From Spirochaetales bacterium (GTDB lineage Bacteria; Spirochaetota; Spirochaetia; DTKZ01), in the NCBI GenBank assembly GCA_031280945.1, contig JAITGB010000182.1, forward strand, positions 1 through 34,914: a stretch of 34,914 bases of DNA. The letters run 5' to 3'. Of this stretch, positions 1-34,914 are shown one piece after another. Within the stretch, counting starts at the first letter, position 1; the number at the start of each line of letters is the position of its first letter. Under the pieces are notes generated by a model that worked only from the letters and a program-made list of their open reading frames with translations, was not told the DNA's origin and made no database searches. The translations under genes and the position numbers were made by a program.

Positions 1-2
1 CA

Positions 3-1331
3 AAAGTAGACGCCTACGAATACATTAACGATTATCCCTTCCCCTACGACTCAAGCAAAACCGAAGAGCTCACCATCGCCGTAAAACTCGAAAAAGAAAA
101 AGCCCTCAGTATAGGAGGCAGCTTTAACCTTCTTATCGGCCTTAACGTAAACAGCCAAAACTTCTTCACCCGCACAGAGGGAAACTACATTCTCTTTATT
201 CACAACCCGCAGATTCTCCTGCGGCCCGAGTGGAAAACAGCTTTTACGGCGGCAATCACACAAATACGCACAGAGCAAAAGTCCGGCGCCCTTCTGGGAA
301 TCTTTAACCCCATAACAAAAGAAATTATCCGCATAACCTCCGCAGCCTCCATTGAAACCGCCTTAAGCCAAATACAGAATACAAAAAAAGTGTATGCCAT
401 GGACTCTATCCTGCATGATTCTTTCGCCGCACTGGAGAGCATCCAAAACAGTTACAACACCCGCTTCGTATGGATTACCGATTCGGATTTAATGAAAAGT
501 AACACCATAAACCGCGAACGCGAATACTTTGACTTTCTCATGAAGCTGCAATCGCAGAACAACATCAGCTTCTCCTATTTTGGCTACGGAGAGGTTCCCG
601 CGTGGGCCGTCATGAACCAGTCCCTGAAAAACGTAGGAGGAAACTCCTACTATGTAGACGGGCCCCCGCAGCTTGAATCCAAACTCTGGGACGATTACAA
701 GAGGTTCTCCTACCCCACAGTGAAAGACATCAAAATCAACGTTTCACTCATGCCGTGGATACACGAGGCCCGCTACGACTACCGCCCCGCATGGTACCCC
801 GTAAGCGGCTTTCGCCCCGTAAGCTCGTACTACACCCACACCACACAGCACGAACTCAAAAGCATGGATCAAGACGAACACAAAATCTTTTTGCACTACC
901 TCAGCATAGGGCCGGAAAACACAGCCGCCTCCGACCTGTATTTCAGAACAGTCGTGCAGGGAAGAACCGTACCCATAGGCTTTTGCAGCGTTGAGTATTA
1001 TTCCTGGCGGGACAAAAAAACAAAATATAAAACCTTTCCCCTAAGCATCACCTACACCGATGACTACAGCGAGTACGAGGCGGCCATAGACGCAAAAGTA
1101 AGCAAGTACACAGTGCTGCAAAACACAGGCTTTATCCTCAAAGAACTGTCCGGGCTTGTAAACTCCCGGCAGTATTACACAGCCATACTCCTCGTGGACA
1201 GCCAAATCAAAATGCTTAAAAAATATCTCGCCCAAACCCCCGGCAAGGAAATTGAGGGCGACATAGAAACTCTGGAGAAAAACAGAACCCTTCTTATGGA
1301 GCAGGCGCGAAGCCTCAACTACATACGCTAA
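3..1331 (+). CDS. hypothetical protein, 5'-truncated by window edge; possibly von Willebrand factor A (VWA)-like
   Basis: The frame is open from nt 3 to the TAA at 1329-1331. The track ORF 390..1331 begins at an internal GTG; my translation of 3-389 (KVDAYEYINDYPFPYDSSKTEELTIAVKLEK...) has no stop. The strand/helix alternation and RFVWITDSDL resemble the TDG strand of VWA folds, but no MIDAS DxSxS motif is visible in the part present. Confidence 0.6.
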   Translation, partial: KVDAYEYINDYPFPYDSSKTEELTIAVKLEKEKALSIGGSFNLLIGLNVNSQNFFTRTEGNYILFIHNPQILLRPEWKTAFTAAITQIRTEQKSGALLGIFNPITKEIIRITSAASIETALSQIQNTKKVYAMDSILHDSFAALESIQNSYNTRFVWITDSDLMKSNTINREREYFDFLMKLQSQNNISFSYFGYGEVPAWAVMNQSLKNVGGNSYYVDGPPQLESKLWDDYKRFSYPTVKDIKINVSLMPWIHEARYDYRPAWYPVSGFRPVSSYYTHTTQHELKSMDQDEHKIFLHYLSIGPENTAASDLYFRTVVQGRTVPIGFCSVEYYSWRDKKTKYKTFPLSITYTDDYSEYEAAIDAKVSKYTVLQNTGFILKELSGLVNSRQYYTAILLVDSQIKMLKKYLAQTPGKEIEGDIETLEKNRTLLMEQARSLNYIR

Positions 1332-1379
1332 GGCAGTGCGCAGCCCCGGCGCGAAGCCCACAAAGCCCTCGCCCCGGCC

Positions 1380-4151
1380 TCACCCGCCAAGCCCCAGCAA
1401 AATCCCCCGCACGTCCTGGGCGCCGGGCAGCCTCCCCCCATCCAGACCCACAACGAGAAAGCTCCTCCCCCCCTCCCATACTACCGGAACAAAAAGCGGC
1501 ATATACGAAGAGGCAAACGCAGCCGAAGAGGCAAACCAGCCCGAAGTCGCAAGCTCCGCGAATTCCCGTATCTCCCGCAAAGGCTTTTTCAGGAGAATAG
1601 CATTGCCCCCTCCCTTCTGCCTCTCCTCAAAGAGGGACGGCACAGGCACAGTACGCTTCCCCCCGCCTTCAGCGCCAAGCCCCAGGGTATAGGCAATCTC
1701 ATAAACGCCCTCACGGGGCCGGAGAAGGGCAGCCGCCGGAGACAAACCAAAAGCCCGCGACACCGTAACAAGGGATTTTATAACGCCCACCCCGCCGGAG
1801 TGGAACCTTTTCAAAAAGAAATCGTACTGAAAATACCCATCCGAAGATACAAGGCTCTTATCCATAACGCTTTCTTCCGCGAAAACCTCAACCCTCTCCT
1901 CAGCCGAAACGCCCCCCATAAGGAGAAAGTCAACGCCTGAGTCCCTCCCGCCCCAAATCTCATCAATACCCGGACTCACTTCGCCAAAAACCCCATTCTC
2001 CCGCTCCCCATCCACCGTCTCCGCGGAACTCTCTCCGGCGGAAACCCGTAAAGCCCCTCCCGCTTTCTCAGCCTCCTCTTCCGCCCCCCCCAGGGGAAAA
2101 ATAACACAATTCCCCTCATCTTCGCCAAGCTCCAGAATACCCAAAACAGCCTCACCCGCGGAAGGAACAGTGCCGCTCGCCGCCATCAAGCTCGCGTAAG
2201 CGTCCCCCGAAAAAACAGCAGGCCGGAACGCCAGGTCTTCAAGAAAAGCCTCACCCGAATCTTCATCATCCCCATCAGCCGCTTCAAGAACACGGGCCGC
2301 ATCCTCAACCTCACCGGAAGCCCCCGCCTCTCCCGCCTCGTCTCTCTCACCCTCACCGTCAACAGCCGCATCAACAACTTCTACATCGTCCGCCTCACCT
2401 TCGCCGGAAGGCTCATCATCGCTATCCTCCGCTGCCGCTTCCGCGTCCTCCACGTCGTCTACATCATCCGCATCCTCGGCCTCCTCGACCTCATCCACAG
2501 CCTCCACGTCTTCTGCATCGTCCGCCTCATCTTCGCCGGAAGGCTCATCATCGCTAGCCTCATCCGCCGCTTCCGCGTCCTCCACGTCGTCTACATCATC
2601 CGCATCCTCGGCCTCCTCGGCCTCATCCACAGCCTCCACGTCTTCTGCATCGTCCGCATCATCTCCGCCGGAAGGCTCATCATCGCTAGCCTCCGCTGCC
2701 GCTTCCGCGTCCTCTCCATCGGACAACTCTTCAAGAGACTCAAGCTCCTCAGCATCGCCAATCTCCTCCACGTCCTCCGCCTCATCAGAGAAAGCATCAA
2801 GGCTCACCTGAGCCAAAGACGCGGCAGGAAGCCCATCATCCCCCGGCCTCGCGCGGGAAAGCCTCGCCGGAGAAGAGGCCAGCTTTTTCCCCCCGCCCAA
2901 AGCCTGCATATTCGCAAGAGCCTTCTCGATAAGAGCCTCAATCTTTCCCAAATCAGGAGAGACCCTCTTCTCCTCCCGCCGCGAAACAAGAACCGCAATA
3001 ATCTCATCCCAGCTCTTGTCAACAAGAGCATCGAACTTCTCCACCTCCGCCTTTTTAAGCCGGAGGCCCCGCTTTAACTCAGAACGAACATCATCGCGCC
3101 TTACTTCAAGCTCCGACTGCCATTTACTCCAGTCAATCTCCTCTTTGCGCTCAAGATACTCCCGCAGAAGATTCATCTGGAACTTCTTAATCCTCTCAAA
3201 AAGAACAACCGAAGAATCCTGCCTGATACTCAAAACAAGAAAAACAACAAGAAAAGCCGTAAAAAAAACAGACGAAAGGAGAATCCCCTTCATAACAGGA
3301 TTAAGAACAAACTCATCGTCCGCCGCAAAAATCCCAATACGCGAAAAATCACCCAAAACCCTGTCAAAAAAAATGTAACGCCGCCCCTCACCCTGAAACG
3401 AAGGCCGCGCCTGAGCAGCCCCCGCCCAGTACCCTGTAACAGCCTCCTTCACGTCCTCAGAACCGGACACGTCCGCGCGCAGGAGAATACCCAGACTCTC
3501 CACTAACGCAAGCTCCTCCCCAAGATTAATCACCCCCGCCTGCATCAAATGCCGCTCAAGACCATCAAGGGACACATAAAAAAGCCCGTACCCCGCAAAA
3601 GCGTCATACCCGCCCGTTATCCTAAAACCGTACACACACGCATTATCCTCAGGGCTCAAAACCACAAAAGGGCTCTTCTCAGAGCGGGCAATCTGGGCAA
3701 TAAAATCCGCAGCCTCAACATCGGAAAAAAAACTATACTCAATCGAACGGCTTGTAGTATTACGCACATCGCTTGCAAGCGAACTATAGTGAATCTCACG
3801 CAGACCTGAGTCCACGAAACGGATAAACATCAGCGAAGGCACGTCCTCCTCCAGCTTCCCGAAGGCCCGCGTCCTCGCAAGAATATCCTCTCTCCTCTGG
3901 TTACGCAGGAAAATCGACTTAATCCACTCCCCGCGCACCGCCGCCCCGTAGCGCTCAAGATTCAGGGCATGGAACCTCCCAATCTCCGAGGCAGCCCTCG
4001 CAAGCGACCGGTTAATATCCCCCGCCACCTTCCTGTTGTAAAAAGTGCTCTCAATATAATTGAACATACCCGAAAACGCGGCAATCGAAAAAACGCAAAA
4101 AATCACCACAGCCGCGAGAAGGCTTAAAGACAATTTTTGGGCAGTTCTCAT
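1380..4151 (-). CDS. large membrane-anchored hypothetical protein with acidic D/E/A-rich tandem-repeat linker
   Basis: 923-aa ORF with an ATG at 4149-4151 and AAGGAG upstream. The N-terminal TM segment (LSLSLLAAVVIFCVFSIAAFSG) and a second TM segment (ILLSSVFFTAFLVVFLVLSI) bracket a domain of about 270 aa. A coiled-coil-like K/E/R segment follows, then about 200 aa of D/E/A repeats, then a C-terminal globular part. I recognise no family. Confidence 0.8.
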   Translation of the reverse strand: MRTAQKLSLSLLAAVVIFCVFSIAAFSGMFNYIESTFYNRKVAGDINRSLARAASEIGRFHALNLERYGAAVRGEWIKSIFLRNQRREDILARTRAFGKLEEDVPSLMFIRFVDSGLREIHYSSLASDVRNTTSRSIEYSFFSDVEAADFIAQIARSEKSPFVVLSPEDNACVYGFRITGGYDAFAGYGLFYVSLDGLERHLMQAGVINLGEELALVESLGILLRADVSGSEDVKEAVTGYWAGAAQARPSFQGEGRRYIFFDRVLGDFSRIGIFAADDEFVLNPVMKGILLSSVFFTAFLVVFLVLSIRQDSSVVLFERIKKFQMNLLREYLERKEEIDWSKWQSELEVRRDDVRSELKRGLRLKKAEVEKFDALVDKSWDEIIAVLVSRREEKRVSPDLGKIEALIEKALANMQALGGGKKLASSPARLSRARPGDDGLPAASLAQVSLDAFSDEAEDVEEIGDAEELESLEELSDGEDAEAAAEASDDEPSGGDDADDAEDVEAVDEAEEAEDADDVDDVEDAEAADEASDDEPSGEDEADDAEDVEAVDEVEEAEDADDVDDVEDAEAAAEDSDDEPSGEGEADDVEVVDAAVDGEGERDEAGEAGASGEVEDAARVLEAADGDDEDSGEAFLEDLAFRPAVFSGDAYASLMAASGTVPSAGEAVLGILELGEDEGNCVIFPLGGAEEEAEKAGGALRVSAGESSAETVDGERENGVFGEVSPGIDEIWGGRDSGVDFLLMGGVSAEERVEVFAEESVMDKSLVSSDGYFQYDFFLKRFHSGGVGVIKSLVTVSRAFGLSPAAALLRPREGVYEIAYTLGLGAEGGGKRTVPVPSLFEERQKGGGNAILLKKPLREIREFAELATSGWFASSAAFASSYMPLFVPVVWEGGRSFLVVGLDGGRLPGAQDVRGILLGLGG
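2384..2714. repeat. 132-bp (44-codon) in-frame tandem repeat, about 2.5 copies, inside the 923-aa CDS
   Basis: Units start at 2384, 2516 and 2648 (catcgtccgc...), an exact 132-nt period with few substitutions. They encode ...DDEPSG(G/E)D(D/E)ADDAEDVEAVDE(A/V)EEAEDADDVDDVEDAEAA.... Confidence 0.9.
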
Positions 4152-4195
4152 TACAGGGCGCGCTCCTTGGAGTTCATGTATCCTCTATACGATGC

Positions 4196-4224
4196 AGTAT
4201 AGAAAATTCCCCGCGTAAAGTAAA
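4196..4224 (-). promoter_or_regulatory. candidate sigma70-type promoter for the 923-aa gene
   Basis: On the minus strand: TTTACT (4224-4219), a 17-nt spacer, then TATACT (4201-4196), about 45 nt upstream of the ATG. Confidence 0.3.
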
Positions 4225-4255
4225 TCAGTAAGAGTACAAGTTATAAGAAGAATAT

Positions 4256-4362
4256 GGGCGCATTTTTTGCGCTTTGCGCAAAAAACCGGGCTATCCGCTC
4301 CAATTCCTCAAAAATTGCCTTGCGGCAATTTTCTGCGGGATTTCCGCTTCTATCCCTTGCGC
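4256..4362 (+). repeat. structured intergenic repeat, copy 1 (short subfamily)
   Basis: GGGCGCA, then hairpin TTTTTTGCGC-TTT-GCGCAAAAAA, then CCGGGCTATCCGCTCCAATTCC, then hairpin AAAATTGCC-TTGC-GGCAATTTT, then GGATTTCCGCTTCTATCC and CTTGCGC. The same block order occurs in four other copies. Confidence 0.9.
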
Positions 4363-4402
4363 AAAGACCTATTACCCCGCAGCCTATAATCCGCGCCGGC
4401 AT

Positions 4403-4428
4403 AAAAAAAGGGCGCCGCCTGGCGCCCC
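4403..4428 (-). terminator. Rho-independent terminator after rplQ
   Basis: Minus strand: GGGGCGCC-AGGC-GGCGCCC followed by TTTTTTT, starting 8 nt after the rplQ stop. Confidence 0.8.
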
Positions 4429-4435
4429 ATACATT

Positions 4436-4867
4436 TTAAGCCTTCGCTTCCTGCGGAGCCTTCTCCTCCGCAGCCTTTTTAGCCTTCTTCGGCTTCTTCT
4501 TTTCCTTTACCTTGCGGTCAACAAGCTCAAGGAGAACAATCTCGCTGCCGTCTCCCTCGCGGAAACCCAGCTTCAAAATCCGCGTATAGCCGCCCGGTCT
4601 TGCCACGTAGCGCGGGCCTATCTCCGTAAACAGCTTCGCAAGAACAGCCTTATCGTGAATACGCCGGGCCGCGATTCTCCTGTTATGAACAGAATCCTCC
4701 TTTGCCCGCGTTACCAGCTTCTCCGCAGCCGTGCGCACAGCCTTCGCCTTCGCCTTCGTGGTCTTAATCCTCTCATACCGGAAAAGGGAAATAACCATAT
4801 TGCGCAGAAGAGCTTTCCTGTGCGCCGAACGCCTGCCCAGAGCATTAAAACCAATTCTATGCTTCAC
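4436..4867 (-). CDS. rplQ: 50S ribosomal protein L17
   Basis: (M)[23 protein letters not shown]... is a typical L17 N-terminus. GTG start at 4867, overlapping the rpoA end by 11 nt. Last gene of the alpha cluster. Confidence 0.96.
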
Positions 4868-5915
4868 TAGCTTCTTCCTTCTTCTTTTTTACAGTCTTCA
4901 GCGCCTTCTTCAAAGCGCCGTAATCAGTCATACCCAAACTCAAGTTCCATTCCTGGAGCTTTTCCTTTATTTCAACGAGAGACTTCTTCCCAAAATTGCG
5001 CACCTTCGCAAGCTCATCTTCCTCCCGCACGGTAAGGTCGCCGATGGTTGTAATATTGATGTTTTTCAGACAATTACTCGACCTCACCGAAAGCTCAAGC
5101 TCCTCAACCTTTGTTTCAAGCAGCTTGCGCACGTTCTCCTCGTCCTCGTCAATATCCCTCTCGGATTCGAGGCCATCCTCGTCAAAGTTGATAAAAATCG
5201 TAAAATGGTCTTTGGCGATTTTCGCCGCCTCCGCAAGAGCATCCTCAGGACTTATCGAACCGTCAGTCCAGATTTCCATGGTGAGCTTATCGTAATCCGA
5301 CCTCTGCCCAACGCGCGTATCTTCAACCGTATGTTTTACCTTTTTAATCGGGGAGAAAACCGCGTCAATGGGAATAGTACCGATAATCTCAACGTACTTA
5401 TCGTTTGTCTCCGCCGGAATATACCCCCGCCCCAGGTCAATCTGCAGTTCAAGGTCAAACTTGGCGTCATCCATAGTCGTAGCGATATGCAGATTCTTGT
5501 TAAAAACGCGGATAGAATCATCAATTTCCAAATCAAGACCCTTCACATCGGCCTTGCCCTTTACCTCAAGGAGGAGCGTCTTCTGGTCAGCCCCGTCTTC
5601 AAGCCTGAGCTGCAAAAGTTTCAGGTTATTGATAATATCCGGCGTGTCCTCCACAACTCCCGGTATGGACTCATACTCGCTGGACAAAACGTGCGCCGTA
5701 CCCTCTTTGTCATACGAAGTTATCCTCACCGCCGTAACAGCGTAGCCCTGAATCGAAGACAAAAGAATACGCCGGAGCGTATTTCCTATAGTAGTGCCAA
5801 AGCCGCGTTCAAAGGGATAGGCAATAAATTTCCCAAACGTCGGACTTACTTCCGCGTGTTCAAATGTAATACCCTTAGGGCGTTTAAACCCTTTGAGAAG
5901 GTTTTTGCGTGCCAT
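4857..5915 (-). CDS. rpoA: DNA-directed RNA polymerase subunit alpha
   Basis: 352 aa with [18 protein letters not shown] and a C-terminal [22 protein letters not shown] (alpha-CTD HhH). AAGGAG lies 5 nt before the ATG. Confidence 0.98.
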
Positions 5916-5924
5916 GTACGCTCC

Positions 5925-6560
5925 TTACTTAGAATAGAACTCGACGACAAGCTGCTCCTTAATATCCGCAAGGTCCGCAACATCGTTCCTGCGGGGAATA
6001 GCCCGAAAGTACCCGACAAGCTCATCAGGATTTACCTCAAGCCAGGGAGCAACCCCGGAACGGGTGTACTCTTTCATGCTCTCCTTGACAAAGAGGAGCT
6101 TCTTCGCCTTTTCACCCAGTTCCACCTTGTCGCCTATCTTTAATTGGTAGGAGGGAATGTTCACCCTCTTTCCGTTTACCAGAATATGCCCATGCGAAAC
6201 AAGCTGCCGCGCCTGCTTCCGTGAGGCCGCAAAACGCAAACGGTAGATAACATTATCGAGCCTCTTTTCCAAAAGACTAATAAAAGAATCGCCCGTTCTG
6301 CCCGGCATCCTCGCGGCTTTCTGGAAGGTAATCTTGAACTGCTTCTCCAGCATACAATAGATTCTCTTCATCTTCTGCTTTTCCCGCAGCTGCAAGCCAT
6401 AGTCAGACCTTTTCCCCTGGCGGCTTCGCAGGCCCTTTCCCGGAGCCGGACGCTTCTTTGTAACCGAACAGTGGTCAGAAAAACACCTCTCGCCCTTCAA
6501 AAACAGTTTGCTGCCTTCGGCCCTGCACAAACGGCACTGCGGCCCCGTATATCTCGCCAT
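5925..6560 (-). CDS. rpsD: 30S ribosomal protein S4
   Basis: MARYTGPQCRLCRAEGSKLFLKGERC... The start was moved to the ATG at 6558-6560 (GGGAGAGG SD); the track ORF start at 6605 would overlap rpsK. Confidence 0.96.
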   Translation of the reverse strand: MARYTGPQCRLCRAEGSKLFLKGERCFSDHCSVTKKRPAPGKGLRSRQGKRSDYGLQLREKQKMKRIYCMLEKQFKITFQKAARMPGRTGDSFISLLEKRLDNVIYRLRFAASRKQARQLVSHGHILVNGKRVNIPSYQLKIGDKVELGEKAKKLLFVKESMKEYTRSGVAPWLEVNPDELVGYFRAIPRRNDVADLADIKEQLVVEFYSK

Positions 6561-6574
6561 TATTCGCCTCTCCC

Positions 6575-6955
6575 TTACACTCTTCTCGTCTTGCGCGGCC
6601 TGCACCCGTTATGGGGAATAGGAGTAACATCCCGTATGGATTTTACCTTCAGCCCCAAAGCGCCAAGAGAGCGCACCGCGGATTCGCGGCCCACTCCCGG
6701 CCCCTTTACAAACACATGAACTTCCCGCAGGCCGTAGTCCATCGCCTTCTGGGCGGCCGTTTCCGCCGTTGTCTGCGCCGCAAAGGGAGTCGATTTCTTC
6801 GCCCCCCGAAAGTTAAGCCCGCCGGCGCTCGCCCAGGAAACGGCGTTTCCGTTAATATCCGTTATCGTAACAATCGTATTATTGAAAGTCGCCTGAATAT
6901 ACACATTCCCTTCGTGTACCGTCTTTTTTTCTTTCTTCTTCTTTACTTTCGCCAA
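6575..6955 (-). CDS. rpsK: 30S ribosomal protein S11
   Basis: (M)[32 protein letters not shown]... The start codon is TTG (plus-strand caa at 6953-6955), preceded by GGAGG with 8-nt spacing. Confidence 0.96.
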
Positions 6956-6975
6956 TTTTTAGTCCTCCACAGCCC

Positions 6976-7347
6976 TTAAACAGCCTTCTTCTTTCCAGCA
7001 ACAGTCTTCTTCTTGCCCTTGCGCGTACGTGCGTTTGTCCGCGTTCTTTGCCCCCGTACAGGCAGCCCCCGCCTATGGCGCAGGCCGCGGTAACATCCAA
7101 TGTCCATAAGACGCTTTATGTTCAGGGAGACCTCCGTCCTCAGGCGGCCCTCCACCTTGTACTCGTTTTCAATAACGGTGCGCAGCTCGTTGATTTCCTC
7201 GCCCGTTAAATCGTTCGCCCTCTTGTAGGGGTCAATCTTTGTTGTCTCGCAAATCTTGCGGGCCGCCGAACGGCCAATTCCGAAAATATACGTCAGCGCA
7301 ATATCCAAATGCTTGTTTGGAAGGTCAACGCCAGCAATACGCGCCAT
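6976..7347 (-). CDS. rpsM: 30S ribosomal protein S13
   Basis: [27 protein letters not shown]...; AGGAGG SD. Confidence 0.98.
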
Positions 7348-7356
7348 GAAATCCTC

Positions 7357-7470
7357 CTACCTCTGTCTCTGCTTGTGCTTGGGATTGATGCACACAATCC
7401 GCAAAACGCCGCGCCGTTTGATAATTTTACACTTATCACAAATCGGTTTCACACTTACCCGTACTTTCAT
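7357..7470 (-). CDS. rpmJ: 50S ribosomal protein L36
   Basis: Not in the track because it is under 60 aa. My translation is [37 protein letters not shown], with the canonical L36 CxxC..C..H zinc motif. It lies between secY and rpsM. Confidence 0.95.
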
Positions 7471-7489
7471 TTTTTCCCTCGTTTTACTC

Positions 7490-8821
7490 TCACAAATTTC
7501 TCGAACGGATTTTTCCGCGCTTTACCAGGCCCTCATGGTGGTGCATTTTCAGGTGCCCCTCAATCTGCGACATGGTATCAAGGTTGACTCCCACCATAAT
7601 AAGGAGACTCGTCCCCCCCATAAGGTAGGCCAAATCCGACGGAAAATTAAACGTCGTTTGTATCACAGTCGGAATTACCGCAATGGCCGCCAGGAAAAGC
7701 GACCCCGGCAGTATAATCCGGTTAAGCACTTTAGTAAAGTATTCCTCCATCTTTTCGGACCGAATACCCGGAATGGAACCGCCGTTTTCGCGGATTTGCC
7801 GGGAAATCTCCACAGGGTTTAAGGACACCTGCGTATAAAAATACGCAAAAAAGATAATAAGCAGGGTTGAGACAATCATGTACGGAACCCCCGAAGGCCG
7901 GAACCAGTAGGCAAAGTCCGAAAGCCATTTAAATTGTATACCTAAACTCCCCGCCATTTGCAGGGGAAAACCCAGAACAGAGTTTGCGAAAATAACGGGA
8001 ATAACCCCCGACGGGTTAATTTTAAAAGGAATAAAAGTGTTCGGCCCGCCGCCGTACATCTTTCTGCCCACAACACGTTTCGCGTAGTGGACAGCTATTT
8101 TCCTCTGCCCCTGCTGTTCCAGCACAACAAGGGCAATCACCACAACAAACATCAGGAAAACAACCAGAACAAAAACAGGATTAAGGTCCCGCGTCTGTAT
8201 ACGCTTTAAGAGGCTCCACAGGGCATCGGGAAGCCGCGCCACAATACCCGCATATATAATAAGGGAAATGCCGTTCCCCACCCCGCGCTGGGAAATCTGC
8301 TCACCCATCCACATAAGAAAAAGCGTTCCCGTTGTCGCCGTCAGCATGGCAAGGGGAATGTACACCATCTTGGACAGGGTAAGCGCGTTGGGAATACCGT
8401 TCGCTATACTCAGGGCAGCGGTAAAAGTCTGGATAAGGCAGACAACCACAGTGCCGTAGCGCGTGTACCTGTGAATCTTCTTGCGTCCGCCTTCCTCCTC
8501 CGAAAGTTTTTTCAGCGAAGGAAAAACCAAAAGCAGAAGCTGCATGATAATGGACATGGAGATATAGGGCATAATACCCAAAAGCATAATGGAAGCGTTT
8601 TTGAAAGCTCCGCCCGCAAAAAAATCAAGATAATCGGTAAGCGAAATAAGCCCGCCGGTTGATTCCTGCGTAACGTAGTAGAGTTTCAGGGCGTTCACGT
8701 TTATCCCCGGCATAGGCAAAGTCGCGCCAAAGCGGAAAATCACCAGCATAGTCAGGGTAAAAACAATTCTGCTTCGCAGGTCTTTTATGCGGAAAATGTC
8801 GATTAAAACGTTACCAGCCAT
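7490..8821 (-). CDS. secY: preprotein translocase subunit SecY
   Basis: 443 aa, polytopic, with [27 protein letters not shown] and [14 protein letters not shown], in the spc cluster position. Confidence 0.98.
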
Positions 8822-8831
8822 TAAGTCGTAC

Positions 8832-9308
8832 CTATTCCTTTGATTCCTGTGCTTTTTCCGTTATGACGGACCCGCCCGCCTTTTCAATTTTTTCTTTGGC
8901 GGCAGCGGAGAGCTTCTCAACCTTAAAAGAGAGCTTCTTTGTGATTTCACCCCTGCTTAAAATCTTCACATCGGTATCGCGCTTCTTGATAAGGCGCTTT
9001 TCTTGCAGGGTTTCAAGACTCACGGTTTCGCCGTCAGCGTATTTCGCGTCTATAGCCCCAAGGTTCACAGGCACGTTTACAATTTTGAAAGGTTCGTTGG
9101 AAAATCCCCTGCGGGCGATTCTCCTGTACAGGGGCATCTGTCCGCCCTCAAAACCCGGACGCACCCCCCCGCCCGCGCGGGAGTTCTGGCCCTTGTTACC
9201 GCGTCCCGCGGTTTTCTGCAGCCGCGTCCCCGAACCCCGGCCCACGATTTTGCGTTTTTTCTTGGCGCCTTTGGGCGGCTTGATTATAAAACTCTGGGAA
9301 TTTTCCAT
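8832..9308 (-). CDS. rplO: 50S ribosomal protein L15
   Basis: GRGSGTRLQKTAGRGNKGQNSRAGGGVRPGFEGGQMPLYRR is L15-typical. Confidence 0.97.
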   Translation of the reverse strand: MENSQSFIIKPPKGAKKKRKIVGRGSGTRLQKTAGRGNKGQNSRAGGGVRPGFEGGQMPLYRRIARRGFSNEPFKIVNVPVNLGAIDAKYADGETVSLETLQEKRLIKKRDTDVKILSRGEITKKLSFKVEKLSAAAKEKIEKAGGSVITEKAQESKE

Positions 9309-9310
9309 GC

Positions 9311-9496
9311 CTAGTTTATCTCCCTCACTTCCACCAGGTGGCTTACTGTCCTCACCATGCCCCGGATAGCAGGATTGTCTTTTTGGACAACCGTGGAATT
9401 GATTTTTCTCAGGCCCAGGGCCTGTACAGTTTTTCTCTGGGCCGGTTTACCGCCAATTACGCTGCGAATCAAGCGAATCTCAATTTTCTCTGCCAT
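9311..9496 (-). CDS. rpmD: 50S ribosomal protein L30
   Basis: [33 protein letters not shown]... I chose the ATG at 9496; the track start at 9508 is a GTG overlapping rpsE. The start is uncertain by 4 codons. Confidence 0.93.
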
Positions 9497-9498
9497 AT

Positions 9499-10005
9499 TC
9501 AACCCCACAAATCCACAAGGGATTTTCCCCTGTTCTTTGCTGTAGCCTTCGCGTCCAGCATGTGTTTTATGCCGTCAAAAACAGCCTTCACCGTGTTAAT
9601 GGGATTCCGTGAACCCATGGACTTTGCGAGAATATCGCTTATGCCGCCAACTTCCATAATAGCGCGCACAGCCCCCCCCGCAATAACGCCTGTTCCCGGT
9701 GCGGCGGGCTTCAAAATAACCTTGGCGCTCTTGAAACGCCCGATATACTGATGCGGCAGAGTTTCCTTCTTGCGGGGGATTGTTACGAAATTCCTCTTGG
9801 CCTTGTCTACACCCTTGCGGATAGCCTCGGACACATCGTTCGCCTTTCCAAAACCGTAGCCCACTTTACCGTTTCTGTCGCCTACAACAACAAGGGCGGA
9901 AAAGGAAAACCTGCGTCCGCCCTTGACGACTTTGGCAACGCGGTTCAGGCTAATCAGCTTTTCCGCGAATTCCTTGCTCTTTTCTGCTCTTTCGTACTGC
10001 ACCAT
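9499..10005 (-). CDS. rpsE: 30S ribosomal protein S5
   Basis: [36 protein letters not shown] is S5-typical. Confidence 0.98.
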
Positions 10006-10011
10006 ATCCCC

Positions 10012-10371
10012 CTAAAATTCAATCCCCGCCTTGCGCGCGCCGTCGGCAACAGCCTTGACAATCCCGTGATACAGGTACCCGTTTCTGTCAAAAACGACCT
10101 TCTGAATATTCACCTTCTTGAGCCTTTCCCCTGCGGCAATACCGATTTTCTCCGCATCGGCCACAGTGTTTTTTACGGCAGAAAGCTCCTTCTCCAGGTT
10201 GGAAGCCGCTACGAGGGTGCGGCCCGTGGTATCGTCAATAACCTGAATATAGGTATGCTTGTTGCTGCGGAAAACCGTCAAGCGGGGCCGGCCTTGAGTT
10301 CCGTAGATTTTTTTGCGTACCCTGAGTTTTCTGCGCGCCTTCTGCGCGTTTTTCAGTTCAATCCTGTTCAT
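10012..10371 (-). CDS. rplR: 50S ribosomal protein L18
   Basis: [35 protein letters not shown]... [19 protein letters not shown]. Confidence 0.98.
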
Positions 10372-10374
10372 AAC

Positions 10375-10914
10375 TTACTTCACTCCAGTCTTGCCGACTT
10401 TCCGCCGTATGGTTTCGGTTTCGTACTTTATGCCCTTGCCTTTATAGGGCTCAGGCGGACGTATGGAGCGGATGTCCGAGGCCACCTGCCCCACCCTCTC
10501 CTTGTTGATGCCGCTGACAATTACCTTGCTCTGGGATTCACATTCAATTTTGAGCCCTTCGGGAATGGGATATTCCACAACATTGGAAAAACCCAAACTT
10601 AAAAGAAGACTCTTTCCCTGAATTTCCGCCCTGTACCCAACGCCGTTTATGATAAGGGCCTTCTGAAAGCCCTTGGTAACACCCACGACCATATTATCAA
10701 AAAGTTTCCGGTACAGCCCGTGCATGGCGCGGGTTCTCTTGAGGTCGTTCTTGCGGGTAACGATTCCCGTACTGTTTTCAACTTTGATTTCTACATCCGG
10801 GTGAATCATCTGGCTGAGTTTTCCCTTGGGGCCCTCAACGGACAAAATCCGGGAAACCATCTCAACCTTGACCCCCTGCGGAATCAGAACCGGCATTCTT
10901 CCTATGCGCGACAT
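10375..10914 (-). CDS. rplF: 50S ribosomal protein L6
   Basis: [19 protein letters not shown]... [14 protein letters not shown]. Confidence 0.98.
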
Positions 10915-10924
10915 CTCTTACCCC

Positions 10925-11323
10925 TTACCAAACCGAACAAATTAGCTCGCCGCCGACCTTTTTTTCAAAGGCCTTTTTCCCCGTGGTAACTCCCGCGGAG
11001 GTCGAAATAATAAGCGTGCCGTATCCGTTAAAAATCCTCGGCATACCCTTGTAGCCGGAATACACCCGCCGGCCCGGAGTCGAAATCTTCTTTAACCCGT
11101 GAATAATGGGATTCTGCGCATCGTCGTACTTCAAAAAGACACGGATATAGTTCAGGTTATCCTGATTAATCTTTTTGAAATTCTTCACGTAGCCCTCGTT
11201 CTTGAGAATTTTGACTATCTCCAGCTTAAGCCGAGACGTAGCAATATCCACCTTCTCAAAACGAGCCATGCTCGCGTTGCGTATTTTTGTCAACATATCC
11301 GCAATGGGATCGGAACAGCTCAT
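10925..11323 (-). CDS. rpsH: 30S ribosomal protein S8
   Basis: [23 protein letters not shown]... GGELICSVW. Confidence 0.98.
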
Positions 11324-11335
11324 ATTCTCCCCTCC

Positions 11336-11521
11336 CTACCAGCTAGATTTCGTAATTCCGGGGATTAACCCCTCACTCGCAAACTTTCTAAAACACAACC
11401 TGCACATCTGAAACTTCCTGATATACCCGCGCGGTCTTCCACACAGTTTGCAGCGGTTTACTCTTCTCGTGCTGAACTTGGGCTTTCTCTCAGCCTTTAC
11501 AATCATCGCTTTTCTTGCCAT
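11336..11521 (-). CDS. rpsN: 30S ribosomal protein S14, zinc-binding type Z
   Basis: 61 aa with [22 protein letters not shown] (CxxC..CxxC) and a C-terminal KSSW. Confidence 0.97.
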
Positions 11522-11535
11522 CGAATCCTCACCCT

Positions 11536-12093
11536 TTATTTTCTGAACGGCATTCCAAGCCGGGCGAGAAGACTTTTCGCTTCCGCATCGGTTTTTGCCG
11601 TGGTAACAATGACAATGTTCATCCCCGTAACCTGCTCAATCTTGTCGTAGTCTATTTCGGGAAAAATAATTTGCTCGGTAATCCCCAGAGAAAAATTTCC
11701 GTGGCCGTCAAAGGCGTTGCCGTTTACGCCACGAAAGTCCTTTACCCGCGGCAGAGCCACGTTAACGAGCCTGTCAAAAAACTCGTACATACGCACACCC
11801 CGCAGCGTTACCTTTACGCCGATTTCCTGCCCCTCGCGGATTTTGAAATTCGCTATAGACTTCCGGGCACGGGTTTTTATCGCCTTCTGCCCCGTAATCT
11901 GCGTAACCTCCGCTACAGCCGACTCAAGAAACTTCTTGTTGCTTACAGCCTCTCCCACTCCCATGCTCACAATAATTTTCTCGAGCCGGGGAATCTGCAT
12001 GGACGACGTGTAGGAAAATTCCGTTTTCAGTTCCGGGGCGGTCTTTTCCCTGTAGAGCTTCCGCAGCCTCGGTTCGTATGTTTGCTCTGCCAT
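11536..12093 (-). CDS. rplE: 50S ribosomal protein L5
   Basis: [15 protein letters not shown]... [25 protein letters not shown]. Confidence 0.98.
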
Positions 12094-12417
12094 CTATACA
12101 ACCTCTCCACACTTTTTGCAGAACCGGACTTTTTTGCCGTTCTCAAGTTTATATCCCGTCCTCACAGGCCCGCACTTCCTGCACACAATCTTGACATTGG
12201 AAATATGCAAAGCTGCCTCAACCTCGGCAATTCCGCCGCGGTCGTTCTGCTTTTTCTTTTTGAGGGCCTTTTTGACAAGGTTTACGCCCTCAACAAGAAC
12301 GCGAGCCTTCTCCTGGTCAACCCGCAGAACCCGCCCGCTCTTGCCCTTTTCCTTTCCGGCAATTACCTTGACCTCATCATTTTTCTTTACGCGGAAAACC
12401 GTTTTCGTTTTTTCCAT
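12094..12417 (-). CDS. rplX: 50S ribosomal protein L24 (KOW domain plus C-terminal CxxC-x17-CxxC)
   Basis: MEKTKTVFRVKKNDEVKVIAGKEKGKSGRVLRV... I chose the ATG at 12417 (AGGAG with 6-nt spacing). The ATG at 12423 is only 1 nt from the SD, and the track start at 12456 overlaps rplN. Confidence 0.94.
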   Translation of the reverse strand: MEKTKTVFRVKKNDEVKVIAGKEKGKSGRVLRVDQEKARVLVEGVNLVKKALKKKKQNDRGGIAEVEAALHISNVKIVCRKCGPVRTGYKLENGKKVRFCKKCGEVV

Positions 12418-12427
12418 TCCCATTCTC

Positions 12428-12805
12428 CTAGAGGACTTCCGGCGCAAGGGAAACAATCTTCATAAAAGAGCCCTCTCGGATATCCCGTAGCTCCCGCGCG
12501 ACAGGCCCGAAAATTCTCTTTCCCTTGGGGTTGTACCCCGCATCGATAATAACACAGGCATTGTCATCAAAGCGTATATAGGTTCCGTCCGGACGCCGGA
12601 ACTCTTTTGTCGTGCGCACAATAACCGCCTTCTCCACATTGCCCTTCTTGACCTGGGCATTGGGAAGCGCGTCCTTGACAGCGACAACGATAATATCGCC
12701 CACCCCCGCGTACTTGCGCTTGGAGCCGCCAAGAACCTTGATACATTGGACGATTTTGGCGCCGCTGTTGTCCGCAACATTCAAGAACGTATTCATCTGA
12801 ATCAT
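12428..12805 (-). CDS. rplN: 50S ribosomal protein L14
   Basis: [27 protein letters not shown]... is the canonical L14 start. The track ORF start at 12901 is an upstream over-extension into rpsQ. Confidence 0.97.
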
Positions 12806-12837
12806 AACGTCCACCCTACCTTTCCAAACTCTTACTC

Positions 12838-13116
12838 TTATCTGGCCCGTTCCACAATTTCCACAAGCCGCCAGTGCTTGTCTTTGGAAAGGGGCCGGCA
12901 CTCAATCACCCGCACCGTATCGCCAATGTGCGCCTCGCCCGCCTCATCGTGAGCCTTGATTTTCTTCGTCTTGCTCACATATTTCTTATACAGCCTGTGA
13001 AGCTGCCGCGAAGATATTTGCACCACAATGGTTTTCTGCATCTTGTCGCTTACCACTTCTCCGGTAAGAACCTTTTTCGCGGTCTTCTTCTTTTCCATGC
13101 CGGTTGTTTCCACCAT
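12838..13116 (-). CDS. rpsQ: 30S ribosomal protein S17
   Basis: [21 protein letters not shown]... [24 protein letters not shown]; AGGAG lies 5-6 nt before the ATG at 13116. Confidence 0.96.
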
Positions 13117-13136
13117 TCTTCTCCTAAAACCTGCCC

Positions 13137-13325
13137 TTACCTGGCGGATTTCGCGTGAATCAGAGTATTCAGCCGGGCGATTTTCCGGCGCAAAACACGT
13201 TTCTCCAGGGGATTTTCCACATGCCCCATAACCATATCAAAGCGGAGTTTAAAATACTTCTCTGAAAACTCATTCCGCTTGGCATCAAGTTCAGCCAAAG
13301 TAAGTTCCTTGAAAGAATCCTTCAT
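13137..13325 (-). CDS. rpmC: 50S ribosomal protein L29
   Basis: [29 protein letters not shown]... ATG at 13325 with a GGGAGAAGG SD; the track start at 13436 overlaps rplP. Confidence 0.95.
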
Positions 13326-13335
13326 CACCTTCTCC

Positions 13336-13755
13336 CTATTCCTTGCGTTCGCAAAACTTCGTGCGTACCGGCAGTTTGCTTCCCGCGAGAGCCAGGGCCT
13401 CCTCCGCAATTTCCTTTGCCACGCCCGCGATTTCAAACATCACCGTTCCCGGCTTGACCGCGGCCACCCAATACTCAGGACTCCCCTTCCCCTTGCCCAT
13501 GCGGGTTTCCGCAGGCTTTTTTGTGTAGGGCACATCGGGGAAAATCCGTATCCACACCTTGCCGCCCCTTTTCATGTGGCGCGTCATGGCAATACGGGCC
13601 GCCTCAATCTGCCTGTTTGTAATCCACTTGGGGTCCATACAGATAAGTCCGTATTCCCCGAATTCGAGGCTGTTGTTCCTTGTCGCGTAGCCGCCAAGGG
13701 TTTTCTTGACCTGCCGCATACGTTTGCGGTACTTCGTTCTTTTGGGGCTTAACAT
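13336..13755 (-). CDS. rplP: 50S ribosomal protein L16
   Basis: [15 protein letters not shown]... [27 protein letters not shown] at 13755, 1 nt after the rpsC stop. Confidence 0.97.
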
Positions 13756-13756
13756 A

Positions 13757-14464
13757 TCAACTCCTCGAAAAATCCTTTTCTTTGTCCTTGCGCTTGCGCA
13801 CAAGGGCGCCCGCGTCCTCTTTTTTATCGCGCCGGAACACCTCACCCGCAAAGACCCACACCTTAACGCCAATTGCTCCGAAAGTTGTATACGCCTCCGT
13901 AAAACCGTAATCGATATTGGCCCGGAGCGTATGCAGAGGAACACGGCCTTCCCTGTACCCCTCAGTACGGGACATTTCCGCGCCGCCGAGCCTCCCCGAC
14001 ACCCTCACGCGAACACCCTGAACGCCCGCCTTCATGGCGCCGTTTATCGCCATTTTGAGGGTACGCCGGAAAGAAGACCTCGCCTTGAGCTGGCGGGCAA
14101 TGTTTTCCGCGATAAGCTGGGCATTGGTTTCCGGCCTCTTTATTTCCTTGATTTTAAGCTGAATCTTCTTGCCAGCCGCCTTTTGCAGGGTAGCGCCGAT
14201 TTTTTCTATAGTAGCGCCCTTTGTTCCGATAATAACGCCGGGACGCGCCGTATGTATCAAGAGGGTAATCCTCTGGGGATGCCTAATGATTTCCACCTCG
14301 GCGATTTCAGCGCTTTTGGCTTCCGGGCAGCCGGCAAGAATTTTCCGCAGGCGAAGGTCTTCGTGCAGGGTATTTGCGTACTCCCTCGGGTCAACGTACC
14401 ACTTTGATTTCCAGGTCTTGTTTATCCCCAGCCGAATACCATTCGGATTAACTTTCTGTCCCAC
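13757..14464 (-). CDS. rpsC: 30S ribosomal protein S3
   Basis: (V->M)[22 protein letters not shown]... is the canonical S3 N-terminus. GTG at 14462-14464, directly after the rplV stop; the track start at 14500 would overlap rplV. Confidence 0.95.
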
Positions 14465-14465
14465 C

Positions 14466-14837
14466 TTACGCCCCCGCCTTTGTAATTTCGTCCACCACAA
14501 CGGTTATATGGCTCATCCTTTTGAGGAGCATATCCGCCCGCCCGCGTCCGCGCAGCCACATTCTCTTTATCCTCGGACCTTCGTTGACAAGAAGCTCGCG
14601 GATATACAGCATATCCTCATCAAGGTTTTTATTCTGATACAGAGCATTTGCCGCCGCGGATTTTACAACCTTCCTGAGGAGCTTCGCGCCCTTATGGGGA
14701 AGAACATCAAGAAGCGCAACAGCTTCCGCGTAGGGCCTGCGGCGTATATTATCCGCTACCCGCCTCACCTTTGACGGCGAAATAAGAAGGTACTTCGCTT
14801 CCGCCCTGTAACCGCTTTTCTCTGCCATTCTTTTCAT
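14466..14837 (-). CDS. rplV: 50S ribosomal protein L22
   Basis: [43 protein letters not shown]. The start is at 14837 or the ATG at 14828. Confidence 0.96.
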
Positions 14838-14839
14838 CC

Positions 14840-15121
14840 TTACTTCTTCTCGGCTTTTTTATCCGAACCCGAATGTCCACGAAAAATTCTGGTCGGCGAG
14901 AACTCGCCCAGCTTGTGTCCCACCAGATTTTCCGTAATGTATACGGGAACCCACGCCTTGCCGTTGTATACGGAAATTGTCATACCCACCATCTCCGGAA
15001 TAATTGTGGAACAGCGCGAAAAAGTCTTTATCATACGCCGTTCACCGGATTTGTTCATCGCGATGATTTTGGAATAGAGGCTTTTCTCTATGAACGGACC
15101 CTTTTTTATCGACCTCGACAC
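14840..15121 (-). CDS. rpsS: 30S ribosomal protein S19
   Basis: (M)[14 protein letters not shown]... [16 protein letters not shown]; GTG start with AGGAG 6 nt upstream. Confidence 0.97.
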
Positions 15122-15130
15122 AACATACTC

Positions 15131-15946
15131 CTATTTCCTTCTCTTGACAATAAAAGCGCTGGACTGCTTTCTTTTCTTGCGCGTTTTGTAACCCTTGGCG
15201 GGAACGCCCGTAGGCGAAACCGGATGCTGACCGCCCTTTGTACGTCCGCCCAGAGGATGGTCTACAGGGTTCATGGCCTCACCGCGAACCTTGGGCCGCC
15301 TTCCCAGCCAGCGGGCGCGGCCCGCCTTGCCGAGGGTAACGTTCATGTGCTCATCGTTACCCACAACGCCCACCGTGGCGCAGCATTTTTTAAAAACCAT
15401 GCGCATTTCGCCGGAAGGCAGCTTGAGGGTAACATAATTGCCCTCTTTTGCAGCCACAACAGCCGCAGCCCCCGCCGAACGCACAAGCTGCCCACCCCTG
15501 CCCTTTGTCAGCTCAACGTTATGAACCGCGGTTCCCAAAGGCATCTCCTCCAGAGGCAAAGCATTGCCCAAACTGGGAGGAGCGCCCGCGCCGCTTACAA
15601 CGAAGTCACCCTTCTTCAGGCCCTTGGGCGCGAGAATATACCGCTTCTCACCATCCTTATAGAAGATAAGAGCGATGTTGGCGCTTCTATTGGGGTCGTA
15701 CTCCAGGGCAGTAACCCTCCCCTCAATGCCAGCCTTGTCCCGCAGAAAATCTATACGGCGGAGCTTTCTCTTGTGGCCGCCGCCCCTGCGCCGCACACTG
15801 ATGCGTCCGCCCGCTCCCCGGCCAGCCGTAGACGACTTTCCTTTCGTAAGCGCCTTTTCAGCCTTTTTCCCGTCAAGCTCCTCAAAGGTTAACCCCGTGG
15901 TAAACCTCATGCTCGGAGTTACAGGGTTGAACTTTTTGATACCCAC
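15131..15946 (-). CDS. rplB: 50S ribosomal protein L2
   Basis: (M)GIKKFNPVTPSMRF... MNPVDHPLGGRTKGGQHPVSP; GTG start. Confidence 0.98.
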   Translation of the reverse strand: MGIKKFNPVTPSMRFTTGLTFEELDGKKAEKALTKGKSSTAGRGAGGRISVRRRGGGHKRKLRRIDFLRDKAGIEGRVTALEYDPNRSANIALIFYKDGEKRYILAPKGLKKGDFVVSGAGAPPSLGNALPLEEMPLGTAVHNVELTKGRGGQLVRSAGAAAVVAAKEGNYVTLKLPSGEMRMVFKKCCATVGVVGNDEHMNVTLGKAGRARWLGRRPKVRGEAMNPVDHPLGGRTKGGQHPVSPTGVPAKGYKTRKKRKQSSAFIVKRRK

Positions 15947-15969
15947 TCACATCCCCCTAGCAAAGCGCC

Positions 15970-16254
15970 TCAGGCGCCCTCAAAAACAGCAATTTTCTCG
16001 CCCTTGGCAAGGGTAACAACAGCCTTCTTCCATGACGAGGTAAGACCCGGCCTGTTTCGCAGACGCTTGGGCTTTCCGCCAACATTTATGATATTGCAGG
16101 CCACAGGATGCACATTAAAAAGTTTTCGCACAGCCTCGGAAATCTGATACTTGTTTGCCCGAGGGTCCACACGAAAAACATACTTGCCCGCTTCCCGCAG
16201 GGCGTTGCTCTTTTCCGTTAAAACCGGCGCAATGATAATACTCTCTTTTGTCAT
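15970..16254 (-). CDS. rplW: 50S ribosomal protein L23
   Basis: IIIAPVLTEKSNALREAGKYVFRVDPRANKYQISEAVRKLFNV. Its ATG overlaps the rplD stop (ATGA). Confidence 0.97.
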   Translation of the reverse strand: MTKESIIIAPVLTEKSNALREAGKYVFRVDPRANKYQISEAVRKLFNVHPVACNIINVGGKPKRLRNRPGLTSSWKKAVVTLAKGEKIAVFEGA

Positions 16255-16895
16255 ACGGACGCCTCCGCCGTGCTGCCGCTGTAAAAATCGTTCAACTTTT
16301 GCGCAGCAGTTTCGAGTACAAGAATGTTTCTCCCGTAAAAAAGGTCATGCGCGCGGAGCCTGTTGTACGACAAAAACCGCACCAAAGGCAGGTTCGCCCC
16401 CGCCCTCTTGATAAGAACGTCATCGTCCTTCAAAACAATCACCGTTCTCTCATCCGGCGCAAGTTTCTTCAGAATAGCCTTCAAATCGCGGGTCTTGCCC
16501 GAAGCAACGGAAAAATCCTCCACGATTTTGAGCCGGTCTTCCCTTACCTTGAGGCTCAAAATCGACTTCATCGCAAGACGCTTGAGTTTGCGCGGAAGCT
16601 GCCAGGAATAATCCCGGGGGCGCGGCCCAAAAACAATTCCGCCCCCGACCCACACAGGAGACCTCCTGCGGCCCGCGCGGGCGCGGCCCGTCCCCTTCTG
16701 CTTCCAGGGCTTGCGGCTCGTACCCTTTACCTCAGCGCGGGTTTTCGTACAGGCCGTACCCAGACGGCAGTTGGCAAGCTCGCTGCAAATAGCGTAGTAG
16801 ATAGCCCCATCGCTCACCTTGCGGTTAAAAACCTCGTCCGCAAGTTCAAGAGTCCGTATTTCCTCGCCCTGTATTGAAAAGACCTTTTTTTCCAT
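16251..16895 (-). CDS. rplD: 50S ribosomal protein L4
   Basis: [35 protein letters not shown] is L4-typical. Confidence 0.98.
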
Positions 16896-16904
16896 TCCAG
16901 TCCC

Positions 16905-17531
16905 CTACATCTCTTTCTTCCGGGAATAGGTAACGAGAACCATTCCGTTCCTCGCGCCGGGAACAGCGCCCTTCACGAGAAGAACCTGCTTTTCCTTGTC
17001 GATTCTGACAAGCTCCAGATTCTGAACCGTTACCTTCTCACCGCCCATACGGCCCGGCATCTTCGCGTTTTTGAAAACGTGGCCCGGATACGTGTTCTGG
17101 CCCGTTGAACCCGGAGCGCGGTGAAACTTTGAACCGTGGGTCGCCCGTCCGCCGCTGAAGCCGTAACGCTTCATAACGCCCTGAAAACCCTTGCCCTTGC
17201 TCTTTGCGCGCACATCAACGTAACGGCAGCCGTCAAACACATCTACCCCCATAAGGTCGCCCGCGGCGCAGTCCTTGTCGAAGTCCGCTATTTCCACCAA
17301 ATATCTCTTGGGCGAAATCTCGCCCTTAAACTGCCCCCTGTACGGCTTTGAAAGCCTGTTCTCCTTGACATCCTCAGCGCCAAGAACAACAGCATCGTAA
17401 CCACATTTTTCCCTGGTTCGTTCCGACACAACAGTGTTCGGCTCAATCTTGATAACCGTAACCGGGGTTAGAATCCCCTGTTCATCGAACACCTGGGTCA
17501 TTCCGACTTTCTTTCCGATAAGCCCAATCAT
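16905..17531 (-). CDS. rplC: 50S ribosomal protein L3
   Basis: MIGLIGKKVGMTQVFDEQG... KGKGFQGVMKRYGFSGGRATHGS. Confidence 0.98.
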   Translation of the reverse strand: MIGLIGKKVGMTQVFDEQGILTPVTVIKIEPNTVVSERTREKCGYDAVVLGAEDVKENRLSKPYRGQFKGEISPKRYLVEIADFDKDCAAGDLMGVDVFDGCRYVDVRAKSKGKGFQGVMKRYGFSGGRATHGSKFHRAPGSTGQNTYPGHVFKNAKMPGRMGGEKVTVQNLELVRIDKEKQVLLVKGAVPGARNGMVLVTYSRKKEM

Positions 17532-17540
17532 TGTGAACCC

Positions 17541-17849
17541 CTACTGCTTTATTTCAACATCCACACCCGCAGGAAGCTCAAGTTTCATAAGAGCATCCAT
17601 AACCGCCGAAGTGGGTTCGATAATATCAATCAGCCGTTTGTGCGTCCTCATCTCAAATTGCTCCCGCGACTTCTTGTTGACATGGGGCGAACGCAAAACA
17701 GTAAATTTGTTAATCCGGGTTGGCAGCGGTATCGGGCCGGAAACCTGAGCCCCGGATTTTTGCACAGTCTGCACAATTGACTTGGCGCTCTGGTCTATAA
17801 GTTCAACGTCAAAACCCCTGAGCCGTACCCGAATTCTGTCCTTGGCCAT
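17541..17849 (-). CDS. rpsJ: 30S ribosomal protein S10
   Basis: [26 protein letters not shown]... [30 protein letters not shown] at 17849 with a GGAGGAAGG SD; the track start at 17903 is an over-extension. Confidence 0.97.
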
Positions 17850-17858
17850 CCTTCCTCC

Positions 17859-17896
17859 AAAAAGAAGCCTCGCCGCCCGGAAGCGGCAAGGCCTTC
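17859..17896 (-). terminator. intrinsic terminator / attenuator hairpin between tuf and rpsJ
   Basis: Minus strand: GAAGGCCTTGCCGC-TTCCGG-GCGGCGAGGCTTC (13 bp with one bulge) followed by TTTTT. The T-run runs straight into the rpsJ SD GGAGGAAGG. Confidence 0.65.
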
Positions 17897-17905
17897 CACT
17901 CAAAA

Positions 17906-19096
17906 TTATTCGATGATTTCCGTAACCTGGCCCGAAGCGACCGTCTTTCCACCCTCGCGGATAGCAAAACGAAGCCCCTTGTCCATAGCGATAGGATGAA
18001 TGAGCTCAACCGTGATTTCCGTATTATCGCCCGGCATAATCATCTCCTTGCCCGCCGCAAGCTCAACCGTACCGGTAATATCGGTAGTCCTGAAATAGAA
18101 CTGCGGTCTGTACCCGCCGAAGAAAGGAGAATGCCGTCCGCCCTCGTCTTTGGAAAGGACGTAGATAGCGCCCTTGAATTTCTTGCAGGGCTTAATGGAA
18201 CCCGGCTTCGCCAGAACCTGTCCGCGCTCAACTTCCTTTTTTTCTACGCCGCGCAGAAGAGCCCCGATATTGTCTCCCGCCTGACCCTCGTCCAGGAGCT
18301 TGTTGAACATCTCAACGCCCGTAACAACAGTCTTTTTGGTTTCCTTGATACCAACAATTTCCACCTCGTCACTGACCTTGACGATACCCCGGTCGATACG
18401 GCCCGTAACAACCGTACCGCGGCCCGGAATAGAGAAAACGTCCTCAATAGGCATAAGAAAAGGCTTATCAACAGGCCGCTCAGGAAGCGGAAAGTAGCTG
18501 TCCATAGCATTCAAAAGGTCCACAATACACTTGGTCTTGTCCGGGTCATCAGGATTTTCCATAGCCGGAAAAGCCGCGCCGCGGATAATGGGAATCTCGT
18601 CTCCAGGAAAGTTATACTTCTTGAGAAGGTCCCGCATCTCTTCCTCAACAAGGTCAATGAGGTCCGGGTCGTCCACCATATCAACCTTATTGATAAAAAC
18701 AATCAGGGCCGGAACGCCAACCTGCCGGGCCAAAAGAATATGCTCGTGCGTCTGGGCCATGGCCCCGTCCGCAGCGGACACAACAATCACCGCGCCGTCC
18801 ATCTGGGCCGCGCCCGTAATCATGTTTTTGATATAGTCGGCGTGTCCCGGACAGTCAACGTGGGCATAGTGCCTGTTGGTCGTCTGATACTCAACGTGCC
18901 GGGTGTTTATGGTGATACCGCGCTCCTTTTCTTCAGGAGCATTATCAATATCATCATACTTCATAACTTTGCCGCCAAACTGCTTGGCGCAAACCATGGA
19001 AATAGCCGCCGTAAGAGTGGTTTTGCCGTGGTCAACGTGACCAATAGTCCCAACGTTGATGTGCGGCTTCGTTCTTTCAAACTTTTCCTTTGCCAT
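17906..19096 (-). CDS. tuf: elongation factor Tu
   Basis: 396 aa with [18 protein letters not shown] and NKVD GTPase motifs; AAGGAGG SD. Confidence 0.99.
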
Positions 19097-19136
19097 TTTA
19101 CTGCCTCCTTACCCTGCAGACAAATAATCTTCCAAA

Positions 19137-19166
19137 CTTATATAGCAATGAACCCCGCCTTTTCAA
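19137..19166 (-). promoter_or_regulatory. candidate promoter proximal to tuf
   Basis: Minus strand: TTGAAA (19166-19161), a 16-18 nt spacer, then TATATAAG (19144-19137), about 40 nt upstream of the tuf ATG. A second candidate lies near 19455-19485: TTGACG, a 17-nt spacer, then TAGTAT. Confidence 0.4.
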
Positions 19167-19593
19167 AAAAACGCGGAAAGCTCACTAAAAACCATCCGTA
19201 ATGCCCGTGGGAAGCAGCAAAACCTAAAGCCTCCCGGCAGGGAAACCCCGCCAGCGCCCGCAGTCAAAACCGCCTCTAAAAATGGAGGAAGGAAGAACAA
19301 CGCGCGCCCGCACAGGCACACGCAAGGTCATAGGGAACGCCCCAGAGGACCTGTTCAACATCCTTACCGTCAACACCGCTCCCGGAATAACACGGAAAAG
19401 CCACGCCCCCCGGTTTCACGGAAACCCACTACTTAAAGCCGCCGAAACAGCTAGAAGGATGATTAGTCAGCCAATACTATCGAAAAATCAAAAACACGTC
19501 AATAGCAAAACAGCGAATTTTTGATTTTTTTCACCTTTTATCGCCCGCGGCCAAACCAAACCAAGTCAAGCCGCGCTATGCCGCCAGGCGCTT

Positions 19594-20064
19594 TCACCAC
19601 CTGTAATGCGAAAAAGCCTTGTTCGCCTCCGCCATACGGTGCGTATCTTCCTTCTTTTTGAAGGCCGTACCCGTACTATTGTAGGCATCCAAAAACTCCG
19701 CCCCCAGCTTCTGGCTCAGGGCCTTGCCGCTCCTCGCCCGCGCCGCAGCAATAAGCCAGCGCATGGCAAGAGCCTCCCGCCGCGACTCACGGATTTCCAC
19801 AGGAACCTGATACGTCGCACCCCCAACCCGCCGGGACTTGACCTCCACCACAGGCTTTACATTGTCCAGGGCCTTGAGAAAAACCTCAAGCTCCCCCTTG
19901 TCCGCCTTGCCCTTTAGAAAATCGAGGGCGCCGTAGAGAATAGCCGCGCTGATGGACTTCTTGCCGTCCAGCATCATACGGGTAATAAACTTGGAAACAA
20001 CCATATTGTTGTACCGCGAATCGGGAATCGTCTCCCTCTTGGCAACTACTTTTCGTCTGGGCAT
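19594..20064 (-). CDS. rpsG: 30S ribosomal protein S7
   Basis: [20 protein letters not shown]... [14 protein letters not shown]... HYRW. Confidence 0.98.
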
Positions 20065-20077
20065 AAATTCCCCTCAC

Positions 20078-20452
20078 CTACGCCTTCGGCCTTTTGGAAC
20101 CATACTTGGAACGGCTCTTGCGCCTGTCCTCCACGCCCAGGGTATCTTTCGTACCCCGCACGATATGGTACCTCACGCCCGGCAAATCCTTCACGCGCCC
20201 CCCCCGGATAAGAACAACAGAATGTTCCTGCAAATTATGACCAATGCCCGGAATATAGGCCGTAACCTCAATACTATTACTGAGGCGCACACGCGCAACC
20301 TTGCGCAAAGCCGAGTTCGGCTTTTTCGGAGTGATGGTCATCACCCTCGTGCAGACCCCCCTCTTTTGCGGACAGTTCATAAGCGCCGGAGACTTCGTCT
20401 TTGAATGTGAACTCCTCCGCCCCGTCCGAATCAACTGATTAATCGTCGGCAT
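20078..20452 (-). CDS. rpsL: 30S ribosomal protein S12
   Basis: [13 protein letters not shown]... [18 protein letters not shown]... [18 protein letters not shown]. Confidence 0.99.
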
Positions 20453-20493
20453 ACAGAAAACAATCTCCTACAAAAATGCTGTGTAACTGAAAG

Positions 20494-20522
20494 AAAATAG
20501 CGGAAATTCTTTTTTGTGTCAA
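20494..20522 (-). promoter_or_regulatory. candidate rpsL-rpsG promoter
   Basis: Minus strand: GCTCTTGACAC with TTGACA at 20522-20517, a 17-nt spacer, then TATTTT at 20499-20494, about 40 nt upstream of the rpsL ATG. Confidence 0.55.
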
Positions 20523-20556
20523 GAGCGAAGAGCAAATTTTTTAAGAATTCGGATGT

Positions 20557-20709
20557 GGGCGCATTTTTTACGGCCTGCGGCCGTAAAAAACCGGGCTATC
20601 CGCTCCAATCCAGCGGATTTTGCAAAGCAAAATCCGCAAGGATTTCCGCTTCTATCCAGGCTGCATGGACGAGCAGCAATCCGTAAGGATTGCGACCAGT
20701 CCCTTGCGC
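20557..20709 (+). repeat. structured intergenic repeat, copy 2 (long subfamily with extra hairpin module)
   Basis: GGGCGCA, then TTTTTTACGGCC-TGC-GGCCGTAAAAAA, then CCGGGCTATCCGCTCCAATCC, then GCGGATTTTGC-AAA-GCAAAATCCGC, then GGATTTCCGCTTCTATCC. An insert follows that contains GCAATCC-GTAA-GGATTGC, and then CTTGCGC. Confidence 0.9.
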
Positions 20710-20717
20710 GGCGACAC

Positions 20718-20749
20718 GGCTTCCCCGAACGGGGAAGCCACGTCTTTTT
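20718..20749 (+). terminator. terminator-like hairpin on the plus strand, 9 nt after repeat copy 2
   Basis: GGCTTCCCC-GAAC-GGGGAAGCC followed by ACGTCTTTTTC. There is no plus-strand CDS upstream that it could terminate. Confidence 0.55.
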
Positions 20750-20884
20750 CATTTACACGCTAGCCCGAAAGCCGTATACTAGTCTTATATATGAAGATTC
20801 CCGCGAAAGCCAGCCGGAAAACCGCCTGTTTACAATCTTCTTCCGGTTTTTTCAAAGAATTTTCACATAATTTTCAAAAAACGC

Positions 20885-20913
20885 TTGCCAAAAAGAAAGA
20901 ATTTATATATAAT
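20885..20913 (+). promoter_or_regulatory. promoter of the Fur-family regulator / rubrerythrin module
   Basis: TTGCCA (20885-20890), exactly 17 nt, then a perfect TATAAT (20908-20913), 38 nt before the ATG. Confidence 0.65.
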
Positions 20914-20932
20914 AGTAATAGTTATTATTATT
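20911..20932. promoter_or_regulatory. AT-rich palindromic operator candidate (Fur/PerR-box-like)
   Basis: AATAGTAATA-GT-TATTATTATT, with 9 of 10 positions complementary. It overlaps the -10 hexamer and the expected +1, and runs into an (ATT)4 tract. Confidence 0.5.
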
Positions 20933-20951
20933 ATTTTGAGGAAAAGAGAAG

Positions 20952-21344
20952 ATGATGCCAGGAAAGAAGCACAGTAAAAAACGGGACGCAATCCTGCGGG
21001 CCATACAATCAACCCAGCTTCATCCGGGAGCCCAGTGGGTGTACGACACCCTCAAGCCTGAGATTCCCGGCCTGTCCCTGGGCACCGTGTACCGGAACAT
21101 CAGCCTTTTCCTGAAAGAAGGAGAAGTGGTGTCGGTCGGAGTTGTTGGCGGCGAGGAGAGGTTTGACGGCCGCGTTGAGCCCCACCCCCACGCGGTGTGC
21201 CTCCGGTGCGGCAGCGTTACGGATATTCCCGGCATAGATGACGCGGCGCGGAACCTTCTCGCACACGGCGGGGCCCCCAAGGGCTTTCGCATCGATTACA
21301 CAAAGACTGTTTTCTATGGTCTTTGCGGAGCCTGCTCCTCATGA
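20952..21344 (+). CDS. Fur-family transcriptional regulator (PerR-like, by context)
   Basis: 130 aa. The winged-helix part is RDAILRAIQSTQLHPGAQWVYDTLKPEIPGLSLGTVYRNISLFLKEG. HPHAVCLRCG ... GLCGACS gives the CxxC..CxxC structural Zn site typical of Fur/PerR/Zur. It is adjacent to rubrerythrin. Confidence 0.85.
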   Translation: MMPGKKHSKKRDAILRAIQSTQLHPGAQWVYDTLKPEIPGLSLGTVYRNISLFLKEGEVVSVGVVGGEERFDGRVEPHPHAVCLRCGSVTDIPGIDDAARNLLAHGGAPKGFRIDYTKTVFYGLCGACSS

Positions 21345-21412
21345 GAAAGGCCCCCTGCATTAGGTAATTCCCGCGGCCCTGCCGCGGATATAATTTTTTT
21401 GGAGGTATCGTT

Positions 21413-21955
21413 ATGAAAAAATGGGTTTGTTCAGTCTGCGGCTATGTTCACACCGGAGACAAAGCGCCGGACGCTTGTCCGCAGTGCAAAGCCCCCGCGG
21501 CCAAGTTCAAGGAACAGGTAGCCGGAGAAACTTTTGCGGCGGAACACGTTGTCGGCGTTGCAAAGGATGTGGAAAACGACATCAAGAGCGACCTGCAGGC
21601 TCACTTTAACGGTGAGTGCTGCGAAGTGGGCATGTACCTGGCCATGAGCCGTGTCGCCGAGCGCGAGGGTTATCCCGAAGTTGCGGAAGCCTACAAGCGC
21701 TACGCTTTTGAGGAAGCCGAACACGCCGCGAAATTCGCGGAGCTTTTGGGCGAGGTAATTACCGCCAGCACAAAGAAGAACCTGGAACTGCGCATTGAGG
21801 CTGAACACGGCGCCTGTGCGGGAAAAACCGACATCGCCAAGCGCGCCAAAGAAAAAGGCTACGACGCCATTCACGACACCGTGCATGAAATGGCCCGTGA
21901 CGAAGCCCGGCACTGCTCGGGATTCAAAGGTCTTTTGAAAAGGTATTTCGCCTGA
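21413..21955 (+). CDS. rbr: reverse rubrerythrin (N-terminal rubredoxin-like Cys4 domain, C-terminal diiron four-helix bundle)
   Basis: [15 protein letters not shown] lies at the N-terminus. The diiron ligand motifs follow: [31 protein letters not shown]. Confidence 0.9.
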
Positions 21956-22007
21956 AAGTCAGACTATTTTTTTGAAAGTAAAAAAGTTTTTGTTGTAAAA
22001 AAGTGAG

Positions 22008-22046
22008 AAAAAAGCGCGGGGCCCTGTTTGGGCCCCGCGTGAATTT
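22008..22046. terminator. bidirectional intrinsic terminator shared by rbr (+) and rpoC (-)
   Basis: CGCGGGGCCC-TGTTT-GGGCCCCGCG (10-bp GC stem, 22015-22039). An A-run on its left gives CTTTTTTCTC on the minus strand, and T-rich TGAATTTGTTTTC lies on its right. Confidence 0.8.
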
Positions 22047-22088
22047 GTTTTCGCTTTATGCGTACTGTAATGGTTTCTGTCCGCCCGT

Positions 22089-22209
22089 GGGGCGCAAGGG
22101 ATAGAAGCGGAAATCCCGCAGAAATCGCCGCAGGCGATTTTGAGGAATTGGAGCGGATAGCCCGGCCCTGTCCTTTTTCGCCGGGGCGGAAAAGGGCGGG
22201 GGTGCGCAC
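22089..22209 (-). repeat. structured intergenic repeat, copy 3 (short subfamily), between the rpoC stop and its terminator
   Basis: The reverse complement reads GTGCGCA, CCTTTTCCGCC-CC-GGCGAAAAAGG, CCGGGCTATCCGCTCCAATTCC, AAATCGCC-TGC-GGCGATTT, GGATTTCCGCTTCTATCC, CTTGCGCCCC. Confidence 0.9.
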
Positions 22210-22233
22210 AAATTCACTTCCCGAAAATTCTTT

Positions 22234-25200
22234 CTACTCGTCCTCAGAGTCGTCGTAATCGGCTGCCTCGGCAGGCGCGCCTTCCTGGACGTTCTGCAAA
22301 ACTTCTTCCCGCATAAGCAGTTCCGCATCTTCGCGCTCTTTGCGTTTGGCTTCGAGGATAATCTGCATCTGCGTGTCGAGGTCTTCTTCGTTCTCGTCGT
22401 AGAGCTTCAAGGCGCGGTACTTTCTCATGCCTGTACCCGCGGGGATGGGGTGGCCGATGATGACGTTTTCCTTGAGGCCGCGCAGGTAATCGGTGCTGCC
22501 GGCTATGGCCGCGTTGGTAAGAACGCGGGTTGTCTCCTGAAAGGACGCTGCGGAGAAGAACGAGTCGATGTTGAGCGAGGCCCGCGTGATTCCCAAAAGG
22601 AGCGGGCGGCCTATCGCGGGCTGGCCGCCTTCGCGCACGACTTTCGCGTTTTCTTCGTGGAAGCGGTGTTTGTCTACGTGCTGGCCGAAGATAAAGTTCG
22701 TGTCGCCCACAGAGGTGATTTCCACTTTGCGCATCATCTGGCGCACGATAACGCCTATGTGTTTGTCGTCTATGCCGACGCCCTGGAGCCTGTAGACTTC
22801 CTGCACTTCGTTCATCATAAAACTCTGGAGGGCGTTTTCGCCCAGGATTTGCAGTATGTCGTGCGGGTCCATACTGCCGTCGCACAGGGGTTCGCCCGCT
22901 TCCACCGCATCTCCTTCGCGCACAAGGAGGTGGCGGCCCATGGGCACGAGGTGCTTAAACTCTTTGCCGAAGGCGTCTTCCACAACAATAACTCTTTTTG
23001 CCTTGACGATTCCCTTAAAGTGTACGACGCCGGATATTTGCGCGAGTATGGCCGCTGTTTTGGGCCGCCGCGCTTCAAAGAGTTCGCCGACACGGGGAAG
23101 TCCTCCGGTGATGTCCCGCGTTTTCACGCTTTCCTTCAGGAGTTTCGCTATAATGCGGCCCGCTTTGATTTTGTCGCCGTCATTTATGTTGAGGTACGAT
23201 GAGCCGGGAAGGTGGTACACGGCAAGCTCGTCGCCTTTTTTGTCCATGATGCGTATGCGGGGCTGGAGGCTTTCGCTTGTGTAGTCGGTAATTTTTTTCT
23301 CGATGTTTCCCGTGTCTTCGTTGATTTCTTCCTTGAGCGTTGTGCCCAGGATAATGTCGTCAAACTCTACGAGGCCGTCAAACTCTGCGATGATGGGTTC
23401 GCTAAAGGGGTCAAACGAGGCTATTGTCTGTTCGGCGGGAAGCACTTCGCCTACTTTAACGTGCAGGGTCGCTCCGTTTCGTACTTCTACTTTCTGTTCC
23501 TGCGCGATGAGGTAAATCCTGCTCCTGTCTTTGGCAACCAGGACGTACGCGTTGTGCCCTGAGTGAATCTCGCTTCCTTCCCTGCGCAGGACGTTCTGGC
23601 CTTTTACAACTTTGTCTCCGTCATGGAAGTGCAGGCGGTCGCCTTTCTGGAGTTCCAGGGATTCGAGGATGCGGCTTACCATGACGTAGCCCCGGCGGGT
23701 GAAGAGGTGTTCGCCGTTTTCCAGCGTTACGGTTGCCCCAAGAATTCCTTTGATAATAACCGGATATTTGAGGTAAATCTTGTTTTCTTCCGAGGCTTTT
23801 GTCGCGGCTCCTCCTATGTGGAAGGTTCTCATGGTAAGCTGTGTTCCCGGCTGTCCTATGGACTGCGCGGCGATGATGCCCACAGCTTCGCCTATTTCCA
23901 CGGTTTTGTTGGTGGCAAGATTCCGTCCGTAGCATTTTTTGCATACGCCGTACTGCGCTTCGCAGGTGAGTACGGTTCTTATGCGTACGCTTTCTATGCC
24001 GGCGGCTTCGATGATTTCCGCTTTTTCGTTGGTGATAAGCTGGTTTACGTCAACGATGACTTCGCCTGTTATGGGGTGCTTCACGCGCTCCAGGGTAAAA
24101 CGGCCTTCGATGCGGTCCGCGAGGGTTTCGACTATTTCTTCGCCGTCTTTCAGGGCCTGCATTTCAAGGCCGTTGATTGTGCCGCAGTCATCTTCGTTGA
24201 CAACAACGTCCTGCGCTATGTCCACGAGGCGGCGGGTGAGGTAGCCCGCGTCCGCTGTTTTGAGGGCTGTGTCCGCAAGACCCTTGCGCGCTCCGTTTGT
24301 TGAGATAAAAAACTCAATTACGGAAAGCCCTTCCTTGAAGTTGGAGCGGATGGGAAGCTCTATAATGTCTCCTGAGGGTTTTGCCATGAGGCCGCGCATA
24401 CCCGCAAGCTGGCGAATCTGGCTGCGCGAGCCGCGCGCTCCTGAGTTCGCCATCATGTACACGGGGTTAAAGCCGCCCTGGTCTTCCTTGAGTTCGCGCA
24501 TCATTTCGTTTGTAAGGTCTTCGTTGGTTTTGGACCAGACTTCGACAACGCGGTTGTAGCGTTCTTCCTGTGTGATGTGGCCGTGCTGGTACTGCTTTTG
24601 GATTTCGGCGACTTCGGCGTTGGCTTTTTCTATCATTTCCTTTTTAATGCCGGGAATAAGTACGTCTTCTACGCCTATGGTGGCGCCGAAAACCGTTGCG
24701 TATTTAAAGCCGAGGTCTTTAATCGCGTCGAGCATCTTTACGGTGATGTAGGAGCCCTGTTCTTCGTAGGCTTTTGCGATGATGTTTTTGATTTCCTTGT
24801 CGCCCAGGGTGTGGTTGATATAGCCGATTTCGTCGGGAAATTCCTCATTCATAATGAGGCGGCCCGCCGTGGTTTCAAGGAGCTTTCCCTTGTAGGGCAG
24901 TTTGATAAGGGCTCCGTACTCTATGGCGCCTGCGTCCAGCGCGAGAAGGACTTCTTCCGCTCCGCTGAATCTTTTTCCTTCGCCTTTTGCCCCGATTTTT
25001 TCTTTGGAGAGGTAGTACATGCCCAGAACAATGTCCTGCGAGGGGAAAACAACGGGTTTCCCGTTGGCGGGGTTCATGAGGTTTTTCGCGGAGAGCATGA
25101 GGGACCAGCACTCAATCTGGGCGGCCTGCGTCAGGGGAACGTGAACCGCCATTTGGTCTCCGTCAAAGTCCGCGTTAAAGGCGTGGCAGACCAAGGGGTG

Positions 25201-26514
25201 CAGCTTGATGGCCTTGCCGTCAACAAGCACGGGTTCAAACGCCTGAATTCCGAGGCGGTGCAGTGTGGGCGCTCGGTTTAAGAGAACAGGGTGTTCTTTT
25301 ACAACGTCGTCCAGAATCTGCCAGACTTCCGGGCTTTCAGTTTCAACGAGGGTTTTGGCTTTTTTGATGTTATAAACAACGTCTTTTTCAACGAGTTTTT
25401 TCATAATAAAGGGCTTGTAGAGTTCAAGAGCCATTTTTGTGGGAAGTCCGCACTGGTGGAGTTTTAACTCTGGCCCCACGACTATAACGGAGCGTCCTGA
25501 GTAGTCAACGCGCTTACCCAAAAGGTTCTGGCGAAAACGGCCCTGCTTTCCTTTGAGCATATCCGACAGGGATTTGAGGGGCCTGTTGGAAGCGCCTTTT
25601 ACAACCCTTTTCTTTTTGGAGTTGTCAAAGAGGGCGTCCACCGCTTCCTGAAGCATACGCTTTTCGTTGCGGATAATAATGTCGGGCGCGTTTAAGGCCA
25701 TGAGCCTTTTGAGGCGGTTATTTCTGTTAATAACGCGGCGGTAGAGGTCGTTGAGGTCGCTTGTGGCAAAACGGCCTCCGTCAAGCTGAACCATGGGCCT
25801 GAGTTCCGGCGGAATAACGGGCACAACGTCGAGAATCATCCATTCGGGTCTGTTGTCTGAATCGCGGAAATTTTCCACGATTTCTATGCGCTTTAAGAGG
25901 CGTTTATCGGCCTTGGCTCCCTTTCCTACCATTACAACGCGCAGCTCAGAGGAAAGGGCGTCAAGGTCAAGCCCTTCAAGAAGGACGCGAACCGCTTCGG
26001 CGCCTATGCCCGCGGTAAAAGACATTCCGTAGCGTTCCTTGGCCTCGTTGTAGTCTTCCTCCGTAAGGAGTTCCATTTTCTTCAGGTCGGTATCGCCCGG
26101 GTCAATAACAATATATTTTTCGTAGTAGAGTACCGAGCGCAAAGAGGCGATTGTGAGGTCAAGGAGGAGCCCCATGCGCGAGGGGACGGAGCGGTAATAC
26201 CAGATGTGCGAAACAGGAGAAGCGAGTTCTATGTGGCCCATTCTTTCGCGGCGCACTTTGAAGTGCGTAACTTCAACGCCGCAGCGGTCGCAGATTACGC
26301 CCTTGTAGCGTATCGATTTAAACTTGCCGCAGTAGCATTCCCATTCCTTTGTGGTGCCGAAGATGCGCTCGCAAAAGAGCCCGTCCTTTTCCGGCCTCAG
26401 GGTACGGTAATTGATTGTTTCAGGCTTCTTGACTTCTCCATAGCTCCACGCCCGGATTTTCTCCGGCGATGCGAGCTGAATCATAATGGAATCGAAATCC
26501 TGAATGTCTCTCAT
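22234..26514 (-). CDS. rpoC: DNA-directed RNA polymerase subunit beta'
   Basis: 1426 aa with [12 protein letters not shown] catalytic motif and an N-terminal Zn-finger [20 protein letters not shown]. Confidence 0.99.
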
Positions 26515-26529
26515 AAAATCTACGCCTCC

Positions 26530-29500
26530 CTAGAAATTGCTTCCCTGCCGGTTGATGAGTTCCTCGTCCCTCTCCGTGAGCGGGATGGATTTTCCCTTCG
26601 AGTCCCGTATGCTTATATCAAGGGCAAGGCCCCGGAGTTCCTGCACGAGAACGTTAAAGGATTCGGGAACACCCGCCGCGGTGGAGGGCTCTCCCTTGAC
26701 AATGCTTTCGTAAATTTTTGCGCGGCCCGTCATGTCGTCAGACTTGATTGTGAGAAGCTCCTGTAGGGTGTTGGCCGCGCCGTATGCTTCAAGGGCCCAG
26801 ACTTCCATTTCTCCCAGCCTCTGTCCGCCGAACTGGGCTTTGCCCCCCAGGGGCTGCTGGGTAACAAGAGAATACGGGCCTGTTGAGCGGGCGTGCATCT
26901 TGTCGTCCACAAGGTGGTGGAGTTTGAGCATATACATACAGCCTACCATAACGGGATTCTTGAAAGGCTCGCCCGTGCGTCCATCGTACAATACGGTCTT
27001 TGACCCCGGCGGAAGTTCCGCTGATTTTAGGTAGGAAGCGATTTCCTCATTGCTGGCGGATTCAAAAACAGGGGTGGCGTACCACTCGTCCTTCCACAGT
27101 GCGGCCCAGCCCAGCATGGTTTCAAGGAGCTGGCCCAGGTTCATGCGGGAAGGAACGCCCAGAGGGTTAAGGCAGATTTCAAGGGGAGTGCCGTCCGCCA
27201 TGTAGGGCATATCTTCCTCAGGAAGAACCCGCGCGATAACGCCCTTGTTACCGTGGCGGCCTGCCATTTTGTCGCCTTCCTGCAGTTTGCGCTTGGTGGC
27301 GATGAGAACCTTTACAACCTCATCAACCCCGGGAGAGAGGTCATCTCCCTCGGAGCGGCGCAGACGCTGAACGTCAATTACCGTGCCTTCTGTGCCGTGG
27401 GGAATCCTTAAAGAGGTGTCGCGCACGTCTTTGGCCTTTTCGCCGAAAATCGAGTTGAGGAGTTTAAACTCAGGCGTTGTTTCGGTTTCGCTTTTGGGTG
27501 TTACCTTTCCCACCAGAATAGAGCCGGATTTTACCTTCGCTCCTATGCGTATGATGCCTTCCTCGTCGAGCTGGTCGAGGGCTTTTTCGCCTATGTTGGG
27601 AATGTCGCGGGTAATTTTTTCCGGCCCCAGCTTTGTTTCCCGTACGTCAATCTGGAATTCCTTGATATGGACGGAGGTAAAAATATCCTCTTTGACGATT
27701 TTTTCCGAGATGAGGATTGCGTCTTCGTAGTTGTAGCCGTTCCAGGGTACAAAGCCCACAAGGACGTTGCGCCCCAGAGCAAGCTCTCCCTTGAAGGTGG
27801 CGGGCCCGTCCGCTATGACGTCTCCCCGTTTAAGTTTTTGGCCCGGCTTCACGACAGGTTTCTGAATGTAGCAGGTGTCCTGATTCGTGCGCTGGTACTT
27901 CTGGAGGAGAAACTCGTCCTTGTCGCCGGAGCCCATGGGCTTGGCCGGTTTTATGACTATACGGGTTGAGGAGACATACTCCACAACTCCGTCCCGCTTT
28001 GCCTTGACGAAAACGCCGGAATCGTAGGCGCATTTTGTTTCCATACCGGTTCCCACGCGGGGGGGTTCGGGGAACACGAGGGGCACGGCCTGCCTCTGCA
28101 TATTTGAACCCATGAGGGCGCGGTTCGCGTCGTCGTGCTCCAGAAAGGGAATAAGAGAGGCGGACACGGATATAATCTGCTTGGGAGACACGTCCATGTA
28201 CTGGATTTCCTTGGGCAGGCGGGTGTGATAATCCCCTGCCCTGCGCACGGAAACCTGGTCGTTCAAAAAATTTCCTTTGCCGTCTATGGGCGCGTTGGCC
28301 TGGGCGATGCAGTATTTTTCTTCGTCCATTGCGGAGAGGTACTCGATGCTGGTTGTAACCTTGCCGTTCTCCACCTTGCGGTAGGGGGTTTCAAGAAAGC
28401 CGTAGTCGTTAACCTGAGTGTAGTTTGCAAGAGAAACAATAAGGCCGATGTTCGGGCCTTCGGGCGTTTCTATGGGGCACATACGCCCGTAGTGGGTGTA
28501 GTGAACATCGCGCACCTCAATGCCCGCCCTGTCGCGGGAAAGGCCGCCGGGCCCCAGGGCGTTGAGCCGTCTTTTGTGCGTGAGTTCCGCGAGGGGATTA
28601 ACCTGGTCCATAAACTGGGAAAGCTGGCTTGAACCGAAAAATTCTTTGATAGCCGCCACAACGGGCTTTATGGAAACCAGGTCCTGCGGCTTGATTGTTT
28701 CCGTCTCTTTGAGGGACATCCTCTCCTTGGCGATTCTCTCCATGCGGGAAAAGGCTGTCTTGAGCTGGTTCGCAAGAAGCTCTCCTACGGAGCGGACGCG
28801 GCGGTTTCCCAGGTGGTCAATGTCGTCCACATTGGCGTCTCCTATGTATACCTTGATGAGGTACTTCATGGTATTTACGATGTCGTCCTTCGTCAGGAGG
28901 TGCGAATTATCGGGCTTTTTGTAGTCGAACTTTTTATTGAGTTTGTAGCGGCCTACCCGTCCCAGGTCGTAGCGGCGGGCGCTGAAAAACATGGAGTTAA
29001 AATCCTTTTCGGCGCTCTCAACAGTAATGGGTTCGCCCGGCATGATAACGGCGTACACCTGGGAGAGGGATTCTTCCTTTGTGGGCTCACCCGTGCCGCT
29101 CTCGTCGTGGCTGTACTTTGCATCCTCACGCTCAAAGCAGCGGAGAATAATCTGTGAATTGAGGGATGATTCATCCTCAAAATCAATGGCCGTAATCTGG
29201 CGCACCCCTGCCTGGAGAAGCTCGTCTATGGTGTGGGGATGCAGTTTTTCTCCCGCAGGGAGGAGGGTTTTTGTTCCTTCTTCGCCGGAAACAGAAACAG
29301 CTTTTGCGAGAATCCGGCCCGCAAGGTTTTCCTTTACTTCAGGAGTGTCCTTTACGGCGAGATTTTCTGTTTTATAAAACAGGGAAATGATTTTCTCCCT
29401 GCTGTCAAATCCGAGGGCGCGCAGAAAGAGCGTACCCAGAATACGTTTTTTTCTGTCAATTTTCGCGTAGATGAGTTCCTTTTTCTGGTCGATTTCAAAT

Positions 29501-30030
29501 TCGAGCCAGGAACCCCTGTAGGGAATAATGCGTGAGGAGTATACGCCTTTTTCGTGGGAAAAAATAACGCCGGGTGAGCGGTGAATCTGCGAAACAACAA
29601 CGCGTTCCGCTCCGTTTATGATAAAAGTGCCCCTGTCCGTCATAAGGGGCATATCGCCCATGTAAATTTCCTTCTGGCGGATTTCGCCGCTTTCGAGGAA
29701 TACCAGATTGATGCGGGCCTTGACGGGAACCGCGTAGGTGAGGCCCTTCTGCTTGCATTCGGATTCCGAGAGTTTGAGGTTGTCTTCTTCCAGAGTGTAG
29801 CGGTCGTACTCCAGCCGCATATCACCGTTCTGGCTCTCAATGGGAAAAACTGACTGAAAAACCTCTTCCAGCCCCTGGTTGTGCTGGGCCTCACCCTCCC
29901 GCAAACGCTCGCGCTGTAGGAATCTCTCGTACGAGGCAAGCTGAATATCTATGAGGTTGGGCAGCTCCATGACATCGGGCCGTTCTTTACCTACATAGAC
30001 CCTCTTGATAACGGTATTCCTGTCAAACAT
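26530..30030 (-). CDS. rpoB: DNA-directed RNA polymerase subunit beta
   Basis: [15 protein letters not shown]... with [13 protein letters not shown] and [32 protein letters not shown]. The start was set to the ATG at 30030 (GGGAGG 8 nt upstream); the track start at 30114 is 28 codons further up and lacks an SD. Confidence 0.97.
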
Positions 30031-30096
30031 TATTCGCGCCTCCCGGAAAATGCGCATCCCCGCCGCAGGGCGGCGAAGGGGCGCTGCTGTACAACA

Positions 30097-30124
30097 AAGA
30101 TACCCCGTTCGCACGAGGTATCTT
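30097..30124 (-). terminator. possible rplL-rpoB intergenic attenuator hairpin
   Basis: Minus strand: AAGATACC-(12-nt loop)-GGTATCTT followed by TGTTGT, a weak U-tract. It sits in the 141-nt rplL-rpoB spacer, where E. coli has a partial terminator. Confidence 0.3.
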
Positions 30125-30171
30125 CCGTGTAATAGAAATGAGTCAAACTAAACTGTCTCTCAACCGCGTTC

Positions 30172-30558
30172 TTACTGAACTTCAACTTTTGCACCGGCAT
30201 CTTCAAGAGCTTTCTTGATGCTGGCAGATTCGTCCTTTGAAGCGTTTTCTTTTACAACGCCGAGGCCCTCAACGAGGTCCTTCGCTTCCTTGAGCCCCAG
30301 GCCCGGAACAACGGCGCGAACAGCTTTGATGACTTCGATTTTCTTCTCGCCCACGGCGGCAATTTTAACCGTGAACTCGGTCTTCTCCTCGGCGGCCTCT
30401 GCGGGAGCCGCGGCTCCGCCGGCCACGGCAGCAACGGCTACGGGAGCCGCGGCTGTAACGCCGAACTTCTCTTCCATCATCTTGACCAGCTCGGATACTT
30501 CAAGAACAGTCATCCCCGCAATAGCATCAAGAACTTCTTCTTTACTCAGTGTTGCCAT
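30172..30558 (-). CDS. rplL: 50S ribosomal protein L7/L12
   Basis: [34 protein letters not shown], an Ala-rich hinge, then [25 protein letters not shown]. Confidence 0.99.
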
Positions 30559-30656
30559 ATTATCTTCTCCTTACGTTCAATATGCCGGGCAGGGATAGCG
30601 TGCAACACACACGAAGGCTAACCCCGCCTCGTTTTAAGAAGGCCGCCACGCGGCCC

Positions 30657-31193
30657 TTATTCCTGTTTCTTTTTGTCCGCAACCGCCGCAAGCGTGCGAA
30701 CAAGTTTACTCGTTACCCCGTTCATCGCGTACACCAAATTCTGCAGGGGCGCGTTCATTGTGCCCATGAGTTTGGATATGAGCTCCGCGCGGGAGGGCAG
30801 CCGCGAGAAAGCCTCCATTTGCTTGCCGTCGAAAACCTGTCCGTCCAAAAGGCCGCCCTTGATTTTGACGGTAGTCTCCTTCGCAAAGTCAAGAAGAGAC
30901 TTTGCTACCTGGCTCGCCTCGTCCTGGGTGAGGGCTATGGCCGTGGGCCCTACAAGGTACTGCGAAACATCGGGCCGCGAAAGCTCCTTGAAGGCTATGT
31001 TCGCAAAGTTGTTTTTTACAACCTTGTACTCGGCGCCGAATTTTCTGAGCGCTCCGCGCAGGTTCGTAATCTGTTCAACAGTGAGCCCCCGGTAATCGGT
31101 GAAGATATAGCCGGAAAAACCGCCAAACTTTTCTTTTAGCTGCCCTACGGCTTCGACCTTATAGGGTTGTGGTTTTGTTACGTGTTCAGCCAT
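30657..31193 (-). CDS. rplJ: 50S ribosomal protein L10
   Basis: 178 aa, FTDYRGLTVEQITNLRGALRKFGAEYKVVKNN, positioned between rplA and rplL. Confidence 0.97.
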   Translation of the reverse strand: MAEHVTKPQPYKVEAVGQLKEKFGGFSGYIFTDYRGLTVEQITNLRGALRKFGAEYKVVKNNFANIAFKELSRPDVSQYLVGPTAIALTQDEASQVAKSLLDFAKETTVKIKGGLLDGQVFDGKQMEAFSRLPSRAELISKLMGTMNAPLQNLVYAMNGVTSKLVRTLAAVADKKKQE

Positions 31194-31196
31194 TGC

Positions 31197-31874
31197 CTAC
31201 TCCTGTTCCCGGGAAATCCGCACGCCGGGCCCCATAGTTGAAGAAACATACACCGATTTGATGAAATTCCCCTTGGCGTCCGCGGGGCGTTTTCTCTCAA
31301 TATCCTGAAGAACCGCGGTGATGTTTTCCGCCATGTCCTTCGCTTCCATTGATACTTTGCCCACCGCAAGATGAACCGAACCTGTTTTGTCGGAGCGGTA
31401 TTCAACGCGGCCCTTTTTCAGCTCACCCACAGCCGCCTTGATGTCGAAGGTTACGGTCTGCGTCTTGGGGTTCGGCATAAGGCCTCTCCTGCCCAAAATC
31501 TGACCCAGACGGCCAACGTCCTTCATCATATCGGGGGTAGCTACGGCTACATCAAAATCAAGCCAGCCGCCTTTGATTTTTTCGATAAGCTCATCGTCCC
31601 CAACGTAGGTGGCTCCGGCCTGCTTCGCTTCTTCCACTTTATCGCCCTTCGCAAAGACAAGAATCTTTTTTTCGCCCTTGAACTGATACGGCAAAACAAG
31701 GGTATCGCGGACAGTTTGGCTCTTTTTAAGGGCCACATTAACGGAAACGTCCACAGTTTCGTCAAATTTGGCGAAAGCGGTCTCTTTCACCATGCCCACG
31801 GCCTTTTCCGCCGAATAGGACTGCTTGAAGTCGAATTTTTTTACGGCTTCGGCGTATTTCTTGCCCCGCTTCAT
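31197..31874 (-). CDS. rplA: 50S ribosomal protein L1
   Basis: [15 protein letters not shown]... [31 protein letters not shown]. Its ATG overlaps the rplK stop (ATGA). Confidence 0.98.
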
Positions 31875-32308
31875 GATGCGGCCTCCACTTCAACGCCCAT
31901 ACTCCGGGCCGTACCTGCGATAATTTTCATCGCGGCATCAACATCGTTGGCGTTGAGGTCGGGCAGCTTGGTCTGCGCTATTTCGCGGAGCTTGTCCCGC
32001 GAAAGTTTTCCAACCTTAACCTTGTGCGGCTCCGCCGAGGCGGTTTCCAGCCCCAGGGCCTTTTTGATGAGTACCGATGCGGGAGGCGTTTTTGTGATAA
32101 ACGAAAACGTTTTGTCCGCGTACACGGTAATGACGACCGGCAGGATAAGTCCGGGTTCCACGCTTTTCGTGGCGTCATTGAACTGCTGCACAAACTGCGG
32201 GGCGGAAACCCCGTGGGGCCCCAGGGCCGGGCCTATGGGCGGCGCGGGCGTCGCCTTGCCGGCAGGGCACTGCAGTTTGATAATGGTGGCAATCTTCTTT
32301 TTTGCCAT
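31871..32308 (-). CDS. rplK: 50S ribosomal protein L11
   Basis: [34 protein letters not shown]... ATG at 32308 with an AAAGGAG SD; the track start at 32353 is an over-extension. Confidence 0.97.
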
Positions 32309-32391
32309 GCAAACTCCTTTGTGGTGCAAACGTCCGTAAGGACTCCCACGCATGGGCGAAACCGCTTAAGGGCAGTTTCGCCGCGACACAA

Positions 32392-32946
32392 CTATATCTT
32401 CTCCACCTGGAGAAAATCGACTTCCACGGGCGTTGCCCGGCCAAAAATCCCTACCATGACCCTGAGCTTCGCTTTTTCCATATTGACATCCTCAACCGTA
32501 CCGGTAAAGGAATCGAAAGGGCCTTCCACAATGCGGACATTCTCTCCGATGGAGAAAGTCTGCCGGGGTTTGAGTACCTTCTCGCCCTTGATTTCCCCTG
32601 TTTTTTGCAGAATGGTACGGGCTTCCTCCGCTGTAATGGGCTGGGGTTTGCGGTCTGCCGGAACGCCGACAAAACCCGTTACCCCATCAATGCGCCGGAT
32701 AAAAGAACATACAGGCTTCCAGCCCGCATCAGGAAGGTCCATTTCCAGAAGGATGTATCCGGGCAGGAATTTCTTCTTCGTAACCCTCTTTTTGCCGTCC
32801 TTTACCTCGGCAACCTGCTCCTCCGGTACTTTGATATCGAAGATGAATTCCGTAAGTTTTTCATCCTGAATCAGCCTGCGGATGGCTTTTTCGATTTTGT
32901 TCTCGTATCCTGAGTATGTGTGAAGTACATACCACGCTTTTGCCAT
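32392..32946 (-). CDS. nusG: transcription termination/antitermination factor NusG
   Basis: MAKAWYVLHTYSGYENKIEKAI... plus the KOW segment GENVRIVEGPFDSFTGTVEDVNMEKAKLRVMVGIFGR. Confidence 0.98.
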   Translation of the reverse strand: MAKAWYVLHTYSGYENKIEKAIRRLIQDEKLTEFIFDIKVPEEQVAEVKDGKKRVTKKKFLPGYILLEMDLPDAGWKPVCSFIRRIDGVTGFVGVPADRKPQPITAEEARTILQKTGEIKGEKVLKPRQTFSIGENVRIVEGPFDSFTGTVEDVNMEKAKLRVMVGIFGRATPVEVDFLQVEKI

Positions 32947-32958
32947 GTTCTTCCTTTA

Positions 32959-33138
32959 CTAAAACAGGAGGTCAATCCCCTTAAAAATGATAAAATCCAC
33001 GATTCCCAAAACAGCCGCGAACAAAACAGTCGAAACAAGCACAACCCGCGTAGAGGCTGTAACTTCCTCCCGCGAGGGCCATACGACTTTTTTCATCTCT
33101 CCTATACTATCCTGAACGAAACGCACAATTCTGTTCAT
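32959..33138 (-). CDS. secE: preprotein translocase subunit SecE
   Basis: 59 aa, MNRIVRFVQDSIGEMKKVVWPSREEV, plus one TM segment. ATG at 33138; the track start at 33201 would run through tRNA-Trp. Confidence 0.93.
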   Translation of the reverse strand: MNRIVRFVQDSIGEMKKVVWPSREEVTASTRVVLVSTVLFAAVLGIVDFIIFKGIDLLF

Positions 33139-33171
33139 GGTTGGCTCCTTACAAAAGTTCCCCAAGAAATA

Positions 33172-33244
33172 CAGGCCAGGAAGGATTTGAACCCTCAACA
33201 TCCGGTTTTGGAGACCGGCGCTCTACCATTGGAGCTACTGGCCT
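33172..33244 (-). tRNA. tRNA-Trp (anticodon CCA)
   Basis: Manual cloverleaf: AGGCCAG TA GCTC CAATGGTA GAGC G CCGGT CTCCAAA ACCGG ATGTT GAGGG TTCAAAT CCTTC CTGGCCT G. CCA is not encoded. Confidence 0.93.
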
Positions 33245-33260
33245 ATATTATAGAAAACAC

Positions 33261-33434
33261 TTATTTGACTTTCGCTTCTTTATGAAGGGTATGTTTTTTG
33301 TCGAATTTACAGTACTTCTTCAATTCCAGCTTGCTCTGGACATTCTTGCGGTTCTTCTGCGTAGTATAGTTTTTGCGCTTACATTCCGAACATTGCAACG
33401 CTATAAGTTCAACGCTCTTGTTTTTTGCGGCCAT
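33261..33434 (-). CDS. rpmG: 50S ribosomal protein L33
   Basis: Not in the track (57 aa). My translation is [57 protein letters not shown]. Confidence 0.94.
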
Positions 33435-33501
33435 GGGACAAACTCCTTCCTCAATTTACAGAAGTGTAAATATACTTACCTTCAAAAAAAAAGTCAACGG
33501 C

Positions 33502-33574
33502 AGCCTCCGATCGGATTTGAACCGATGACCCCCACCTTACCATGGTGGTGCTCTACCGGCTGAGCTACAGAGGC
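33502..33574 (-). tRNA. tRNA-Thr (anticodon GGU)
   Basis: Manual cloverleaf: GCCTCTG TA GCTC AGCCGGTA GAGC A CCACC ATGGTAA GGTGG GGGTC ATCGG TTCAAAT CCGAT CGGAGGC T. There is one G-U pair in the acceptor stem, and CCA is not encoded. Confidence 0.92.
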
Positions 33575-33591
33575 AGATAAAAAACCGTTTA

Positions 33592-33620
33592 ATTGTACCT
33601 TGTTTGGGGAAAAGTGTCAA
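33592..33620 (-). promoter_or_regulatory. strong candidate promoter for tRNA-Thr / rpmG / secE-nusG transcription
   Basis: Minus strand: GCTCTTGACAC with TTGACA at 33620-33615, exactly 17 nt, then TACAAT at 33597-33592, about 18 nt upstream of the mature tRNA 5' end. Confidence 0.7.
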
Positions 33621-33665
33621 GAGCACAAATTCCGGGGGATACAGGGCCAGCTCATATAAACTTTT

Positions 33666-33770
33666 GGGGCGCATTTTTTGCCGCTGTACGGCAAAAAACC
33701 GGGCTATCCGCTCCAATTCCTCGGAATTGCTCCGCAATTCCTGCGGGATTTCCGCTTCTATCCCTTGCGC
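33666..33770 (+). repeat. structured intergenic repeat, copy 4 (short subfamily)
   Basis: GGGGCGCA, then TTTTTTGCCG-CTGTA-CGGCAAAAAA, then CCGGGCTATCCGCTCCAATTCC, then GGAATTGC-TCC-GCAATTCC, then GGATTTCCGCTTCTATCC and CTTGCGC. Confidence 0.9.
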
Positions 33771-33950
33771 GGACGGGGGCTCCGCCCCTGAACCCCCGCC
33801 GGGAGGCCGAAAGGCCCCCCCAGACCCCCACAAAAAGTTTATATGCGCTCGCCCTGTTGCCTCATGAAAAATGTTACCGAAAAAGGCGAATGCCTCAAAT
33901 AGAAAATGTTACCCAAATTAAAGTAAGGACGCCTGAAGGAGGGAGTCCTG

Positions 33951-34652
33951 ATGGGGTTAACAATGAGAGAAAAACAGGCGGTAACAAGGGAATATAAGCC
34001 CCGTTACCAAAAAGCGACAAAAAAAGAAAAGGGGGCTTTGCTTGAGGAATTCCTCAGGCTCACCGGCTGCCACCGCAAATCAGCGGTCAGGCTGCTTGCC
34101 GCCAGGCAGCCAAAACAGCTCATGCTCTACGGGAAGGGCAGGGCAGTGAAAATCAAGCCCGAAAAAAAGCGGTCCTCAAACCGTAAGGGTAAGCGGGTCT
34201 ACACCGATGAGCTCATAGGCTGCCCGCGTCTAGCCTGGACATTCTTCTGGTACAAATGGACTTTCCAGGCCTTATCGGACCTGAAAACTTCCTGCCTCCT
34301 GCCCATACGGGAGTTTCACAGCGATAACGGCTCGCGGTTCATCAACAACGCCACAGAAATCTGGCGCAAACACGAACGCCTGTCTTTTACCCGCAGCCGT
34401 GACCATAAAAAGAATGACAACCTTAACTTCTTCATGCCTATCCAAAAGCTCACAAGCAAAACAAGAGTCGGCTCCAAAGAAATCAAAGTCTATGACAAGC
34501 CGCGCGGTCCCTTCCAACGGCTCAGTGAGTCGCGGGAAATGTCCCAAAAGTTCAAAGACGCACTCGCCACTCATTGCGCACTTTACAATCGGGTCCACTA
34601 TAAACATTTCTATTTGAGGCATCTCGCAAAACGCAAAAATGCCCAGGGATAG
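33951..34652 (+). pseudogene. relic of an integrase-core (rve/DDE) transposase, apparently internally deleted but still an open 233-codon frame
   Basis: It has an N-terminal HTH-like LLEEFLRLTGCHRKSAVRLL and a single rve-like REFHSDNGSRFINNA block. It is only 233 aa, and I see no upstream catalytic Asp region or downstream Glu block. GGAGGGAG SD before the ATG. Confidence 0.6.
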
Positions 34653-34747
34653 CGCACTATGTATGCTAAATTAGGAGTCATGGTAAGGGGCAGTGATATT
34701 TGCCTCCACTACAAAAAATTAAATTGCGTGAAGCGCAAAGAGCCCGT

Positions 34748-34914
34748 GGGGCGCAAGGGTTTTGCTCCGATTTTATCGGTTCGCTGAAGCGAACCGCAGT
34801 GTCGCAAAACCAGTGGATAGAAGCGGAAATCCTTGCGGATTTTGCGAAGCAAAATCCGCTGGATTGGAGCGGATAGCCCGGTTTTTTGCCTTGCGGATTT
34901 TGCGGAGCAAAATC
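34748..34914 (-). repeat. structured intergenic repeat, copy 5 (long subfamily), 5' part cut by window end
   Basis: The reverse complement reads ...GCAAAATCCGCAAGGCAAAAAA, CCGGGCTATCCGCTCCAATCC, GCGGATTTTGC-TTC-GCAAAATCCGC, GGATTTCCGCTTCTATCC. An insert follows with GGTTTTGC...GGTTCGC-TTCA-GCGAACC...GCAAAACC, and then CTTGCGCCCC. Confidence 0.85.

Follow-up and report, generated by a model that had tools for sequence, protein, structure and literature searches.

The window analysed here, one whole contig of 34,914 nt (34.9 kb) from a Spirochaetales metagenome-assembled genome (MAG), carries five hairpin-rich intergenic copies of one element, c1 to c5, and the question that they raise is whether such an element acts as a small RNA or as a repeat of the DNA itself. 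An earlier note, made from the letters alone, could match the copies to no family that it knew and proposed that they are either structured RNAs of one family or REP/MITE-like elements moved as single-stranded DNA hairpins. The main result of the present analysis is deflationary: the elements are real members of an already catalogued family, Flavo-1 (Rfam RF01705), in a phylum known to host it, and the extension to a junction, the modularity and a DNA-type loop bias are modest additions to what was known. Both options of the earlier note remain live, and in their behaviour the copies most likely resemble a scattered REP- or MITE-like DNA repeat rather than a gene for a small RNA.

Modular organization of the five copies

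Direct reading of the window found the five copies at the positions listed in Table 1, and a covariance model of the full element (R1, 100 positions with 31 pairs) recovered the same five and no others. In the orientation used by the earlier note, whose module order was borne out, the element reads GGGCGCA, hairpin P2, CCGG-GCTATCCGCTCCAAT, hairpin P3, GGATTTCCGCTTCTATCC, an optional extra hairpin and CTTGCGC. Block A (GCTATCCGCTCCAAT, 15 nt) occurs five times without mismatch, and once more with three mismatches inside rpoC; with up to three mismatches allowed, 1.0 occurrence was expected by chance, and 0/100 shuffles gave six. Block B (GGATTTCCGCTTCTATCC, 18 nt) occurs exactly five times, against 0.08 expected.

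Table 1. Positions of the element copies, their parts and neighbouring features in the window. For c1 to c5 the strand is the Flavo-1 strand; the parts of c1 are given as they stand on the + strand.
Feature	Position	Strand	RF01705 (bits)	R1 (bits)	Description
c1	4256..4362	-	37.3	90.6	complete short unit
c1 P1, 5' half	4256..4262	+			
c1 P2 hairpin	4263..4285	+			
c1 CCGG	4286..4289	+			
c1 block A	4290..4304	+			
c1 P3	4305..4337	+			
c1 block B	4338..4355	+			
c1 P1, 3' half	4356..4362	+			
c2	20557..20709	-	49.5		long unit
c2 P2	20564..20590				
c2 block A	20595..20609				
c2 P3	20610..20639				
c2 block B	20640..20657				
c2 extra arm X	20658..20702				AGGCTGCATGGACGAGCAG-hairpin-CGACCAGTCC
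c2 P1, 3' half	20703..20709				
c3	22089..22209	+	35.1	72	short unit with long irregular P2
c4	33666..33770	-	33.7	90.8	short unit
c5	34748..34914	+	40.3		long unit, truncated at contig end
c5 P1, 3' half	34748..34757				with CCC
c5 extra hairpin arm	34758..34814				57 nt
c5 block B	34815..34832				
c5 block A	34863..34877				
c5 P3-like hairpin	34889..34914				in place of P2
c4 composite	33642..33856				215 nt around c4; outer inverted repeats CAGGGCCAGCTCATATAAACTTTT ... AAAAGTTTATATGCGCTCGCCCTG, G+C-rich spacer
L17 terminator	4428..4409	-			
Promoter-like site of 923-aa ORF	4224..4196	-			
rpsL promoter-like site	20522..20494	-			
Terminator-like hairpin after c2	20718..20739	+			T tail to about 20749
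PerR-rubrerythrin cassette	20952..21955	+			PerR/Fur-family gene 20952..21344, rubrerythrin gene 21413..21955; context only
Bidirectional terminator	22014..22040				
rpoC stop	22234	-			
tRNA-Thr promoter-like site	33620..33592	-			
Decayed IS	33857..34640	+			rve/DDE transposase ORF 33951..34652; remnants of own 48-nt terminal inverted repeats

Among the five copies, the stems of P2 and P3 vary in sequence and keep their complementarity; their sequences had been given correctly in the earlier note, as had the division into short (c1, c3 and c4) and long (c2 and c5) forms. The hairpin inserts of the long forms measure 45 nt in c2 and 57 nt in c5, and c5 is truncated because the assembly breaks inside the repeat. 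As well, P2 of c3 is an irregular hairpin with bulges. P3 is 33 nt long in c1 and 28 nt in c4, and this difference of 5 nt means that the conservation cannot be that of a reading frame, as had been argued before. P2 was also considered as an intrinsic terminator and rejected: it reads T6-stem-A6 on both strands, so that the T run precedes the stem on either strand and has the wrong polarity, and the terminator-like sites of the window lie outside the elements.

Assignment to the Flavo-1 family

All five copies match RF01705, on the strand opposite to the orientation of the earlier note. That note had held that a hit to an Rfam family would remove the novelty of the element, and by its own standard the novelty claim falls. 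In the window scan c2 scored over the gathering score of 42 bits, while the other four copies, retained with a permissive threshold, fell under the cut-off with E values from 2e-5 to 1.3e-3 (Table 1). The lower scores of c1, c3 and c4 (34-37 bits) are due to an additional conserved stretch at the P3 base (CCGCAG.../...UGAGGA on the Flavo-1 strand). In the orientation of the earlier note, this segment reads TCCTCA ... CTGCG. Copies elsewhere in which both blocks are identical reached 49-76 bits at most of the 20 loci scanned.

In the cmscan alignments, the internal-loop sequences GAUnGnAGCGGAnAnCC, which are conserved in the family, stand on both sides of the hairpin base, as expected of a member. 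The Flavo-1 hairpin consists of the two blocks face to face together with P3, that is GGGAUAGAAGCGGAAAUCC ... GAUUGGAGCGGAUAGCCC with a variable tip, in which the pairs GGG/CCC, UA/UA, GC/GC and AAUC/GAUU alternate with internal loops rich in purines (A x G, GAA x GGA and GGA x GGA). The imperfect helix with internal loops that the earlier note had envisaged between its conserved blocks is this Flavo-1 arm. The two blocks also form a direct repeat, GGATnGnAGCGGAnAnCC.

Flavo-1 was described in 2010 by Weinberg et al. as a candidate sRNA of Bacteroidetes and some Spirochaetes, and the alignment of that year already contains a Treponema denticola copy and the 5' flank GCGUKAGGGAU (GCGYNAGGGAU) (PMC2864571). 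The host and setting of the present copies agree with this range, being a Spirochaetales genome with multiple copies in diverse gene contexts. In a scan of 185,579 reference genomes, the exact two-block pattern was found at at least 61 loci; among the matches listed, the spirochaete hosts were termite-gut Treponema, other MAGs, several Leptospira species and Marispirochaeta, and the Bacteroidota hosts were Ferruginibacter, Flavobacterium and Ilyomonas. The five copies are thus members of the Flavo-1 family and belong to its GCGCAAGGGAUAG... subtype, which is carried by spirochaetes and by some Bacteroidota. Dozens of independent assemblies contain the element, Leptospira isolate genomes included.

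In Rfam, Flavo-1 ranks with the 'sRNA' families that have the most annotated instances (PMC9029176), and no function has been assigned to it in the literature since 2010. A literature search with the block sequences returned nothing relevant.

A three-way junction with covarying helices and exchangeable modules

The RF01705 model covers the P3 arm only, and the junction, the modularity, the pattern of orientation and context and the GNA loops described below appear to go beyond it. When the flanks of all copies were compared, the architecture was found to be conserved across genomes beyond the Flavo-1 arm, with the layout 5'-GCGCA-A-[arm: GGGAUAGAAGCGGAAAUCC-P3-GAUUGGAGCGGAUAGCCC]-GG-[P2]-UGCGC-CC on the Flavo-1 strand. 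The closing stem P1 has 5 bp, GCGCA/UGCGC (GCGCA/TGCGC in DNA); P2 is a hairpin free in sequence; the base of the Flavo-1 arm is an almost invariant pseudo-symmetric helix with the internal loops GAA/GGA, GGA/GGA and A/G; and P3, the tip of this arm, is free in both sequence and length.

A search with R1 found 84 copies in 70 collected sequences. In the alignment of these copies, which was fitted to R1 and favours the modelled structure, 92.1% of the cells were paired, against 73.0% after shuffling (0/500 shuffles reached the observed value) and 35-46% with the partners slid. Changes on both sides were seen in 28/31 pairs, against a shuffle mean of 17.9 (0/500 reached 28), and the covariation score was 0.417, against 0.122 in the controls. 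Every pair of P1 (5/5) and of P3 (11/11) changes on both sides, and helices 2-4 are paired at 86-100%. The compensatory stem changes that had been noticed among the five copies in the window are also present in copies from other genomes. The covariation in the 84-copy alignment indicates that the full unit of about 100 nt folds on one strand as a three-way junction of P1, P2 and the Flavo-1 arm.

P1 occurs as GCGCA/UGCGC, GCACA/UGUGC, GCGCC/GGCGC, GCGUG/CACGC, GCGCG/CGCGC and GCGGC/GCCGC, at times with several of these variants within one genome. Of the closing stem that had been proposed from the complementary ends of the element, the 5-bp core covaries, and the outer G/C residues are present in some copies only.

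The junction is also modular. Copy c2 carries a fourth arm X, which reads AGGCUG-CAUGGRCGAG-hairpin-CGAC-CAGYC on the Flavo-1 strand, so that c2 would form a four-way junction on folding. In other genomes X stands before or after the Flavo-1 arm, or substitutes for P2. Other recurrent modules are the tail CCCACGGGCU(C)UUUGCGCUUCGCGC and an alternative 3' end common to L037 and L042, which are two copies of one MAG. Moreover, c4 lies within a composite (Table 1) whose outer inverted repeat measures 24-36 nt, and the same composite was found in another MAG (L033, 6275-6490) with 89% identity, in a different context and with the P3 tip replaced.

Genomic context and dispersal

Copy c1 comes after the L17 terminator and before the promoter-like site of a 923-aa ORF; c2 is upstream of rpsL, 34 nt from the -35 hexamer of its promoter-like site, and is followed on the + strand by a terminator-like hairpin; c3 is flanked by the rpoC stop and a bidirectional terminator; c4 is upstream of the tRNA-Thr promoter-like site; and c5, inverted relative to c4, is downstream of a decayed transposase ORF (Table 1). 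The ends of c1, c2 and c4 are 31-45 nt upstream of promoter-like -35 hexamers, with the same orientation in all three. Since these three copies are upstream of promoter-like sites, and c1 is past a terminator, they fall outside the predicted transcripts.

Copies c2 and c3 are mutually inverted and bracket the PerR-rubrerythrin cassette. The rpoC-rpsL junction of the window is about 1.8 kb long and contains c3, a terminator, rubrerythrin, a PerR-like gene, a terminator and c2, while in relatives the same junction is a gap of 83 nt without the cassette (four contigs, two of which duplicate the other two). The relatives compared have an S12 protein 94% identical to that of the window and DNA only about 77% identical, so that the comparison is an argument about the ancestral state and not a clean empty site; no syntenic pair that would contrast a filled with an empty site at strain level was present among the collected loci. 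Copy density also differs, with five copies in 35 kb here, one in 54 kb elsewhere and none in two 14-kb syntenic loci. Many copies are found at contig ends, and one MAG holds many near-identical copies.

No orientation bias with respect to neighbouring genes was observed. Counted with crude ORF calling in G+C-rich DNA, by which the genes beside c1 were miscalled, 14 copies were sense and 18 antisense to tandem neighbours; in 65 copies the 3' side of Flavo-1 faced a gene start 33 times and a gene end 29 times; and 11 copies lay between divergent genes against three between convergent ones. This agrees with the transcriptome of F. psychrophilum, in which Flavo-1 matches are sense or antisense and many are untranscribed. 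An all-against-all BLAST of 272 neighbouring ORFs returned ordinary housekeeping clusters only, with no recurrent neighbour family. The flanks of 65 copies contain no target-site duplication, and one conserved flank, AAATTC, is found 3' of the Flavo-1 strand. As well, no conserved promoter or terminator was found to flank the copies.

Hairpin loops and strand-specific features

In the 84 copies, 127 distinct perfect hairpins were counted, 71 of them with triloops, and GNRA tetraloops are rare among them. Triloops of the c-GNA-g type are found 36 times on the Flavo-1 strand and seven times on the other (p about 9e-6). Previous work has characterized GNA triloops closed by C-G as extraordinarily stable DNA mini-hairpins, with a Tm of 70-76 C, whose RNA counterparts are much weaker, and such mini-hairpins mark single-stranded DNA initiation signals and the ssDNA promoters of phage N4 (PMC13037366). 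Five times, one and the same stem was found with its loop reverse-complemented, so that the hairpin tip is inverted.

Folding of single sequences gave stable structures on either strand (z-scores of -3.0 to -3.9), with lower folding energies on the Flavo-1 strand; these structures recover P1, P2 and the P3 tip, and not always the loop-rich arm. Wobble asymmetry was also tried as an indicator of the strand. It was positive in a first pass and proved partly an artefact of alignment register: in the model-based alignment of the 84 copies, after two register-artefact columns were removed, 31 G.U stood against 21 A.C, which is not significant. The base of P3 also holds a conserved C.A, which would be a wobble pair if read on the other strand.

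Candidate partner proteins

The earlier note had pointed to a Y1 (RAYT-type) transposase as a possible partner, and such genes were searched for and not found in the arrangement expected of a partner. Y1_Tnp-like (RayT-like) genes with a degenerate HUH motif lie near two copies (L037 and L007). This family, of which these metagenomes contain at least 1,800 members, is hugely expanded in termite-gut spirochaetes, so that this proximity is not significant. Five RayT-like genes within 54 kb have no copy at their flanks, the sole copy there being separated from them by 1.6 kb and an intervening gene, and a RAYT partner was rejected for this reason. A metagenome scan with an alignment of the Y1_Tnp-like genes returned nothing.

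The rve/DDE IS between c4 and c5 was also rejected as a parent element. Its intact relatives carry no Flavo-1 and end in terminal repeats of their own, 48-50 nt long, and a homologue is encoded in 0/68 other loci examined; the IS simply landed beside the c4 composite. In all, no transposase or recombinase partner of the element was found.

A structured DNA repeat as the favoured explanation

With a probability of about 0.55, we consider the element to be a REP/BIME/MITE-like structured DNA repeat, the invariant junction of which would be read on one strand by a putative protein. Such an element would multiply and recombine as a non-autonomous DNA repeat, enter intergenic DNA in either orientation and build mosaics with other hairpin modules, and mobility would then account for its dispersal. 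The invariant unpaired bases may serve as the recognition surface for a putative protein acting in trans, which would read the Flavo-1 strand in its folded state, probably in the form of single-stranded or extruded DNA, and P1, P2 and P3 would need only to be helices. This explanation draws on the covariation, the multi-copy dispersal, the lack of orientation bias, the mosaic structure, the loop flips and the strand-specific GNA triloops observed above. The GNA bias, the flips and the one-sided AAATTC flank without duplication are hints that DNA, and not RNA, may be the active form. There is also evidence against the DNA repeat. The searches yielded neither a transposase or recombinase partner nor a clean pair of filled and empty sites at strain level, and transcripts matching Flavo-1 have been reported in Leptospira. 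MITE and REP families seldom keep 33 nt identical in two phyla, which would fit a strongly selected RNA or a conserved host machine just as well, and an RNA motif could equally account for the internal loops rich in purines.

More tentatively, and with the odds rather against it, Flavo-1 as a whole could be a cross-phylum family of mobile folded single-stranded DNA, a three-way junction capped by DNA-optimal GNA mini-hairpins and mobilised in trans by a putative enzyme. Inverted pairs of the element would then also seed rearrangements, one of which may have brought the PerR-rubrerythrin cassette into the rpoC-rpsL junction.

Among the alternatives, the one that survives best, although we regard it as unlikely, is that Flavo-1 comprises, in keeping with its Rfam type ('Gene; sRNA'), independently acting small structured RNAs whose three-way junction and G.A-rich internal loops would bind a conserved protein or RNA, the copies being paralogous genes or sponge-like decoys. 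The strong covariation in every helix, the confinement of the invariant purine-rich internal loops to one strand, the lower folding energies on that strand and the 33 nt identical in sequence across two phyla would all be expected of such RNAs, and unannotated transcripts matching Flavo-1 have been reported in Leptospira. The terminator-like hairpin after c2 could be added, though it is on the strand opposite to Flavo-1. However, the copies are without a conserved flanking promoter or terminator and are randomly oriented relative to neighbouring genes, and many of the F. psychrophilum matches are untranscribed or antisense, so that the published transcriptomes are equivocal. The hairpins of the copies carry GNA triloops, where GNRA or UNCG tetraloops would be typical of an RNA hairpin under selection, and the wide variation in copy number between related genomes, the occurrence at contig ends, the mosaics and the nesting in palindromes also speak against RNA genes.

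It is improbable that the element acts in cis within mRNA as a REP-like RNA, in which the junction in a UTR or intergenic region would block exonucleases, guide processing or insulate transcription units. The position of c3 in the predicted rpoC 3' UTR, before the terminator, that of c5 downstream of an ORF and the very stable folds on either strand suit such a role, but c1, c2 and c4 are outside the predicted transcripts, orientation shows no preference, and 33 invariant bases, unpaired or mismatched, are more than simple stabilisation by a hairpin would require.

We give about as little weight to a site in duplex or cruciform DNA to which a host protein (nucleoid protein, gyrase or regulator) would bind and which would work in the manner of BIMEs, for instance by absorbing negative supercoils that arise upstream of strong promoters. 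The common placement of c1, c2 and c4 ahead of their -35 hexamers is consistent with such a site, as are the direct repeat formed by the two blocks and the excess of copies between divergent over convergent genes; on the other hand, the 3' side of Flavo-1 faces gene starts about as often as gene ends, and a strand-specific loop bias is not expected of duplex DNA. We know of no candidate protein for this role. Finally, chance similarity or an assembly artefact, for which nothing speaks beyond the window being a MAG contig, is already refuted by five exact copies far above the shuffle expectation and by dozens of independent assemblies.

Should the structured DNA repeat be the right explanation, hundreds of 'sRNA gene' annotations in Bacteroidota and Spirochaetota would be misleading, and a new mobilisation system that recognises single-stranded DNA might await discovery; Flavo-1 has been listed for 16 years as an orphan 'sRNA'. 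The element also breaks metagenome assemblies, the present contig ending inside c5, and marks points of rearrangement beside core operons.

Comparison with known repeats and folded DNA sites

In comparison with the Flavo-1 of Rfam, the arm is here one branch of a three- or four-way junction with P1, P2 and optionally X. Like REP, BIME and REPIN sequences, the element is a high-copy intergenic palindromic repeat that occurs in both orientations, in mosaics and in inverted pairs, without target-site duplication, and both appear to act as folded single strands. Unlike REPs, which are simple hairpins of 20-40 nt with a conserved 5' GTAG, are mobilised by RAYT (a Y1 HUH transposase) and form families that are not conserved across phyla, the present element is a junction of about 100 nt with 33 invariant bases and no GTAG head, and it is conserved across phyla. 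With no 20-40-nt GTAG palindrome and no RAYT found flanked by the element, membership in the REP/REPIN-RAYT system was rejected.

MITEs such as Correia/NEMIS and ERIC, and BOX elements, resemble it in their length of 100-150 nt, stable secondary structure, position beside promoters or terminators and lineage-dependent copy number, and its modularity recalls the A-B-C organization of BOX in S. pneumoniae. It differs from MITEs in having a P1 of 5-7 nt in place of long terminal inverted repeats, no duplication and no matching parent IS. A MITE derived from a DDE IS was likewise rejected, the 65 copies having no duplication and the adjacent IS having unrelated 48-nt terminal repeats.

Sites that act as folded single-stranded DNA (attC, the ends of IS200/IS605, PATEs, ssi/sso and N4 promoters) share with the element a helical base, extrahelical bases, a free tip, strand specificity and GNA mini-hairpin loops, and the one-sided conserved flank without duplication is similar to target choice in IS200/IS605. 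For a PATE derived from IS200/IS605, which would have subterminal hairpins, a fixed short target on one side without duplication, a Y1 TnpA partner and a replication-linked strand bias, the one-sided flank fits; no TnpA partner was found, and the orientation of the copies relative to genes shows no bias that would suggest a link to the direction of replication. Unlike attC, the element has no R/L box consensus (RYYYAAC / GTTRRRY), no cassette arrays and no adjacent integrase. An integron attC was excluded on the same grounds: the copies that bracket genes are inverted and not direct, the boxes are absent, and no integrase is present among the annotated ORFs.

Occurrence on viral contigs and plasmids

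A single degenerate copy was found in 2.9 million viral contigs, and the element is therefore not phage-borne. A blastn search of a plasmid collection with c1 gave no match. The model matches copies on Bacteroides conjugative plasmids, one of which lies between a recombinase gene and an ArdC-like gene.

Gene cassette at the rpoC-rpsL junction

The PerR-like regulator and rubrerythrin genes, which are bracketed by the inverted copies c2 and c3 of the hairpin-rich repeat Flavo-1 (Rfam RF01705), look like an oxidative-stress cassette put into a core operon junction. In relatives with a 94% identical S12, the rpsL promoter lies directly after rpoC. Each of the two genes also has a terminator-like hairpin of its own.

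Positions of the features discussed
Feature	Location	Strand	Remarks
PerR-like regulator gene	window 20952-21344	opposite to rpoC/rpsL	within region 20710-22090
Rubrerythrin gene	window 21413-21955	opposite to rpoC/rpsL	within region 20710-22090
Composite palindrome around c4	window 33642-33856		215 nt; outer arms 24-36 nt, G+C-rich spacer
Decayed IS	window 33857-34640		rve/DDE transposase ORF and terminal-repeat remnants
Shortened rve/DDE transposase ORF	window 33951-34652		233 aa
Alpha-operon ribosome binding site match (RF00140)	window 7315-7404	-	Rfam, sub-threshold
RayT-like Y1_Tnp genes	L037 291-755; L007 4800-5362; also L070-L073
Separate hairpin-rich repeat	L007 5000-5130; L020 1570-1690		GACTTGTTCGATAA..., AGTTGTTCAGAAAC/GTTTCTGAACAACT
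Flavo-1 copy, Bacteroides conjugative plasmid pBF9343	L074 722-798
Flavo-1 copy, Bacteroides conjugative plasmid p5482	L075 4645-4726

Composite palindrome and decayed IS

The composite palindrome around the short Flavo-1 copy c4 has a second copy in another MAG (L033 6275-6490), which is 89% identical and lies in a different context. Because the two copies differ wholesale only in the apical part of the terminal hairpin P3, their comparison suggests that hairpin tips undergo exchange or rapid turnover. The outer inverted repeat of the window composite directly adjoins the left end of a decayed IS, of whose 48-nt terminal repeats remnants are left (AAAATGTTACCGAA...ATGCCTCAAATAGAAAATGTTACCCAA). 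The intact relatives of its shortened transposase measure 404-408 aa.

Flavo-1 surroundings and RayT-like proteins

A 21-nt promoter-like module, CTTAACTTGTTGACAGTGGGA, recurs beside Flavo-1 units (flanks of the loci L013, L027, L033, L057, and L062), where it is found on either side and points away from the unit. On plasmid pBF9343, a recombinase-family gene is followed immediately by Flavo-1 and then by a gene for an ArdC-like ssDNA-binding protein. The plasmid-borne copies, together with these neighbours, could bear on an ssDNA role or on horizontal spread.

RayT-like Y1_Tnp proteins form a very large family in termite-gut spirochaete MAGs, numbering no fewer than 1,800 distinct sequences; in these proteins the HUH motif is replaced, for instance by LSFYIRP. 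The RayT-like gene of locus L007 is interrupted by a hairpin-rich repeat other than Flavo-1, and this repeat was found again in another MAG (L020).

Other features of the window

Neither the 313-aa ORF (390-1331, +) nor the 923-aa ORF (1380-4151, -) has a Pfam or NCBIfam match. The RF00140 match, located where the S13/S11/S4/rpoA/L17 gene block begins, reaches 30.3 bits (gathering score 38) and plausibly represents a genuine r-protein leader. Finally, a gap of about 500 nt separates rpsG (S7) from tuf (19097-19593), with fusA not between them, and the relatives' loci L063 and L066 have a comparable gap of about 400 nt.

Follow-up and report, generated by a model that had tools for sequence, protein, structure and literature searches.

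Few bacterial gene neighbourhoods are as conserved as the rpoBC–str junction. Here we analyse a window of 34,914 nucleotides, the whole stretch of DNA under study, from an uncultured spirochaete genus, in which a two-gene module on the opposite strand separates rpoC from rpsL. PerR-repressed rbr–perR operons are a known arrangement (bioRxiv 10.1101/2024.09.17.613384). With the rbr–perR–rbo operon of Clostridioides difficile and like operons of anaerobes the module shares a gene for a Fur-family peroxide sensor beside a rubrerythrin gene, a sigma-70-type promoter, a predicted AT-rich palindromic PerR box and all PerR metal ligands. It differs from them in its order, perR then rbr, in the reversed domains of its rubrerythrin, in the absence of desulfoferrodoxin, in a PerR that scores under the NCBIfam equivalog cut-offs, and in its spirochaete host and its site between rpoC and rpsL.

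The module lies between two copies of a repeat of the Flavo-1 type (RF01705; Weinberg et al. 2010, PMC2864571), a motif with which the repeat shares a long hairpin, the internal-loop boxes GAUAGAAGCGGAAAUCC and GGAUUGGAGCGGAUAGCC, and a variable distal stem. Unlike in described Flavo-1, the core sits here within a longer modular element (GGGCGCA, T6-hairpin-A6, core, CTTGCGC, GC-rich hairpins), which numbers hundreds of copies and, across the 41 genomes sampled, is confined to one spirochaete genus. Flavobacterium matches to Flavo-1 are also found sense, antisense or outside transcripts (PMC9723704). Like REP/BIME sequences and MITEs, the copies are short, palindromic, high in number, strictly intergenic, present in both orientations, frequently arranged as inverted pairs and found at synteny breakpoints; they differ from these in that no dedicated RAYT could be tied to the element, no target-site duplication is definable, and the copies are more elaborate, with at least three hairpins. 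The locus resembles a composite transposon in having its genes between inverted repeat copies (copies 2 and 3), whereas the flanking units encode no transposase, and congeners keep the genes at the junction with one flanking copy only.

We put at roughly two in three the probability that a self-contained peroxide-defence operon was gained once by the genus, and that the repeats belong to a general colonisation of the genome and are likely recombination hot spots, not transposon ends.

A predicted peroxide-defence operon between rpoC and rpsL

The spacer runs from the rpsL start (20452) to the rpoC stop (22234) and measures 1,781 bp, exactly 20453–22233. Its genes and signals, with those that border it, are as follows.

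19594–20064 (−): rpsG, ribosomal protein S7 (PF00177, E 8e-60)
20078–20452 (−): rpsL, ribosomal protein S12 (PF00164, E 2e-41)
20494–20522 (−): rpsL promoter, TTGACA-17-TATTTT (promoter scan, 10/12 matches)
20885–20913 (+): perR–rbr promoter, TTGCCA-17-TATAAT (promoter scan, 11/12 matches)
20916–20939 (+): predicted AT-rich, Per-box-like operator, immediately 3′ of the −10
20952–21344 (+): PerR-like Fur-family repressor, 130 aa (PF01475, 7e-19)
21413–21955 (+): reverse rubrerythrin, 180 aa (PF21349 at residues 4–33, PF02915 from residue 62)
22014–22040 (both strands): bidirectional intrinsic terminator common to rbr (+) and rpoC (−) (terminator scan)
22234–26514 (−): rpoC, RNA polymerase beta′ subunit (five Rpb1 Pfam domains)

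The original prediction had described a spacer of about 1.78 kb holding an opposite-strand two-gene module with a TTGCCA-17-TATAAT promoter and a terminator of its own; the genes and their coordinates are borne out, and both signals were recovered by our scans.

The first product has the Fur-family fold (68.5 bits against PF01475, cut-off 23.1). Two PerR models top its NCBIfam list, above the Fur models, yet it stays below their curated equivalog cut-offs (NF052545, 88.4 bits against 180; NF047406, 83.2 bits against 200), and for this reason we label it PerR-like. Its best match in the PDB is Bacillus subtilis PerR (2fe3, E 5e-18), to which it aligns at the structural zinc site, with CLRC and CGAC opposite C96/C99 and C136/C139, and at the regulatory metal site, through HPGAQ, RFD, HPH and PGIDD. 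Residues H37, D85, H91, H93 and D104 (B. subtilis numbering), which we take from established knowledge of PerR to be metal ligands, are all conserved.

The second product is, from its alignments, a reverse rubrerythrin, with a domain order opposite to that of classical rubrerythrin. A rubredoxin-like Cys4 domain is present at its N terminus (CSVC and CPQC); residues 3–33 align with 154–185 of PDB entries 1ryt and 1b71, where the rubredoxin part of those rubrerythrins lies, and residues 59–175 align with 10–126 of rubrerythrin 9fj2, the diiron ferritin-like domain.

The four species of the genus all keep the −35 and −10 of the perR–rbr promoter and the Per-box-like block ATAATA(G/A)T(T/A)A(T/C)TATTATT, and the only matches to TTATAATNATTATAA at three or fewer mismatches within the 35-kb window lie at 20916–20939. 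The terminator has a GC stem of 10–11 bp and T-runs on either strand. The module is an ordinary, self-contained and probably autoregulated peroxide/oxygen-defence operon, the autoregulation by the PerR-like protein being something we infer from sequence. The sigma-70-type promoter, overlapped by the Per-box-like AT palindrome, would drive both a PerR-type repressor and the reverse rubrerythrin, a predicted peroxidase, with transcripts expected to end at the terminator in common with rpoC. By analogy with the C. difficile rbr operon, PerR would occupy the predicted operator until metal-catalysed oxidation by H2O2 frees it, and rubrerythrin, once derepressed, would reduce H2O2 to water.

Codon adaptation within the genome places rbr at the 99th and perR at the 73rd percentile. 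The module's codon usage and GC content, which the original prediction had proposed to compare with the flanking genes, are both native-like and hence uninformative on recent transfer, and we dropped any reading of foreign origin from these measures.

Gene gain at a compact junction

In the family's other genera all eight genomes have rpoC and rpsL 79–99 nt apart, and across the class the distance stays within 500 nt in 32 of 36 outgroup genomes. The premise that rpsL normally follows directly on rpoC is therefore correct for this class, and the synteny comparison suggested with it identifies the module as a genus-specific insertion, absent from the compact outgroup junctions. A close relative of rbr (E ≤ 1e-10) was found in all three congeners, at 89–91% identity, and in none of the eight other family genomes; rpsL itself is 94% identical to its counterparts in the congeners. 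The TTGACA and −10 region of the rpsL promoter do not vary across nine genomes, and in outgroups this conserved promoter begins about 5–30 nt past the rpoC stop. The promoter at 20494–20522 is a remnant of the ancestral rpoC–rpsL spacer.

These observations are consistent with a single acquisition of the module in the ancestor of the genus, which would have entered between the rpoC stop and the rpsL −35, a short interval that would tolerate insertion because rpsL retains its own promoter. The module would since have adapted fully to the genome. We infer this order of events by parsimony against the outgroups, the species tree being unknown. A genome of another family (G033) has an opposite-strand gene at the rpoC–rpsL junction, gained independently, and Spirochaetia bacterium MS502-68 carries a perR–rbr module without repeats and with unrelated flanks.

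Within the genus, rbr–perR adjoins rpoC in the present genome (G000) and in two congeners (G001 and G003), and G000 is the sole genome of the four species with rpsL beside perR. Upstream of perR, on the far side of the repeat, G000 has rpsL, G001 a GH57-like gene and G003 a nitroreductase-like gene, and in the third congener (G002) a peptidase gene follows rpoC and a TelA-like gene follows rbr. Each of the four species has its own arrangement of the locus, with repeat copies where synteny ends; as all the genomes are fragmented MAGs, the rearrangements in congeners are read from contigs that break off or part ways.

The flanking repeats and their spread through the genus

The two copies that flank the module are built as follows.

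20545–20709 (+): repeat copy 2 (Rfam Flavo-1 RF01705 at 20585–20666 on the − strand, 49.5 bits; nhmmer E 2e-14)
20557–20563 (+): left end of copy 2, AAGAATTC..GGGCGCA (sequence reading)
20564–20590 (+): T6-hairpin-A6 of copy 2
20591–20609 (+): A box of copy 2
20640–20657 (+): B box of copy 2, after its variable hairpin
20658–20702 (+): inserted module of 45 nt in copy 2
20703–20709 (+): CTTGCGC of copy 2
20718–20749 (+): putative terminator-like hairpin with T-run, just inside copy 2 (terminator scan)
22092–22209 (−): repeat copy 3, inverted with respect to copy 2 (nhmmer E 1.8e-20)
22092–22098 (−): GCGCAAG of copy 3
22099–22116 (−): B box of copy 3
22147–22165 (−): A box of copy 3
22203–22209 (−): TGCGCAC of copy 3, after an atypical left hairpin

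Copy 2 scores above the RF01705 gathering score of 42 bits, and copy 3 matches Flavo-1 over its full length at 22075–22171 on the + strand, below that score (35.1 bits, E 5.5e-4). The copies do face inward as an inverted pair, as first proposed, with their inner CTTGCGC ends 1,383 bp apart, and a like geometry surrounds the transposase relic, between copies at 33666–33773 (+) and 34804–34890 (−). In G000, G001 and G003 some 35 nt separate the left end of the element, which is upstream, from the rpsL −35, with differing DNA after that end, and the copy on the rpsL/perR side, equal in position in these three genomes, is old. The rbr–rpoC spacers of G001 and G003 hold no repeat core and no counterpart of copy 3, and the rpoC-side copy is confined to this genome. 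Among the four species these spacers are too diverged for an empty-site alignment, so the insertion point of copy 3 is not definable to the base.

All five repeat copies in the window match RF01705, as do 141 of 150 scored candidates in this genome (23 copies above the gathering cut-off) and all 87 scored in congeners. The genome carries about 190–200 copies in 1.66 Mb, or roughly one per 8 kb (192 nhmmer matches), against none in the eight genomes of the family's other genera. A pattern for the A box was counted 557 times in G001, 226 in G002 and 1,634 in G003, with 1–3 for the control. The Flavo-1-type hairpin element would have multiplied in this genus alone, reaching hundreds of copies. 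Some 9% of the intergenic gaps carry a copy, as do around a third of convergent or divergent borders, and relative to the flanking genes 36 copies lie in the same orientation, 19 opposite, 23 between convergent and 19 between divergent genes. The behaviour of the element here is that of a REP- or MITE-like DNA repeat, intergenic and in either orientation, and copies 2 and 3 are part of its general colonisation of the genome.

Pairing statistics bear on the bracketing of the module. Among 38 pairs of neighbouring copies on one contig, 11 face inward and 15 outward (inward against 25%, binomial P = 0.34), and the bracketing by an inward pair is not beyond chance. The real pairing signal is that inverted neighbours outnumber direct ones, by 26 to 12 overall and by 9 to 0 within 2 kb. 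Orientation statistics for G003 were set aside, since they came from a partial zero-mismatch list made up mostly of contigs bounded by two copies, an assembly effect.

Recombination hot spots or transposon ends

The original prediction offered two alternatives, an inserted cassette delimited by the repeats, or recombination or insertion hot spots at operon borders. The first is not supported, and the findings that the prediction had named as grounds against it were made; the second fits better. Its support is circumstantial: the insertion is specific to the genus, the four species differ with repeats at the ends of synteny, and another lineage (G033) gained a gene at the same junction. Because the copies sit where the locus was rearranged in sister species, they most likely act as recombination substrates or hot spots, not as transposon ends, and recombination at the repeats is the process that this pattern would reflect.

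The same pattern might arise by pure coincidence, if illegitimate recombination brought the module and the copies inserted later, independently, with no role in the variability of the locus. In its favour, repeats are dense, at about one per 8 kb, in some 9% of gaps and about a third of convergent or divergent borders; copy 3 is confined to this genome, the copies at 4252–4367 and 33666–33773 are orthologously placed in congeners, and synteny runs unbroken across copy 1 in G002. We nevertheless judge coincidence unlikely, since every change of neighbour at the locus in the four species falls at a repeat copy, and since G000, G001 and G003 share the left end by the rpsL promoter but not the DNA past it, the outcome to be expected of exchange within or beside the element.

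A mobile cassette of composite or MITE-pair-like type that brought perR–rbr, with copies 2 and 3 as its working ends, we consider quite improbable, although several observations speak for it, two of them counting against the hot-spot reading. The inserted DNA is bounded by the outer (GGGCGCA) ends, of which one lies 24 nt from the rpoC stop and the other about 35 nt from the rpsL −35; this agreement, to within some 25–35 nt, is what a repeat-bounded cassette would predict. Copies that neighbour each other closely are nearly always inverted (9 of 9 within 2 kb). The same +/− geometry recurs at the transposase relic, and pairs within 2 kb are mostly inward (7 of 8 for regex-defined elements, 6 of 9 for nhmmer-defined ones). 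Against this, G001 and G003 keep rbr–perR beside rpoC without a repeat core on the rpoC side, and the module of MS502-68 has no repeats at all. Inward pairs are no commoner than outward ones genome-wide; another inward pair (contig C219) encloses a FliG-like gene present in 12 of 12 family genomes, and the remaining inward pairs enclose unrelated genes. Around the C74 and C219 blocks the flanks lack synteny even within the genus, so that presence or absence at a fixed site is not scorable there. The target-site duplication sought outside 20557 and 22209 is likewise missing from the flanks compared (20533–20556 and 22210–22233). The candidate AAGAATT/AATTCTT is the element's own left-end consensus (AAgaaTTTGGGCGCA), inverted and not direct.

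Nor could a transposase be tied to the element. On contig C230 a partial Y1 (HUH) transposase gene is separated from a copy by about 95 nt, and a 12-codon remnant of it is present in the window at about 34660–34697 (−). No close homologue of this gene was found in the incomplete assemblies of G001 and G003, where most of the copies occur. A RAYT/IS200 link gains no support from the IS200-like genes of G002 and G003, whose ends are ordinary and lack Flavo-1 elements.

A broader proposal, that inverted pairs of Flavo-1-type elements define exchangeable or invertible gene blocks, of which perR–rbr is one captured example, we regard as a long shot. If true, Flavo-1 would be a DNA-level signal for recombination or mobilisation, possibly served by Y1/HUH enzymes, and would have reshuffled gene order throughout this spirochaete genus.

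A chimeric assembly through the repeat, with rpsL not truly next to the module, is very improbable: the rpsL–perR adjacency occurs in G000 alone, in an assembly of 280 contigs and 60% completeness in which many contigs end in repeat copies, but a chimera would have had to restore by chance the ancestral rpoC/rpsL neighbourhood within 1.8 kb and in its ancestral relative orientation, and copy 2 carries its own hairpin stems together with the 45-nt inserted module.

Implications

As an operon the perR–rbr module is ordinary; its location is unusual. Neither the gene gain nor the Flavo-1 point is field-changing; both are useful for annotation and for the study of Flavo-1. The locus provides a worked example of this still-unexplained motif as a high-copy intergenic DNA repeat at synteny breaks, and its behaviour here bears on whether Flavo-1 counts as an RNA gene. 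For the organism, an oxidative-stress operon between rpoC and rpsL provides a clean marker, and one that can be dated, for gene gain in this uncultured genus of spirochaetes, and a rubrerythrin whose codon usage resembles that of a highly expressed gene suggests selection for peroxide or oxygen tolerance.

An opposite-strand operon between rpoC and rpsL

The window is one contig (C90) of G000, a Spirochaetales metagenome-assembled genome of 1.66 Mb in 280 contigs that is about 60% complete. It carries rpoB, rpoC, rpsL, rpsG, tuf and the S10 cluster on the minus strand, and the 1,781 bp from the rpsL start to the rpoC stop house two plus-strand genes. The original prediction of an opposite-strand, two-gene oxidative-stress module with its own promoter and terminator in a 1.78-kb spacer was borne out, with all its elements present:

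20078-20452, minus: rpsL
20545-20709, plus: repeat copy 2
20885-20913, plus: near-consensus promoter TTGCCA-17-TATAAT, one limit of the unit
20952-21344, plus: perR, first gene, Fur-family protein of 130 aa (PF01475)
21413-21955, plus: rbr, second gene, 180 aa, with a rubredoxin-like domain (residues 4-33) and a rubrerythrin/ferritin-like domain (from residue 62)
22014-22040: GC hairpin with T-runs on both strands, the other limit
22092-22209, minus: repeat copy 3
22234-26514, minus: rpoC

The top curated matches of the 130-aa protein are two PerR models, both under their equivalog cut-offs, and its nearest solved relative is Bacillus subtilis PerR (2fe3, E 5e-18), in an alignment that retains both CxxC pairs and five regulatory-site residues. 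Aligned with classical rubrerythrins, the 180-aa protein has its rubredoxin part opposite their residues 154-185 and its diiron part opposite their N-terminal region, and these swapped positions make it a reverse rubrerythrin. Throughout the window, the Per-box consensus (at most three mismatches) is matched only at 20916-20939, immediately past the -10, and this AT-rich Per-box-like block is kept with the promoter in all four species of the genus. Together with the PerR-repressed operon of rbr and perR already described in C. difficile (bioRxiv 10.1101/2024.09.17.613384), these features suggest that the module is an ordinary, probably autoregulated peroxide-defence operon. Elsewhere in G000 (C176:8517-9024), a second locus has, next to another Fur-family gene, an N-terminal rubredoxin-like segment that is 59% identical to rubrerythrin residues 1-37.

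An insertion specific to the genus

That rpoC is normally followed directly by rpsL holds across the class: of 36 outgroup genomes, 32 have the two on a single contig and no more than 500 nt apart, and in all eight genomes of the family's three other genera the distance is 79-99 nt. The rpsL promoter (TTGACA and its -10), invariant across nine genomes, begins a few bases past the rpoC stop in outgroups and is preserved in the window at 20494-20522. A close rubrerythrin relative (E <= 1e-10) occurs in all three congeners (G001, G002 and G003; 89-91% identity) and in none of those eight genomes, and rbr-perR again adjoins the rpoC stop in G001 and G003. This synteny comparison, as originally proposed, indicates a genus-specific module inserted into the rpoC-rpsL junction; the genus's ancestor would have gained the pair there, between the stop of rpoC and the -35 of the rpsL promoter.

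GC content and codon usage revealed no foreign signature: the module is native-like, and the codon adaptation of rbr stands at the 99th percentile among G000 genes, similar to rpoC and tuf, which suggests that the acquisition is old and that rbr is probably highly expressed. Spirochaetia bacterium MS502-68 carries both genes together (64% and 82% identity) between unrelated flanks, so the two appear to travel as a unit. In G033, from another family of the class, an opposite-strand 209-aa lipoprotein-like ORF occupies a 1.26-kb rpoC-rpsL gap (L107; G033:C88:3500-5400) that holds no Flavo-1 element; it is an independent insertion, and the junction itself therefore tolerates insertion in the absence of any repeat.

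The flanking repeat

Rfam Flavo-1 (RF01705) hits all five window copies, on the opposite strand from the one first called plus, among them the inverted, inward-facing copies 2 and 3 correctly described around the module (49.5 bits, with a gathering score of 42, and 35.1 bits, respectively). The same Rfam search found no matches in eight genomes of the family's other genera.

Copies of the repeat within the genus
Rfam, G000: 141 of 150 scored candidates match; 625 first-look candidates
Two conserved boxes, G000: 192 and 205 hits; 176 complete units
nhmmer profile, G000: 192 hits
Rfam, three congeners: 87 of 87 scored candidates match
A-box pattern, G001 / G002 / G003: 557 / 226 / 1,634 (control 1-3), counts inflated up to two-fold as the second box also fits the pattern

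The unit exceeds the Rfam model in length and comprises, in order, AAgaaTTT-GGGCGCA, T6-hairpin-A6, the Flavo-1 hairpin with two boxes, CTTGCGC and variable GC-rich hairpins. Copies are virtually all intergenic, in co-directional, convergent and divergent gene contexts and in either orientation (36/19/23/19). Both properties are shared with REP- or MITE-like elements, and such a DNA-level repeat appears to fit better than a strand-specific RNA; the distribution reported for Flavo-1 in Flavobacterium agrees with these mixed contexts (PMC9723704).

In copy 2, the B box and CTTGCGC are separated by an inserted 45-nt module (AGGCTGCATGGACGAGCAGCAATCC...GGATTGCGACCAGTCC; 20658-20702), which recurs in at least eight other copies and in tandem on contig C238. 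A 36-nt inverted repeat (CAGGGCCAGC.CATATAAACTTTT) brackets copy 4 and its GC-rich tail (33630-33868), and both flanks of this copy recur around others (about 10-30 blastn hits in G000); copy 4 and the inverted repeat look like a larger MITE-like unit with a Flavo-1 core inside. On contig C230 (4079-4319), a Flavo-1-type copy is followed, ~95 nt past its inner (CTTGCGC) end, by the start of a Y1/HUH (IS200-like) transposase gene that is cut short by the contig edge. The leader and first 12 codons of this gene (MTPNLAYIVRYP) adjoin copy 5 (34660-34760, minus), truncated by the DDE-transposase relic, and shorter versions of the leader trail more than 15 other copies. Contigs of G000 tend to stop just past a copy on its CTTGCGC side (45 vs 24), and of the 33 first hits close to a contig start in G003, 27 are in minus orientation; assemblies seem to break at the arrays of GC-rich hairpins on this side, which include poly-G/poly-C tracts.

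Hot spot or cassette

The original prediction offered two readings, recombination or insertion hot spots at operon borders, or repeats delimiting an inserted cassette. The module locus differs in each of the four species. The copy upstream of perR matches in position and orientation in G000, G001 and G003, and in the same three the element's A/T-rich left end (AAAAAAGAATTTGGGCGC) lies ~35 nt upstream of the rpsL -35 (window 20523-20563; comparison loci L001 2500-2545 and L005 1290-1330), with different DNA beyond:

Beyond the rpsL-side left end: perR (G000); a second inverted copy and three unrelated genes (G001); other DNA (G003)
Beyond the perR-upstream copy: rpsL (G000); a GH57-like gene (G001); a nitroreductase-like gene (G003)

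In G002, a peptidase gene follows rpoC and a TelA-like gene follows rbr, and homologues of the G001 neighbours are located on other contigs of G000. This pattern, drawn from fragmented assemblies, would be expected from exchange inside or next to repeat copies. Copies 1 and 4 occupy orthologous positions in congeners and synteny runs on across copy 1 in G002; copies therefore persist for long periods and sometimes leave synteny unbroken.

An outward TTGACA lies near the left end of other copies too, and this end could serve as an UP-like element or may just favour sites close to promoters. In the perR-upstream copies (window 20564-20641; L002 3340-3440; L006 1020-1125), both variable hairpins have wholly different stems that are still self-complementary in each species, suggesting that copies have replaced one another or that compensatory change has been rapid.

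Most of the evidence speaks against copies 2 and 3 being the ends of a composite-transposon or MITE-pair cassette carrying perR-rbr. The inserted DNA of G000 does begin and end within about 25-35 nt of their outer ends, but G001 and G003, with the module at the junction, have no repeat core in the rbr-rpoC spacer by Rfam, box patterns or a genus-trained profile; copy 3 would be specific to G000, or lost twice. No target-site duplication flanks 20557 and 22209, where the likeness is the element's own left-end consensus, and no repeats lie near the MS502-68 module. Nor are inward pairs above chance genome-wide (11 inward, 15 outward and 12 direct among 38 neighbouring pairs sharing a contig), and others hold unrelated genes, one of them surrounding a FliG-like gene that all 12 family genomes possess. 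A chimeric rpsL-module join in G000 is unlikely, since it would need to rebuild the ancestral rpoC-rpsL neighbourhood by chance.

Neighbouring copies across G000 are more often inverted than direct (26 vs 12, P = 0.03), as are those within 2 kb (9 vs 0, P = 0.004). We suggest that close direct repeats may be deleted by recombination along with the intervening genes while inverted pairs persist, in which case any close pair would be expected to take the form of one or two genes bracketed by inverted copies.

The original observation is confirmed, and its interpretation is partly supported: the reading of a hot spot at operon borders holds, with four differing species and copies at the changes of neighbour, whereas the cassette does not. 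The operon and the repeat both belong to known kinds; the unusual features are where they lie and how far the repeat has expanded in this genus alone.
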